From Gammaproteobacteria bacterium (GTDB taxonomy: Bacteria > Pseudomonadota > Gammaproteobacteria > Eutrophobiales > Eutrophobiaceae), in NCBI GenBank assembly GCA_965215365.1, contig CBDCDS010000003.1, forward strand, positions 192,001 through 256,000: DNA of 64,000 nucleotides, written 5' to 3'. Positions within the stretch are counted from its first letter, which is position 1. Each line of letters starts with the position of its first letter. The position numbers and the translations under genes were made by a program. Under the pieces are notes generated by a model. That model worked only from the letters and a program-made list of their open reading frames with translations. It did not search any database and was not told the origin of the DNA. Shown piece after piece: positions 1 to 64,000 of this stretch.

Positions 1-1762
1 CGTACTCGCCGATGATACGCCCCAGCAGGGTGGCGGCCTTGCGGTCGGCGTAGTTGCCGCTGTTGGCTGCGGGCGGCATGGCGGCGCCCCAGGGGAACTT
101 GAGGGTGGCGCCCGTGCCGGTGGTGCGCGCCGCCCAGGCCCACTCCGCCTCGGTGGGTAAACGGTAGCCGTCGGCGGTTTTGTCAAACCCGGTGATGTTA
201 CCGTTTTCCTCAAGATAGAACGGCGCCAGGGACGCCTCTTTGCTCAACCAGTTGCAATACTGCGCGGCCTGCTCCCAGCTCAGGTTCACCGCCGGCTGGT
301 TATCCCCGTTCAGGCTGTTGCCCTGTACACTGCCAGAGGAAAAATCCTTGCTGAACAAGCGGTACTCCCGGTTCGTGACTTCTTTCAGACTCAGGTAAAA
401 CGGGCGTGTGAGTTGCACGTTGCGAATGGTTTCATTGGCCCGGCGTCCCGGTTCCCGGCGCGAGGCGCCCAGGGTGACCGGGCCCGGGTAAAACAGCTTG
501 AGGCGTGGCCCGCCCGGCGCCTCAATGACTGGCTTGAGAGCTTCCAGCTTGGCTTGTTTGACGGTCTTTAAGGTCACATTCAACTGCTGTTCCACACCGG
601 GCAGGGGGGTGAGTGCGGTCTTATAATCCACATAGCCCGGCTTGCGCACTTCGATGTTGTGGGCACGCGTGGATAAACGCAAGGCGCCATCGGTGACTGC
701 GGCCAAGGCGCCGTCCACATACACTGCAGCGTCGGCCGGTTTGATCTTCACGGCCACGCGCACCCACTCAGGCTGTAAGTTGACGGACACTCTTTTCTGC
801 TCGCCCGAACGCGCCTGCACCGACATGGAGGCAGGTTGGTAGCCCTGTTTGAACAGACGCACTTGCGCGGTTTCTCCCGGTGTCAAAGGAACCTCCAGCG
901 GCGTCAACCCCAGGAAATTGCCGTTTAAGGTGGCATTCGCCCGCGCCGGGTCGGAAACCAGGAACAAGGTGGCATCCGCCGCTTCCAGCCTGATATCAGT
1001 CAGCTCCTGCGGCTCGCCGGCGACTACGGCAATCGTGTCCTGCCAGGCCTTATAGCCGTTCGCCCGCACCGTCAGCTCATGCCTGCCTTCCAATAATTCC
1101 ACCGTGAGCGGAGTTGTGCCAAGCAGGTCTGCGCCGCTGAACACCTGCGCCTGCGGCGGCGTCGATGCCAGCCTGAGCATCGCCCAGGCCGGTTTCAATG
1201 CAGCGCTGAAACGCTGTTCCCGATCCAGCCCTGCCAGCATGACCGTCGCACGCAACGGCAAATAGCGTTCTGCCTTGATCTCAACCCGATACTCGCCAGG
1301 TACAAGGTCGCTGAGCAGCAACGGCGTCTCCCCCCTGGCCACGTTATCTAAGAACACGGTCGCGCCGGTAACGGCGCCGGTGTCTATATGCAGGTGTCCG
1401 GGCAGTTGCTCCAGCCGGTAAACATAATGCTGTGCCGCGGCGTCGGTGACGACCAGGGTTTCCTGCAACGGCTGGTAGCCTACGGCAGTCAGCGTCAGGT
1501 CATAAGTCCCGGCGCGCACTAGGTAGCGCTTGCCCAGTTGCAGTTGTAATAGGCCGGAAATATCGATGTTGGCAGCGGGCGGTTCCGTTTCAATATACAC
1601 TGCCCTGGTGGTCAACATGAACCAGACACAGCCGGCCGCGCCGACGAGTAACGCGCCGAGCAGGCACAGGCGCAGGTTGATCCTGAGCGACCAACCGGAT
1701 TTTTTTGACGAAAGCGGCTCGAATTTTGCCGCGTCAATACGGGCATCGGCACTAACCCGCAT
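1..1762 (-). CDS. PEGA-repeat + formylglycine-generating enzyme (SUMF1/FGE-sulfatase) domain membrane protein, 3' end outside window
   Basis: Not in the ORF track (no stop in window); translated by hand. MRVSADARIDAAKFEP, a TM helix, repeated PEGA-like units (GATVFLDNVARGETPL...PGEYRVEI), then FGE motifs LGASRREPGRRANE, PFYLSLKEVTN, PAVNLSWEQAAQYCNWLS, YRLPTEAEWAWAAR. Confidence 0.85.
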   Translation of the reverse strand, partial: MRVSADARIDAAKFEPLSSKKSGWSLRINLRLCLLGALLVGAAGCVWFMLTTRAVYIETEPPAANIDISGLLQLQLGKRYLVRAGTYDLTLTAVGYQPLQETLVVTDAAAQHYVYRLEQLPGHLHIDTGAVTGATVFLDNVARGETPLLLSDLVPGEYRVEIKAERYLPLRATVMLAGLDREQRFSAALKPAWAMLRLASTPPQAQVFSGADLLGTTPLTVELLEGRHELTVRANGYKAWQDTIAVVAGEPQELTDIRLEAADATLFLVSDPARANATLNGNFLGLTPLEVPLTPGETAQVRLFKQGYQPASMSVQARSGEQKRVSVNLQPEWVRVAVKIKPADAAVYVDGALAAVTDGALRLSTRAHNIEVRKPGYVDYKTALTPLPGVEQQLNVTLKTVKQAKLEALKPVIEAPGGPRLKLFYPGPVTLGASRREPGRRANETIRNVQLTRPFYLSLKEVTNREYRLFSKDFSSGSVQGNSLNGDNQPAVNLSWEQAAQYCNWLSKEASLAPFYLEENGNITGFDKTADGYRLPTEAEWAWAARTTGTGATLKFPWGAAMPPAANSGNYADRKAATLLGRIIGEY

Positions 1763-1994
1763 ATCTCACCAAGTCGCTTGTTGCCTTGTGAAGCATGATT
1801 GCTCTCAATAAGTTATGATAATACTGCTGCTCTTTCCACCTGACACACTGCGCTTGATGCGCCCTCGCTGGTCTTGGTTCTGCCTGCGGGCACGTGCTTG
1901 TTCAACCATAGCTACCGCTATGGTTTCGGGCGCAGGCACCCGCAGGCAGAACCAATCCGGCGCGATCTTCGCATCACTTGGTGAGATATGCGGG
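1756..1994. mobile_element. MITE-like element with 19-bp perfect terminal inverted repeats and nested internal hairpin
   Basis: CCCGCATATCTCACCAAGT (1756-1774) and ACTTGGTGAGATATGCGGG (1976-1994); internal IRs of 17 bp (1874-1890/1939-1955) and 9 bp (1904-1912/1917-1925); no transposase. Confidence 0.75.
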
Positions 1995-2012
1995 CTGGGG
2001 TCAGTCATCAAC

Positions 2013-3629
2013 TCAGTCCCCCAATGCGATCTTTTCGCTGCTGCTGACCAGCACCGGCCCCATGGCTTTATCCGGGTCTATAAAAAACTCCACGCGCACA
2101 TCGCGATAGCCGTCGCGGTGGCCGACTGCCACGTAATGGCCGGGACGCAATGACAGCACTTTGTTGGTAAAAACGCCCAGCTCACCCACCTTGTAGAGGG
2201 TGACCCGGGTCAGGTTATCGGAGTGAAGTTCGACGGTGACCGGGGTGGCCGCCAGTGTGAGCAGGCGAGTGAGCTTGTCCAGTTGCGCGGACAATATCGG
2301 ACCGGGTTCGGGCAAGGCCAGGATGGCATTGAGAAAACCGGCTACGTCACTGTACACGGCCTCATCAAACAAGCGCTGCGGTTGCGCCAGTATTTGCTCC
2401 AGTCGGGTATGTATTTGCGCGCGCGAGGTGGCGCGCTGTTGCCCTTCCAAGGCATTGCCCAAGCTGCTGTTTAACTTCAAGGCCGCGTTATAAGAAGCGA
2501 TTGCGCCTTGCCAGTCTTCCTGCTGTTCCGCGTCTTGTGCCTGTTTCAGGGCCGCATTGACCTGCGTTGAGGTGAGGCGTTGCGTGGCCTGTTCAATGCC
2601 GTCACGCGCTGCGCGTGAGCGCGGCTTCAGCTTGAGCGCCTGACTGAATGCGGCCCGCGCCGGTTCGTGGCGTTCCTGTTCCAATAAGCGGAAGCCAGAG
2701 GACATGGCAAGATTGAAGGCGTTATCGTTGATGCGGGCTGTTGTCAGGTCCAGCTGTTGTCTGGCGCGCGTGGACTGAGCATCTACGTCCAGCGCCTGTT
2801 GATAGATGTCGCGGGCCCGTTCGGGTTTGTCGTCCCGCAACAAGGCATCGCCTTGCTCGAGCAGCGCCATGAGCCGGGGCAGGTTTTGCGTGCGCTCCAG
2901 GCCCAGCAGCGCCTCCCGGTCGATGGGGTCGATGGCCAGGGCGACCTTAAACGCAGCGGCGGCGGCATCAGCAGCGCCAGCGGCCAACGCCGCATTGCCG
3001 GCTGCCATACTGTCGGCAAACAATTGCTCGATACCCTCCAGTAATCCGTTCAGGAGGTCTAGGGCGGTGGCATAGTGGTCGTGCGCCTGGGCAAAATTCT
3101 GGCGGCTGTAGTCGGCGTCTCCCGCTTGCGCGTGTTCCAGCGCGCGCGCGTACTCCTTCTTGCCCCATAGGGTTACGCCTCGCTCCTCCAGGGTTTTCTG
3201 GGCATCCAGCAATTCCTGCAGCAACGCTTGGCTGTCTTTGCGCACCGAGAACTGTTGCGCTCTACTCCACGGGGTATCTGCCGTGGCGGGCGCACCTGCT
3301 GCCGGTGGCGGGGTTTGCCTTGTGGCTTGAGCCGCGCGCGGGGCGGCGACAACGGGTTTGCCGTGGCGCGCAGCGCTGCCGCTTTCGATAGTCGGGTTTT
3401 CGATAACCGGGGACGGCAGCCAGCGCGGGAATAACAGGAACATGACGCTCACGACGCACAACAGCGCGCCGCCGCCCAGCCATAACCATGGGCGCGCAAG
3501 CAACTGTCGGCCAGGAAAATGTGAGCCAGACGCACGCCCGCGTTTTGAGTCCTTGCCGCCGGCAGCAGCAGTCAGGTCAACCGCAGCCGGCTTTATCGGG
3601 ACAAAACCAGGCTCTGTACTTCCTGTCAT
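2013..3629 (-). CDS. Membrane-anchored TPR-like protein with PEGA-like C-terminus
   Basis: N-terminal TM helix, Pro/Ala linker, TPR-like helices (AFKVALAIDP, YQQALDVDA, YNAALKLNS), C-terminal LRPGHYVAVGHRDGYRDVR. Confidence 0.75.
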   Translation of the reverse strand: MTGSTEPGFVPIKPAAVDLTAAAGGKDSKRGRASGSHFPGRQLLARPWLWLGGGALLCVVSVMFLLFPRWLPSPVIENPTIESGSAARHGKPVVAAPRAAQATRQTPPPAAGAPATADTPWSRAQQFSVRKDSQALLQELLDAQKTLEERGVTLWGKKEYARALEHAQAGDADYSRQNFAQAHDHYATALDLLNGLLEGIEQLFADSMAAGNAALAAGAADAAAAAFKVALAIDPIDREALLGLERTQNLPRLMALLEQGDALLRDDKPERARDIYQQALDVDAQSTRARQQLDLTTARINDNAFNLAMSSGFRLLEQERHEPARAAFSQALKLKPRSRAARDGIEQATQRLTSTQVNAALKQAQDAEQQEDWQGAIASYNAALKLNSSLGNALEGQQRATSRAQIHTRLEQILAQPQRLFDEAVYSDVAGFLNAILALPEPGPILSAQLDKLTRLLTLAATPVTVELHSDNLTRVTLYKVGELGVFTNKVLSLRPGHYVAVGHRDGYRDVRVEFFIDPDKAMGPVLVSSSEKIALGD

Positions 3630-4810
3630 TGTCCGGCATCAACGACAGTCCCGGTTTCCGTTGCATGGATCTCCTTGAGGATGCGGCGCCATTGGCCGTA
3701 TTGCTCATTGACTGTACCGGACAGAGTCACCGTGCGATCCTCCAGTTCTATGGAGTGTGGCTGTATTTCCGAATCCAGCGATGCGGAAATTTCTTCCAGC
3801 GCTTCGACATGGATTTTCGCTTCCTCACGCTTTTGCAGGCCGCTTTGTATTGCCGTAGCACCGGCGAGGATGCCGACCGCACCTGCCGTGTTTGCAGTCT
3901 CGCTGTCAACCCCTTGCGCCAAGATGCCGGCCAGCACTGCCAGCGTGCCGCCGATCAGACGGGCACTCGCCTGGGACTTGACCTCCCGCAACGCCTGACT
4001 CTCCAGGTAAAACGCCTCGCGCCACTCCCGGTACGGCGCCTCCATCTGATTGACAAACGAGGCATAGTACTGTTGCAAGGTATCGACAAAGATAGAGTCG
4101 CGCTCGCGGATCTGGCGCAGCTGCTGCATGGCCGGGTCGCCCGCCGCGGGCAGGCGCTTGATGGCGTAGCGCCCTTTCTCATCCGGCGCCAGATAATTGT
4201 GGAACAGTTCGGGCGAGAAGTCGCGGGCAAATTTCAGTTCGGCAACGGTGCGTATCGTCCTGATCTCCCCGGCGCTGAGCAGGCTGCGATAAGCCAGCAT
4301 ATCGTTCGCGATCCGGTTATAGATTTTCTGAAACGGTTCGCGCTTGTTGGCCGTGCGGTCATCGTAAGAATACTTGCCGGCCACTGCCGTGTATTTCTTG
4401 CTGAACCAGCGCTTGCCGGTGGCATCTTCCACGCTTATGCGTAACCACAGGTTTTCCCCGTCTGACTTGAGGATTTCCCCGTCCACCCACACGTCCATTT
4501 CACTGAGCCGGTCCGGTATCACCCGCACTACGCCCCAGTTACCGCTGTGTTGCAGGGTGTCCATCAGCTGGTACGGGACGAACCGGGCCTCTGCTGCGCG
4601 GATTTCCGGAAACACGCCTTCTTGCTCGGCACTGATGGCGTCGGTGCCGGGATTGAAGATGCCGACACCCACATCCAGCAACAGTTCTTCAGGCGTTGCC
4701 TGCGCCTCTAAGGTTACCTGCTCGTAGCTGGTGGTCTTTACCGTGGTGGTGTTACAACCGATCAGGCCGAAGCACAGCGCGACGACCACTGCAATCTGAT
4801 TTGTTCTCAT
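3626..4810 (-). CDS. Conserved hypothetical lipoprotein
   Basis: Lipobox LIG-C; glycine-zipper-like segment; 4-bp overlaps with both neighbours. Confidence 0.75.
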   Translation of the reverse strand: MRTNQIAVVVALCFGLIGCNTTTVKTTSYEQVTLEAQATPEELLLDVGVGIFNPGTDAISAEQEGVFPEIRAAEARFVPYQLMDTLQHSGNWGVVRVIPDRLSEMDVWVDGEILKSDGENLWLRISVEDATGKRWFSKKYTAVAGKYSYDDRTANKREPFQKIYNRIANDMLAYRSLLSAGEIRTIRTVAELKFARDFSPELFHNYLAPDEKGRYAIKRLPAAGDPAMQQLRQIRERDSIFVDTLQQYYASFVNQMEAPYREWREAFYLESQALREVKSQASARLIGGTLAVLAGILAQGVDSETANTAGAVGILAGATAIQSGLQKREEAKIHVEALEEISASLDSEIQPHSIELEDRTVTLSGTVNEQYGQWRRILKEIHATETGTVVDAGQ

Positions 4811-5700
4811 CTTGAATCTCGCTTGTACTTACGGTATTCATCCCACAATTTTTCCCTTAACTCGGGATCCTGCTCTTTCATGGCGGCCTCGCGCAACTGG
4901 CGCGCGATGATGTCGTCATCCCTGGCGTCAGCCAGGTCCGGCGGCACCTGACTGTGGCTGGGCGTTGAAATATTCCCTTCACCCTTGACCGCAATGGGGT
5001 CACTGTCAACCAGTGCGGTTTGCAGCGGCTCCCCGGCCGCCCCGCCGCTGGCGGCATCAGCCGCGGCCAGGGCCTCGTCTTCGCCATAGCCACCGCTGCC
5101 TTCCTGGTCGGCCCGTTCATTGTTGGCCTGCTGTTCGCTTAGCATCACCCGGTCAAATTCCGCAAAACCCTGTTGCAGTTGTGTACCCAGCGCCTGCTTC
5201 CGTTCCGCGTCGGTTGTTGCCGGACTGCCGGCGCCGGCGGACCCGGGCTCGGCGCCGGTCGCATCCTGCCCGGCGGCATCCGGCCGGCGCTCCAGCGCCT
5301 GCAAGGCTGCGGCTAGGATTTCGTCCTCGGTCTGTTCCCGCCCACCGGCGCCAGCGGCTGTTGCCCCGGGCGGCTGTGGCCGCCCACCGGTCGGCATCGG
5401 CGTCCGTGCGCCAGCGCCGCCGGCAGCCGTGGCCCCGGGTTGCGGCGTCGGCAGGGAGCTCGTACCCGGCGCCGGCGCACCTGGCGTAGCGCCCGCCGCC
5501 GGCGCCGAACCGGGAGCCGGCAAGCCGGGGAGGCCCGCCGCCGGCACCTGAACGGATGGTGCGGACGGAGCGGATGACCCCGTTGACGGCGCCCCCGGCA
5601 CGCTTGGCGCCCCGGAGGAACGAGTGACAGGCGTGGTGTTACAGCCGGCAACCAGCGCCAGAACAAACATTACGGCCATGAATGGTAATGTTTTTTTCAT
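4807..5700 (-). CDS. Pro/Ala-rich hypothetical lipoprotein
   Basis: MKK start, lipobox VAG-C, low-complexity linker, C-terminal DDDIIARQLREAAMKEQDPELREKLWDEYRKYK. Confidence 0.7.
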   Translation of the reverse strand: MKKTLPFMAVMFVLALVAGCNTTPVTRSSGAPSVPGAPSTGSSAPSAPSVQVPAAGLPGLPAPGSAPAAGATPGAPAPGTSSLPTPQPGATAAGGAGARTPMPTGGRPQPPGATAAGAGGREQTEDEILAAALQALERRPDAAGQDATGAEPGSAGAGSPATTDAERKQALGTQLQQGFAEFDRVMLSEQQANNERADQEGSGGYGEDEALAAADAASGGAAGEPLQTALVDSDPIAVKGEGNISTPSHSQVPPDLADARDDDIIARQLREAAMKEQDPELREKLWDEYRKYKRDSR

Positions 5701-5718
5701 AATGAACACCCTGATTAC

Positions 5719-5736
5719 TTAGCCCGCATATCTCAC
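5719..5736 (+). repeat. Third copy of the MITE terminal repeat
   Basis: TTAGCCCGCATATCTCAC; 14-bp core identical to 1756-1769. Confidence 0.7.
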
Positions 5737-5804
5737 AGATGGTTTCTCTACCAAGGCCAATGATAAGACATTCACATGACGCTGACAATATCCACCGCCC
5801 CTTG

Positions 5805-5813
5805 TGCTATAAT
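5805..5813 (+). promoter_or_regulatory. Extended -10 promoter (TGcTATAAT), probably giving a leaderless mRNA
   Basis: TGCTATAAT ends 6 nt before ATG 5820; no SD sequence. Confidence 0.55.
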
Positions 5814-5819
5814 TTGCAC

Positions 5820-6614
5820 ATGAGGGCATTGTCCCAGATAAAACGATTCCCGGCAGTGTTGCTGCTGACGCTGGTTACATTCAGCCATGGTTTCGCGGCG
5901 CCGTTCAATTATACTTGGCGCATTGAGGAGCTTGCCAAAACCAATGCCGAGGCCGTTGAATTGCGCGACCGCAACAACCGCCTGCTGCGGCGCGTCGACA
6001 CAAAACAGATGATCTACCTGTACTCGGTGATGCAGGCCTTGGAGCAAGTCTCGGAGTTGCGCTCGGAATTGCTGATCACCGATGGCGAACAGCCTAATGC
6101 GTTTGCCACCAAAGGCATGGCAGAACGGCTGCCGGCGGAAAATGGTGATGGGAATAATACCGGAGCCAAGACGGAGGAGGCCGTGATGCAGGGCCGCGCG
6201 CTTGCCGACGCCAAGCCGATTGACAAAGACAATGCCGTGGAGATCAATATCATCGGCATCAATTTCGCCATGCTGGATTTGCTGGGCCTGGATGTGCACA
6301 TGGCCGCCGCTCTGATCGGTCACGAACTGGGGCACCTGAAGCTGAACCACGGCGAGGATCATAAAAATCGGCGCCGGAGTGACATCCGCACTGCCGGCAA
6401 CACCCGTTACAGCCGTGACAACGAGCGCGAGGCAGATTATCTGGGTGCTATCTGGGCGGTAGAAGCCGGCTATGACCCACAAGGGGCGGTACGTTTGCAG
6501 GAATTGCTTTACAAGAAAACCAAGCACCTGTCGGGAGGATTTTCCGGCACCCACCCATCGTCGATAGAGCGCCTGACCAAGCTGAAGTCGCTGGCGCGCC
6601 GGTTGTCCGAGTGA
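5820..6614 (+). CDS. M48 family zinc metallopeptidase, secreted
   Basis: Signal peptide, PNAFA, HELGH (HExxH), YSRDNEREADYLG, GYDPQGAV, THPS. Confidence 0.85.
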   Translation: MRALSQIKRFPAVLLLTLVTFSHGFAAPFNYTWRIEELAKTNAEAVELRDRNNRLLRRVDTKQMIYLYSVMQALEQVSELRSELLITDGEQPNAFATKGMAERLPAENGDGNNTGAKTEEAVMQGRALADAKPIDKDNAVEINIIGINFAMLDLLGLDVHMAAALIGHELGHLKLNHGEDHKNRRRSDIRTAGNTRYSRDNEREADYLGAIWAVEAGYDPQGAVRLQELLYKKTKHLSGGFSGTHPSSIERLTKLKSLARRLSE

Positions 6615-6696
6615 CCGGTATTGCCTGTGTCTTGCCGAGGGCCGGTTGACAGGCCGGGCACGACCGCCGACGCCGGGTGGCGCAGTGCCGGCGGCC

Positions 6697-6713
6697 TGAG
6701 ACATGCGCGCTAG
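6697..6713 (-). repeat. Fourth, degenerate copy of the MITE terminal repeat, containing the ATG of the addB-like gene
   Basis: TGAGACATGCGCGCTAG vs consensus TGAGATATGCGGGCTAG (15/17). Confidence 0.55.
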
Positions 6714-9399
6714 CGCCGCTACCATTATCTGCGCCAACACGCGTTTGGCGCGCCACTTGCGCCGGCGCCATGCGCAAGCGCAGCTGCACGGCGGCCACCG
6801 CGCCTGGGAGAGCCCGGATATCCTGCCCTGGCAGGCCTGGCTGCAGCGTTGTCGGGATGTGCGCGGCGATGATTATGGCACACTGCTGAACGAGGCGCAG
6901 GAGCGCGCGTTGTGGCAGCAGCTCATCGACGGCTCCGCCGCGCGGGATAACCTGTTACAGACGGCAGCGGTGGCGACCCAGGCGGCCGCAGCCTGGCAGT
7001 CTCTGCGGGCCTACCAGGTGCCGATTTTTCCCGCAGACATGCCCTTGAATGAAGATGCCGGCGCGTTCAAACTCTGGGCTGAGGAGTTCCGCGCACAGTG
7101 TCGGCGCCAGGGCTGGACTGACCACGCCACGCTGGTCGATGAATTGTCCGGTGCTGCCCCGGCGGCGGACATCTTCGGGAAGGAACTGGAGCTGGTCGGC
7201 TTTGACCGTTTCACACCGCAACAACAGACCTTGTTTGACCAGCTCAGGCACAGTGGTGTGTCCATTCGGGAACACCAGCATGAGGCTCGGAACGAGTCCG
7301 TGCGGCTGCTGAATTTTGCCGACATTGATGCAGAAATCCAGGCCGCGGCGCACTGGGCGCGCCGCGCCGTCGAAGCCGACGGGGAACTGACCATCGGTAT
7401 TATCACGCCGCAGTTACGCAACTTGCGCAGGCGTATCCGTTACAGCTTCGAGGATGTGCTGGTGCCGGCACAGCTGCGTTACCAGGCTGAGGCCGCTCCC
7501 GCGCCCTTCAGCATCTCCCTGGGACAGTCGCTGACCGACTACCCGTTGCTGCATGTAGTCTTTGCCCTGCTCAGTTTAAGCAAAGCCCCGCTGCCGCTGG
7601 AGACGCTGGGCGTATTGCTGCACACGCCGTTTATCCGTGGCTCTGAGCGGGAACAGGGCGCGCGCGCATTACTGGATGAAAGGCTGCGTTCCCGCAAGCA
7701 ACCGGCACTGCCCTGGAACGACCTGCTATACCTGATTGATAACAGCGGGGAAAGCGGCCAACCCGTCCCGATTCTGGCCGGGATGTTGCGCGCCACCCGC
7801 GCCGTGCTGGAGGAACTGCCGGGGCGCCAGTCGCCAGAGGGCTGGGCAGATAGTTTTGCACGCCTGCTTGAGGTGCTGGGCTGGCCCGGTGAGCGGGTGC
7901 TTGACAGTGCCGAATACCAACTGACCCGGGCCTGGTACAAGGCGCTGGACGGGCTGGTTTCGCTGCGTCTGATCAGGGCGCAGATGAACCGCAGCGAAGC
8001 ACTGTCCTGGTTGCGGCGCATTGCTGAGGGCACCGGTTTCCAACCGGAAACCGCGGAAACGCCGATTCAGGTTCTTGACCCACAGGGCGCCGCCGCCATG
8101 GCGTTTGACCGGGTCTGGATGCTGGGCCTGACTGAAGAGTCCTGGCCGCCGCGTGCTCACCCCAATCCCTTCATCCCGGTGGCGTTGCAGAAACAATACG
8201 GCCTGCCCGGCGCCGATGCCGGGGCGGAGTTGGAACGGTCCAGAGCCTTGCAGGCGGCTTTGGTGCGTTCCACGCAACATCTGGTATTCAGCCACGCCCG
8301 CCTAGATGAAGACCGGCCACTGCTGGCCAGCCCCTTGTTGCAGGAAGTGGGACATGTTCCCGAACCGGAAGCGAAGTCCACCGGCAAGCCACAATCAGGC
8401 GCAACGGAACAGGACGGCGGCATGGACTCGGTGGTGATATTTAACGCCCGCAGGCTGGAAACCATAGAAGACACCCAGGCGCCGCCAGTGCGTGGTCGTT
8501 ATGGCGCCGGCGGCGCGGCGCTGTTCCAGGACCAGTCCCAATGCCCGCTGCGCGCGTTCGCCCGGCGGCGGCTGGGTTCCAGGGGGCTGGACACCACCGA
8601 CATAGGCGCCGATGCCATGCAGCGCGGCGCGCTGCTGCATGAGCTGCTGCAAAATGTCTGGTCGGAACTGCGCAGCCAGGAACGTCTCAAGGCCCTGTCC
8701 GAAGCGGAACTCGAAGCGTTTATCCAGGCCCAAACCGATGCTTTGTTGCAGGGTTATCGCACGCGTTATCCCCTGGTCTATACGCCCCGCTTCGCGGCGT
8801 TGGAAGCCGCGCGGCTGGCGCGCATGTTACGGCAGTGGCTGGCGCTGGAACTGGAACGGGCGCCGTTTACCGTTGCCGAGGTGGAAGTCAGGACCCCTTC
8901 GATCGTCGGCGAGGTGGAGTTTTCCACACGGCTGGACCGGGTGGATGTGCTGGAAGACGGACGTCACGTGATTATCGATTACAAGAGCGGCAGCGCGTCC
9001 GTCAATAAATGGGCCGGCGCCCGCCCCGATGAGCCGCAACTGCCGCTGTACGCAGTAACCTACCCGGAGCCGGTGGCGGCGCTCACCTTTGCTATGCTCA
9101 GGCACGGAGATAAATTCGGTTTCGAGGGTCTGGCCGCAGACGCTGGCCTGTTGCCGGACACGGCGGAATTTACCAGTGACAAGCGGGCAAGGCAGGTGCT
9201 GGTCGAACTGGAAACCCTGAGCGGCGCGGAAACATCCGACTGGGCAAGCCTGTTCGACTACTGGCGCAAGGCGCTGGAGCAGCTGGCGCAGGAATTTCGC
9301 GCCGGGGTAGCGACCGTCACCCCCCAGCCCGGCGCCTGCCAGTGGTGCGACCAGCAACCACTGTGCCGCATCCATGAGGTTGACCAGAGTCATGACTAA
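6703..9399 (+). CDS. addB: AddB-like DNA repair protein (inactive helicase fold + PD-(D/E)XK nuclease with Fe-S cysteines)
   Basis: QCPLRAFARRRL, RLDRVD...IIDYKSG, QLPLY, terminal CQWCDQQPLC; directly upstream of addA-like gene. Confidence 0.8.
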   Translation: MRASAATIICANTRLARHLRRRHAQAQLHGGHRAWESPDILPWQAWLQRCRDVRGDDYGTLLNEAQERALWQQLIDGSAARDNLLQTAAVATQAAAAWQSLRAYQVPIFPADMPLNEDAGAFKLWAEEFRAQCRRQGWTDHATLVDELSGAAPAADIFGKELELVGFDRFTPQQQTLFDQLRHSGVSIREHQHEARNESVRLLNFADIDAEIQAAAHWARRAVEADGELTIGIITPQLRNLRRRIRYSFEDVLVPAQLRYQAEAAPAPFSISLGQSLTDYPLLHVVFALLSLSKAPLPLETLGVLLHTPFIRGSEREQGARALLDERLRSRKQPALPWNDLLYLIDNSGESGQPVPILAGMLRATRAVLEELPGRQSPEGWADSFARLLEVLGWPGERVLDSAEYQLTRAWYKALDGLVSLRLIRAQMNRSEALSWLRRIAEGTGFQPETAETPIQVLDPQGAAAMAFDRVWMLGLTEESWPPRAHPNPFIPVALQKQYGLPGADAGAELERSRALQAALVRSTQHLVFSHARLDEDRPLLASPLLQEVGHVPEPEAKSTGKPQSGATEQDGGMDSVVIFNARRLETIEDTQAPPVRGRYGAGGAALFQDQSQCPLRAFARRRLGSRGLDTTDIGADAMQRGALLHELLQNVWSELRSQERLKALSEAELEAFIQAQTDALLQGYRTRYPLVYTPRFAALEAARLARMLRQWLALELERAPFTVAEVEVRTPSIVGEVEFSTRLDRVDVLEDGRHVIIDYKSGSASVNKWAGARPDEPQLPLYAVTYPEPVAALTFAMLRHGDKFGFEGLAADAGLLPDTAEFTSDKRARQVLVELETLSGAETSDWASLFDYWRKALEQLAQEFRAGVATVTPQPGACQWCDQQPLCRIHEVDQSHD

Positions 9400-12300
9400 C
9401 CCCCCTGTCGATCAGGCAATGCGGGAACGGGTGTTAAACCCGGAACAGTCCTTTATCGTGCAGGCGCCGGCGGGGTCGGGCAAGACCGAGTTGCTGGTGC
9501 GGCGTTTCCTGTGCCTGCTGGCGGTGGTGGCGGTGCCGGAAGAGATCGTCGCCATTACCTTCACGCGCAAGGCTGCGGCGGAGATGCGTAAACGCATCAT
9601 CGAAGCGCTGCAAAACGCTGCCAACACAGGCAAGACCAAGCGTGAGGCGAACGGCGCCGGGGAGGAGTCACTGCAACTCGCCGACGCGGTTTTGGCAAGA
9701 GATGCAGAGCTCGGTTGGCAACTGCTGCAAAATCCGTCCCGTCTGAAAATCCAGACCATCGATTCGTTTTGCGCGACGCTGACCCGGCAAATGCCGTTAC
9801 TGGCGCAACTCGGCGGACAACCGGAGCTGGCCGAAGATCCCCGCGACCTGTACCGGGAGGCGGCGACCAACACCCTGAAACTGCTGGATGAAAACACCAC
9901 GCAGGGCGGGGAACAGTCAGGCAATAGCGTCGCCGTCGAGATCCTGCTCGAGCGCCTCGATAACAACCTGCCCAGCGTCAGGGACATGCTCATTACCATG
10001 CTGCAAAAACGCGACCAGTGGCTGCGTCACCTGGTCGAACAACGCCCGGATCGGGCGGTCATGGAGCAGGCGCTCAAGCACAGCGTGGAAGCCTCGCTGA
10101 AGGATGTACGAAACGCCTTGTCGAAGGCCGATGCGGAGGAACTGGCTGACTGCGCCGGTTACGCCGCAGACAATCTTGGCGAAGATAATCCCTGTTCGAG
10201 TAGGGGTTTGCCCGACACTAATGCGGACGCCCGGCAGGACTGGCAGTTCATTGCCGACTTGTGCCTGACCCAACGAGGCGAGTGGCGTAGAAGTGTAACC
10301 GTCAATCAGGGATTCCCGCCGGGCAGGGACGGTAAGGACATGAAAGAGCAGTTCACTGACCTGCTGCAGCGGTTCGCCGCACAACCGCGCCTGTTGGAGC
10401 TGTTCCGGGAACTACGCGTGCTGCCCCCCACTACATACCAGGATGACGAATGGCTGGCGCTCAAGGGGTTGTACGTGTTGCTGACGCGTGCCAAAGAGCA
10501 GTTACGCCGGTTGTGTGCAGCGCGCAATCAGGTGGACTTCATTGGTCTGGCCGAGGCTGCCAGTCAGGCGCTGGAGGATGACGACAGCCCCACCGATCTG
10601 GCACTGTACCTGGACTACCGCATCCGCCACATCCTGGTGGATGAGTACCAGGACGTGTCTATCAACCAGCAGGAGTTACTGGAAAAACTGACTGCGGGCT
10701 GGGCTGCAGAAGACGGCCACAGCCTGTTCCTAGTAGGCGACCCCATGCAGTCCATCTACCGTTTTCGCAAGGCCGAAGTGGGGGTATTCCTGAATACCTG
10801 GCAGCAACAGCGACTGGGGCAGGTACGCATCGAAGCGGTAGCAATAGAGGTCAACTTCCGCTCCGCCCCGGCGCTGGTGAACTGGGTCAACCGCGCATTC
10901 GCCCAAGTACTGCCGGATGTGCCGGACAGCGCCCGCGGCGCCGTCGATTTTGCGCCGGCGCAGGCGTTTCGTGAACTCTCAGGCACAACCGGAGTGTATG
11001 TGCATCCCGTGCTGATACCGAAAATGGACAAGGATGGAGACCCGGCCGCGGCCAAGGCGCAGGCAGACGCGCAGGAAGCGCAACGGGTATTGCAGCAGAT
11101 TGAAACCATCCGGGCGGAGTCCCCCTCCGAAAGCATTGCCATACTGGTGCGCGCCCGCACCCATCTCAGCACCATCATGCCGTTGTTGGCGGAACGAAAA
11201 ATACCTTTTCGCGCGCTGGCTATCGAGCCGCTGGGCGAGCGTCCGGTAGTCCAGGATTTGCTGACTCTGACCCGCGCCCTGCGCCACCAGGCCGACCGCG
11301 TGGCTTGGCTGGGGTTGCTACGCGCGCCCTGGTGTGGGCTCACTCTGGCGGACTTGCTGGCGTTGGCGGGGGACAGCAGCGACCAGACCATCTGGCAATG
11401 TCTGCAGGATGAGCAGCGGCGGGCGGCGCTCAGCGCGGCAGGGCGCCAGCGGCTGGAACGCTTGTATGCGCTCCTCTCCCAGGCGTTTGCGCGGCAGGGC
11501 CGATTGCCGTTCCGCCGTTGGGTGGAAGGCTTGTGGCTGAACCTGGGCGGTCCGGCGACCCTTGAAACCGATACCGACCTGCGTGACGCCCGACGCTATT
11601 TTGAGCTGTTGGATGAACTGGAGCAGGGCGGCGACCGGCCCGGTCAGGAGGCGCTGGCGCAACGGGTCACCGAGCTGTATGCCGGCGCTGATACCCACGC
11701 TGATGACAGGTTGCAGATAATGACTGTGCACGGCGCCAAGGGGCTGGAGTTCGACCATGTCATCCTGCCCGGACTGCAACGCACCGCACGGCCTGACTCA
11801 AAGCAACTGCTGGTGTGGTCGGAGAATCCTTATCCGACCCGTTCTGACCCGACCCGTCCTGACCTGCTGCTGGCACCGGTCAAAGCCAGTGAGGAAGCCG
11901 CCTCCCCGATCTATGATTTTATCGCCAGCCTGGAACAAAGAAAGCAGCGTTACGAACAAGGACGCCTGTTGTACGTGGCCGCCACCCGGGCACGCAAGCA
12001 ACTGCACCTGATCGGTAGCGTTAAGGTGCAGGAAGGAGAGCTGGTAGCACCCTCAGACAAGACACCGCTGGGGCAGCTGTGGCCGGTGGTGGCAAATGTA
12101 TTTCAAGCCGCTATTAACGTGGAATTGCCGAACATCGATCCGGGCCAGTCGGCGGCAGTGCCGCGGCCGGCGTTGCTGCGACGCCTGCCTGCAGATTGGC
12201 AGTTGCCGCAGCCGCCGCCGAGTACACAGTGGACCCCGGCGCCGGTAACGGGCACGGTCCAGGAAGACATCGGTGCCGAAGGTGAGCCCATCGAATACCA

Positions 12301-12859
12301 ATGGGCCGGACGCGCCATCAAGCATGTCGGCAGTGTTGTGCATCGGTATTTGCAGCTGATGACTGACCGGGGGAACGACCCTTGGGACACGGATAAAATT
12401 CGCGCCCACCGACCGCAGTACCGGACGGCCTTAGCTACCCTGGGCGTGCCCGCAGCGGAGCTCGACAGTGCCGGTGCCTGGGTGGAACAGGCCCTGAACG
12501 GTATCCTGGCAGACCCTAAGGGGCAGTGGTTGCTGGCCGCACACAAAGAAGAGCAGAGCGAGTATGCACTCAGCGGCGTTTACGGGGGCGCGGTCATCAA
12601 CATCGTCATAGACCGGACTTTTGTTGACGAGGCCGACACCCGTTGGATCGTTGATTACAAGGCCTCCCGCCACGAATCCCGCGATGTCGAACAATTCCTG
12701 AACCTGCAACAGGAGCGTTACCGCGCGCAGTTGGAAAAATATGCGGCAGTGATGGCTGCCCTGGAGCACCGACCGATCCGGCTTGGGTTGTATTTTCCGC
12801 TGCTGCGTGGTTGGCGCGAGTGGTGTTACACTGTGCAGAACAGTGAACGGCATGAATGA
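9392..12859 (+). CDS. addA: AddA-like UvrD helicase-nuclease
   Basis: APAGSGKT, ITFTRKAAAEM, LVDEYQD, VGDPMQSIYRFR, TVHGAKGLEF, LYVAATRAR, C-terminal IDRTF...IVDYK. Confidence 0.88.
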   Translation: MTNPPVDQAMRERVLNPEQSFIVQAPAGSGKTELLVRRFLCLLAVVAVPEEIVAITFTRKAAAEMRKRIIEALQNAANTGKTKREANGAGEESLQLADAVLARDAELGWQLLQNPSRLKIQTIDSFCATLTRQMPLLAQLGGQPELAEDPRDLYREAATNTLKLLDENTTQGGEQSGNSVAVEILLERLDNNLPSVRDMLITMLQKRDQWLRHLVEQRPDRAVMEQALKHSVEASLKDVRNALSKADAEELADCAGYAADNLGEDNPCSSRGLPDTNADARQDWQFIADLCLTQRGEWRRSVTVNQGFPPGRDGKDMKEQFTDLLQRFAAQPRLLELFRELRVLPPTTYQDDEWLALKGLYVLLTRAKEQLRRLCAARNQVDFIGLAEAASQALEDDDSPTDLALYLDYRIRHILVDEYQDVSINQQELLEKLTAGWAAEDGHSLFLVGDPMQSIYRFRKAEVGVFLNTWQQQRLGQVRIEAVAIEVNFRSAPALVNWVNRAFAQVLPDVPDSARGAVDFAPAQAFRELSGTTGVYVHPVLIPKMDKDGDPAAAKAQADAQEAQRVLQQIETIRAESPSESIAILVRARTHLSTIMPLLAERKIPFRALAIEPLGERPVVQDLLTLTRALRHQADRVAWLGLLRAPWCGLTLADLLALAGDSSDQTIWQCLQDEQRRAALSAAGRQRLERLYALLSQAFARQGRLPFRRWVEGLWLNLGGPATLETDTDLRDARRYFELLDELEQGGDRPGQEALAQRVTELYAGADTHADDRLQIMTVHGAKGLEFDHVILPGLQRTARPDSKQLLVWSENPYPTRSDPTRPDLLLAPVKASEEAASPIYDFIASLEQRKQRYEQGRLLYVAATRARKQLHLIGSVKVQEGELVAPSDKTPLGQLWPVVANVFQAAINVELPNIDPGQSAAVPRPALLRRLPADWQLPQPPPSTQWTPAPVTGTVQEDIGAEGEPIEYQWAGRAIKHVGSVVHRYLQLMTDRGNDPWDTDKIRAHRPQYRTALATLGVPAAELDSAGAWVEQALNGILADPKGQWLLAAHKEEQSEYALSGVYGGAVINIVIDRTFVDEADTRWIVDYKASRHESRDVEQFLNLQQERYRAQLEKYAAVMAALEHRPIRLGLYFPLLRGWREWCYTVQNSERHE

Positions 12860-13015
12860 GCACTTTTACAAAACAATAAAGGTCGAAAATTTCGGGGGGA
12901 TAAAGTCCTTCTACCAGCCAAACACGGACAGTGTTTTGTTGTCTTATGGTGAATAAATCATTGGTCTTTGCTATGGTATATTGACTTTTAACCAATTCGG
13001 GTGGGATAAGCCATT

Positions 13016-13942
13016 ATGGCACTATTGGGAAACAAGGGTGTTTGCGTGCTGGGTTCGATCAATCAGGATGTCGTTGCTGTGGTAGATAAGCTGCCGCAAC
13101 CGGGGGAAACGGTTGTCGCCCGGCGCTTGACGTATTATCCGGGGGGCAAGGGCGCCAATCAGGCGGTGGCGGCGGCGCGTATGGGCGCCAGGACATTGAT
13201 GATCGGGGCGACGGGTGCCGATGAGGCGGGTAACGTGATGCGGGGTTTTTTACAGAATAACGGGGTGGATATCGCAATGGTCGATAGCAATCCCCGGCAG
13301 CCTACCGGACAGGCCTTTATCAACGTCTCCGCAGCCGGTGAAAATGCGATTGTCGTCGTTTCGGGCGCCAATGCTGCTTTGAGACCGGCCGCTATCCGGG
13401 CCAGGAAGTGGACCGGTTGCGGCATCTTTCTCGCCCAGTTGGAAAGTCCGGTCGAAACGGTAAAAGCATTTTTCTCCAGTGCTGCCGCCCGGCGTGGGAA
13501 AACCATACTGAATGCTGCGCCGGCACTCCCGGCAGGTGCCGGATTGTTTGCGCTGACCGATATTCTAATCCTCAATGAGTCCGAACTTGCTGCCTACGCG
13601 CAGCTGCCGGAAGCGCCCGCGGAAGTGGAGCGGGCGATTGCCGGCGCAAGAAAATTGATCGGGCGGGAGCGACTGGCCGTGATTGTCACCTTGGGTGAGA
13701 AGGGCGCGGTGGTGGTTGAGCGTGAACAGGACGCACTGCTCCCGGGGCGGCGGGCGCAGGTCAAGGACACGACCGGCGCCGGCGATTGTTTTTGCGGCAC
13801 ACTGGCTGCCGCCTTAGGTGATGGTTATGATTTGCTTGAGGCGGCCCGGTTGGCGGTGCTGGCAGCATCAATATCCGTAGAACATGCCGGGGCTGCAACC
13901 TCGAGCCCCGTGCGCGCGGAGGTCGAAAAGCTGATGCAATAG
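13016..13942 (+). CDS. rbsK: Ribokinase
   Basis: GSINQD, PGGKGANQAVAAAR, NESE, DTTGAGDCF. Confidence 0.92.
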   Translation: MALLGNKGVCVLGSINQDVVAVVDKLPQPGETVVARRLTYYPGGKGANQAVAAARMGARTLMIGATGADEAGNVMRGFLQNNGVDIAMVDSNPRQPTGQAFINVSAAGENAIVVVSGANAALRPAAIRARKWTGCGIFLAQLESPVETVKAFFSSAAARRGKTILNAAPALPAGAGLFALTDILILNESELAAYAQLPEAPAEVERAIAGARKLIGRERLAVIVTLGEKGAVVVEREQDALLPGRRAQVKDTTGAGDCFCGTLAAALGDGYDLLEAARLAVLAASISVEHAGAATSSPVRAEVEKLMQ

Positions 13943-13964
13943 TGCGCGACCCTGCGCCTCATTG

Positions 13965-14909
13965 CTACCTGCGCAAACGCCAGTGGTCGAACAGGACGGC
14001 GGCGATGATAACCCCACCGGTGATGAGCCGCTTGACCGGTTCCGTTGCCCCCAGTTGCGCTAGGCCGTTCTGCAACACGGCGATAATCAGCACGCCCATA
14101 AATGCGCCGGCCACCGAACCTCTGCCCCCCATCAGGCTGGTGCCGCCGATCACGGCGGCGGCGATAGCCGATAATTCGAGCCCGATGCCGGCATTGGGGT
14201 CGGCGGCGCCTAGGTAAGCGGCGTTGAACAAACCGCCCAGCCCCGCCAGACACCCGGATAACGCCAGCACCGAGATACGATAGGGATGTATCGGGATACC
14301 GGACATACGCGCGGCAGTCTGGTTAGTGCCGATGGCGACAATATACCGCCCGAACACAGTGTTACGTACCAGGAAATGAGCCAGGATGACTATTGATAGG
14401 GCAATAATCAAGGCCGGCGATACGCCGAGGCCGGCTATGGGCAACGATAATTTCTGAATGGAGGCGCCGATAAACAGGGTTTGTGAGCCGGTAGTCAGGT
14501 AGGCCAGGCCGCGCGCCATTTCCAGCATGCCTAAGGTGACGATAAACGACGGCAACGCAAACAGGCTGCTCAGGCAACCATTGACTAGCCCGCACAGGGT
14601 TCCCGTTATGAGGCCGAGTACCAGGGCCAGCGGCAACGGCAGCCCATAGATGACAACGGCCATGCCAGCCACCGCAGAGCTCAGACCGACGACTGAGCCG
14701 ACAGACAGGTCGATATGGCCGACAATCAATACCAGAGTCATGCCGACGGCGACTACCGTCAACGCCGGCAACTGGTTGAGTATTGCAGCAAACGTGGTCA
14801 GGGAAAAAAAGTTGTCCGAGGCGATGCCGAAAAAGACGATTAACAACGCCAGCGAACCGGCGGTAAAGTATTGCTGCAAACGTTGTTGAACCGTCATGAC
14901 GAGCATCAT
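13965..14909 (-). CDS. rbsC: Ribose-type ABC transporter permease
   Basis: IDLSVGS, PSFIVTLG, ELSAIAAAVIGGTSLMGGRG. Confidence 0.85.
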   Translation of the reverse strand: MMLVMTVQQRLQQYFTAGSLALLIVFFGIASDNFFSLTTFAAILNQLPALTVVAVGMTLVLIVGHIDLSVGSVVGLSSAVAGMAVVIYGLPLPLALVLGLITGTLCGLVNGCLSSLFALPSFIVTLGMLEMARGLAYLTTGSQTLFIGASIQKLSLPIAGLGVSPALIIALSIVILAHFLVRNTVFGRYIVAIGTNQTAARMSGIPIHPYRISVLALSGCLAGLGGLFNAAYLGAADPNAGIGLELSAIAAAVIGGTSLMGGRGSVAGAFMGVLIIAVLQNGLAQLGATEPVKRLITGGVIIAAVLFDHWRLRR

Positions 14910-16447
14910 GCAGTCAGCGCCGCTGGCCGGGCGCTCCTGTCGGCGGTGTATTCACTGAATGCTGCGGCCAGAATGGCGTTATAGTCCCATTCGTCCCGGC
15001 TGAACATTTTGACCGGCTTGCGATTGGACAATACCAGAATGCGATGACAGAGTTTCATCAGTTCCTCGATTTCACTGGAGACGATGATTAGGGTCCGGCC
15101 GCGGGCGGCCAGCTCCCGGAAAAGATCATGGAGAAAGTGTTTGGTGGGGATATCGACCCCGCGCGTGGGTTCGTTCAGAAGAAAAATATCGACGCCTTTA
15201 TGCAGCCAGCGACTCACCAGCACCTTTTGCTGGTTGCCGCCGCTCAGCCGCTCGATGTGCTGGTCTGCGTTCACGCGTTGTACCGATAATTGGTTCAACT
15301 GCTGCTCCGTTGCCCGATGTTCATCGGCAGAGTGGATAACGCCGAACCTGCCGGCATGTTGTTGCAGGCCCGGAAGAGTCAGGTTCAGACGGATGGATTG
15401 GCCGGTGAACAGTCCCTGCTGCTTGCGGTCTTCAGGCAAAAATCCGAGGCCCAGCTCTATGGCCTGACGCGGACTGTGCAGCCTGACCGGTGCATTGTCG
15501 GTGTAACGTGTGACCGTGCCGCGTGTGGGGCGCTTTAGCATGAAGATAGTTTCCAGCAACTCGGCCGGCCCGGAACCGGCCAGACCGCCGATACCAAGGA
15601 TTTCACCCGCACAACAATCGAAGGAAATGGGCTGAGGAAACCGCCGGGATTGCAGCCCGTCAATCGCCAGGGTTATCCCGCCGCGATTGACAGCGCCAGC
15701 GGCGACCGCGGCGTTATCCTTGCTCGCCCGTCCCGACATCAGGCGGATCATTGCATCCGGCGTGACGGTTCCCGCCGGGGAACTGTTGACCACCCGCCCG
15801 TCCCGTAATACGGAGACGGTGTCCGACACCTCCAGCACATCCTTGAGTCTATGGCTGATGTAAATGACGGACGCGCCGCCGGCGACCCGCTCACGTATGA
15901 GCTCATGCAGCCGTTGTGCCTGCGGTTCCGTCAAGGCCGCAGTGGGTTCATCCAGGATCAGCAGGCGGCTGTCAAAGGCCAGCGCCTTCGCCAGCTCCGT
16001 GAGTTGGCGTTGCGCCAGGGGGAGCCGCCTGACCGGTGTATTCGGGTCAACCATCTCCATGCCAACCCGCCGCATCATCTGTGCCGCCTCAGCCAGCAGT
16101 CGCGGGTAGCGAATGACCGCGTGGCGTGCGGGCAGGCGCCGCAGAAAAATATTCTCGGCAACAGACAGTGTATCGATAAGACTGAGCTCCTGAGCCGCCA
16201 GGGTGATGCCCCGGCGCTGAGCATCCCCGGCATTCCCCGGTGTATAGCTGGTGCCGTCCAGAAAAAGTTCGCCCCGGTCCCAACGGAGCAACCCGGACAG
16301 GATATTCATCAAGGTTGATTTGCCGGCCCCGTTCTCGCCGATCAACCCGTGCACTTCCCCCGGTTTGACGGTCATATTGACACCGGACAACACCGGCACC
16401 GAAAAGGATTTATGCAAATCGCTGATGCTGAGGCGGGCGGGCGGCAT
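14906..16447 (-). CDS. rbsA: Ribose-type ABC transporter ATP-binding protein
   Basis: GENGAGKST, LILDEPT, LSGGNQQK; tandem ABC domains. Confidence 0.85.
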   Translation of the reverse strand: MPPARLSISDLHKSFSVPVLSGVNMTVKPGEVHGLIGENGAGKSTLMNILSGLLRWDRGELFLDGTSYTPGNAGDAQRRGITLAAQELSLIDTLSVAENIFLRRLPARHAVIRYPRLLAEAAQMMRRVGMEMVDPNTPVRRLPLAQRQLTELAKALAFDSRLLILDEPTAALTEPQAQRLHELIRERVAGGASVIYISHRLKDVLEVSDTVSVLRDGRVVNSSPAGTVTPDAMIRLMSGRASKDNAAVAAGAVNRGGITLAIDGLQSRRFPQPISFDCCAGEILGIGGLAGSGPAELLETIFMLKRPTRGTVTRYTDNAPVRLHSPRQAIELGLGFLPEDRKQQGLFTGQSIRLNLTLPGLQQHAGRFGVIHSADEHRATEQQLNQLSVQRVNADQHIERLSGGNQQKVLVSRWLHKGVDIFLLNEPTRGVDIPTKHFLHDLFRELAARGRTLIIVSSEIEELMKLCHRILVLSNRKPVKMFSRDEWDYNAILAAAFSEYTADRSARPAALTA

Positions 16448-16510
16448 TGGCTGGCACTCTTACAACTTAATGCTGACGCGCTCAGTGGGCGAAACCAGTG
16501 GCTCGCACGG

Positions 16511-17458
16511 TTACAACGAGGCCCTGGTGATCAAATCCACAGCGGTTGCGAGATCGTCCGGTTCTCCTCCCTGCGCCAGCATATCAAGGGCATACTCAAT
16601 GCCGTACACTGCCAGCTGATCGGCATGCTGGTCGGCCGTTGCCAGCACGGCACCAGTTTTGAGCAACGCCTGTACCGCAGAAATATTGTCGAACCCGACG
16701 ACCTGTATGTCAGTGACCTTGCCGGCCTGACGCAAGGCCGACACCGCGCCCAGCGCCATGCTGTCATTGGCGCACAGGATGGCCTTGAGTTGCGGAAACC
16801 GCACTAGGATCCCGGCCGTGATCTCCGCCGCCCGGGTCTGCTCCCAGAACGCGCTTTGTACGGTGACGATTTCCAGCCCGTGGGCGTGGGCGGCCTCTTC
16901 AAAGCCGGCGCGGCGCTGTTGGGAATTGTACGCGGTGGGGACGCCTTCCAGAATGGCAACCTGATCATTTTCCGCCAGATACCCGGCCAGATAATTCCCT
17001 ACCAGGCGCGCCCCGGCGCGATTGTCGGGGCCGACAAAAGGCACGTTGAGCGCGTATTGAGCCAGCACCTCGGCATCCAGTCTGTTATCTATGTTGACGA
17101 TAATGATGCCGGCCTGATGCGCCCGGGCCAGCGCTGGCACCAGCGCCTTGGAATCTGCCGGCGCAATGACTATGGCAGCGGCGCCGGCGGCGATCATCTG
17201 GTCGATCAAGGCGACCTGTTGTGCCAGGTCGCTCTCGTTTTTTATGCCGTTGACAAGCAGGCGGTAAGGCACGCGCTGGGCGGCGTGGTGCTGTTTTGCG
17301 CCCTCTGCCATGGTGCTGAAGAACTCGTTTGCGAGCGATTTCATTACTAGGGCAATGACCGGTTGGCCTGAGGTTTCAGCGGGCGCCGGCGCGACTTGTT
17401 CACGGCCGTCGCCACAGCCTGCCAACACCAGCAGGAGCAGGATGTTAATTTTTTTCAC
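16511..17458 (-). CDS. rbsB: Sugar ABC substrate-binding lipoprotein (RbsB-like)
   Basis: Lipobox LAG-C, KSLANEFF, GPDNRAGA, ANDSMALGA, VGFD. Confidence 0.8.
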   Translation of the reverse strand: MKKINILLLLVLAGCGDGREQVAPAPAETSGQPVIALVMKSLANEFFSTMAEGAKQHHAAQRVPYRLLVNGIKNESDLAQQVALIDQMIAAGAAAIVIAPADSKALVPALARAHQAGIIIVNIDNRLDAEVLAQYALNVPFVGPDNRAGARLVGNYLAGYLAENDQVAILEGVPTAYNSQQRRAGFEEAAHAHGLEIVTVQSAFWEQTRAAEITAGILVRFPQLKAILCANDSMALGAVSALRQAGKVTDIQVVGFDNISAVQALLKTGAVLATADQHADQLAVYGIEYALDMLAQGGEPDDLATAVDLITRASL

Positions 17459-17629
17459 GTTCTACCCGTTACTTGGTTGCTATGTAAGTTTCACCTGCCC
17501 TGGCTTGTTTACGTCCCTGTCACTGGATACCGGCCAATCCCTGGCCGGGGAGCCTACCCCGGCATGTCGTCAGCCGGGGATGAACCTGCATGCGTGCGGC
17601 GCCTTGCCCATGAAGGTTTGCAGCTTCGT

Positions 17630-18721
17630 TTATTCTGCAAACAGCAGTTGTTCATACACCTGCCAGAATTTCTCCTCGTCAAGCCTGAGTATAACCTCTG
17701 CGGCCTGCGCCGAGAACGGTCTGAAGGGCTTCATAAAGCTGACCTCGGTGGCGACCGGGGCGGCGAGCGAACGTCCGTAACCCGGGCCATGATTGGCATC
17801 TACGCTGACCCAATATTCCTCACTTTCCCGCACCAGTTGCGGTTGCGCGATATAGGCAGCCACTAGGGCATCCCAGACCGGTAGCTGAAAATCGGGATTT
17901 TCCTTCATTTTTTCACCGAACTTGGGCGTCAAAAACTTCGTCACCATAAAATGGTCCGCATACTCTGCGCGGGTAAAACGCTCATAGAGTGACTGGTCGA
18001 ATAAAATCCGGTCGGTGGCATCCAGTGGGATGATGACGTGGCGTATAGGTTCGGCCAGTACTATCTGCGCCGCTTCTGCGTCAAACCACCAGTTGAACTC
18101 CGCCGCGGTAGTCACATTGCCCCAGATAAAGAAGGCGCCGCCCATATAAATTATTGTTTTGATCCGGGCGACTATATCCGGCGCCTTGCGCACGGCCAGC
18201 GCCAGGTTTGTCAACGGCCCGATAGCCGCAATCGTGATCTCGCCCGGATTGTTCCTGACCGCGTCGATGATGAAATCAACGGCATGTACGGATTGCGCGC
18301 GTGCCTGCTGCGGCAACCCGTCGGGGGGCGGCTGCACTTCTTGCTCCCGGTCCCAGGCGCCGGCATAAATGGCGCCGTAAAGCGCCCGGTCATGTTGTTG
18401 AAATTTCTCCTGTGAATGCAGCAGCGGTTGCTGCGCGCCCGGGAACACGGGTATTTCAGTTGCCAGCCCCAGCCGTTCCAGCGCTTTTAAGGCATCGACT
18501 TCCAGTTGCGCCAGCCAATCATTACCGGCAACCAGGGTCACGCCCAGCAGTTCAATCTGCCCGGCCTTATGCAGGTTGGCCAGCATCACCAACGCCTCGT
18601 GGTCGTCCGAATAATGAGACAGGTCGGTATCCAGAATGATCTTCTGTTGCGCGCCTGCTGGCGCGGCAACAAGATACAGCATGAGCGCCAGATACCGGCC
18701 TCGAGTAAAAATTTTATTCAT
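17630..18721 (-). CDS. Nucleoside hydrolase (IUNH family) with Sec signal peptide
   Basis: ILDTD...DD, AIGPLTNLA, MGGA...GNVTTAAEFNWWFDAEAA, PLDAT, WD; N-terminal AGA-Q cleavage site. Confidence 0.88.
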   Translation of the reverse strand: MNKIFTRGRYLALMLYLVAAPAGAQQKIILDTDLSHYSDDHEALVMLANLHKAGQIELLGVTLVAGNDWLAQLEVDALKALERLGLATEIPVFPGAQQPLLHSQEKFQQHDRALYGAIYAGAWDREQEVQPPPDGLPQQARAQSVHAVDFIIDAVRNNPGEITIAAIGPLTNLALAVRKAPDIVARIKTIIYMGGAFFIWGNVTTAAEFNWWFDAEAAQIVLAEPIRHVIIPLDATDRILFDQSLYERFTRAEYADHFMVTKFLTPKFGEKMKENPDFQLPVWDALVAAYIAQPQLVRESEEYWVSVDANHGPGYGRSLAAPVATEVSFMKPFRPFSAQAAEVILRLDEEKFWQVYEQLLFAE

Positions 18722-18734
18722 TAGCGTAAATTAA

Positions 18735-18748
18735 GTTAAACGGTTAAC
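18735..18748. promoter_or_regulatory. Putative LacI-family operator
   Basis: GTTAAACGGTTAAC: near-palindrome with central CG; matches 24797-24810. Confidence 0.6.
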
Positions 18749-18760
18749 CTGTTGCCGCCC

Positions 18761-19696
18761 TCATAGGGCAATGGCTTCGTGATAACTCCGTTGGTAACGG
18801 TTGACAAACTCCTCCATACTGAAGGAATGGTTTTGCGCGCCTTTTGACTCGGCGCAAATGGCCCCCATCAGGTTGGCAATGCGTCCCGCCACGGGCCAGT
18901 CATAGTCGTTCAGAATACCGAAAATGATGCCGGCGCGGTAGGCATCGCCACAACCGGCAGGGTCGCAGGATGTCACTGGCAGCGCCGGCAGGGAAATTTT
19001 ACCGTGTCGGGTCATAATCACAGAACCGTTGCTGCCCTCGGTAATAATCAAGGCCTCACTCGTAGCAATGATCTGCTCTGCAACAAGTTTGGTTTTCTCG
19101 CGCAGAATGTCCCACTCATGCTCGTTCAGTATCACCCATCTGGCCAGCTCCAGGAGATAAGCGAGCTCATCCGCTTGCAGCAGGTGCACCACAGGCCCCG
19201 GGTCAAAAATAACAGGCACCCCTCGCTCGGTCAGGTGCGCGGCGTGATGCAGCATCCCGGCCACGGCATCCGGTGCCAGCACGCCCAAGTTGAAACCCGC
19301 GCCATAGTCCACGGTATTTCGATGTGAACCGGCCATGGCGCCGGGGTAGAAAATCACAATCTGGTTATGGTCTGCGTCCACGCTGATAAAATAGTGCGCA
19401 GTGCGCACCTCCGGCAAGGTCATAATATAGTCAAGGCGCATCCCTTTGCGTCGCATCCATGCGGCATACTCATCAAAGTCATACCCTACGGTCGCAGCCG
19501 GGTATGACTCACAACCCAACAGGTCCAGGTTGTGGCAGATGTTGGCCGCGCAGCCGCCGAACTCGCGCTGCATATCCGTCACATGGCAGGTAATGTTGAG
19601 CTTGGTCGTATCCTGTGGCAGAACATGACGTTGGTAATCCTCCGCGGACACGGTGATCGTGTCATAAGAAACCGAACCACATACCAATACCTTCAA
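18761..19696 (-). CDS. PfkB carbohydrate/nucleoside kinase (adenosine kinase-like)
   Basis: CGSVSYD, EFGGCAANI, FYPGAM, FDPG, NEHE, DPAGCGDAYRAG. Confidence 0.82.
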   Translation of the reverse strand: MKVLVCGSVSYDTITVSAEDYQRHVLPQDTTKLNITCHVTDMQREFGGCAANICHNLDLLGCESYPAATVGYDFDEYAAWMRRKGMRLDYIMTLPEVRTAHYFISVDADHNQIVIFYPGAMAGSHRNTVDYGAGFNLGVLAPDAVAGMLHHAAHLTERGVPVIFDPGPVVHLLQADELAYLLELARWVILNEHEWDILREKTKLVAEQIIATSEALIITEGSNGSVIMTRHGKISLPALPVTSCDPAGCGDAYRAGIIFGILNDYDWPVAGRIANLMGAICAESKGAQNHSFSMEEFVNRYQRSYHEAIAL

Positions 19697-19723
19697 GATA
19701 CCCTCCCCCGTCAGGCGTCCCGG

Positions 19724-20995
19724 TCAACCGGCCGGCACAAACACCAGACTGATGATCGTTGCCGTCAGGCAAGTGGTGATAAACGCCACTACCACACACT
19801 TCAGGCCGAGGCCGACGATTTCTGCGGTGCGTTCCGGCGCCATGGACGTCAGGCCGCCGATCATGATGGCAAGGCTGCCAAAATTACTGAAACTGCACAA
19901 GGCGTAAGTCATAATGAAGCGCGCAGGTTCACTCAGTGTCCCCGGCGCCAGCTCGGCCATGGTGATGTAAGCCACCAACTCGTTCACAATCACCTTGGTG
20001 CCAAGCAGGGAGCCGGCGATTTGCGCATCAGCCCAGGGGATTCCCATCAACCAGGCAAATGGTGCCATAAACCAGCCCAGTATTCGCTGTAGCGTCAAAT
20101 CCTCAGCGTAGGTCGGGATGAATGAGAGCAACGAGTTGGCCAAGGCGATGACTGATACAAATACTATCAACAAGCCAATCACGTTCAACAGTAATTTTAC
20201 CGCATCGACTGTGCCGCGCGTCAGGGCATCCAGAGAAGACCGGTACGGGTTATCCATATTGACCGCGGCAGTATCCTGGCTGCCGTCGCCTGGCACCATA
20301 ACCTTGGCCAGCATGATGGCGCCGGGGGCATTGATCACAGAGGCTACCAGCAGGTGACCAAAGGCATCGGGAATGAAATTTTGCAGGATGCTTCCCAGCA
20401 GCACCATGGTGGACCCGGCCAGGGTGGATAACCCTCCCGCCATGACCACAAACAGCTCGCTGCGCGTCAACTTCGGGATATACGGCTTCACCAGCAACGG
20501 CGCTTCGACCATCCCCATAAACACATTTGCAGCAGCCGAAATGCCGACCGCGCCGCTCACCTTGAAGGTCTTCCTGACAAAAAACGCAGCCCCCTTCACG
20601 ATCAACACCAGGACGCGCCAATGCCACAGGAGCGCCGACAGGGCGCCGACCATGAGCACTACCGGCAACGACTGCAAGCCAAAAATAAACGACGACCCCG
20701 GGCCGGTCGGCTCGAAAGGCAGCTCACCGCCACCGATGTAACCGAACACGAAACTGGTTCCTTCCAGGGTGGCATCCTGGAGCAGGCTGGCCGCGCGCGC
20801 CAGCAAAGCTAACAGCTGTTGCGCCCACGGCATGTTCATAAGTAACGCGGCCAGGATGAATTGGCAGGACAAGCCAACCATGACGATACGCCAGGGAAAC
20901 CGCGCCCGGTTTTCTGATAGCAACCAGGTCAGGCCAATGAAGGCGAACACGCCGATAAGACCTTGTGTGAACTGAGCTTGCATAAATCCGGTCAC
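19724..20995 (-). CDS. nupC: Concentrative nucleoside transporter (NupC/CNT family)
   Basis: LSENR, GTSFVFG, ANVFMGMVEAPL, NELVAY, YALCSFSNFGS. Confidence 0.9.
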   Translation of the reverse strand: MTGFMQAQFTQGLIGVFAFIGLTWLLSENRARFPWRIVMVGLSCQFILAALLMNMPWAQQLLALLARAASLLQDATLEGTSFVFGYIGGGELPFEPTGPGSSFIFGLQSLPVVLMVGALSALLWHWRVLVLIVKGAAFFVRKTFKVSGAVGISAAANVFMGMVEAPLLVKPYIPKLTRSELFVVMAGGLSTLAGSTMVLLGSILQNFIPDAFGHLLVASVINAPGAIMLAKVMVPGDGSQDTAAVNMDNPYRSSLDALTRGTVDAVKLLLNVIGLLIVFVSVIALANSLLSFIPTYAEDLTLQRILGWFMAPFAWLMGIPWADAQIAGSLLGTKVIVNELVAYITMAELAPGTLSEPARFIMTYALCSFSNFGSLAIMIGGLTSMAPERTAEIVGLGLKCVVVAFITTCLTATIISLVFVPAG

Positions 20996-21093
20996 TTATT
21001 CAGCGGGGCGCCTGTGAGAATCAGAGGCTCTTTGCAGTAACAGAACAGCCGCATCGTACAGTCTTGCATACGTCAGGAATTCTGCGAGCAACA

Positions 21094-22251
21094 TTACGCC
21101 CGGTAAGGCACCAGCGTACTCAGAGACAGGGTATGTTGCAGCATTATTTCACCTTTTGCTCCCCTCACTTCCAACACTATCAGTGGGTCAACGAGGTCCC
21201 ACCGAATCTGAACCAGACCAAAGTTGCGCGCGTGGGCACTCTGTGCCTGAGCCCGGTTGGCCCAAACCCGGTTAGCATTCGGCCCCGGCGTCGGCCAGAA
21301 ATGGGTCAGGCCGCTGGAAGTCAGATCCCAGAGCGGATAGGGTACGTCTGTCGTTTCACAGGAGAGCTCGCCATAGTGAATATCGCCGCTCAGAAACAGC
21401 ACGCCGGCCGCGCCGGTGGTTGCAAGCAGCCGGATGAGACGTAACCGCTCGGTGGGAAAGTTGGCCCAGGACTCCCAACCCCGGAAGCCGGCGGCAAACG
21501 GAACACTGCTGCATATCAGGCGCAGGCGCGCCGGGCGCACCAGTTGTCGTTCCAGCCATAGCCACTGTGCCTCATGCAGCATCCGCGCCTCGGGCCCCGT
21601 ATCGGGCCGGTAAGGACCGAACCCGCTTGCTCTGGCCTGTGCCAACTCGCTTTCCGGCAAATGTCTCAGCGGCGACCGCCCGAAACGCGTATCCAACAGG
21701 ATGATCTGCACCCGGCGCTCAGGAGGGCCGTATTCATGGGCTGCATAAATGCCGCCCGGCTGACTGCGGTGCGGGTCACCCGTTGGCGCTTGCCAGAAAT
21801 CCAGGAATAACCGGCGCGCAGATTCTTTCAGGTCGAAGTCCGCGCCGCCGTCCCTGAGCCCATAGTCATGGTCGTCCCAGGTAGCCAGGATAGGGACTCG
21901 TTCACGGAATACCTGAAACTCCGGTACCAATGCAAACCGCTGGTAGGCCCTGCGCAGCGCCGTCATGGCGTCCGCCGGCCCCGCAACTTCCTCCTCTGCA
22001 TAGACCGTATCTCCGAGAAACAGGAACAAGTCAGGACTTGTTTGCAGGATCGCGTCCCAAACCTCCTGTGGTTCCCACGATTTACAGCAGGAACCCAAGG
22101 CAATGCGAGTGGAGGGCAGAAGAGCAGGGGGCGGAGCAGCGATATTGGCTGTTCTCGTTGCGCCGACAGAGAGGAATGGCAGGCCTGCCCCGAGTCCGGC
22201 AGCCAGGGCGCCGGTAAGAAACCGGCGCCGGTTATGGACAGGCATGGACAC
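21094..22251 (-). CDS. phoD: Alkaline phosphatase D family, Tat-exported
   Basis: RRRFL Tat motif, GSC, GDTVY, WDDHDYG, LLDTR, ESW, LSGDIH. Confidence 0.88.
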   Translation of the reverse strand: MSMPVHNRRRFLTGALAAGLGAGLPFLSVGATRTANIAAPPPALLPSTRIALGSCCKSWEPQEVWDAILQTSPDLFLFLGDTVYAEEEVAGPADAMTALRRAYQRFALVPEFQVFRERVPILATWDDHDYGLRDGGADFDLKESARRLFLDFWQAPTGDPHRSQPGGIYAAHEYGPPERRVQIILLDTRFGRSPLRHLPESELAQARASGFGPYRPDTGPEARMLHEAQWLWLERQLVRPARLRLICSSVPFAAGFRGWESWANFPTERLRLIRLLATTGAAGVLFLSGDIHYGELSCETTDVPYPLWDLTSSGLTHFWPTPGPNANRVWANRAQAQSAHARNFGLVQIRWDLVDPLIVLEVRGAKGEIMLQHTLSLSTLVPYRA

Positions 22252-22299
22252 AAAAAGAACCTTTGGTGTTAAAACTGGGGATCCCTACGCGAAGCGCAC

Positions 22300-24684
22300 T
22301 CAGAAAACGCCTTTTACCGTAAACGTAATACTGCGGGGGGCGCCGATGAAGTAGCGTCCGGCCCATTTTCTGTCAACGCCCAGCAGTTCCGGGGCGACTC
22401 CGGACAGATAATCCTTATTGGTGATGTTCTCCACATTCAAGGCAAAGGTGAGGCCGCGCAGGTAATCGAAATTCATCTTCCTGTTATAGGACATGTTCAG
22501 ACCGAATACCGTATAGCCTCGTATCCTTTCGTCCGACGACGTAACCTGGGCAACCTGTTCGGGGGGGCTGAAGGCGCCGCTGGCGAAGCTGAAGTCGGGC
22601 AGCAGACCGGTGGATGCCCGGGGATTGCCATAAAAGCCGGCGCGATCGCCGACATGGTTCATGTTAATGGAAAAATTGAAGTTTTCCGTGGGCTGCCAGG
22701 ACAATTCCATAAACAGTTTATCGTTGGGAATACCCACTAAGTCCTCGCCGTCACGGATAAAGCCGGCCGCAGGATTGCCGTCAGCGTCCAGGCTGCTCTC
22801 ATCGAGCACATACTCATGGGACTGGTGCGTGTAGGCGGCGTAGAGTTGAAAATCCTGATACCTGCCGTTAAAGGTAAACTCCACCCCTTCCACTTCTTTG
22901 CCCTGATCGAGGTTATCGGAAGCCAATGTATTGGCGGCGTCTACGGCAATGACTTCCTCTGATTCAAGCCGGAAATACTGCACACCCAGGGCCAGATTGT
23001 TGCTGGTATATCTGATGCCGGCATCAATGACGTCTGATTTATCCATAGTGTTGATTTCCTCGGCGGGGTCGGGCGGGTCGCCGGCGCCGTCTTCAAGCAC
23101 CGCATCGGAGACGGTTGCCGCATTCTCGGCATAGCCGGCAAAGACCTCCACTGCGTCGGTGATGGAAAAGACCGCGCCGACGTTGGGCAGGACGCCCGAA
23201 TCCGTTGACACACTATTGACGTAGTCAAACAAGCCGTCATCGGAATCCTGGATGGGCGCCGTGTAATCGACATCGTTGTCCATGTAAGACAGTCCCCACT
23301 CGACGCTCAGGCGCTCGTCAAACAAGGTGGATTTATTGCCGAAGTACAGCGTCCATACCTGATTATCCCACTCTTTGTCCTCACTGGTATGAAACGGCGT
23401 GCCGACATAATCAGGTCCGGCCATGGGGTTGACCAGCCGATGCCAGTGCCGCACCTGGCTGCGCTCGGCGTCCTCATACCAGACCCCCGCCTTCCAGTTC
23501 AGCAGCTCGTTGTGGGACCCGGCCACCTCAAAGATGGCGCCGTAGCGATCCATTTCATAGTGGTTATTGCGGTAGTAGAGCTGGCGGCCGGTCTCGTCGG
23601 TATTGTCAATCGGGTCCGGCACTGCGCCCTCATCACTGGCGTTCATAAAGCGACCGACGCCATCCTGGAAGTGGTAATAGGGCTTTAAGGTCATGGCAAT
23701 GGCATCCGTGAATGGCAGCATGAGTTCTGCATAGCTGAGGTTGTCCTCGCGGGCGTTGCCCCGAGTGGAGCGATGCAGGCGATCAACCAGCGGATTGCCG
23801 GTCCAGTCATCGGTATAACCATCGCTGTTCGGGTTCAGCGAAAAAGCCGGGTTGGTCGGGGCAAAGGCATCAAAGAAACAACGTCTGTTTTCGGCGGCAC
23901 AGGGTGTCTGCAACAGCGCAACGATATTGTAGCCACTGGCATCCCGGTCGTTATAACTGTGGCGCAGCTTCAGCACGGCGCCGTTGTCGAATTCCTTCAC
24001 CAGCTTGGCGTCGATGTGCAGGCGCTCGTTCACGCCGGTGCCTTCGCCAATCCAGACATCGGTATCCTGGAAGGACGCGCTCAAATAGGCAGTGGCACCG
24101 CCGAGTATCTCGCCGGTGTCATAGCGCAGGTAATACCGTTCATAACTGTGGCTGCCCAGGGAGAAGTCCATGCGCGCACCGGCCTCGCGGTCCGGGTCTT
24201 GCGTAACGTAGTTGATATGGCCGACCAGGGCCTGGCGCGAGGGGGAACCAGTCACACCGGCGGATTGCGAAACATCGATGCCGGCCAGATTGGCGGTATC
24301 CACAAAGCGGTTGGGCACGGCGCCGCCCCCCAAAGTGGTGCGGCCGTTGGGGATGCCATCAATGGAAAAACCGATATTGTCCTTGTTGAACCCGCGCATG
24401 TTGATAGTGCTGTCAAAGCCGCCGCCGCCCAAGGGGTCGGAGGCACCCACCTGGATCCCGGAAATCCGTTGCAACAGCTGCGCGGCGCCGGTTCCCGGCG
24501 GCAGCTCCTCGATGGTTGCTGCGTCAATCCTGATATTGGCACGGGTTTCACCGACACCCACCGATTGTCCGAAAACGACAATTTCTTCTATAGGGTCGCC
24601 GTCTTGCGCGTTGAGGACACCACTGCCGAGGAACAACATGCCCCCCAGAAGAGCACTTGAACTGCTGATCAGATGGTTAATCAT
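22300..24684 (-). CDS. TonB-dependent receptor
   Basis: Signal peptide, TonB box EEIVVFG, plug (INMRGF, IDGIP), C-terminal NVENITNKDY...GAPRSITFTVKGVF. Confidence 0.9.
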   Translation of the reverse strand: MINHLISSSSALLGGMLFLGSGVLNAQDGDPIEEIVVFGQSVGVGETRANIRIDAATIEELPPGTGAAQLLQRISGIQVGASDPLGGGGFDSTINMRGFNKDNIGFSIDGIPNGRTTLGGGAVPNRFVDTANLAGIDVSQSAGVTGSPSRQALVGHINYVTQDPDREAGARMDFSLGSHSYERYYLRYDTGEILGGATAYLSASFQDTDVWIGEGTGVNERLHIDAKLVKEFDNGAVLKLRHSYNDRDASGYNIVALLQTPCAAENRRCFFDAFAPTNPAFSLNPNSDGYTDDWTGNPLVDRLHRSTRGNAREDNLSYAELMLPFTDAIAMTLKPYYHFQDGVGRFMNASDEGAVPDPIDNTDETGRQLYYRNNHYEMDRYGAIFEVAGSHNELLNWKAGVWYEDAERSQVRHWHRLVNPMAGPDYVGTPFHTSEDKEWDNQVWTLYFGNKSTLFDERLSVEWGLSYMDNDVDYTAPIQDSDDGLFDYVNSVSTDSGVLPNVGAVFSITDAVEVFAGYAENAATVSDAVLEDGAGDPPDPAEEINTMDKSDVIDAGIRYTSNNLALGVQYFRLESEEVIAVDAANTLASDNLDQGKEVEGVEFTFNGRYQDFQLYAAYTHQSHEYVLDESSLDADGNPAAGFIRDGEDLVGIPNDKLFMELSWQPTENFNFSINMNHVGDRAGFYGNPRASTGLLPDFSFASGAFSPPEQVAQVTSSDERIRGYTVFGLNMSYNRKMNFDYLRGLTFALNVENITNKDYLSGVAPELLGVDRKWAGRYFIGAPRSITFTVKGVF

Positions 24685-24796
24685 GGAGCTATCCCCCCTG
24701 ATAGTTATTGGTAAAGAAATCAGTCACCTAACAAAAACGGTCTCAACCTGCGTTGCTCACTTGGCGAAGATACTCAGTGCCTGATGAGAAATGTAA

Positions 24797-24810
24797 GTTA
24801 ATCGTTTAAG
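24797..24810. promoter_or_regulatory. Putative LacI-family operator in the divergent promoter region
   Basis: GTTAATCGTTTAAG, preceded by TAA as at 18732; lies between the TonB receptor and LacI genes. Confidence 0.6.
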
Positions 24811-24923
24811 CTAAAGTATAGCATACCGCTGTAAGAAAATGTAAAGGAAAATTTTCCAATTCCCGGTAAAATCCACAAATACGCTCTTGCCTTGCCCCGA
24901 ACCTGATAATTGATGACCGAACC

Positions 24924-25895
24924 ATGGCCAAGTTAAAAGATGTTGCCGCAAAAGCCGGCGTGTCCGTGGCGACGGTGTCTTACGTCCTGAATGATTCCGG
25001 CTCGGTGAGCAGAACGGTCAGAAACAAGGTGTTGGCTGCGGTTCGGACGCTGCAATATACGCCCAACCGCTCCGCGCAGGCAATGCGCACCGGGCGCACT
25101 AAAACCCTGGGACTGGTATTGCCGGACTTACTCAACCCGTTATTTCCCGAGATGGCCCAAGCCATTGAAAACACTGCCCGCAAGCTGGGTTATTCAACGT
25201 TTCTTGTCGATACGAAACTTTCCATTGATAGTGAAAGACAGGGTATCGAGTCGTTACTCAGACAAGGTGTAGAGGGCGTTATCTGGTTTCCGCAATCGCA
25301 ACAGAACACGGTGGAAGTTGCGTCAAGGCAGGTCCCCATTGTGGTGCTGGACCGTGAGCTGCCGGGCTTTGACGTGGTGCGCCCCGACCATGAAGCGGGC
25401 GGGCGCCTGCAAGCGGAATACCTGCTGCAAAAGGGACATAAACGGGTGGGGCTGTTATCTGGCCCCATGTCGGTTGACAATATGCGCCTGCGCCGGGATG
25501 CCTTTTATGAAGCGTTCGTCAACAAAGGGGACATTGTCTGGGAGCTTGAAAACCCCTTTTCGATAAAAATTTCCGAGGCAAATAAAGAGCAGTTACAGCG
25601 GAACCGACCGTCGGCGGTGGTGGCCGGCAATGATATTATCGCCGTAGGTGTCATCAAAACCTTAACCGAGGCAGGTATCGCAGTCCCCGAGCAGGTATCC
25701 GTAATCGGTTTCGATAATATTTCATGGTGTGAGGTGGTCACGCCAACCCTGACGACAATACGCATGCGCTTGCAGGATATTGCCGCAGATGCCATAAGGC
25801 TACTAATTCAGCGCATAAACTCTCCGGACGAGCCTGAACGCAAAGTCATTGTTGGGGTCGAACTGGCAGCGCGCGGTTCAGTCATACAAGTTTGA
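24924..25895 (+). CDS. LacI family transcriptional regulator
   Basis: LKDVAAKAGVSVATVSYVLN HTH, YTPN hinge, SVIGFD, PTLTTI. Confidence 0.93.
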   Translation: MAKLKDVAAKAGVSVATVSYVLNDSGSVSRTVRNKVLAAVRTLQYTPNRSAQAMRTGRTKTLGLVLPDLLNPLFPEMAQAIENTARKLGYSTFLVDTKLSIDSERQGIESLLRQGVEGVIWFPQSQQNTVEVASRQVPIVVLDRELPGFDVVRPDHEAGGRLQAEYLLQKGHKRVGLLSGPMSVDNMRLRRDAFYEAFVNKGDIVWELENPFSIKISEANKEQLQRNRPSAVVAGNDIIAVGVIKTLTEAGIAVPEQVSVIGFDNISWCEVVTPTLTTIRMRLQDIAADAIRLLIQRINSPDEPERKVIVGVELAARGSVIQV

Positions 25896-25978
25896 CCTCA
25901 GTCCAAATTTAGTGTGAGTTGTATTTGATACCATAGCCCTTGAGACAATGCCCTGAAAGTAAATCAGGAGAGTACGGC

Positions 25979-26494
25979 GTGCCATTAAAAATAAACCCTT
26001 CATCTACTACTTACCCTGCGGCAGTGCCGCAGGAACGGCAGCCGCGAGTTCTACCGGGTTCGCGAGAACAAGCCTCGTCGCGTCAAAACGAAGGGATTAG
26101 TCTTGATCGGCTTGAGGCAAGTCCTGCTCGCTATACAACCAGCCTTCCTCATCATGCAGGCATGCCCGATACAATTATTAATATTGACGCACTGGAGCAA
26201 AATTTGCTCATTAAACCATTGCTGCAAGGTGCGCCTCCCAACACGGAAACCCGTAGCTTGGGCTCACTGAGCAGGTTGGGTATGGATCGGATGTCTGAAG
26301 AAGCCAAAGACGATAACAGGAGGATGGGGCAGGAAGGCATGTCACGAGACAGGTTTCACACCCTGTTTGGCCGTGACGCGAGTGAGCCGGGCGAGGCGCG
26401 TTCGATACGGTTTATTCCCTCGGAGTCGAGGCCGGGCCACCACGATAATCTTGCAGGTTTTTTACGCGTTAAGGAGGATCTTGGGATGGCCTGA
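25979..26494 (+). CDS. Fragment 1: Ser/Pro-rich effector-like N-terminus
   Basis: CAGGAG-8nt-GTG; MPLKINPSSTTYPAAVPQ; next frame is open from 26473. Confidence 0.5.
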   Translation: MPLKINPSSTTYPAAVPQERQPRVLPGSREQASSRQNEGISLDRLEASPARYTTSLPHHAGMPDTIINIDALEQNLLIKPLLQGAPPNTETRSLGSLSRLGMDRMSEEAKDDNRRMGQEGMSRDRFHTLFGRDASEPGEARSIRFIPSESRPGHHDNLAGFLRVKEDLGMA

Positions 26495-26589
26495 CTTACG
26501 CCGCTACATATCCTGTTGTTTCCTTTTCCGTCGATGGTCCAGAAGGCGACAAGCGGGAATATTTATACCTGAGAGGCTATTCGGGGAGG

Positions 26590-29500
26590 TTGTTGAGTAT
26601 TGAAAAGTTTCAATCACTTATCAATATACCGCCAGCAAAGCCGGTAGCAGAAATATTGGGCGAGGCACAACAGAACCCCGCAACAACTTTTGCATACTGT
26701 CTTCAGGAAAATTACAAGATGAACCTGTACAGTAGAAACATAGTCATGGGCCTGTCACAACATGCAGAGTTCTATGAGGCCAAGCACGGCATGCTGAATG
26801 CCCCCGTTTACCGGCAGGTCGATGTCAGGGCACCGGCGCTGAAACCGTTCACCGGCGCGGCATCCCCCTGGTGGGGCGATTATGAGATGAATACATACGC
26901 GGTCCCGGAAACGATCAGGCAGAACAAGCGGGCAAACCTTGAAGCAGGCGAAGATGTACTGGATATATCGATTGGGTATCCCAAAATACAGGTGGTTAAT
27001 TACAAGGCCGAAAATAAATTCATTATTTATGCTTCGGAGCAGGTTTCGGCCACGGGCCTCGCGCCCGGGCGCCAACAGTCAGCACATTTTATTTCCGGCC
27101 CCATACTCAGTGTGATCGAAGGAGTTAAATCGGTGCAATTGCTGGGTCCTGAGTATGCCCCCGGTGCGCAAACCGGTTTTAGCGGGCAAGCCGGTAGGGT
27201 CGGTAAACGAATAGCCGGCTCGCCATTCCCTGATGTCAGAAGGATGATAGAATCCGACAAGCCCGTGACCTTGGAGGTGACCTGCCAGGATGGCTCGCAC
27301 CACCGGGTCGTGATTAAAAACAAAAAGGTGATGATGCATATAGACAATAGGGAGATGGGAAGAAACAACGCGTTTTATGGAAATAGTAAGGGTGCAGAGG
27401 TTCTGAATAAAGGCAAGGTGTTGCAGGATTTTGCTGACGTCAATACGTATAGCTATAACGGAACATACACCGGTGTCTTCAGTTCCCCCACTGGCAGGAG
27501 GGAGCCACAACTGGTGACCGATAACCAGGAAAACCTGCCCCTGGCACCGATTATTACCCCTGCGCCGGGCCAGTGGCCAGAAATTACCGAGGCATATCAG
27601 CGCGTTATCAGGGAAATTACCCAGCTGGGACAATCAACCTTATTCGGACGGAACATCCTGGCTAGAGTGCTTTTGAACCCCGCACTGAATGCCACGACAA
27701 AAACAGCAATGATCATGCTTTCACACCAGATTGCCAGTAATTTTACAAGAGCCAATATTAGCGCGTTTGGCACCGCTGTCCCAGTGGTAGCTTCAATTGG
27801 AACGCCACAGTTCTGGGCTGGGATTTTTGCACTGGTGGTCATTCAGAATCTGGCCGACAAGGCATTGAGAAAAGTTCTGGCGCCGCTGGTCCCAAAGGAG
27901 CTATTAAGCGACGATAATTTTCTCACCAGGCATCTCACGCGGGTTTTGGGCAATTGTTCGATAGAATTTGCCCGTTTGATGATCAACCACTCTATTCTGT
28001 TCGCTACCGGGTTCAAGAAACACCACATAGAGATCCCCGTACACTTGGCCCAAGCCAGCACCTACGCAGTCATTCGAGAGGCCCGAAGACAGTATGGAGA
28101 CAGGCGCTCTTATCCTCTCACACATGCAATATTTGACCTTCTGCAATTCACCAATGATGTGGCTTGGAGGTCACTGGGAAATACTCTGGCATATCAACAG
28201 ACCGCCCCAAGTCCACCTGCGGATACTCCTGACAGCAACGCAGTTAGCCCGGAAGTGGCGGGCTCGGGCGCATCAGGCTCAGGCATGATCGAGCCGAGTA
28301 CGGGCGAGGCAATGGCGAACTCAGACCCACCGCTGGCAGGAACAGGAGAGGCTTATTTACAGGCGCTGGCACAGCGGACGAGCGTTCGTGTCACCGATAA
28401 ACTGTTTTTTCCAACGTTAGCGCAACTGTCCGACCATATCAAACCCGCCGATGGCAAAGGACCGGTTGCAGACCAGTTCAAGCGGATATACCGAGACAAG
28501 CTACCGCTATCGAATAAATTATCGTCCGCGAGCGTGTGGATCGATGAAAAATCCTATAAATATACTCCTGAAATGTACAAGCATCTCTGGTTTCATGCTC
28601 CCTCTTATGGCGCACGCATGAACAGGGTCTGGCTGCTTTTCAGGATGCACTTGAAGTTGGCTGCCTGTTGTTCTCGCGGGAACTCTTTGCTTACCCCGCA
28701 GGACAGAGACATCGCGGCATTGTTGGACACGTATGCTGATGCCAGTGACGAGCAAAAAAGTGAATTTATGGCGACGCGTGGTAAAGAAGTTGAAGCGCTG
28801 CTCGAGCGTATCAGCTACGAAAAACAGGTGCTCGACCCGCAGCAACAAAAGTTTTTTCAACGCTACACGCAAATGCTGGGTGTGAATACAGAGCCCTCAA
28901 GATCGGGAGGGACAGCAGGCGGCACTTCCGCCCCGGTCGATAGCGATCCCGTTTTGGAATCCTCGGGGGAGCCTCTCCAACCCGTGAATACGCCACCGGC
29001 CTCGAGCAGACCTTCCCGACCTTTCGACAGAGGCCCCGCCCTCGGCCCCCTGTACAAAGAAAGTGCGTTTTTGGAACCGGATAAACGTGACGGTAGCGTT
29101 CATAAAAAAGATACGACTTTCTCTGACCGCTACCAGGTCAATATCATGGAAATGCAGAGCAGGATGCGTGCGGCAGCCTCACTTGAAGAAGATATAAATA
29201 CGCACTTCCCCGGCCCCGAACACTCCCATTTCCGGGAAGAATTGAGGCGGGCCATCTCAAGCTACACCGTTGAATCCGGCTTTTTCCATCTTCCCTTGCG
29301 ATACGCACACACGGGGCAGCCCAGGTGGATCGAAGCGGTCAGGGGAATCAAAATTCCTTACACCGTGCTTAACACTCCCAATAACGTGACGGACGAGTTC
29401 ACCGAGCAAGTCGATCCGATTGGCGCAATGTACATTAATCTGGCTCTGCGTGATGCCGCAAAATTTTCTTTTCCGGTAATACGCGGGGTTCACACGGTAG

Positions 29501-30501
29501 CGGGCTATCGCTCAGATACACAGCCCAGCACGCCGGGAGCCGGGGTATTTGACATAGAACCGACGGACATAAGTACCGGCGATATCGTGATGAATACCGA
29601 AATGCTGTCGACATCTACCTCGGACACGATGGGCAAGAACTTCAGTATGGCTATCGACATGGGCATGACGGATACAAGGCGGCGTCTTAAATATGTAATC
29701 GAAGGAGATACAGCCGTGAATATCACCCAGCATACAGATCTCAATCAGGCCGAAGCCATTTATACTCCGGGCGCCCAGTTCAAGGTAACCGGCATCAGCG
29801 GAACCCCTGAAGATCTCGGGCTGGTAGTTCGTGCAAAACAGATCAATACCTATGAGGAATGGGAACTGGGCGAGGGAAAGGAAGGCATAAAGATGAAGGA
29901 TCCGGCAACCGGGCGGCTCAGCCGGGCCGGAAAGTTTTTTGCGCCCAGGAATTATTTCCTGGGACATTGCGTTACAAGCGAAAAGCAAGAGGATTATGGG
30001 CCGTCACGCTGGCTCCGACCTTTCGACGCGCCAAACACGCCCAGAGGAATCCGGGACGCGATTCACGCGGCCTTCCTCAGAGAGGATGATCTGCTCAGGG
30101 CAGCCCCCGGTGATCGACTGGAACGGTCATATTTGGATTTGGCCACAGAAAACATTCACCATGAACACTACCGCAACCGCGCGGTCACGCGCGCCAGGGA
30201 GCAGGTACAGAAATATTTCCCCGAATTGATCTCGGGCAATGACATCCCCGATCTGACAGAATTGCAGGAGCGCCGGGAGGAAGATAGTGGACCCTCAGGT
30301 AGGGAATCGCCTCTGGCGAGCGCAGCACAGGCGGGTAGCGATGCAAGACGGTTAAGAGAAGCTGAGCTCGATCAGGCGCAGCGGGTATTTGAACACGAAA
30401 AGCACCGAGAGGCAGAAATACGAGACACACACGTCAAAGCGGGTACGCTTGCCACCTGGTTCGCCCACAATGATAACAATAGCGATAGGAGCTTGATGTA
30501 A
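26590..30501 (+). CDS. Fragment 2: hydrophobic segment + R-S-E type ADP-ribosyltransferase domain
   Basis: AISSYT...LR, VIRGV, GDIVMNTEMLSTS, NQAEAIYTPGAQFKV (about 29230-29850). Confidence 0.7.
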   Translation: MLSIEKFQSLINIPPAKPVAEILGEAQQNPATTFAYCLQENYKMNLYSRNIVMGLSQHAEFYEAKHGMLNAPVYRQVDVRAPALKPFTGAASPWWGDYEMNTYAVPETIRQNKRANLEAGEDVLDISIGYPKIQVVNYKAENKFIIYASEQVSATGLAPGRQQSAHFISGPILSVIEGVKSVQLLGPEYAPGAQTGFSGQAGRVGKRIAGSPFPDVRRMIESDKPVTLEVTCQDGSHHRVVIKNKKVMMHIDNREMGRNNAFYGNSKGAEVLNKGKVLQDFADVNTYSYNGTYTGVFSSPTGRREPQLVTDNQENLPLAPIITPAPGQWPEITEAYQRVIREITQLGQSTLFGRNILARVLLNPALNATTKTAMIMLSHQIASNFTRANISAFGTAVPVVASIGTPQFWAGIFALVVIQNLADKALRKVLAPLVPKELLSDDNFLTRHLTRVLGNCSIEFARLMINHSILFATGFKKHHIEIPVHLAQASTYAVIREARRQYGDRRSYPLTHAIFDLLQFTNDVAWRSLGNTLAYQQTAPSPPADTPDSNAVSPEVAGSGASGSGMIEPSTGEAMANSDPPLAGTGEAYLQALAQRTSVRVTDKLFFPTLAQLSDHIKPADGKGPVADQFKRIYRDKLPLSNKLSSASVWIDEKSYKYTPEMYKHLWFHAPSYGARMNRVWLLFRMHLKLAACCSRGNSLLTPQDRDIAALLDTYADASDEQKSEFMATRGKEVEALLERISYEKQVLDPQQQKFFQRYTQMLGVNTEPSRSGGTAGGTSAPVDSDPVLESSGEPLQPVNTPPASSRPSRPFDRGPALGPLYKESAFLEPDKRDGSVHKKDTTFSDRYQVNIMEMQSRMRAAASLEEDINTHFPGPEHSHFREELRRAISSYTVESGFFHLPLRYAHTGQPRWIEAVRGIKIPYTVLNTPNNVTDEFTEQVDPIGAMYINLALRDAAKFSFPVIRGVHTVAGYRSDTQPSTPGAGVFDIEPTDISTGDIVMNTEMLSTSTSDTMGKNFSMAIDMGMTDTRRRLKYVIEGDTAVNITQHTDLNQAEAIYTPGAQFKVTGISGTPEDLGLVVRAKQINTYEEWELGEGKEGIKMKDPATGRLSRAGKFFAPRNYFLGHCVTSEKQEDYGPSRWLRPFDAPNTPRGIRDAIHAAFLREDDLLRAAPGDRLERSYLDLATENIHHEHYRNRAVTRAREQVQKYFPELISGNDIPDLTELQERREEDSGPSGRESPLASAAQAGSDARRLREAELDQAQRVFEHEKHREAEIRDTHVKAGTLATWFAHNDNNSDRSLM

Positions 30502-30971
30502 ACTCGGCCATCTACGCAGAGAAAGAAAAGTTTCTCATCTGGCTTACCGCCAATGTATTGAGACGCGAGATCAACCTGATCGACCTGCAAGGCGATTCTA
30601 AATCCATTTATAGAGTCCAGCGAGCTTACGACGGTGTTAACCTGAGCGACACTCATAAAGGCACTGCACAAACCCCGTTCATCATCGGTGTCATCCATGA
30701 GGGTGAGAACAAGGGGTACTACGCAGTGGCTCCCGGTAGCGAGGGATTCTTGCAATGGCGCCGGGTTGCAGCTACCGGAGACGAATTAAGCACCGGTAAC
30801 CTGCTGCATGCCGTATTTATTTCCAGGCTTGCCAAGGCAGACGACTATTCGGTTTTATCGGGAAACAACACCATTACACCGCGCGCAGGCGCTACCAGAA
30901 CCGTAACCGAACTACTGGAGTTAACAAAACGGCTTTCCAGACTCAACTATTTACCTTTTCAAAGAGCAATG
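30489..30971 (+). pseudogene. Fragment 3: frameshifted continuation cut by IS66
   Basis: FLIWLTANVLRREINLIDL...GYYAVAP...NLLHAVF...YLPFQRAM aligns with the C-terminus of 33377-34993. Confidence 0.7.
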
Positions 30972-31024
30972 GTAACTACTCGCCCCCTCCCTCTAATTCT
31001 ACTGAATTTTTTGTCAAGGCGTCC

Positions 31025-31053
31025 TTGACAACATAGCGTCATGGCGTTATGTT
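31025..31053 (+). promoter_or_regulatory. Sigma70 promoter inside the IS left end
   Basis: TTGACA (31025-31030), 17-bp spacer, TATGTT (31048-31053); ATG follows 7 nt later; overlapped by two palindromes. Confidence 0.7.
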
Positions 31054-31060
31054 GGTCGTC

Positions 31061-31741
31061 ATGGGGAATGCGTACCGAGGGTCGAAAGCCACGACGGGTC
31101 TGTGCCAGCCGCTCATTGCGATGATGCCGCCGCACAGTGTGTACATTGAGACACACTTAGGCGGCGGGGCGATTATGCAGCGCAAGCCGGCGGCGTTGCG
31201 CAACATTGGGATTGATCTTGATGTGCGGGCGTTGGCGGGGTTTACGTGTGGGTATCCGGTGGAGTTGGTGCAGGGGTGTTGTCACCGCTGGTTGGCGACT
31301 TTTCCGTTTGACGGCACGGAGTTGGTGTACAGCGACCCGCCCTACCTGCACAGCACGCGCAAGTCACGGCACCGTTACCGGTATGACTACGAGGACTCAG
31401 ACCATGAGGCGCTGCTGGCGTTACTGCAGGGGCTGCCCTGTGCGGTGATGGTGTCGGGGTATCCTTCGGCCTTGTATGATGAGGTGCTGGCGGGCTGGCG
31501 CAGTGTGTCCTTGCAGGTGATGAATCAGGGCGGGGTGGTGACCGAGCGGGTCTGGTTCAATTTTGTGCCGGACCGGGTGCACTGGGTGCGCTATGCGGGG
31601 CGCAACTTCACGCACCGCCAGCAGGTCAAGCGCAAGGCTGAGAACTGGGGGCGGCGTTATCGTGACTTGCCCCCGGCCGAGCGGCTGGCGGTGCTGGCGG
31701 CGATGATGGCGGTGGAGGCACAGTGCACATGGCCACGGTGA
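31061..31741 (+). CDS. DNA adenine methyltransferase (compact Dam/D12-like), IS passenger gene
   Basis: Motif X YRGSK, motif I YIETHLGGGA, GIDLD, motif IV YSDPPY, VMVSGY, TERVWFNF. Confidence 0.85.
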   Translation: MGNAYRGSKATTGLCQPLIAMMPPHSVYIETHLGGGAIMQRKPAALRNIGIDLDVRALAGFTCGYPVELVQGCCHRWLATFPFDGTELVYSDPPYLHSTRKSRHRYRYDYEDSDHEALLALLQGLPCAVMVSGYPSALYDEVLAGWRSVSLQVMNQGGVVTERVWFNFVPDRVHWVRYAGRNFTHRQQVKRKAENWGRRYRDLPPAERLAVLAAMMAVEAQCTWPR

Positions 31742-33246
31742 ACAAGGCCTCATTGCGTGCGGAGTTCGAGGCCATCCGAATGCGTTTTAAGGCGTTGTGC
31801 GCCGACGGCGCGCTGAGTCCCGAAGGGCGTGCGCTGTTCGAGTCGATGTTGCTGCTATTCGAGTTGCTGCTGGCGGTGTTCTTAGAGAAGACCACACCGA
31901 AGGGGGCGCACAACTCCAGCCTGCCCAGTTCCCGCACCGACCCCGATGACAGTGCGCGCACACGGCCCGGCAAGCAGGGCAAGGGGCCGCAGACCGGGAC
32001 GGTGCCCAGCGCGTCCCGGCGCGTGGTGGCTCAGACCCGCACGGTGCCCGTGACCGGCTGCCGGGCCTGCGGGCATGATCTCAAAGGCACCGCCCCCACC
32101 GGCCATGTGCGACGAGTCAAGGTCGATATAGTCTTCGAGACGACCGAGTTGACCATTGACGCCGAGATAAAAACCTGTCCGCGCTGTGGCACTGAGACCC
32201 ACGGGGCGTTTCCCGATGACATGCCGGGGCCTTTACAATACGGCCCTGGCATCGTGGCTTTCGCCACGCACCTGTTAACGGCCCAAATGCTCTCGCTCAA
32301 ACGTACGGCGCAGACACTTCATGCACTGACCGGGCGCGCCGTCGCCGAGGCGACCTTACTGGCCTGGCTCACGCGGGTGCATGAGGCCCTGGCCGGGTGG
32401 GAGCGGGCGGCTATCGCCCGCCTGCTCACAGAGCCCGTGCTGCACGCCGATGAGACCTCCTTGCGCATCGACCGCACACAACACTGGCTGCACAGCACCA
32501 GTGCCGGGAACCTGGTACTGAAACACTGCCACCGCAAGCGGGGCGGGGACGCCCTCAAGGACATCGGCATCGTCCCCCGCTACGGCGGTGTTCTCGTGCA
32601 CGACCGCTGGGCCAGCTACTTCGCCTATGACAACTGCGAGCATGCCCTGTGCGGCAGTCACCTGTTGCGTAACTTGGCCTTTATCGAGGACGCCCACGGC
32701 CATGCCTGGGCCCAACGTATGAGCCGCCTCCTGCTCAAGACCTGCCGACAGGTGCGCACACATAAAAACAAGGCACTCAGCGAGACCGACTACCAGTCCC
32801 TGCGCACCCGCTACCGGACTATCCTGACACAAGCCAAACGGGAACTCCCCACACCCCCGAAACGGCTCACCGGCCAACGCGGACGGATTGCCCAATGTGA
32901 GGCACAAAACCTCCATGATGCCCTCGTCAAGTACGAAACCGAAGTCCTCCGCTTCGCCCGCGACCCCAACGTGCCGTTCACCAACAACCGCGCCGAACGC
33001 GATATCCGTATGGCTAAAGTCAAACAAAAAGTCTCCGGCTGCTTCCGAACCACCGCCTACGCCGACACCTACTGCCGCATCTCCAGCTACTTGCAGTCTA
33101 TGACCCTGAAGGGCTACAATCCCCTCGCCGCCATCGAGATAGCACTCAAGGGAGACGCCGCCACCATGGTGGAAAAACCGCTCAAAAATAAAACGGTTAA
33201 GAAAAACCAGATCAGAACAAGAGATCAGGGTAAGGGGGGCGAGTAG
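31729..33246 (+). CDS. IS66 family transposase
   Basis: NSSLPSS, zinc finger CRACG...CPRCG, LHADETS, VHDRWASY, CGSHLLRNL, FTNNRAERDIRMAKVKQKVSGCFR. Confidence 0.93.
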   Translation: MATVNKASLRAEFEAIRMRFKALCADGALSPEGRALFESMLLLFELLLAVFLEKTTPKGAHNSSLPSSRTDPDDSARTRPGKQGKGPQTGTVPSASRRVVAQTRTVPVTGCRACGHDLKGTAPTGHVRRVKVDIVFETTELTIDAEIKTCPRCGTETHGAFPDDMPGPLQYGPGIVAFATHLLTAQMLSLKRTAQTLHALTGRAVAEATLLAWLTRVHEALAGWERAAIARLLTEPVLHADETSLRIDRTQHWLHSTSAGNLVLKHCHRKRGGDALKDIGIVPRYGGVLVHDRWASYFAYDNCEHALCGSHLLRNLAFIEDAHGHAWAQRMSRLLLKTCRQVRTHKNKALSETDYQSLRTRYRTILTQAKRELPTPPKRLTGQRGRIAQCEAQNLHDALVKYETEVLRFARDPNVPFTNNRAERDIRMAKVKQKVSGCFRTTAYADTYCRISSYLQSMTLKGYNPLAAIEIALKGDAATMVEKPLKNKTVKKNQIRTRDQGKGGE

Positions 33247-33376
33247 TTACGAGCAATGATAAAAGAAAGCGATAAGCAGTTCAGGCCAACCCCAAGGCCC
33301 GGCGCAGCAGCAGTCCCAAGGCCGGAACAAGGGGCAACCATTTCGGCAGTCCATGAGGCAGACCGAATGAGTTTTC

Positions 33377-34993
33377 TTGCAGAAATCGTTTAACCGGCCT
33401 GCTACGATGAGTTCAAAACCTGATTCCAATCTGTTCAAATCGTTGCCCGAGTCGGCAGAGCTACAAGAAGATTTCAAGGAAATTTTTGTTGAATCCTTGT
33501 TCGACGAAAACAGTCTGCAAGCCGTTTATATGAATCTGGCTTTAGGTGAAGCGGGGGAAACATTACCGAACATTACAGGCAACCTCAACGTTTTGTCGGA
33601 TAATCTCATCGGCACCGACATCGACCTGTGGGCTGTTACCGCCGCATGGCCGACCTGGGAACTTAGCCCGGGTGACATGCTCACCAACACCAGGCTTTTT
33701 TCGACGCCAGCAGGTAGTGAGAAAGTGATACGCGGTGTGACAGCCAAAAATCCCCTGCGCGACGACCGAGGCAGCAACATATCCGTTTACGCCGCAGGAG
33801 CTGTGTTTCGGGTTGAGAGCGCCAGGAATGCTCCCGGTGACAGCGTGCAGCCCGGCTTTTACTTAAAACAAGTCAACACGTATCTTGAGTGGGAGTTAGG
33901 TGAAAACGGCGATGGCATCACCATGGATGTTGAGACCGGACACTTACTCATGAACAGTGAGTTCTTCAGCCCAAGGGACTATTTTTCCGGTATGCCAGTC
34001 AACCGACCGGAGGATGTGACGCTGGGTTCGGCGAGGTGGTATCGTCCATTTGATTCCCCAACCGCATCGAAACCTGTGCGCGACGCTATACATGATGCCA
34101 TCCTCGCAAACCACCCTGTCAATCCGGCCCTGAACAAGGCCACACAGAATATTCATCATGAATATTTTCGGCAGCAGGCAGTTACACAGGCACGCGCCGA
34201 TATACGAGAAATATTGCAAGCCGATTGGGAGAGTGACTGGAAACAACGACCGGGATCTGAATTGACCGGCAAGGAGTTGACAAAATTCAATCGAGCTGCA
34301 CTTATTCGCACCCATGAACAACACCGAGAGGCACTCATCGCCAGGACTAATCGTAAATCGCAACAGCTTGCCGACATAATTGCGGGGCTGCGGCCGCACC
34401 AGCATACTGAGGAGGGAACACGGCAGTTGGTAATCTGGCTGCTTGCAAATATTCTGCGGCGGGAAATCAGGTTGTTAGACCTCGCTGACAAGGGAGCCGA
34501 TGCGGCAACCGGCCCTGATTTAATTTACTCTGTATCAAAGGGTTATGATGGCACCGAGCTGGCTGCAGGCAGTCGCCATGGCGGCGCCTCGGCATCGGAA
34601 GATAATTTTGCCCAGACCTGTCCGCCACTGGTAATTGGCATGGTAGGCAGCAACCAGACGAACCAACGCGGGTATTACGCGGTTGCCCCCGACAACGACC
34701 GTCAAAAATTGATCTGGCGGCGGTTGATGGAGGACCAGGGGGGGCTCACTGTAAGTAACCTGCTGCACGCCGTGTTTGCCACTGAATACGCCGAGCAACA
34801 GGACTACATACTGCACAATGACGGGCTCTGTTTGTCAGCTACAGCCAGCAGCCGACGCGTGGTGACAGATTGGCTGTTCTTGTTGAAACATTTCTCAAGC
34901 CTGGACTACGAGCCGTTCCAGCGCGCGCTGGTGGCCCACAATCCGGGATTCGATCCCGGCTCGAATCCTGAGGCTGTATTGATACGTCCCTGA
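33377..34993 (+). CDS. Fragment 4: second copy of the module (degenerate ART-like + C-terminal domain)
   Basis: KQVNTYLEWELGE, FFSPRDYF, RPFD, IHHEYFR and LLANILRREI parallel fragments 2-3; STS and QxE motifs absent. Confidence 0.7.
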   Translation: MQKSFNRPATMSSKPDSNLFKSLPESAELQEDFKEIFVESLFDENSLQAVYMNLALGEAGETLPNITGNLNVLSDNLIGTDIDLWAVTAAWPTWELSPGDMLTNTRLFSTPAGSEKVIRGVTAKNPLRDDRGSNISVYAAGAVFRVESARNAPGDSVQPGFYLKQVNTYLEWELGENGDGITMDVETGHLLMNSEFFSPRDYFSGMPVNRPEDVTLGSARWYRPFDSPTASKPVRDAIHDAILANHPVNPALNKATQNIHHEYFRQQAVTQARADIREILQADWESDWKQRPGSELTGKELTKFNRAALIRTHEQHREALIARTNRKSQQLADIIAGLRPHQHTEEGTRQLVIWLLANILRREIRLLDLADKGADAATGPDLIYSVSKGYDGTELAAGSRHGGASASEDNFAQTCPPLVIGMVGSNQTNQRGYYAVAPDNDRQKLIWRRLMEDQGGLTVSNLLHAVFATEYAEQQDYILHNDGLCLSATASSRRVVTDWLFLLKHFSSLDYEPFQRALVAHNPGFDPGSNPEAVLIRP

Positions 34994-34997
34994 TATT

Positions 34998-35028
34998 AGG
35001 TCACCTCGTGTTTGTGAGAGGTGCCCTT
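34998..35028. terminator. Hairpin between convergent genes (possible terminator or IS-end relic)
   Basis: AGGTCACCTC-10nt-GAGGTGCCCT. Confidence 0.35.
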
Positions 35029-35674
35029 AACCGTAGATCAGTTTGCACACCTGTGCGCATTTTCCCAGGTCCAGCAGGCCGTCAGTGCGCACGCCGCTTT
35101 CCATGTCAATCCAGTAGTCTACGGCGGCGCGGAATTTCGATAGAGCTTCCCCGATAGTGGTTGGCGAGAGCCCGCCGGAAAAGCCACAGAAAGGATGACT
35201 GCGATGCACAACAGGCCATGCGGTTACCCGGGCGCCGGCGCCGAAGGACACATCGAACAGCCAGTCTGCACGGGTATCGGCAGGGAACTCCCCCTGGCAC
35301 TGCAACGCCAGCCGCAAACCCTGCCCGAGACAATAACTGTACGCGTTGGCGATCGCGGCCTCGCTACTGCCTTGCCTGCTGTGGTTGAGTTGCAGACGCG
35401 CAAAGCCGCGCAGGTCAACCTCCGGCCTGCCGCCATTGGCGATCGCCTGTGCCGGTTTACCGCAGACATGCGCGGCAAAACGCAGCGGTGATGAAAGCAG
35501 TTCTGTTCTCTCATTCTGCGCCGGGAATAAAATGTTATCTTCCTGTGCCGGATCCAACAGGATGCCCCACTCAATCGGGTACTCGGCGGAAAGCTCCATC
35601 ATACCGGGTATCAACTCGACCCGGTCAACACCGGTAAAAGTAACAAATACCGGCTTTTTTAAGGCGCGGCTCAT
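35027..35674 (-). CDS. TIM-barrel protein with TrpF (PRAI)-like C-terminus, function unknown
   Basis: LFDVSFGAG, GFSGGLSP, WIDMESGVRTDGLLDL resemble PRAI phosphate-binding motifs; N-terminus TFTGVD/IEWGIL is not TrpF-like. Confidence 0.6.
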   Translation of the reverse strand: MSRALKKPVFVTFTGVDRVELIPGMMELSAEYPIEWGILLDPAQEDNILFPAQNERTELLSSPLRFAAHVCGKPAQAIANGGRPEVDLRGFARLQLNHSRQGSSEAAIANAYSYCLGQGLRLALQCQGEFPADTRADWLFDVSFGAGARVTAWPVVHRSHPFCGFSGGLSPTTIGEALSKFRAAVDYWIDMESGVRTDGLLDLGKCAQVCKLIYG

Positions 35675-36822
35675 CGTAGAATCCTCCCCCCCCAAAGCTC
35701 TTTGAGAAAATCAACTGTCGGCATCACCCGGATATTATCCCAGAGTGCGGGGCGGTTGCCCAGGTAAATGCTGTAGCAGGTCGTTTTGTCCTTGCCTAAG
35801 GCTTCCCTGACCCGGTGCAGACCGCGGTTGAAGCGTTTGTCCCAGCGTGGGGAGGCTTTGATTTCAATGGCAACAAAACCGGTTGCGGTCTCACACAACA
35901 GGTCCACTTCCGTGCCGTCGTAGTTGCGCCAGAAGTGCAGCGGGTAATGCTTGCCCGTGTAACTCAGCCAAGCGCGTAGTTCGTTCAGGATGAAAGTTTC
36001 CAGTAATGGGCCTGCCTCTTCAGCTGTGGGTGGATAAGGCAGCCTGCCGCTTAACGCTCGGGCTACGCCGCAATCGAAGAAATAAAATTTGCTTTGTTGC
36101 ACCTGCCTGGTGGCCGATTTCAGTTTCCAGGCGGGCAGCCAGTGGCCCAGCAGCGTATCGGTAAGTATTTCAAAATGATTTTGGACGGTGCGGCGATTGA
36201 TGCCGGCATCGCGGGCTATGCCGGTCAGATTGGTTACCTGTGCATTCTGGCGTGCCGCGATTTCCAGAAAACGGGCGAACGCGCCGATGTTGCGGGTCAG
36301 CGCTTCGGCCTGCACTTCCTGGATCAGGTACGTTTCAACGTAGCTGCGCAGATATGCCTGTGGGTTATTGCCCGTCAGCACCAGCGGCAAGGTGCCATAC
36401 AGCAACATTCGTTGCGGCTCCAGATTGAAAGACAATTCGGCCGATACCAGAGGAAACAAGGTGGTTGTCAGCGCCCGCCCAGCCAGCAGGTTCACGTCAT
36501 GGCCGCGCCGCAGCTTGCGGGCGCTGGAGCCGGACAGGATAAAACGCAGCTGATGCAGCTCGATCAGGCGATGGACTTCATTTAACAGTTGCGGCGCTTT
36601 TTGTACTTCATCAATGATCACCCAGCTACCGGCAGGCAGGGATGCCAGCTCCCGGTATAACGTCTGCGGGTCTTTATTGAGACGTAACGCTTCGCCCGTA
36701 TCAAGCAGGTCGTAACAGACTGCTTGCGGGAAACGCGCGCGTATCCAAGTGGACTTGCCGGCGCCGCGTGGACCAAACAAAAATACGGACTGAGCCGGGT
36801 CTGGTAGTAATCTTGTGTACAT
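35671..36822 (-). CDS. AAA_14 ATPase with DUF4143 domain
   Basis: GPRGAGKST, IIDEVQK, SGSS, LAGR, KFYFFDCG, EVD...AIEIK. Confidence 0.88.
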   Translation of the reverse strand: MYTRLLPDPAQSVFLFGPRGAGKSTWIRARFPQAVCYDLLDTGEALRLNKDPQTLYRELASLPAGSWVIIDEVQKAPQLLNEVHRLIELHQLRFILSGSSARKLRRGHDVNLLAGRALTTTLFPLVSAELSFNLEPQRMLLYGTLPLVLTGNNPQAYLRSYVETYLIQEVQAEALTRNIGAFARFLEIAARQNAQVTNLTGIARDAGINRRTVQNHFEILTDTLLGHWLPAWKLKSATRQVQQSKFYFFDCGVARALSGRLPYPPTAEEAGPLLETFILNELRAWLSYTGKHYPLHFWRNYDGTEVDLLCETATGFVAIEIKASPRWDKRFNRGLHRVREALGKDKTTCYSIYLGNRPALWDNIRVMPTVDFLKELWGGRILR

Positions 36823-36910
36823 AGATCGCGATTTTACCGAAAAATCGCGATATAGCTACCAATTTTTACGATTTTCAGCCCGCCGCCTTCATGTTCTCCG
36901 CAACTGAAGT

Positions 36911-38281
36911 TCAGGCCGCCGCCCCGACAGAGGGCAGGCCCGACAGGGCCATGGCGAGTTCTTCCTGCGAATATTCCTGGTCATACAGCTTGCCGGCAAA
37001 GTAGTCCATATAGGCCTGCATGTCGAAATTGCCGTGACCGCACAGGTTGAACAGGATCGCCTTGCTGATGCCCTCTTCCCGGCATTTTATGGCCTCCTCT
37101 ATGGTCGCAACTACCGCGTGATTGGCCTCCGGCGCCGGGATAATCCCCTCCGCCCGGGCAAATTGTATCCCGGCCTCGAAACAGGCCAGCTGCGGGTAGG
37201 AACGCGGCTGCACCAGGCCCAGCTCTGCGGTTTGGCTGACCAGCGGGCCCATGCCGTGATAGCGCAGGCCGCCGGCATGGAAACCCGGTGGGACAAATCC
37301 GGAACCCAAGGTGTGCATTTTGACCAGTGGGGTAAGGTGTCCGGTGTCGCCGAAATCATACGCGTACCGACCCTGGGTCAGGGTCGGGCAGTTGGCCGGC
37401 TCCACCGCAATGATATGCACCTCCTGCCCGCCGCGCAGTTGCTCCCCGAGGAACGGAAACGCAATGCCGGCAAAGTTACTGCCACCGCCGGTGCAGCCGA
37501 CGATGATGTCGGGATAGTCATCGGCCAGCTCCAGTTGCTTCATGGTTTCCTGACCGATCACGCTCTGGTGCAACAGCACGTGGTTCAGCACGCTGCCCAG
37601 CGCGTAGCGGGTGTCGTCGCACTGCACCGCCCGTTCCACCGCCTCACTGATGGCAATGCCCAAACTGCCGGTGCTGTCCGGGTGTTCGGCCAATACCGCC
37701 CGCCCCGCCTCGGTGGTAGCACTGGGGCTGGCAATGCAGGTGGCGCCGAAGCTTTCCATGAAGGCGCGGCGGTAAGGCTTCTGGTTGAAGCTCACCTTCA
37801 CCATATAGACTTCTATTTCCAGGCCGAAAAATGCGCCGGCAAACGACAGCGCCGAACCCCACTGGCCGGCGCCGGTTTCAGTGGTGATGCGCTTCACCCC
37901 TTCCTGTTTTGAATAAAAGGCCTGCGGCACGGCGGTGTTGGGTTTATGGGAACCAGCCGGGCTCACGCCTTCATACTTGTAATAGATGCGCGCCGGGGTA
38001 TCCAGCGCCTGTTCCAGCCGGCGCGCCCGGTACAGCGGCGAAGGTCGCCATTGTTTGAGGATATCCCGCACCGGCGCCGGAATATCAATATAACGTTCGG
38101 CGCTCACTTCCTGCTCAATGACCGCCATGGGGAAGAGCGGCGCCAGATCATCGGGTGTGACCGGCTGGCCCGTACCCGGGTGCAACACCGGTGGCGGCGC
38201 TTCCGGCAGGTCCGCAACGATGTTATACCAGCTTGTGGGTATATCGGATTCCTGTAACAGGTATTTGGTTGAGTCGGTCAT
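36911..38281 (-). CDS. trpB2: Tryptophan synthase beta chain type 2 (TrpB2)
   Basis: [44 protein letters not shown]. Confidence 0.92.
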
Positions 38282-38294
38282 GTGCTGTTTTCCT

Positions 38295-41200
38295 TCAAAT
38301 AATGGGTTTCGGGTCTGAGGTAGTCTTATCACGGCATAACTTCAGATAGTAGTGATCGATATTTTTGCTGATGGAATCAATGTTGTCGGGATTTGCGTGT
38401 GCTTCCCGAGATAACCGAACAAGCGCTTTATGATTTTCATCGTGGTCACTATAAACGGGCAGATAAACCGGTGGTCGCACCTTAAAACTCCGATTGTCAG
38501 AGGAGGCATAAATAAACCCTGCGACAATTGGCGCATTCAGGACAGAACAGATGTAATGGGCTTCATCTTCTGTAATGAAATCGCCATTTTTACGCTCACA
38601 CATTGAAGCCGCGTGACTCTGACAAAGTAACATTTTTTTCTCGCCCCAGGGAGTTGCCTGTGACGAAACAACTACAGCGCACCATTTTGTATCTTTCCTG
38701 AAGACGACATGAATCGGAGCAAAACTGTAACGGCCAACACGGGCAAGGCTGTAAAACTCATCCTGGTTGGCACTGCGTACTCTGGCGTTGCCAGCGGACA
38801 AATTTTCCAATAATTCCCGGTTGTCCCGGTAATACCCATATAGCAATTTCGAGGTCTTTTTGAGCTTTTCAACAGGAATGGCCAGCCTGGGATTCGTCGC
38901 CTCGTGAGGGAAGGGCACGAGTATTTGATCATAAGCATGCCTGAATGCTTCAATGGTAGAAGCTCTTACCACAGGATATAAATATTTGGTTTCCAGTAAT
39001 ATCTTTTGAGATGGGAGCGGGCGCTGGGCTCGTTTAAGTTGTATATTTTGCAGCCAGACGGTTCCCTTTTCAGGCCCTTCACCTTGATGCTTAAGCAGCA
39101 ACAATTCTTGTGGGTAAAATTGAATGCCATCGCGGCCTATGTAATCACAATTTCCGGCCACCAGGGAAAAATTGTTCAGTTCTTCCAGGCCCTGCGTTAT
39201 TGTAAACGCATTCTTTCCCGGAGTAATTTGCTGTGCAATCATAGACTCGGATTTCAACTCACTCATCGCTTCCTCCAAGTCTTGCCAGTTCGCCGCACGC
39301 TTCCCTCGCGCAGCGATATATTTCATAACCGGAACACTGGAAGTTGCGTGTTCGTCTCTCCCGATAACGAATGTCATAAAATCCTCTTTTATGGGGTCGA
39401 AGGGATAACCTGCTCTAGTCCAGTCATGAAATGCTAAAAATCGCCACTCGTTATCGCCAAGATTGCGCCATCCGTCATAGGAAGCCTGATAGGCCAATTC
39501 GCGCGGCATCAGGAAAGCGAGCCGGCCTTGTTCCGCAAGCCAATTCTTTATCGATATATATGCAACTAAGGCACACATATTAAGGTTAATTCCTCCCGTC
39601 AAACCTGCGCCTGAAAATAATCCCCGCTCTATACAAAATGATTTGATGCGATTACAGTAGCCTTCCGGAAGATTCTTCCAATCTATCCATGGGGGGTTGC
39701 CAGCTATAACATCAAATTTGCCAAGACATGCGGTTGTCAGAAAATTAGAGAGAATGCGCGCCCAAATTCCGTTCCAATTTTTGATTTCCAATTCAACCAA
39801 CTCATCCGTAAACGTATTCAGCGCATTGATGATACTGTCCTTTTTGTCAGGCTTTGGTATTTCGTTGAGAAGCGTCTTCAAGGCCTTATCCGCATCTTTA
39901 TCCCTTACGGCGGCTTCATATTCGCGCATAAGTGTAATAAACCTCCCGGATCTGATTACAGACACTGGCAGCACGCAAGGGATCGGCTTGACAAGCGTCT
40001 GAAGTTCGTAACGCAGACATTCCACGTCATCAATTTTTTCCAAATCTGGACTGTTGGAGGCATCACCCAAATAAACAGGGATTACAATTTCTTCGTGGTA
40101 ATTTTTCAGAAGGTCGGAAATGTGTATAAAATAATTGACGCGTGCGGTCAGCACTGCCAATGGATGCAGATCAATGCCTGCCACGCGGGAGAGCACATTT
40201 TTTCCAAGGTCGGTTCCTGCCGAATCTGATTCACGTTTCAGGCGGGAAATCGCTGCTACAATGAAAGTGCCTGAACCGCAACATGGGTCCAACAAGCGCC
40301 AGTTGCTCTCAGGTTTCGCAGATTCAATGACATGCTCTGCAAGCCACTTGGGAGTGTACACCTCGCCGAAACTATTACGAATCGTTTGCGGCACTGCGGC
40401 GTGATACAGTTCGCGGAATAAATCTTCCGATTCGCGAGACTGAAAGATATTTCTGGCTTCTTCATAACGCGCCAGGACTGAAACGACAGTTCTCACCGCA
40501 TCAGCTATATCGTCAGTCCACTGATTTTTGTCGCAATACCAAGAGAAAAAATCGCCTTCAAGCAGGTTTAGAATCCCAAGTTTGCGAAAAATAGCGCCAT
40601 CCTCCAACCCATCGCAGAAGATTCTCAGAGAACCGGATGTTGCGTTGACAAGCTGCTGGAAGTCTTGCGGAATTTTACCCAAGTAAACATCTGATACTAC
40701 ATGAAAAGCTATGAGTTTCAGTAAAATAGCGTAAGAAGTGTGTAACGCAAACAAGGTTCGGTATTCATCCTTTGATTGTTCAACCGGGCAGTCGAAAATT
40801 TCCGACAATACTTTCCGGCGCGCAGCGATTCGAGGCTGTCTTGAAGTATCTTCATGAGAAATACGAAAAAGTTGTTCCCATTCTGCCTGGAGCATTTGCG
40901 TTTTTTTCACCGAAGATGCTTCGAGAACAGAATTTAACAAGCGAGCTACCCGAAATAAGATACCATCTGTTTTCGACCTGCAAAAATCCCGAATCAGATT
41001 TTCTGCTGTCAGTGATGAAAGCGCAAGAGAGATGATCTTTTGGGTAAGACGACGTAGAGCTGGCCCGTCCAAAGGCAACGCCGGGCATGGTTCGCTCACA
41101 ATGCCTGAACAAGCGCGTATTTCAATTATCACAAGCCCATTTGTCAGTATCCCTTCGAGCGGCGCCTTTGATTTTTTGCTGAGTGATGCCAGGTATCCGG

Positions 41201-41561
41201 AAAGTTGTTCGGTGGCTGCTTTTCTTGACGCTTCCGAGTCAAGCAGGCTTGGGCGTTTATATTCAATGACAAGTGAGCCCAGTCGGCTATCAGCGCGCCC
41301 ACAGAATGTATGGCGACGAGACACGCGCGCTTCCTTTTCAGGAGAAAACTTCAGGCCGATATCATACAATAGTCTGTATACAACGCGCTCGAAATGACCT
41401 TCGATGGTAGCTTCGTTCACTCCCTGGAGTGCAACGGAACGAATCTCCCTCGCTGCTTCGTCTAGCGCCTCTCTGAATTCGGGCAAGTCAAGAGCAATGT
41501 TGACCAGTTTTCCGCGCAGGGCGTTTGGCGTTAATTCAACTACATCATCTGGTCCGGACAT
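38295..41561 (-). CDS. Fused restriction-modification enzyme (Type IIG-like; N6-adenine MTase + PD-(D/E)XK nuclease)
   Basis: [39 protein letters not shown]; more AT-rich than flanks. Confidence 0.8.
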
Positions 41562-41633
41562 GGAATCTCTCTAACCTTTCTGACGAAATAACGGTTTCAT
41601 AAGAGCTAAGGGTTGACAGGGACGGACAGGGGT

Positions 41634-42878
41634 TCAGTCTTTGAGGCTGTAAACTACCAGGCCGCTACGTAGTTTTGGTTCGAACCAGGTGGCCTTGGGG
41701 GGCATGATGTCGCCGTTGTCGGCGATACTCATCAGCTCTTGCATGGAGACCGGGTAGAGGGTGAAGGCAACAGCCATCTCGCCGCTATCTACCCGGTTCT
41801 GCAGTTCCTCCACGCCACGCACGCCACCGACGAAATGGATGCGCGGATCGGCCCTCTGGTCGCGAATGTCCAGGATTGGTTCGAGGATCAGGTCGGACAG
41901 CATACTGACACCCAGCGCCGCCATGGTATCGGCCGCGGTATAGGCGTCGGGGCGCGCACTCAGGCGGTACCAGATACCTGCCAGATACATGCCGATGACG
42001 CCGCGTTGCTTGGGTTTGATGGGCTGGCTTCCGGTTCTCTCAACCATGAAGGCGAGACCTAGTTTGTGCAGGAATGCACGCGGCTCAAGGCCGTTCAGGT
42101 TGGTCACCAGCCGGTTGTAATCGAGAATTTCCAACTGGTTGTCGGGAAAATGTACGGCCATGAAATAATTGTATTGCTGATCCGCGCCGTTGCCTTGATC
42201 CTGCCCTGCCAATTCCTGGCCGACCTGTGCCGCCGCCGCAGTACGATGGTGCCCGTCGGCTACGTAGGTGGCGGAGATGCCGGCAAAAGCGCGAACAATT
42301 GTCTGCACGGTGGCCGGGTCGTCAACGATCCAGAACCGGTGCTGAACAGAGTCGGCATCAACAAAATCGTATTCCGGTGGCGTTGATTTGAGCGAGTTGA
42401 CAAGATTATCGAGCCTCAGGTTATGGCGATAGGCAAACATCACCGGTTCCACGTTGAGCATGGTAGTACGGATATGCCGGGCGCGGTCGGTCTCCTTGTC
42501 AAATCGGGTCAGTTCATGCTTCCTGATGTGTCCGGACCGGTAATCTGCCACGGCCGCGGCGGCGACAATGCCTGTGCGCGGATGCCTGTTTGCGGTCAAC
42601 TCATAGATATAGAGGCTGTCACGCTCATCCCGTACAAACGTACCGTTATCGACAAGCCCCTGAAAATTCGCCGCCGCCGCGCGGTAAACCTCGGGGTTGT
42701 CGGGCACCGTAGCTGCGGGAAGGGTGATCTCAGATTTTACCACGTTCAGGAAGGAATACGGATTGCCGGCTGCCTCTTGCCTAGCCTCTGCAGTAGTCAG
42801 TACGTCATACGGTCTTGAGGCGACACTGCTGACCAGGTCGCGGCGCGGACGATACCCTTTGAAAGCCTTGATTTTCAC
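41634..42878 (-). CDS. DUF1015 family protein
   Basis: PYDV, IRKHELTR, ADGHHRTAAA, MPPKATWFEPKLRSGL. Confidence 0.88.
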   Translation of the reverse strand: MKIKAFKGYRPRRDLVSSVASRPYDVLTTAEARQEAAGNPYSFLNVVKSEITLPAATVPDNPEVYRAAAANFQGLVDNGTFVRDERDSLYIYELTANRHPRTGIVAAAAVADYRSGHIRKHELTRFDKETDRARHIRTTMLNVEPVMFAYRHNLRLDNLVNSLKSTPPEYDFVDADSVQHRFWIVDDPATVQTIVRAFAGISATYVADGHHRTAAAAQVGQELAGQDQGNGADQQYNYFMAVHFPDNQLEILDYNRLVTNLNGLEPRAFLHKLGLAFMVERTGSQPIKPKQRGVIGMYLAGIWYRLSARPDAYTAADTMAALGVSMLSDLILEPILDIRDQRADPRIHFVGGVRGVEELQNRVDSGEMAVAFTLYPVSMQELMSIADNGDIMPPKATWFEPKLRSGLVVYSLKD

Positions 42879-42928
42879 TTCCGGTCACCTGTGAAAATTG
42901 AAAACGCCCGTGCGCTCGGTCGCCGGCT

Positions 42929-44518
42929 TCACAAGCTGACCTGTATCGCTTTGTCGATAGCCTCGATGCGGGCCAGTTCATCCATTAACGTATCATCCAG
43001 AGGTGTTGACACCCCCAGCACGGCAATGGCCTGGTCGCTGTCGGACACAATACCCAGTTGCATGCGTGAAATGTTAATGCCGGCCGCGGCCAGAAGATTG
43101 CTGAGGGCGGCGATGACTCCGGGTTGATCAGTATGGCGGGTAACCAGCAGCTGCCCCTCCAGCACGGCCTCGATCTCGTAATCATTGATGCCGACCAGAC
43201 GCGCATACCGGCGCTGGAACAGAGTCCCGATGACCCGGGTTTCACGGTCGCCATGCCGGGCCGACAGGCTGAGCGCGGAGTGGTAATCCGGGTGTTCGCC
43301 GCCGCGAGACTCAATGAGACTCATCCCTTGCTGCTCAGCAATATGTTTTGCATTCACCCGGTTTACTTCCATCGACATGCGGGCGCGCAGCAACCCTACC
43401 AGACCCTCGGTAGCGATGCTGTGCAAATCTCTTTCCGCCGCTTCACCAAACAACGATGCCTCAAAGCGGCGCACCGGCTCCGGGATCAAGTGGCCCAGCA
43501 ATGTCCCCAAGTGCCTGGCCAGCGTCAGATAGGGTTGCAGTTTAACCAGTTCTTCGGACGACACTGCCGGCAGATTGATGGCATTGATGGGTTCGCCGGT
43601 CTTCAGATAAATACAGATCTGCCGGGCTATCCCCAGCCCGGCTGCGGCTTGGGCTTCCCGGGTCGATGCGCCGAGGTGCGGCGTCAACAATACGTTGTCC
43701 AGAGTCAGCAGCGGCGAGTTGTCCGGCGGTTCGCAGGAAAACACATCCAGCGCGGCGCCGGACAAATGTCCGTTCTTTAAGGAGTCATACAACGCGTCTT
43801 CATCGACCAGCCCCCCCCTAGCGCAGTTAATTAGCCGCGCCCCGGGTTTCATGGCGCCGAGCCGGTCGGCATCTATGATGTTGCGGGTCTTGTCATTCAA
43901 TGGGCAATGCAGGCTCACATAGTCGGCCATCTCCAGCAATTCCTCAAGACTGGCCCCGGTGACACCGTCGGTCAGCAACCTTTCTTCAGTCACGAACGGA
44001 TCAAAGGCAAGCACTTGCATTTCCAGCGCCAGCGCCCGCGCCGCCACGATCCTGCCGATGTGGCCGTAACCGATAATTCCCAGGGTCTTGCCGGCCAGTT
44101 CCACCCCCATGAAACGAGTGCGTTCCCAGTGTCCCGCCTTCATTGAGCTGTTGGCCTGGGGCAGATTGCGACTCAAGGAAAACAGATGGGCCAGGGTCAG
44201 TTCCGCCGTAGTCGTTACGTTGGCGTCGGGCGTGTTGAGCACGACAATGCCTCTGCCGGTGGCATGTTGCACGTCGATATTATCAACGCCGATGCCGGCC
44301 CTGCCGATGACTTCGAGCCGCGCAGCCGCATCTATGACCTTGGCCGTTATAGTGGTGGCGCTACGCACGACAACGGCATGATACTTGCCAATCTGTGCGC
44401 ACAGCGCGGCTTCATCAAGGCCGGTAATGCAGTCCGCGGCAAGCGTGCGCTGCGCGTCCAGGAAGGCCTTGCCTTCCGGCGAGATTTTATCCGCCACTAG
44501 GATGTGTTTTACTGTCAT
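42929..44518 (-). CDS. serA: D-3-phosphoglycerate dehydrogenase (long form with ASB and ACT domains)
   Basis: GRAGIGVDN, GYGHIG, INCARGG, TPHLGAST, C-terminal DQPGVI ACT domain. Confidence 0.93.
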   Translation of the reverse strand: MTVKHILVADKISPEGKAFLDAQRTLAADCITGLDEAALCAQIGKYHAVVVRSATTITAKVIDAAARLEVIGRAGIGVDNIDVQHATGRGIVVLNTPDANVTTTAELTLAHLFSLSRNLPQANSSMKAGHWERTRFMGVELAGKTLGIIGYGHIGRIVAARALALEMQVLAFDPFVTEERLLTDGVTGASLEELLEMADYVSLHCPLNDKTRNIIDADRLGAMKPGARLINCARGGLVDEDALYDSLKNGHLSGAALDVFSCEPPDNSPLLTLDNVLLTPHLGASTREAQAAAGLGIARQICIYLKTGEPINAINLPAVSSEELVKLQPYLTLARHLGTLLGHLIPEPVRRFEASLFGEAAERDLHSIATEGLVGLLRARMSMEVNRVNAKHIAEQQGMSLIESRGGEHPDYHSALSLSARHGDRETRVIGTLFQRRYARLVGINDYEIEAVLEGQLLVTRHTDQPGVIAALSNLLAAAGINISRMQLGIVSDSDQAIAVLGVSTPLDDTLMDELARIEAIDKAIQVSL

Positions 44519-44564
44519 TATTGACGTCAGTGAAGGGCCAACGGGTGGTTTTATCAGGATGCGG

Positions 44565-45902
44565 TCAGGCGCTGATCAACCTGCCCACATCCTCGGCCAG
44601 TTGCCGCGCGAGCGCCTGCACCTTGCCGGCATCATTGCCCTCGATCATAACCCGCAGCATGGGCTCCGTGCCCGAGGGGCGCAGCAGGACTCGTCCGGGC
44701 TCATCCAGTTGTTGTTCAACTGCTCCGACCATTTTTTCAAGTTCGGGGTAGTCCCGGAGCTGTATCGGTTCGCTCAGCGCTATGTTCAGCAACGTCTGCG
44801 GATATTTGTGCATGCCGCGCTTTAAGGTGTGCAGACTCTCGCCGGTGTCCAGCATGGCGTTGAGTATCTGTAATGCAGAAATGATGCCGTCACCCGTGTC
44901 AGAGAATTTCCGGTTCACGATGTGACCGGACTGCTCCCCGCCCAGCATCAGGTTTCTTTCATCCAGCATTCCGGCAACATAGCGATCGCCTACATTCGCC
45001 CGGTGAAACTCGAAACCCATTTCCTGCAGCGCCTGTTCCAGACCGAGGTTGCTCATCAAGGTGCCGACGACGCCACCGTTAAGCGTTGTGCTCTGGTGTC
45101 GGGCCATGATGTACAGCAATTCGTCGCCATCTACGCGCGCGCCCCGATGGTCAACCATGATTAACCGGTCCCCATCCCCATCCAGTGAGATGCCCGCCGC
45201 TGCGTTTTTTTCGAGGACAAGCTGCTGCACGGCCTCCGGTTTGGTGGCCCCGCACCCATCGTTGATGTTAAATCCGTTCGGCTCCACACCGATGGTATGG
45301 ACTTCGGCGCCCAACTCTTCGAACACTTTCGGTGCAATCCGGTAGGCGGCACCGTTGGCGCAATCGACAACCAGACGCAGCCCGCTTAAATCACAATCGA
45401 CCTTGCTCTTGCAGAACTCAATGTAACGGCGCGGCGCATCCGTGATCCGGCGCGCCTTGCCCAGCTGAGCCGGCGCCACCACCTCTAGCGGCTGGCCCAG
45501 TTGTTTCTCGATCTGTAATTCGACGGTATCAGACAGCTTCCTGCCGTTCCTAGAAAAGATCTTGATGCCGTTATCAGAATAGGGGTTATGGGAGGCACTG
45601 ATGACAATCCCCGCCTCGGCGCGGGTGTTTTTTGTGAGGTAGGCGACGGCCGGGGTGGGTACCGGCCCCAGCAGGCGGATATCGGTGCCGGCGGCGGACA
45701 AACCGGCTTCCAGCGCCGATTCGAACATGTAGCCGGAGACCCGTGTATCCTTACCGATGAGGATGGGGCCGGCGGCTTTTTCATGCAATACCCTGCCGAT
45801 GGCCCAGCCCAGCTTCATGATGAAATCCGGCGTTACCGGCGCGGTACCGACTCGGCCGCGAATGCCGTCGGTGCTGAAATATTTGCGAGAACCGGCAGAC
45901 AA
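44565..45902 (-). CDS. glmM: Phosphoglucosamine mutase
   Basis: TDGIRG, SASHNP, DGDGDR, GGEQSGH, RPSGTEP. Confidence 0.95.
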   Translation of the reverse strand: MSAGSRKYFSTDGIRGRVGTAPVTPDFIMKLGWAIGRVLHEKAAGPILIGKDTRVSGYMFESALEAGLSAAGTDIRLLGPVPTPAVAYLTKNTRAEAGIVISASHNPYSDNGIKIFSRNGRKLSDTVELQIEKQLGQPLEVVAPAQLGKARRITDAPRRYIEFCKSKVDCDLSGLRLVVDCANGAAYRIAPKVFEELGAEVHTIGVEPNGFNINDGCGATKPEAVQQLVLEKNAAAGISLDGDGDRLIMVDHRGARVDGDELLYIMARHQSTTLNGGVVGTLMSNLGLEQALQEMGFEFHRANVGDRYVAGMLDERNLMLGGEQSGHIVNRKFSDTGDGIISALQILNAMLDTGESLHTLKRGMHKYPQTLLNIALSEPIQLRDYPELEKMVGAVEQQLDEPGRVLLRPSGTEPMLRVMIEGNDAGKVQALARQLAEDVGRLISA

Positions 45903-45914
45903 CTGCGTCGGACT

Positions 45915-47837
45915 TCAAGCAGCCTGCGGCGGCCCGTCAATGACCGGGCCTTCGACCGGAGCGTCCGCCGGCTGCGTTGTCTCAGCCTCCGCCTGTCTGG
46001 TGCGCGCCTTGCCGTTTTCACCCCAATCCGCCGGCGGGCCGGGTTCTTTTCCTTCCATAATGGTGTCGATCTGCCCCGAATCGATCGTCTCGTATTTGAT
46101 CAATGCCTCAGCCATCAGGTGCAACTTGTCCATATTTGCTTCGAGCAGCTCCTGGGCCTGCTGGTAGTTCTTGTCGATGAGGCGCCGGACCTCCGCGTCT
46201 ATGTCATTTTGCGTTGCCGCAGAGACAGTGGAATGCTTGGTCACGGAGCGGCCCAAAAAGACTTCATCTTCATCTTCCTGATAGGACAGCGGCCCCATCT
46301 TCTCGGACAGGCCCCACTTGGTGACCATGTTTCTGGCCAACTGGGTGGCGCGCTCAATATCGTTGCTGGCGCCGGTCGTCACTGCGTCGTCCCCGAAGAT
46401 CAGACATTCTGCGATACGCCCGCCAAACAGCGAGCAGATCTGGCTCTGCAGATACAGCCGGGAGTAGCTCAGCCGGTCCTGCTCCGGCAGGAACATGGTC
46501 ACACCCAGTGCCCGTCCGCGCGGGATGATGGTAACCTTGTAAACCGGATCGTGCGCCGGCAGCAAGCGGCCCACAATGGCGTGACCGGCTTCATGGTAGG
46601 CAGTGAGCTTCTTTTCTTCATCGGTCATCACCATGGAACGGCGCTCGGCGCCCATCATAACCTTGTCCTTGGCCCGCTCAAATTCTTCCATCTCGACCTT
46701 TTCCTTGTTGGCCCGGGCTGCGAACAAGGCGGCTTCGTTGATCAGGTTGGCCAGATCTGCGCCGGAAAAGCCAGGGGTGCCGCGCGCAATGATGGCGGCG
46801 TCCACATTGTCGCCCAGTGCGATTTTACGCATGTGCACCTTGAGGATTTGCTCACGCCCGCGGATATCCGGTAACGGCACCACCACCTGCCGGTCAAACC
46901 GGCCCGGCCGCAGCAGTGCCGGGTCCAGCACATCAGGCCGGTTGGTGGCGGCAATGACGATGATCCCTTCATTGCCCTCAAACCCGTCCATCTCGACCAA
47001 CAGCTGGTTTAAGGTCTGTTCACGTTCATCATGGCCGCCGCCAAGGCCGGCGCCGCGGTGTCGCCCCACCGCGTCAATTTCGTCGATAAAGATGATACAG
47101 GGCGCGTGTTTCTTGGCCTGCTCGAACATGTCGCGCACCCTGGAGGCGCCGACACCGACGAACATTTCCACAAAATCAGAGCCGGAAATGGTAAAGAACG
47201 GCACCTGCGCCTCGCCGGCTATGGCGCGCGCCAGCAAGGTCTTACCGGTGCCGGGCGACCCCACCAACAGCACACCGCGCGGGATCTTGCCGCCCAGTTT
47301 TTGGAATTTGCCCGGGTCTTTAAGGAATTCGACCAGTTCCACAACCTCTTCCTTAGCTTCCTCGACACCGGCCACATCGTTAAAGGTAATTTTGACCTGG
47401 TCTTCACTCAGCATACGCGCCCGGCTCTTGCCGAACGACAGCGCGCCGCGGCCACCGGTACCGCCTTGCATCTGGCGCATGAAATAAATCCAGATAGCCA
47501 GTAGCAGCAGGATCGGAAACCAGGAAATAAACGCGTGGATCCAGAACGAATTGCGGCCCGGCCCGGCGCCGAGCACCTCCACATTGTTCTCCAGCAGGGT
47601 GCCGATCAAGGCTTCGTTGCTGGTTTCCGGGCTGTAGGTATTAAAGCGGGCACCATCGACAAACTGGCCGGAGATATCGCGCTCCTCAATGGTGACGGAC
47701 ACCACCTTGCCTGTTTTAACATCCAGGATAAATTCTGAATAGGGAATGGTATTACTGGCGGTTCTGACCCCGAAGTTCTGAAATACCGTCATCAGCACCA
47801 GGGCAATGACCACCCACAACAATATACTTTTCAACAT
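45915..47837 (-). CDS. ftsH: ATP-dependent zinc metalloprotease FtsH
   Basis: [27 protein letters not shown]. Confidence 0.97.
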
Positions 47838-47867
47838 AATGTAAGTTTTCCTTATATCGTAAACCGT

Positions 47868-48491
47868 CTACATGCTTGTAGACGCATAGCCTTTCGCCAA
47901 CAGATATACCTCGCTGGAAGTCGCCCGCGAAGCCCGTGGCTTTGCCAGTATAACGCTATCGAACTGCTCATTCAATTGCTTTCTGAAATCGGCAACGTCG
48001 CGGCTCTGAAACAATTTGACCAGCAAATGCCCGCGCGCCTTGAGTGCCGCATAACCGAATTGTGCGGCGGTTTCTGCCAGCTCCAGGCTGTTGGCCTGAT
48101 CTGCGCTGGCTATACCTGTCAAGTTGGGGGCCATATCGGAAATTACAAGGTCGGCGCCGGCTTCATCCAGCTCGGCCAGGCAGCGCCGGCGGCTGTCGGC
48201 GTGCGTGAGGTCGCAACGCAGGCAGGTGACACCAGCCAGGGGTTGCATCGCCAGCATGTCAATGGCAATGACGGCGCCGCCGGGATTGACTTTCCGGCTT
48301 GCGTAAGCCGACCAGCTGCCCGGGGCGGCGCCTAGGTCAACGACCGTCTGGCCCGGACGGAACAGGCGGTAGCGCCGGTCCAGCTCCTCCAGCTTGAATA
48401 CTGCGCGCGAGCGCAGCTGCCGGTTGCGGGCCTGGTTGACGTAGCGGTCGCGGTGGTGTTCCTGCAACCAGCGCTTGCTGCTTTTTGACAT
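47868..48491 (-). CDS. rlmE: 23S rRNA Um2552 methyltransferase
   Basis: RSRAVFKL, DLGAAPGSW, SDMAPN, KPRASR..SSEVY. Confidence 0.93.
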   Translation of the reverse strand: MSKSSKRWLQEHHRDRYVNQARNRQLRSRAVFKLEELDRRYRLFRPGQTVVDLGAAPGSWSAYASRKVNPGGAVIAIDMLAMQPLAGVTCLRCDLTHADSRRRCLAELDEAGADLVISDMAPNLTGIASADQANSLELAETAAQFGYAALKARGHLLVKLFQSRDVADFRKQLNEQFDSVILAKPRASRATSSEVYLLAKGYASTSM

Positions 48492-48509
48492 TTGACGGGT
48501 GGGGTCAGG

Positions 48510-48546
48510 GTGACAGGCGCCGCTACGAACCTGCGGCGCCTGTTAC
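48510..48546. terminator. GC-rich hairpin downstream of greA
   Basis: GTGACAGGCGCCGC-9nt-GCGGCGCCTGTTAC; no clear U tract. Confidence 0.4.
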
Positions 48547-48561
48547 TCCGATACCATAAAC

Positions 48562-49041
48562 TCAACCGCTGTAAGCGACCGACAGGACTTCATATTCGAT
48601 GATGCCGCCGGGGGCATTGACTTCGATGACGTCGCCCGTTGCCTTACCGATCATGGCGCGGGCGATGGGAGCAGTGACAGACAGTAACCCCTGCTCTATA
48701 TCCGCTTCCTTCTCGCCGACGATCTGGTAGCGCACTTCCTGCTCACTGTGCAGGTTGAATAACTCGACCGTTGCGCCAAAGACGATTTTACCGCCGGCAT
48801 CGATCTTCGTCACGTCGATGATTTCCGCCGTGGCTAGGGCATCCTCTATACTTGCGATGCGCCCCTCGATAAAACCCTGACGCTCGCGCGCAGCATGGTA
48901 CTCGGCATTTTCACTCAAATCGCCGTGCGCCCTGGCTTCCGCGATGGCCTCGATGATTTTCGGCCGCTCGACCGATTTCAGTTGCTCCAGTTGTTGGCGC
49001 AAGCGCTCGGCGCCATTGGCAGTCATAGGAATTCTGTTCAT
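48562..49041 (-). CDS. greA: Transcription elongation factor GreA
   Basis: [18 protein letters not shown]. Confidence 0.96.
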
Positions 49042-52000
49042 TTTAGCAGTTCTCCATGCAAATCCTGCAGCGCGCGGATGTTATCGACCTGAGTATCGCC
49101 CAGCGCCGCGAGGATAGCCTTAGCGCCGGCGACGGTAGTGGTATAAAAGACCTTGTGCCGGATGGCGGTGGTCCTGATGAAATGGGAGTCCTTGATCGCC
49201 TGTCGGCCTTCAGTGGTGTTGACGATGAGACTGATTTCATCGTTTTTCAGCATATCGACGATATGCGGGTGACCGTCGGCGACCTTGTTCACCCTGGCGC
49301 AGTCCACCCCGGTCTGGCGGATGGCCGCGGCCGTGCCGGCGGTGGCACACAGGCTGAAACCGGCCGCAACAAAGTCGCCGGCAAGCTGTTGCGCCTCGGC
49401 CTTGTCTTTATCACGCACACTGATAAACACGACACCCCGGTGCGGAATTTCCTGGTTGGTGGCCAGTACCGCCTTGTTGTAGGCTTCACCGAAGCTGCTG
49501 CCGATACCCATGACCTCGCCGGTGGACTTCATTTCGGGGCCCAAAATGGGATCGACGCCAGGAAACTTGATGAACGGGAATACGGCTTCCTTGATGGAAT
49601 AAAAATTCGGTTTGGCAACGGCGCTCACCCCCTGCGCGGCCAGACTCTCGCCGGCCATGCAACGGGCCGCGATACGGGCCAGCGGCACGCCTGTCGCCTT
49701 GGAGACATAAGGCACGGTGCGGGAGGCGCGCGGGTTGACCTCCAGCACAAACACCGTATCACCCTGGATGGCGAATTGCGCGTTCATCAGGCCGCATACG
49801 TTCAGGCTGCGCGCCATGCGTTCGACCTGCTCGGCCAGCCGTTGCTGCATGGCCTCAGTCAAACTGAACGGCGGCAGCGAGCAGGCCGAATCGCCGGAAT
49901 GGATACCGGCCTGTTCAATGTGCTCCATGATACCGCCGATGACCACGTCTGTGCCGTCGGCGACGGCGTCCACATCCACCTCAATGGCCTTGTCCAGGAA
50001 CCGGTCCAGCAGCACCGGGGAGTCGTTGGAAACCGCCACGGCCCGGGACAGGTACTCTTTCAGGTCGGTGTCGCTATAGACGATTTCCATGGCGCGTCCA
50101 CCCAGCACATAGGAAGGCCGCACTACAATGGGATAGCCGATTTCCTGCGCCTGCTGCAACGCCTGCGGCAGGTTCCTGACAGTACGGTTGGACGGCTGTT
50201 GCAAATCTAACTGCTGCAACAGGCGCTGGAAACGTTCCCGGTCTTCCGCCAGATCTATCGAATCCGGGCTGGTGCCGATAATGGGCGCGCCGGCGGCCTC
50301 CAAGGCACGCGCCAGTTTCAGCGGCGTCTGACCGCCGAACTGCACGATGACCCCGCGCGGCTGTTCCACGTGGATGATTTCCAGCACATTCTCCAGTGTC
50401 AACGGCTCGAAGTAGAGCCGGTCGGAGGTATCGTAATCCGTGGACACGGTTTCCGGGTTACAGTTGACCATGATGGATTCCAGCCCCAGATCGCGTATTG
50501 CGAATGCGGCCTGCACACAGCAATAATCGAACTCAATGCCCTGGCCGATGCGGTTGGGACCGCCACCAAGCACCATGATCTTGTCCCTGGCACTGGGGTT
50601 GGCTTCACACTCTTCGTCATAAGTGGAGTACATATAAGCCGTGCTCGCGGGGAACTCTGCGGCGCAGGAGTCGACGCGCTTGTACACAGGCCGGATATCC
50701 AGTTCATGGCGCCGCTGCCTGACCGCGGCCTCAGCCACGCCCAGCAACGCGGCCAAGCGGCTGTCCGCAAAACCTTTTTGCTTGAGGCGATACAGGCATT
50801 CATGTGCAAGGGCGCGCACGTCAGCGCCGCGCAGGCGCCGCTCTTCATCGATCAAGTCCTGTATCTGCGCCAGGAACCAGGGGTCGATATGTGACAGGGC
50901 ATGAACCCGGTCCAAATCCATGCCGTGGCGGAACGCCTCGCCCACGTAGAGCAGCCGCTCCGCGCCGGGGTTCTGCAACTCGTGGGCGATGCCGAGCTGG
51001 TTTTCCTCACGCACTTCATCATACCGGTTGACAAACCCGTCCACGCCCGTTTCTAGGCCGCGCAAGGCCTTGTGCACGGATTCCTGGAAGGTCCTGCCGA
51101 TGGCCATCACCTCCCCTACGGATTTCATCTGGGTGGTGAGTTGGGCGTTGGCCTGAGGGAACTTCTCAAAGGTAAAGCGAGGGATCTTGGTGACAATATA
51201 ATCAATGGTCGGCTCGAATGAGGCCGGTGTGGCACCGCCGGTAATCTCGTTATCAAGCTCATCGAGGGTGTAGCCGACGGCCAGTTTCGCCGCCACCCGG
51301 GCGATGGGAAACCCGGTTGCCTTGGAAGCCAATGCCGACGAGCGGGAGACGCGCGGGTTCATTTCTATGATGAGCAGGCGACCGTCGGCGGGATTGACGG
51401 CAAACTGCACGTTGGAACCGCCGGTATCCACCCCGATCTCGCGCAACACCGCAATGGAGGCGTCGCGCATCAGCTGGTATTCCTTGTCGGTCAGGGTCAG
51501 CGCCGGCGCCACGGTGATCGAATCGCCGGTATGCACCCCCATGGCGTCCACGTTTTCGATGGAGCAAACGATGATGCAGTTGTCCTTGCGGTCGCGCACC
51601 ACTTCCATCTCAAACTCCTTCCAGCCCACCACAGATTGTTCGACCAGAATTTCACTAGTGGGGGAGGCTTCTAGGCCGCGCTCGCAAATTTCGATAAACT
51701 CCTCCCTGTTCCAAGCCACACCGCCGCCGCTGCCGCCTAAGGTGAATGACGGGCGAATGATGGTGGGGTAGCCGATTTGACGCTGAATCTCAAGGGCTGT
51801 ATCAAGGTCATGCGCCAGCTCCGATTCGGCCATCTCCAGCCCTATCTTGTGCATGGCGTGGCGGAATTTCTCCCGATCTTCGGCCTTGTCTATGGCTTCC
51901 TTGTCGGCGCCGATCATTTCCACGTTGCAGGCGTCCAGCACGCCATGGCGGTCCAGGTCCAAGGCCGTATTCAGGCCGGTCTGCCCGCCCATGGTCGGCA

Positions 52001-52259
52001 ACAGCGCCTGCGGGCGTTCCTGCTCAATAATTTTTGCCACCGTCTGCCAGCGCACCGGTTCGATGTAAGTGGCATCCGCCATCTCCGGGTCGGTCATGAT
52101 GGTAGCCGGGTTGGAATTGACCAAAATCACCCGGTAACCTTCCTCGCGCAACGCCTTGCAGGCTTGCGCGCCGGAATAGTCGAACTCACAGGCCTGACCG
52201 ATGACGATAGGCCCGGCGCCGATGATCAGAATACTTTCTATGTCAGTTCGTTTAGGCAT
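49038..52259 (-). CDS. carB: Carbamoyl-phosphate synthase large subunit
   Basis: [17 protein letters not shown], duplicated ATP-grasp domains, MGS domain. Confidence 0.98.
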
Positions 52260-52280
52260 TTATATCAGGTCAGGCACTGG

Positions 52281-52384
52281 CAGATTGGCGTGGTCTTTTC
52301 AAGACTGGTCGGCAGCCAGGACGGCTGCCGCAAAGCATACCGGGAAGTATCCACAGCGTGTCTTGAAAAGGCTACGCCAACCTG
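52281..52384. repeat. 104-bp inverted-repeat element between carA and carB
   Basis: 25-bp IR with 22 matches (52281-52305/52360-52384) enclosing hairpin CGGCAGCC-AGGAC-GGCTGCCG. Confidence 0.65.
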
Positions 52385-52393
52385 TTTTTAAGA

Positions 52394-53524
52394 TCATTCG
52401 GATGCACCCATGAGGCTCATAAAGTGGTCGAACAACGGCTTGATGTCGTGCGGACCGGGGCTGGCCTCGGGGTGGCCCTGGAAGCCGAAGGCCGGTTGTT
52501 CCCGGTGCTCGATACCTTGCACGGTGCCGTCGAACAACGACCGGTGTGTAACCACCAAGGTGTCGGGGATGGATGCTTCTGCTACGGTGAAGCCATGGTT
52601 CTGACTGGTGATCATCACCTTGCCGGTGGCCAGTTCCTGCACCGGATGGTTGCCGCCATGGTGGCCGAACTTCATCTTCACCGTTTCCGCCCCACAGGCC
52701 AGCCCCAGCAACTGGTGCCCCAGACAGATGCCGAAGGTGGGCATGCCTGCGGCCACAATGTCGCGAATGGCGTCGATGGCGTAAGCGCAGGGTTCCGGGT
52801 CGCCGGGACCGTTGGACAGGAACACGCCGTCCGGCGCGCGGGACAGTATCTCTTGCGCCGGGGTGGTAGCCGGCACGACTTCCAGTTCACAACCCAGCTC
52901 AGCGAAGATGCGCAGGATATTTCTTTTCACCCCGAAGTCCATGGCCACGACCTTACGCGTCGGCGCTGCGTCCGGTGTTGTATAACCCGCCCCCAGAGAC
53001 CAAACCCCTTCCTGCCAACGGTAATGCTGTGACGTGGTGACCTCTTGCGCCAGATCCATCCCCTTTAAGCCGGGAAAACCTCGGGCCAATTCCAATGCCC
53101 GTACTGCGTCCGGTTGCTGCCCGGTCAGGATACAGCCGTCCTGCGCGCCCTGATCCCGCAGCAGGCGGGTCAGCCGCCGGGTATCGATATTGGCGATGGC
53201 AACGACCCCGTTAGCCGCCAGATAATCAGTAAGAGACTGCTCACTGCGCCAGTTGCTCAGCCGGTACGGCGCCTGCTTGATAACCATGCCGGCGGCATAA
53301 ACCCGGTCGGATTCCGTATCTTCCCGGTTCGCGCCCACGTTCCCGATCTGCGGCTGGGTAAAAGTGATAATCTGGCGACAATAGGACGGGTCGGTAAGAA
53401 TCTCCTGATAACCGGTGCTCGAAGTATTAAACACCACCTCCCCCACCGCGGTGCCGTCCACGCCGATGGAATCACCATAAAACAGACTACCGTCCGCCAA
53501 CGCCAGCAACGCCGAATGACCCAA
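52394..53524 (-). CDS. carA: Carbamoyl-phosphate synthase small subunit
   Basis: [33 protein letters not shown]; TTG start after GGAGG. Confidence 0.96.
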
Positions 53525-53552
53525 AAAAACCTCCGCCGAAGTAACACACATA

Positions 53553-53588
53553 CAAAACGGGAGCAACCTGCTGATTACTCCCGCTTGC
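53553..53588 (-). promoter_or_regulatory. carA leader terminator/attenuator hairpin
   Basis: Minus strand AAGCGGGAG-TAATCAGCAGGTTG-CTCCCGTTTTG between promoter-like TCGACA-18-TACACT and the carA SD. Confidence 0.6.
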
Positions 53589-53710
53589 CGATGGCGTGTA
53601 GTGTACTAAATTGAGGGGTCGGGTGTCGATTGGTTTTTCGATGGAAAAAATTAAACAACGGCTCAGAGGTCATCTTGATAGCAAATATATTTTGCATCAT
53701 CATGTATCGC

Positions 53711-53944
53711 ATGCGTACAACGGTAACATTGGAGCCTGAAACAGAACGCTTGCTTCGTGAAGCGATGCATCAGCGCGGGCAAAGCTTCAAGGAAGCGTTA
53801 AACTAGGCCGTTACCAGGGGGCTTGCGGACTTGCTTAGCGATACGGATAAAACGCCTTTTGTCCAGCCGTCATTTCCTATGGGTCTGCGCGCCGGTCACG
53901 ACCCCGCCCCTCAATGATGACATGGAAGTGGATGCTTTCCTTAG
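53711..53944 (+). pseudogene. VapB-like antitoxin pseudogene
   Basis: MRTTVTLEPETERLLREAM...SFKEALN*AVTRGL with in-frame TAG at 53804; later frameshift to LNDDMEVDAFL; no toxin follows. Confidence 0.7.
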
Positions 53945-54042
53945 TTCTTGTATTCTGCTGTATTTCTGTTAGACTTCAGTGCCTTTTTGTAACTGCGTGA
54001 CTGCCGGCCTGCTCCGGGGTGTCCGCATAAACAGGAGCTTCT

Positions 54043-54258
54043 ATGCCCAGTGTAAAAGTAAAAGAGAACGAACCATTCGATTTCGCCCTGCGCCGTTTCA
54101 AGCGCGCCTGTGAAAAAGCCGGTATCCTGGCCGAAGTGCATCGGCGTGAATTTTATGAAAAACCCACCCAGATGAGAAAAAGAAAGGCTGCTGCCGCGGT
54201 CAAACGCCACCAGAAGCGCCAGGGACGCTCCGGCCCCCGGCCTGTCAGACAATATTGA
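54043..54258 (+). CDS. rpsU: 30S ribosomal protein S21
   Basis: [21 protein letters not shown]...REFYEKPT. Confidence 0.97.
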
Positions 54259-54281
54259 ACTTTTCCAGCCGTTGACTGCCC

Positions 54282-54731
54282 ATGAGCGAACTCAAAGACC
54301 GGATTAACGAAGACGTTAAATCTGCCATGCGCAGCAAGGACAAGGAGCGCCTTGCCGCGTTGCGCCTCATCACCGCCGCCATTAAACAAAGAGAAATAGA
54401 TGAGCGCATCAGTCTTGATGATGTGCAAGTCAGCGCGGTGCTCAATAAAATGGCGAAGCAGCAGCGCGACTCCATCGAACAATATGGCGCGGCGGGCCGT
54501 GCTGATCTGGTTAAAAAAGAGCAGTTTGAACTGGGTATCATCCTGGGTTACCTGCCGCAACCGCTGGACGCGGCAGAGATCAGCGCCAGGGTTGCTGAAG
54601 CCATTGCCGCCACCGGCGCAGTCGGCATGAAAGATATGGGTAAAGTGATGGGACAACTGAAGGCTGTGCTGCAAGGACGCGCAGACCTGGGCCAGGTCAG
54701 CGCGCTGGTAAAAGCCCGCCTGAATCAGTAG
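54282..54731 (+). CDS. yqeY: GatB/YqeY domain protein
   Basis: AAIKQREID, KQQRDSIEQY, YLPQPL, DMGKVMG. Confidence 0.92.
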   Translation: MSELKDRINEDVKSAMRSKDKERLAALRLITAAIKQREIDERISLDDVQVSAVLNKMAKQQRDSIEQYGAAGRADLVKKEQFELGIILGYLPQPLDAAEISARVAEAIAATGAVGMKDMGKVMGQLKAVLQGRADLGQVSALVKARLNQ

Positions 54732-54832
54732 TATGGTAACCTCTAAGAATGCCTCCGTGGCACCTAAGCAGAGACGGAAATGAAAAAGTATGATTTTTCA
54801 TTAGGGCTTTCCTATAAATTCCGGCAGCACTT

Positions 54833-56653
54833 ATGGCAGGCAGAATACCACAGCATTTTATCGATGACCTGCTGGCGCGGGCCGATATCGTTGAGGTGAT
54901 TGACAGCTACGTCCCGCTACGCAAGGCTGGTAAGAACCATCAGGCCCGTTGTCCGTTCCACGAAGAGAAGACGCCTTCGTTTACGGTAAACCAGGACAAG
55001 CAGTTCTACCACTGCTTCGGTTGCGGCGCCAATGGCACGGTCATCAACTTCCTGATGGAGCACAACGGCCTGGGTTTTGTTGAAGCCGTTGAAGATCTGG
55101 CCGGGCGTTACGGGCTGGAAATCCCCCGTGAGGCGGGCTATCAGCCCGAAGCAAAGCAGCACCTGGAGTTGTATGAATTACTGGAGCAGGCCGCGCGTTT
55201 TTACCGCAGCAACCTGCAACACCAGCAGGGCGAGGCGGACGCATACCTGCAAGGGCGCGGCCTCAGTCAGGCAATCATGGCGGATTATGAAATCGGCTAC
55301 GCGCCGCCGGGCTGGCAGAACCTGCTTAACGCGCTGGGCAAGACTGCCGTGATTAGAACCGGCATGATCGCGGCCGGCCTGATTAAAGCGCGGGAGTCCC
55401 AGGCTGGCGCCGCTGCCGGACACCCGTCTGTTCAAGCAACTGCCGGTGACACCAGCGGGTACTATGACCGGTTTCGCAACCGCATTATGTTCCCAATTCG
55501 TGACCCGCGCGGGCGCGTCATCGGGTTTGGGGGGCGGGCGCTGGATCCTGAGGACAATGCCAAATACCTGAATTCCCCGGAAACACCCTTGTTCCACAAG
55601 GGTCGAGAATTATACGGCCTGTTCCAGGCGCGTCGCCAGAAAAAAAAGCCTGACAGCTTGTACGTCGTGGAGGGCTATATGGACGTCGTGGCGCTGGCTC
55701 AACACGGCATCGGCAACGTGGTTGCCACCTTGGGCACTGCGGTAACGGAACACCACCTGAGGAAACTGTTCCAAGTCGTTAGCCGGATCGTCTTCTGCTT
55801 CGATGGCGATAACGCCGGCAGAACGGCGGCGCGGCGTTCCCTGGAAATCGCCATCCCCCTCCTCCAGGAGGGGCGGCAGGTCTTTTTTAAGTTTATGCCA
55901 CAGGGAGAAGACCCCGACAGCTTTGTCCGTCAACATGGCGCGCAGCGCTTCTGCGCTGATGAAAATACCGTGCCGCTGTCCGATTTTCTGCTGGATACCG
56001 TGCGGGCGGGAAGCGGCAATGCCACCCGCGAGGCGCGCGGAAATTTTCTCGACAACATGATGCCGTTCCTGAAAAAAATGCCTGCCAGCGGGCTGCGCCA
56101 GTTGCTGCTGCAGGAAGTCGCCGACGCCGCGCAAACCACGGTCGAGGAGTTGCGTCGGCAATTACTCGACAGGTCTGCGGACACAACACGCCGCACCCGG
56201 GTCGCACGGCTGCTGCGACAACAGGGTAGCAGGGAACAGATCAGCGTGCTGATTCAATACATTCTGCACCGGCCGGAACTGGCCATGCGGGTGGAGGACC
56301 CGGCAGCGCTATCGGGAGTATCCATGCCGGGGGTTGATTTTCTGCAGGAACTCGTCTCATTGGTACATGCAAACCCCGAAATAACCTGTGCCGGGTTACT
56401 GGAACGTTATCGCGCCTCGCGCTTTGAAGCCAGACTGAATGAACTTGCATCCGGCTTCGACCTGCCGACGACCGAGGAGTTTGATATGGAAGGCGAGTTT
56501 GTTGACAGAATGGAAAAACTGAAAGCGGTCAAATCACGGCAAGCCTGGGAAGAGGAGCTCGCCGGCAGCAAACCCAGCGACCTGTCGGACCAGGACAAAC
56601 AGCGCCTGCGGCAGCATTATTCCGCCGCCAGGAATAATAACGGCAAACAATAG
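54833..56653 (+). CDS. dnaG: DNA primase
   Basis: CPFHEEKTPSF, CFGCG, KYLNSPET, VVEGYMDV, FDGD, DPD. Confidence 0.97.
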   Translation: MAGRIPQHFIDDLLARADIVEVIDSYVPLRKAGKNHQARCPFHEEKTPSFTVNQDKQFYHCFGCGANGTVINFLMEHNGLGFVEAVEDLAGRYGLEIPREAGYQPEAKQHLELYELLEQAARFYRSNLQHQQGEADAYLQGRGLSQAIMADYEIGYAPPGWQNLLNALGKTAVIRTGMIAAGLIKARESQAGAAAGHPSVQATAGDTSGYYDRFRNRIMFPIRDPRGRVIGFGGRALDPEDNAKYLNSPETPLFHKGRELYGLFQARRQKKKPDSLYVVEGYMDVVALAQHGIGNVVATLGTAVTEHHLRKLFQVVSRIVFCFDGDNAGRTAARRSLEIAIPLLQEGRQVFFKFMPQGEDPDSFVRQHGAQRFCADENTVPLSDFLLDTVRAGSGNATREARGNFLDNMMPFLKKMPASGLRQLLLQEVADAAQTTVEELRRQLLDRSADTTRRTRVARLLRQQGSREQISVLIQYILHRPELAMRVEDPAALSGVSMPGVDFLQELVSLVHANPEITCAGLLERYRASRFEARLNELASGFDLPTTEEFDMEGEFVDRMEKLKAVKSRQAWEEELAGSKPSDLSDQDKQRLRQHYSAARNNNGKQ

Positions 56654-56732
56654 CGGCAGTGCGCCTTGGGCACCAATAACTGAGCATCACTCACCTGTTG
56701 CGCTCTGCAAATCATTTTCAGGATCAAACAGG

Positions 56733-57887
56733 TCATCGATGCGATGTCCCTTGGTTGATTAAGAACAAAAATTCCTGATTTTTTTGTTCGGACTCCCTGA
56801 TCCATTCATTGGTCCATTTCATATTCGCCATAACATTTTTCTGGTAGTCGATTTTCCTTACCTCCACCAGTTCCCCGTTGTTTTTTAGAATGTTATTCAG
56901 TTCTGCTGCTGTGCTTCTGCCAGTTGAACTGTATGACAACAATACCCATTCTGCGCGAGTTTTTTGTATCAATTTTTCTATTGCTTCCACAGCGACATAT
57001 CTGCCAGATGCAGAATTTTTTCTAAATTCTTCAAACACGGAACCAGAAATTTTGTCGGAAGTGTCGCTCCGTCGATTGGCTTTGCCGAATACATCGGGTT
57101 TATCGTTCAGGCAAATTGTAGTCCATGGATGATAGTAAGACGCATATCGAACGCGAGACGGAGGCATTTTTTCATTGTTTGAACCGTATGGGGGATCGTA
57201 GTACGCTAAGTCAACATCACTCCCTGCCACATCGAAAACATCTTTGCGCAAAACCATGTGCTCCAAATCATGTTCGAAGACCTTTGGAACCTCGAGGCAT
57301 AATTCTTTGTATGATCTGGGAGACCACTCTTTTAAGTAGGAAACATAGTGACCTAAAGTGCTGTCAACTTTGTCCAAAGCGAGTATCAAACTTGTTAATG
57401 CCACGGACTCTTCAATGGGAGATAAACACAATTCATCTATTCTGTTTCTTATGCCGTCCAATTTCATCGTGTTGTGAATTTGCCAGGGTTTTTTGAATCC
57501 ATTACTTTGAGTCGAGCTCCCTCCATTGGCATGGCCGCCGTAATAATTTGTAAACCAGCCTTCTATCGGTCGTGTGGCGTTCAGTTCTTCGATAAGATCT
57601 TTGTATGCGTGCGCAGGCTTTCGGCTTAACAGATAACATGTACCAAAAACTTCAGACCAAACAGCCATATCGTTGCAGACAACTTCGTAGCCGGATTTTG
57701 CCAAACATTGCGATACACGGGTAGAACCGGAAAAACCGTCAAGAACAGTCTTGGCGGATGTCTTGGAAATCGTATCCAGGATGTAGGGAATCAACTTGAG
57801 TTTTGAACCGGCATACTTGATCCCTTCCGTTTCAGGAATATCCAGGGCACAATCGTCGAATAATGGGATTGTAGAACCCCGGATCAT
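56733..57887 (-). CDS. DNA adenine methyltransferase (D12 class)
   Basis: IKYAGSKLKL, LDGFSGS, YYDPPY, LSYS, EFLF; AT-rich. Confidence 0.88.
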   Translation of the reverse strand: MIRGSTIPLFDDCALDIPETEGIKYAGSKLKLIPYILDTISKTSAKTVLDGFSGSTRVSQCLAKSGYEVVCNDMAVWSEVFGTCYLLSRKPAHAYKDLIEELNATRPIEGWFTNYYGGHANGGSSTQSNGFKKPWQIHNTMKLDGIRNRIDELCLSPIEESVALTSLILALDKVDSTLGHYVSYLKEWSPRSYKELCLEVPKVFEHDLEHMVLRKDVFDVAGSDVDLAYYDPPYGSNNEKMPPSRVRYASYYHPWTTICLNDKPDVFGKANRRSDTSDKISGSVFEEFRKNSASGRYVAVEAIEKLIQKTRAEWVLLSYSSTGRSTAAELNNILKNNGELVEVRKIDYQKNVMANMKWTNEWIRESEQKNQEFLFLINQGTSHR

Positions 57888-58269
57888 ATATTTTCCCTCT
57901 TTCGTATCTTCTCAATATCTTCTTGCACTCTTTTCAATGCTTCAGAGTGGCCAGTATCGCTCGACACAAGAGCGTGAGAAAATAACTTCACCAATACTTG
58001 ATTATGCGAATAATCAATCCAACCATTAGTGACACTTTCAAAATACTTCATTCCATTCTGAATAAGTCTTTTCCAACATGAGTGGCTCGAAAATCGTACA
58101 TATATTGGTTGACAAATTCACTAATCGCAATTTCGGCCAAATCTCCGTGTGTTTTATTGCCGATCAATCTCATTGTGAATATATTGCTCAAAGTGGTTGT
58201 TATCAATGATGGGTGCTTTTTTATCAGCAGTTTCAACCTTTTAATGAAATTCTTGTAAGAATCAGACAT
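57884..58269 (-). pseudogene. Probable restriction endonuclease with internal deletion/frameshift
   Basis: N-fragment ...NKTHGDLAEIAISEF...GKDLFRME*, and in another frame a C-fragment ...TNGWIDYSHNQVLVKLFSHALVS...RENI* whose TGA overlaps the MTase ATG. Confidence 0.55.
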
Positions 58270-58509
58270 TCTCGTTCCTTGTTGGTTGATCAATCTCAGG
58301 TTGCTTGAGGAAATGAAAGATGAGCATATAGTACTTTATTCGGTATCTGGTTGTCCAAATCCAGACATTCTCAATGAGTGTCAGGGAAATAGTTTGGATT
58401 TTTACAGGCTGTAGTAGCCTGCGACAATGCTGATCTTTTACGGATATGGAATTTGCAGCAGCCTGATCAGCATGCGGAGTGCTTGCAAGATTCACCTGCT
58501 GTCGATATG

Positions 58510-58518
58510 TGCTATACT
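58510..58518 (+). promoter_or_regulatory. Extended -10 element upstream of rpoD
   Basis: TGCTATACT about 100 bp before the rpoD ATG. Confidence 0.5.
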
Positions 58519-58617
58519 AGCGGATTATTTCAAAGGCGCCTTTAATTCAGCCCTTGTAATGGCTGAGTGATGGTCGCATAAGTAACCTGACCACCTGATA
58601 ACCGAATACACACGCCT

Positions 58618-60459
58618 ATGTCGGATATTGAGACACTTGACGAAGAACACGAGCACGACGATGATGATGAGTCGCAGCTGAAACTGTTGATTGCGAAGGG
58701 TAAGGAACAGGGCTTCGTTACTTACCACGAAATCACGGAGCACCTGCCGGATGAGATAGTTGATCCGGAACAGATAGAGGACATCATCAACATGATCGCG
58801 GATATGGGCATCGAAGTCCATGAGTTCCCGCCGGATCTGGACCAGTTGCTGCCGAGTAATTCAGACTCCTCGGACGGTGCCAGCGCGCCCCTGATCAGTG
58901 TTGAAAGTGAGCTCGGCAGGACCACTGACCCGGTGCGTATGTACATGCGGGAAATGGGCACCGTTGACCTGTTGACGCGCCAGGGCGAGATAAAAATTGC
59001 CAAACGTATTGAGGCGGGCATGAACCAGGTCCTGTTTGCGCTGTCTCAGTACCCCGGCACTATCGACAGGTTGCTCGATGCATATCAGGGTGTTCAGAAC
59101 AAGGAACAGAAATTAAGCGATGTCATTCTTGGCTTCTCAGCTCAGGACGAGTACCCGGACAGCGGCCTGCCGGCCAAGCCCAAGAAACAATCGTCGCGCC
59201 AGAACCAGGATGATGATACCAGTGACAGCGACAATGATGATGGCCTGGACCTGGAAGAAGTGCGCGCGGCAATCACCGGGCTGGGCAACCTCTACAAGAG
59301 GCTGGTCACATCCATAAAACGCAAGGGCAAGGACCATAAAGCCACCGTACTGATACAGGATGACATCACCGAAAAGTTCCTGAAATTGCGGCTCGCGCCC
59401 AAATTCATCACCGGCCTGACGACCAACGTGCGTAGCACCATCGATATGATTCGCAAGACCGAGCGCGAAGTCATGCGCCTGTGCGTGAAAACGGCCCTTA
59501 TGCCGCGCAAGGATTTCATCGCCTGCTTCCCCGGCAATGAGACCGAGGTCAAGTGGATCAAGCAGCGTATTGAAAGTGATGCTCCCTACGCGCAAAAGCT
59601 GACAGAGGTGCAACAACAGGTCATCGGTATCCAGGAAAAATTAGCTGCGACGCTGGACAGGAATTTGCTTTCTGTGGCGGCCATCAAGGAGGTTAACAAG
59701 AAAATCTCCATCGGCGAGGCGAAGATGCGCAAGGCAAAAAAGGAAATGGTAGAGGCCAACTTGCGCCTGGTCATTTCCATCGCCAAGAAATATACCAATC
59801 GCGGCCTGCTGTTTCTGGACCTGATCCAGGAGGGCAATATCGGCCTGATGAAGGCGGTGGACAAATTTGAATACCGGCGTGGATACAAGTTCTCCACCTA
59901 TGCAACCTGGTGGATTCGCCAGGCCATTACTCGTTCCATTGCCGATCAGGCCAGGACGATACGCATCCCGGTGCACATGATTGAGACTATCAACAAGCTC
60001 AACCGGATCTCGCGCCAGATACTGCAGGAACAAGGTCGGGAAGCCACCCCGGAGGAGCTGTCAGAGAAGATGGAAATGCCCGAAGAAAAGGTGCGCAAGG
60101 TGCTCAAGATAGCCAAGGAACCCATTTCCATGGAAACGCCCATCGGTGACGACGACGATTCCCACTTGGGCGATTTTATTGAAGATCTGGGGACGCAGGC
60201 ACCGGCCGATTATGCCAATTTTGAAGGTCTGAAGCAGACCATGAAGGACTCGCTCAACGGCTTGACCTCGCGCGAGGCCAAGGTGTTGCGCATGCGCTTC
60301 GGTATCGAGATGAACACCGACCACACCTTAGAAGAGGTAGGTAAGCAATTTGATGTAACCCGTGAGCGCATCCGCCAGATCGAAGCCAAGGCCTTACGCA
60401 AGCTGCGCCACCCCAGCCGCTCGGAGCAACTGCGCACGTTTACTGAAAGAAACAGTTGA
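58618..60459 (+). CDS. rpoD: RNA polymerase sigma factor RpoD
   Basis: [60 protein letters not shown]. Confidence 0.98.
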
Positions 60460-60551
60460 CAGCAACGGCGGATTTGAGTACAAGGAACTCAGGTTACCTT
60501 AAGAACCTGCGACAATATGACGAACCTGCTATATTATAAAAGGAGTGAAAA

Positions 60552-60767
60552 ATGACTTACGTTGACAAGCCGGACTGGCAAAAGTCCCTGGAACATCACG
60601 AAGAACTGTGCAAGGAACAGTATCGGGCAGCATACAAGGAGATGCAGTTCATGCGGGAAGATATGCGCGAGATGCGTGTCGAAATGCGCAGCAACTTCCG
60701 TTGGCTGGTCGGCATCATACTGGCGTGGCCGCCGCTGTTCATTGCCGCCTTGAAACTGGTTGCCTGA
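60552..60767 (+). CDS. Small coiled-coil protein with C-terminal TM helix, copy 1
   Basis: AAGGAG SD; heptads EMQFMREDMREMRVEMR; TM WLVGIILAWPPLFIAAL. Confidence 0.75.
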   Translation: MTYVDKPDWQKSLEHHEELCKEQYRAAYKEMQFMREDMREMRVEMRSNFRWLVGIILAWPPLFIAALKLVA

Positions 60768-60804
60768 TGTTTTAGGAACTGCCACCCTATAAAAGGAGTG
60801 AAAA

Positions 60805-61008
60805 ATGACTTACGTTGACAAACCGGACTGGCAAAAGTCCCTGGAACATCACGAAGAACTGTGCAAGGAACAGTACCGGGGAATACGCATGGAGATGCAA
60901 CTCATGCGAGAAGACATTCGCGAGATTCGCAGTTCCCTGCGCTGGCTGGTCGGCATCGTGCTGGCGTGGCCGCCGGTGCTGATAGCCGCCCTGCAGTTAA
61001 TCGGCTGA
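60805..61008 (+). CDS. Small coiled-coil protein with C-terminal TM helix, copy 2
   Basis: Tandem paralog; first 25 aa identical to copy 1. Confidence 0.75.
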   Translation: MTYVDKPDWQKSLEHHEELCKEQYRGIRMEMQLMREDIREIRSSLRWLVGIVLAWPPVLIAALQLIG

Positions 61009-61020
61009 TACTGGTAATCC

Positions 61021-61097
61021 GGGCCTGTAGCTCAGTGGGTTAGAGCAGTGGACTCATAATCCATTGGTCGCAGGTTCGAATCCTGCCGGGCCCACCA
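61021..61097 (+). tRNA. ileX: tRNA-Ile2 (CAT anticodon, lysidine type)
   Basis: Cloverleaf GGGCCTG...CGGGCCC-ACCA, anticodon loop CT-CAT-AA, GGTTCGAATCC; sequence type and position after rpoD favour Ile2 over Met. Confidence 0.85.
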
Positions 61098-61109
61098 CGC
61101 AAATGCACA

Positions 61110-61751
61110 TTACGGTGCCAGTCTGACAATTTTCCACCCTGCATCATCCCTGGTGTACAACAACCGATCATGGAGTCGGTTTTCCCGGCCCTGCCAGAAT
61201 TCGATACGTTCCGGCGCAACCCGGTAGCCGACCCAAGTGGGGGGGCGGGGGATGGTATCGTGCGGGTATTGTTCTGCTATTTCTTTCATCCTGTGTTCCA
61301 GAAACGCCCGGCTTGCCACTTCGGCGCTCTGGTCTGCCACATGGACAGCGAGGCGGCTGCCGCGCGGGCGGGTGTTGAAGTAGGCGTCTGCTTCTGCATC
61401 GGTGAGCAGGTGTGCTGTGCCTTCTATCCGTACTTGGCGGTGCATCTGTGTCCAGTAAAATACCAGGGCAACTTCGGGGTTTTCCAGCAGCTGCCGGCCC
61501 TTGGCGCTGACGGCATGGGTGTAAAAGGAAAAGCCCTGGGCGCTGATGTCCTTTAACAGCACAAAACGCACACCGGGCTTGCCGTCCTTCGTGGCCGTCG
61601 CCAGTGCCATGGCGTTGGGAAACGGCACGCCGCAGTCAACCGCCTGCGCGAACCAGCGCTTGAACTGTTCCACCGCATCGTGGTGCGCGTCCTGTTCCAG
61701 CAATGGCAGGTGGCGGTATTCCTCCCGCAGGTCTGCAAGGTTGTCGGTCAT
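61110..61751 (-). CDS. pdxH: Pyridoxamine 5'-phosphate oxidase
   Basis: NAMALAT, RFVLLK, RQVRIEG, EFWQGRENRLHDR, RLAP. Confidence 0.95.
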   Translation of the reverse strand: MTDNLADLREEYRHLPLLEQDAHHDAVEQFKRWFAQAVDCGVPFPNAMALATATKDGKPGVRFVLLKDISAQGFSFYTHAVSAKGRQLLENPEVALVFYWTQMHRQVRIEGTAHLLTDAEADAYFNTRPRGSRLAVHVADQSAEVASRAFLEHRMKEIAEQYPHDTIPRPPTWVGYRVAPERIEFWQGRENRLHDRLLYTRDDAGWKIVRLAP

Positions 61752-62050
61752 GGATTATTGCCTCGAAAAATACCTTCGGCGTCACGCGAACCGTGCAACA
61801 CACGAACGATGATGATCTCCAAATCGGTTACAGTGTAGTAAATCACATAGTCTTTGAAAAAATGTGCGCGTAGCCCTGTTGCCAGATAATCCCGCTTTGA
61901 CCCCATTTCCGGGTGACTTAACAATGGGTCGAACTTTTCCCGTAGTTTCTCTATAAACTTCGAGGCATGAACAGGACTATCCAGAGCAATGTAACCCCAG
62001 ATATCGACGAGATCATTTTCAGCACTGTCTGTTATTCGGAGAGATTTAAT
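61748..62050 (-). CDS. parE: ParE/RelE family toxin with non-canonical ATT start
   Basis: Translated by hand: (I)KSLRITDSAENDLVDIWGYIALDSP...HPEMG...YVIYY...IVRVLHGSRD; AAGGAG lies 7 nt before ATT. Confidence 0.8.
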   Translation of the reverse strand: MKSLRITDSAENDLVDIWGYIALDSPVHASKFIEKLREKFDPLLSHPEMGSKRDYLATGLRAHFFKDYVIYYTVTDLEIIIVRVLHGSRDAEGIFRGNNP

Positions 62051-62307
62051 CGTTTTTCTCCTTTGGCAACGATTCTGCCGGTATCGAAGTCCTGTACGCG
62101 TCCTTTATCGATGTCATCAATGCCTTCGGATATATCCTGACACAAGGCATCCAGGCTGCGCTGCTGTGTAAGTTGTTTCATGCGCCAGTCATGCAATGCT
62201 TCTTTGATAACTTCACAGTCAGAGGCATAAAGCCCCCCCCGCACGGCTGCCTTAATAGTTTTTGCCATGTCCGAAGTCAGTGTTACGATTATACGTTCGA
62301 TGCTCAT
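62032..62307 (-). CDS. parD: ParD family antitoxin (RHH)
   Basis: IKAAVRGGLYASDCEVIKEAL...ISEGIDD; overlaps the toxin gene. Confidence 0.82.
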   Translation of the reverse strand: MSIERIIVTLTSDMAKTIKAAVRGGLYASDCEVIKEALHDWRMKQLTQQRSLDALCQDISEGIDDIDKGRVQDFDTGRIVAKGEKRLNLSE

Positions 62308-62310
62308 GTA

Positions 62311-64000
62311 TTATCCTGTATTGTTCGGGATAGTAGCATACATCGTTTCATCACCGGCGATGTTACGGATTTTTATGCGTAGCGGGGGTTGTTTGGCGGT
62401 GATTGTGCCGTCCCAGAATTGTCTAGTTTGCTTGCCGTCAATGGTAGCGTAGCCGTGCTTGTCGATTTTGACTTCATGGCTGCTGTGCCAGGGGCCGTCG
62501 GCATTGTCACAATCAACGGCGAGCCATTCGATCAGTTCCAGTCCGTCCTCGCTCAGCAACAGAGGCTTGGCATTATCGCTGCTTGTCAGTTGTCTCTTTT
62601 CGTTATATTCGGTGATTTTCTGTTGCAAGCGGTCGCTGTAGAACTCAGTGACCCGGATGCTGAAGCCGGTTTCCTGCTCAGTGATGCTGACGCGAAACTC
62701 ATCATTGCTGATGACATGATCCAGCACGGTCTTCAAATCCCGCAGCTCTATATCGGTGAGGGTGAGATTGTACTCGCGAATAAAATTTTCCAGTTCTTTC
62801 CTATCGTCAATATCGGCGTAATAGGCGATGGCTTTCTTCGGCGGCGGGTCGAAATCCAGTTTTTGCAGCTCTTCGTTGATGATGCGATTGACCGCCGGCA
62901 CGTCCAGCGCTTTTTCGCTGCTGTTGACCAGATCGGGGACATACACGGGGATAATGCCCAGTTTGCTGTCGTCAATGGCGCCGAACCAGAAATCGCCAAG
63001 ACCTTCGACCTGTTGCTGCAAGCCGGGAATCAGTTGTGCCAGCTTGTCCATAGTCTGTTGCGGGTTGCGAAACAGGCTGACGCCGTCTTTTATGTCCAGC
63101 ACCTGAAAACCTGCGCCGGCAGCGGCCAGATCGTCGCGGGTGGTTTGCAGGCTGTTGATGCCGACATCGCAATGGATGAATTTCCGGCCCAGGTCGTGGG
63201 CCACCTTGGCGGTGACACCGCTGCCACCGAAAAAATCGGCGACGATCATACCTTCATCCGAGCTGGCTTTGATGATGCGTTCAAGCAGGGCTTTGGGTTT
63301 TTGGGTTACATATCCGGTATTTTCTATCGAATTACCCTGGACCGGATGCAAGTCCGACCATACGTCACCCGGGTTTTTTCCATTTTCAAATAAATCCTCC
63401 TCCCCGGTGCTGTACCGGGCCTCGCCACGTTTAGCTCTTGCTATCGTTTCCGGGTTGTATTCGACCCCGATCTCTTTGCGGTTAAAAATAATGTGTTCCG
63501 ATTTGGAATACCAAAAAATCGTTTGATGTTTTCTTCCAAAATTACCATTTCCACTTGCTCCTTTAATAAAATGCCAGATAATTTCATTCTTGAAATTCTC
63601 CTCCCCAAACACCTCATCCATCAATATTTTAACGTAATGCCCAATGTGCCAGTCCAGGTGCACATAGATGCTGGCGGTCTCCGACATGACGGATTTGATC
63701 GCCATCAGGTTCTCATACATCCAGTTCAAGTAATCCTCTTTCTGCCAGATGTCACCGTACATGGTTTCCTCAAGCGCCTGTAGCCCTTCCTGCTCCAGTT
63801 CCCGCTCAGCCTGGGCGACCGGGTCCGACTGCTGCGGATTACGCCGCAGATACACCTTCTTGGCATAATTGGCGCCACTGGCAAAGGGCGGGTCGATATA
63901 TACCAGGTCCACAGCAATGCCCTGGTCTTTCAGGTAGGCGCAGGCAGACAGGCACTCGCCGCGTAACAACAGGTTGTTCCAGTCATGGTTATCCCCACCG
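62311..64000 (-). CDS. Site-specific DNA methyltransferase (beta class, Type III Mod-like), 5' end outside window
   Basis: VYIDPPF, YVHLDWH, TQKPKALLERII, ADFFGGSGVT. Confidence 0.88.
   Translation of the reverse strand, partial: GGDNHDWNNLLLRGECLSACAYLKDQGIAVDLVYIDPPFASGANYAKKVYLRRNPQQSDPVAQAERELEQEGLQALEETMYGDIWQKEDYLNWMYENLMAIKSVMSETASIYVHLDWHIGHYVKILMDEVFGEENFKNEIIWHFIKGASGNGNFGRKHQTIFWYSKSEHIIFNRKEIGVEYNPETIARAKRGEARYSTGEEDLFENGKNPGDVWSDLHPVQGNSIENTGYVTQKPKALLERIIKASSDEGMIVADFFGGSGVTAKVAHDLGRKFIHCDVGINSLQTTRDDLAAAGAGFQVLDIKDGVSLFRNPQQTMDKLAQLIPGLQQQVEGLGDFWFGAIDDSKLGIIPVYVPDLVNSSEKALDVPAVNRIINEELQKLDFDPPPKKAIAYYADIDDRKELENFIREYNLTLTDIELRDLKTVLDHVISNDEFRVSITEQETGFSIRVTEFYSDRLQQKITEYNEKRQLTSSDNAKPLLLSEDGLELIEWLAVDCDNADGPWHSSHEVKIDKHGYATIDGKQTRQFWDGTITAKQPPLRIKIRNIAGDETMYATIPNNTG

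Follow-up and report, generated by a model that had tools for sequence, protein, structure and literature searches.

An IS66-family insertion sequence in which a predicted adenine methylase gene, with a promoter and a conserved palindrome, forms a cassette common to an element with an unrelated transposase

The usual picture of an insertion sequence is a transposase gene between two ends, regulated by host factors such as Dam. In the 64,000-nt stretch of DNA analysed here (the window), positions 30972-33250 hold a 2279-bp IS66-family insertion sequence whose interior is filled by two same-strand genes, the first of them predicted to encode a DNA methylase. What is such a gene doing between the left end of an element and its transposase?

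The left terminal inverted repeat (GTAACTACTCGCCCCC, positions 30972-30987, forward strand) is complementary at 16/16 positions to the right one (33235-33250, reverse strand), and no longer inverted pair exists in the region. Immediately outside lies the 8-bp target-site duplication GAGCAATG, at 30964-30971 and again at 33251-33258. Perfect 16-bp repeats and an 8-bp duplication around two genes had been described in an earlier annotation made from the letters of the window (the first-pass annotation), and both were confirmed. The same annotation listed no endonuclease; between the repeats no third family-bearing gene, endonuclease included, was seen in a family scan outside which antisense ORFs of at least 50 aa fell. 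With just these two genes between its repeats, and no cognate endonuclease gene beside the methylase, the element is not classed as a restriction-modification system. Thirteen full-length copies of the 2279-bp element, at ~100% identity, are present in its own genome (2.7 Mb), along with 15 intact methylase ORFs, and 7/9 of the copies whose ends could be delimited have an 8-bp duplication of their own. Read depth of the element was ~11-18x that of its flanks on contigs of three runs. Contigs of four runs contained none joined across the element, a contig-level result that is uninformative on the absence of an empty site. The element is a real, recently active transposable element. Its left terminus recurs both in related methylase-bearing elements and in methylase-less sister elements.

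The second gene (31729-33246, forward strand, 505 aa) encodes an IS66-family DDE transposase, as had been proposed, and its stop codon falls within the right inverted repeat. The protein matched PF03050 (E = 2.1e-42, 145.9 bits, cut-off 23.1) and NF033517 (E = 7.9e-74, 249 bits, cut-off 180), and the tree agrees. IS66-family elements typically have ends that start with 5'-GTAA in their inverted repeats and generate target duplications of 8 bp; the element has both features in addition to the IS66-type transposase. The canonical IS66/IS679 organisation is tnpA-tnpB-tnpC, with the accessory genes upstream of the transposase gene tnpC. The element departs from it in that tnpA and tnpB are not present: neither of its two ORFs matched the TnpA or TnpB families in family profile searches, and the upstream one matched methylase families only. 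Elements of the ISBst12 group, by comparison, measure about 1.4-1.9 kb and carry the transposase alone. Because that group is defined by a single ORF, the element, with two genes in 2279 bp, falls outside it, whereas its nearest methylase-less relatives fit. These relatives are single-gene elements of 1.59-1.73 kb with the inverted repeat GTAACTACTCGCCCC and transposases 46-52% identical to that of the element; for 6 of the 13 examined, an 8-bp duplication could be identified.

On the transposase tree, all methylase-linked transposases (15/15) fell in one clade with a support of 99 and the methylase-less relatives fell outside it; the linkage label needs three changes. The two unlinked rows within it belong to genomes in which linked copies are present as well. 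Relatives that mostly lack the methylase, or trees without co-phylogeny, had been named beforehand as evidence against the pairing. That is not what was found, since the methylase-linked transposases form one well-supported clade, and the pairing is therefore recurrent.

The first gene (31061-31741, forward strand) encodes a compact, Dam-related predicted N6-adenine DNA methylase of 226 aa with motif I HLGGGA and motif IV DPPY. The ORF is listed from ATG 31049, which would give 230 aa, but ATG 31061 is the better start because homologues have 219-228 aa and ATG 31049 lies within the predicted -10 box. The 226-aa DPPY protein of the first-pass annotation was thus supported in its start, and its methylase-like motifs are intact. 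In 41 methylase sequences, down to 38% identity, H25, G34, D92, P93, P94, H115 and S132 are invariant, and Y95 of the DPPY motif is present in at least 90%. The methylase profile matched DpnM (E = 7.6e-8) and EcoDam, each in the motif I and DPPY regions. Query residues 18-69 aligned with DpnM 30-82 and residues 71-157 with DpnM 176-265, and the DpnM stretch of ~90 residues between these blocks has no counterpart in the methylase. Scores against PF02086 (18.6 bits, cut-off 22) and TIGR00571 (22.9 bits, cut-off 114.85) were below the cut-offs, while PHROG 56 (4e-20) and PADLOC MTase_II (7e-21) matched; PADLOC gave nothing for the transposase. The protein therefore has the SAM-binding motif I and the catalytic motif IV (DPPY) of the D12 class, and lacks both a score above the curated cut-off and the target-recognition domain inserted before motif IV. 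In the predicted structure (pLDDT 90.4), a plain Rossmann core is followed by two C-terminal helices rich in basic residues, and the best fold matches are EcoDam chains, with a TM of 0.52-0.55 on the query. A predicted homodimer scored 0.23 against a mark of 0.42 and counts neither way. In viral contigs, the query used turned up nothing closely related to the methylase.

The two genes are tightly joined. The transposase ATG at 31729 begins 10 nt before the methylase stop (TGA, 31739-31741), as previously noted, and the genes overlap by 13 nt. A GGAGG ribosome-binding site for the transposase (31714-31718, forward strand) lies within the last methylase codons, 10 nt before this ATG. Both the GTGGAGGC motif and the proximity of stop and start are conserved among relatives: the distance from methylase stop to transposase start is -13 to +12 nt in 17 of the 18 elements examined. 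This overlap or near abutment bears out the earlier view that the methylase gene leads a two-gene unit. At the corresponding junctions in elements with a DDE_Tnp_1-type transposase, 5/6 are ATGA or GTGA overlaps.

Upstream of the methylase is a sigma-70-like promoter (TTGACA, 17 nt, TATGTT; 31025-31053, forward strand; 10/12 matches), the only promoter-like site in 30900-33350, against a mean of 0.5 in shuffled sequence. Its architecture is conserved among relatives. The methylase ATG stands only 7 nt downstream of the -10 box, so the methylase mRNA is probably leaderless. From the -35/-10 spacer into the -10 box runs a palindrome, ATAG-N10-(C/T)TAT (31033-31050), whose second arm in the window copy is TTAT, with one mismatch. 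Of the 49 distinct upstream sequences from IS-borne loci, 39 contain the exact pattern TTGAC.-NN-ATAG-N10-CTA. The arm columns are conserved in 31-33 of 33 aligned sequences and the ten spacer columns in 11-20/33, counts that favour the anchored positions because the sequences were anchored on the motif itself. A second palindrome, TTGTCAAGG-CGT-CCTTGACAA over the -35 box of the window copy, was dropped, being conserved in neither of the relatives L013 and L015.

The palindrome is not confined to insertion sequences. Among 21 homologues on plasmids or chromosomes (~45-53% protein identity), 14 are preceded by one to three copies of it; the other seven have no such palindrome within ~170 nt upstream. 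Six of the 14 have the form ATAG/CTAT and eight the form ATCG/CGAT, and where several copies occur at one locus all share one form. The palindrome is thus conserved over the methylase promoter in a form that tracks the methylase clade, which makes it a candidate operator or target site. The ATCG-N10-CGAT form is confined to one well-supported methylase clade and needs one change on the tree, and because this switch happened once, the covariation of palindrome and methylase counts as one observation. Promoter and gene, being linked, also pass down jointly, which weakens the covariation argument. The half-sites are 14 bp apart, centre to centre, a spacing unusual for a dimeric repressor.

Promoter, palindrome, methylase gene and the ribosome-binding site for the next gene together make up a portable cassette of ~0.7 kb (31024-31723, forward strand), lying between the left end and the transposase gene. 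In blastn comparisons with the DDE_Tnp_1-type elements, the match was limited to element positions 53-752, at 76-79% identity, and the cassette occupies the same place in these unrelated elements. Their inverted repeats are CAGCAGTTCTCATTTTGG with 9-bp duplications, so that cassette-bearing elements differ at their ends, GTAACTAC... with 8-bp duplications in one case and CAGCAGTTC... with 9-bp duplications in the other. Their transposase had no NCBIfam match, and its Pfam scores were under the cut-off, so no IS family is assigned to it. On the methylase tree, the type of transposase needs seven changes where the minimum would be three, which indicates that the cassette has moved between transposase backbones. 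IS-borne methylases nevertheless form a well-supported clade of their own (support 98-99), and in pairwise comparisons the methylase is more conserved than its partner transposase (for example 90/78, 85/75, 73/59 and 70/33% identity). Elements that carry the cassette and are nearly identical to one another turn up in MAGs whose labels span several phyla, yet the methylase was found in only 3/401 genomes of the window's own phylum, a distribution that points to frequent horizontal transfer of these elements. Outside insertion sequences, the methylase has its closest relatives among the orphan methylases of conjugative plasmids (133/190 records), upf31.0 of IncP-1 plasmids being one of them. A conjugative-plasmid setting would be no less compatible with a role in anti-restriction. 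Searches of full-text papers, a scope apart from ISfinder, TnPedia, REBASE and supplements, turned up no account of a methylase cassette carried by an IS or of a methylase-bearing IS66 element. It is close to certain that the element is an active IS66-family copy with an ISBst12-type backbone, and that its ~0.7-kb promoter-palindrome-methylase-RBS cassette is common to an unrelated DDE_Tnp_1-type element.

How might the cassette serve the element? In the scheme that we favour, the transposase would be made from the methylase mRNA, and the palindrome would be what the methylase recognises. Whether through binding or through methylation of the adenines in both half-sites, this recognition would turn down the methylase's own promoter, which would also drive the transposase. 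Transposase would thus be plentiful in naive cells or right after replication, and its supply would be low once methylase pooled from all copies has accumulated. The element would in this way do for itself, independently of the host, what Dam does for IS10 and IS50. Self-regulated methylase promoters occur in some restriction-modification systems. Judged from the arrangement of promoter, palindrome and genes, the chances that the methylase autoregulates, through the palindrome, a promoter shared with the transposase are about even. Somewhat more tentative is the broader proposal that the cassette is a self-contained, horizontally exchangeable epigenetic governor, a host-independent transposase switch, open to capture by any insertion sequence, that moved between unrelated families and descended from self-regulated plasmid orphan methylases.

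The methylase could alternatively be anti-restriction or methylome cargo, modifying the DNA of its carrier and protecting it after horizontal transfer, with a link to the transposase through shared transcription only. The plasmid orphan methylases, largely conjugative and including IncP-1 upf31.0, would agree with such a role, as would the transfer suggested by the several phyla labels and the 3/401 count. A strong, near-consensus promoter and a probably leaderless start would likewise suit early, host-independent expression. Cargo could, however, sit anywhere in an element, yet this gene is always first, by the left end and abutting the transposase, in two unrelated families. The conserved palindrome over the -10 box would be left unexplained, and a single methylase specificity guards against few restriction systems. 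We regard the cargo role as a lesser, though real, possibility.

A second alternative is that the cassette is kept as an expression module, for its promoter, translated leader and RBS, and that methylase activity is irrelevant to the element. The cassette does supply the sole promoter-like site, its GGAGG and stop/start coupling are conserved, and it moved between backbones (seven changes against a minimum of three). Against this stand the SAM-binding and DPPY residues, invariant in the 41 sequences down to 38% identity, and a methylase that outconserves the transposase in the pairs given above (from 90/78 to 70/33%). Invariant catalytic residues together with this greater conservation argue for selection acting on the methylase itself, and we consider a role in expression alone unlikely.

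The first-pass annotation drew attention to two GATC sites just inside the right repeat, and suggested that the element may methylate its own ends or promoter. Both sites do exist in the window copy (33210 and 33223, 12-40 nt in from its right repeat), but they proved a poor clue: only 1/6 related right ends keeps one of the two, and for this lack of conservation we rejected them as a methylation target. The promoter is also without GATC, and the element thus lacks the conserved methylation site of transposons under Dam control of the IS10/IS50 type. The suggestion of promoter methylation is favoured indirectly by the palindrome over the -10 box, whose form changes along with the methylase clade. 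Methylation in or near the inverted repeats could still govern transposase binding or strand choice, for which IS10 and IS50 offer a precedent; Dam acts in this way at the inner end of IS10. One cassette, however, serves the unrelated ends GTAACTAC... (8-bp duplications) and CAGCAGTTC... (9-bp), and methylase-less sister elements share the inverted repeat of this element. A shared methylation target in the ends is unlikely on both counts, and marking of the ends is, in our judgement, quite improbable. The earlier interpretation thus stands in part: the IS66 identity, the methylase-like first gene and the recurrent pairing hold, and the GATC clue does not.

Finally, an accidental neighbourhood of an orphan methylase and an IS66 transposase, with repeats arisen by chance, has nothing in its favour except that the methylase scores weakly against Pfam (18.6 bits, cut-off 22) and is refuted by the 13 identical full-length copies with the same boundaries at different sites (7/9 with their own duplication) and by the same two-gene unit, with the same termini, in many other genomes.

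The element appears to bring its own methylase and a conserved candidate control site, in a module common to unrelated transposases. Should regulation of the promoter by the methylase prove real, the cassette would provide portable control of copy number and timing, which might account for the 13 to >50 copies that such elements reach in a genome and for their spread across phyla without Dam. An adenine methylase present in many copies would be expected to mark the whole genome with a methylation motif that long reads could reveal, and the autoregulation hypothesis is directly testable in E. coli by standard reporters. Because it is more conserved than the transposase, the methylase is also a convenient marker for finding such elements.

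Comparison with known systems places each part of the element. Canonical IS66/IS679 elements share the transposase family and have accessory genes upstream, closely coupled to the transposase gene; here, that upstream slot is taken by a DNA methylase rather than TnpA or TnpB. The ISBst12 group (ISBst12, ISDge4) is closer, with an IS66-type DDE transposase, an 8-bp duplication, termini starting GTAACT and no tnpA/tnpB. ISDge4 has terminal inverted repeats GTGACTACTCAGCA and GTAACTGCTCAGCA, an 8-bp direct repeat and a single ORF (PMC12898284). The ISBst12-type sisters found here are single-gene elements of 1.6-1.7 kb with the same inverted repeat as the element, which at 2.28 kb adds a methylase with its own promoter and palindrome by the left end.

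The methylase itself aligns with E. coli Dam, DpnM and T4 Dam (D12 class, PF02086) in the motif I and DPPY regions, and its best structural matches are to EcoDam. It has ~60 residues between motif I and DPPY, compared with ~150 in DpnM, so the Dam target-recognition insert is missing; in the predicted model, two basic-rich C-terminal helices replace it. The plasmid orphan methylases (for example upf31.0 of IncP-1, annotated in pB3 as 'putative site-specific DNA-methyltransferase') belong to the same protein family, with 43-53% identity over ~90% of the length, and have the same promoter architecture with a palindrome between -35 and -10. They differ in lying outside insertion sequences without a downstream transposase, and the IncP-1 clade has ATCG/CGAT arms.

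Dam controls IS10, IS50 and IS903 through adenine methylation at the transposase promoter, which ties transposase supply to replication or to the entry of unmethylated DNA. This control is also named in PMC9296519. The logic proposed here would be the same, with promoter methylation governing the supply of transposase, whereas the element would supply its own methylase and the candidate site would be ATAG-N10-CTAT in place of GATC, which is not conserved.

Inverted-repeat and ORF analysis bore out the layout proposed in the first-pass annotation, namely perfect 16-bp inverted repeats and an 8-bp duplication enclosing two genes. The IS66-family element (30972-33250, 2279 bp) is bounded by a left terminal inverted repeat, GTAACTACTCGCCCCC, at 30972-30987 and its perfect partner at 33235-33250, the longest inverted pair of the region, and the direct repeat GAGCAATG flanks both terminal arms (30964-30971 and 33251-33258). 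Two ORFs in the same orientation lie between the repeats: a methylase gene and then, from ATG 31729 to 33246, a gene for an IS66-family DDE transposase of 505 aa (PF03050, E 2.1e-42; NF033517, 249 bits with a cut-off of 180). The G+C content is 59-66% within the element versus ~50-57% in its flanks, as expected for foreign DNA. Methylase relatives (E <= 1e-20) were found in 3 of 401 sampled genomes of the phylum, the window's own genome counted, and none was found in the single other genome of the same family in this sample; the element is therefore horizontally acquired.

The window's genome (2.73 Mb, three contigs) carries 13 full-length copies at ~100% identity plus several fragments, and each of its 15 intact methylase ORFs lies inside a copy of the element. 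Nine copies were delimited by a script using exact 40-mers, with three further non-matching loci left out, and seven of these nine have their own 8-bp duplication, each different. The other two, also full length, have no duplication, and their right flank is the same as that of a third, duplication-bearing copy (L001, L005 and L008), a pattern suggestive of homologous recombination between copies or of a duplicated segment. In contigs of three sequencing runs the element was covered ~11-18 times as deeply as its flanks; these contigs contain the junction at this insertion site, and in them several other flanks abut the element termini, at 30972 and 33250-33252. The element is a live, multi-copy insertion sequence.

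In the window it interrupts a large gene, represented upstream of the insertion by ORFs at 26590-30501 (1303 aa) and 30558-30971. Both align, in order, with a 538-aa paralogue encoded at 33377-34993 (residues 47-332 and 360-518, respectively; 31-37% identity), which places the insertion ~20 codons before the gene end. No Pfam family match was obtained for any of the three proteins. The contigs of the three sequencing runs have one extra G after 30487 relative to the window, which would shift the reading frame close to the 3' end of the 1303-aa ORF and probably fuses this ORF with the one at 30558; the difference may reflect either an error of assembly or a true frameshift variant.

The pairing of methylase and transposase is not a one-off. 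A transposase-seeded search returned 80 loci, 42 with a near-full-length methylase gene directly upstream, two with a methylase fragment and 36 without. On a transposase tree of 44 rows, a single clade (support 99) takes in all 15 methylase-linked transposases, together with two unlinked rows, both from genomes that have linked copies too; the remaining unlinked rows (25/25) fall outside it, and the linkage label needs three changes on the tree. The split between linked and unlinked elements thus tracks transposase relatedness. Within this lineage both genes diverge in parallel, the methylase more slowly (methylase/transposase identity to the window's of 90/78, 85/75, 80/70, 76/59, 73/59, 72/54 and 67/52%).

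The methylase is also shared with other transposases. Two methylase-seeded scans gave 67 distinct methylase loci: 41 are followed by an IS66-type transposase, belonging to three widely differing lineages (44-78%, ~33% and ~25% identical to the window's), 16 by an unrelated transposase and 10 by no recognised transposase, two of the last being at contig ends and one having an IS66 gene at a distance of 400 nt. For the second of the IS66 lineages, identity to the window's proteins is 70-74% for the methylase and 33% for the transposase. The unrelated transposase has weak Pfam matches only (DDE_Tnp_1 and DDE_Tnp_1_assoc) and none in NCBIfam; its elements are 2133 bp long, with 18-bp inverted repeats, CAGCAGTTCTCATTTTGG, and 9-bp duplications. 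DNA likeness between the window's element and these DDE_Tnp_1-type elements is confined to positions 53-752 of the former (window 31024-31723; 76-79% identity), a stretch running from the -35 box to just short of the methylase stop. The transposase types are interleaved on the methylase tree, requiring seven changes where the minimum is three, although many of the branches concerned are weakly supported. We also found a 1215-bp derivative (L079:3853-5067) in which the two inverted repeats and the methylase cassette are retained and the transposase gene is missing, flanked by the 8-bp duplication GATTCGTC; this is a non-autonomous, methylase-only element.

A single sigma-70-like site was found in 30900-33350 (shuffles gave a mean of 0.5), the promoter TTGACA-17 nt-TATGTT at 31025-31053 (10/12 matches). 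We place the methylase start at ATG 31061; the resulting 226 aa fit the 219-228 aa of homologues, and the alternative ATG at 31049 falls within the -10 box. The window's copy and 14 other distinct cassettes have a start codon exactly 7 nt past the -10 box and no ribosome-binding site, so that the methylase mRNA is probably leaderless; other cassettes have a leader of 24-50 nt. At the junction, a GGAGG (31714-31718) in the last methylase codons precedes the transposase start codon by 10 nt, and the ORFs share 13 nt. The distance from methylase stop to transposase start is -13 to +12 nt in 17 of 18 elements, the eighteenth having a frameshifted methylase. ATGA or GTGA overlaps occur at five of six DDE_Tnp_1-type junctions. 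The overlapping arrangement noted in the first-pass annotation is thus conserved, and the translational coupling it proposed is plausible. At six loci (L022, L024, L042, L083, L105 and L154) the methylase stop and transposase start are in-frame and 3-9 nt apart, and at another (L040) a single open frame of 587 aa runs through the methylase into the first part of the transposase; read-through or fused forms may exist.

General family models scored the methylase under their cut-offs (PF02086, 18.6 bits, cut-off 22; TIGR00571, 22.9 bits, cut-off 114.85); phage and defence libraries called it a DNA methyltransferase (PHROG 56, 4e-20; PADLOC MTase_II, 7e-21). The family is large, with 4564 proteins at E <= 1e-3 in a word-indexed search and 6122 cluster representatives in an exhaustive one (600 at E <= 1e-30). 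Across 41 aligned sequences, down to 38% identity, H25, G34, D92, P93, P94, H115 and S132 are invariant and Y95 is present in at least 90%. The alignment profile matches DpnM (E 7.6e-8), EcoDam and T4 Dam across the motif I and DPPY regions, whereas the stretch between these regions in the Dam enzymes has no counterpart in the element's protein. An AlphaFold model (pLDDT 90.4, pTM 0.84) consists of a Rossmann core with two long helices at the C-terminal end; its best Foldseek matches are EcoDam chains (TM ~0.53 on the query), with many RNA and small-molecule methylases scoring alike. We read the protein as a genuine, compact Dam-related adenine methylase, as predicted from these comparisons, with a target-recognition part unlike that of Dam.

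Between the -35 and -10 boxes lies a palindrome, ATAG-N10-CTAT, with a second arm that extends into the -10 box. Of 49 distinct upstream regions from insertion sequences, 39 contain TTGAC.-NN-ATAG-N10-CTA exactly; two more, one of them from the window's copy, depart from it by a single base of the second arm, and the rest are truncated or variant. In an alignment of 33 distinct 32-mers, anchored on the motif and so favouring the arms, each of the eight arm positions is conserved in 31-33 sequences and each of the ten spacer positions in 11-20. The arrangement also stands upstream of plasmid and chromosomal homologues at only 43-53% protein identity. Intergenic DNA at such divergence would otherwise be expected to lose it, which argues that the palindrome is functional. 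Of 21 non-IS loci, six have ATAG-N10-CTAT, eight have ATCG-N10-CGAT and seven have no palindrome within ~170 nt upstream; two or three tandem copies are common, and the form is uniform within each locus. The ATCG form corresponds to one well-supported methylase clade (8/8 rows, one change on the tree), and such a symmetry-keeping change in both arms points to a sequence-specific partner. No gene other than the methylase accompanies the palindrome in every case.

We give an even chance to the reading that the methylase recognises this site and so reduces the output of its own promoter, which serves the transposase gene as well. It would act either by occupying the palindrome or by methylating adenines of both half-sites, one of them located within the -10 box. 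Entry into a methylase-free cell, or a hemimethylated site after replication, would then allow a burst of methylase and transposase, and the shut-off would grow stronger as copy number rises.

The main rival, compatible with such autoregulation, is that the methylase is anti-restriction cargo inherited from plasmids. It agrees with the ancestry of the gene: in a plasmid collection we found homologues in 190 records, all at <60% identity and 133 on plasmids typed conjugative, among them upf31.0 of the IncP-1 plasmid pB3, annotated as a 'putative site-specific DNA-methyltransferase' and located between the trb genes and parA. No transposase lay beside the methylase in the three plasmid neighbourhoods inspected, and IS-borne methylases form one clade (support 98-99) separate from the plasmid ones. 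We nevertheless consider the cargo explanation rather unlikely, since it accounts for neither the fixed position of the methylase nor the palindrome. Upstream of upf31.0 (L094:3880-3960) are two tandem copies of GCATCG-N10-CGATGC, one between a TTGACA box and the gene start; we know of no described IncP-1 operator with this sequence. A Citrobacter plasmid (L185:380-1388) and a Pseudomonas plasmid (L189:404-1415) each carry a homologue of the methylase gene that overlaps, on its downstream side, a gene annotated for 8-oxoguanine DNA glycosylase, a pairing that recurs.

Full-text literature searches yielded no account of such a methylase cassette in IS66 elements or in insertion sequences of any other kind; an entry may exist in ISfinder, TnPedia or REBASE, which lay outside this scope. 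The unlinked relatives, for example in Methylotuvimicrobium and Methylomicrobium genomes, have transposases 46-52% identical to the window's and are single-gene elements of 1.59-1.73 kb with a terminus, GTAACTACTCGCCCC, identical to that of the window's element; an 8-bp duplication was detectable in 6 of 13 examined. Three such sisters in these cultured methanotrophs (L240, L249 and L255; ~1.7 kb) have both this terminus and 8-bp duplications, and methylase-less sisters of this kind would offer natural controls for experiments. Their layout of one gene, 1.59-1.73 kb and an 8-bp duplication matches that of the ISBst12 group, of which ISDge4, with terminal inverted repeats GTGACTACTCAGCA and GTAACTGCTCAGCA, a single ORF and a repeat of 8 bp, is an example (PMC12898284). 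It follows that the window's element has an ISBst12-type backbone, where a larger insert has taken the place of the ~250 bp between the left end and the transposase start.
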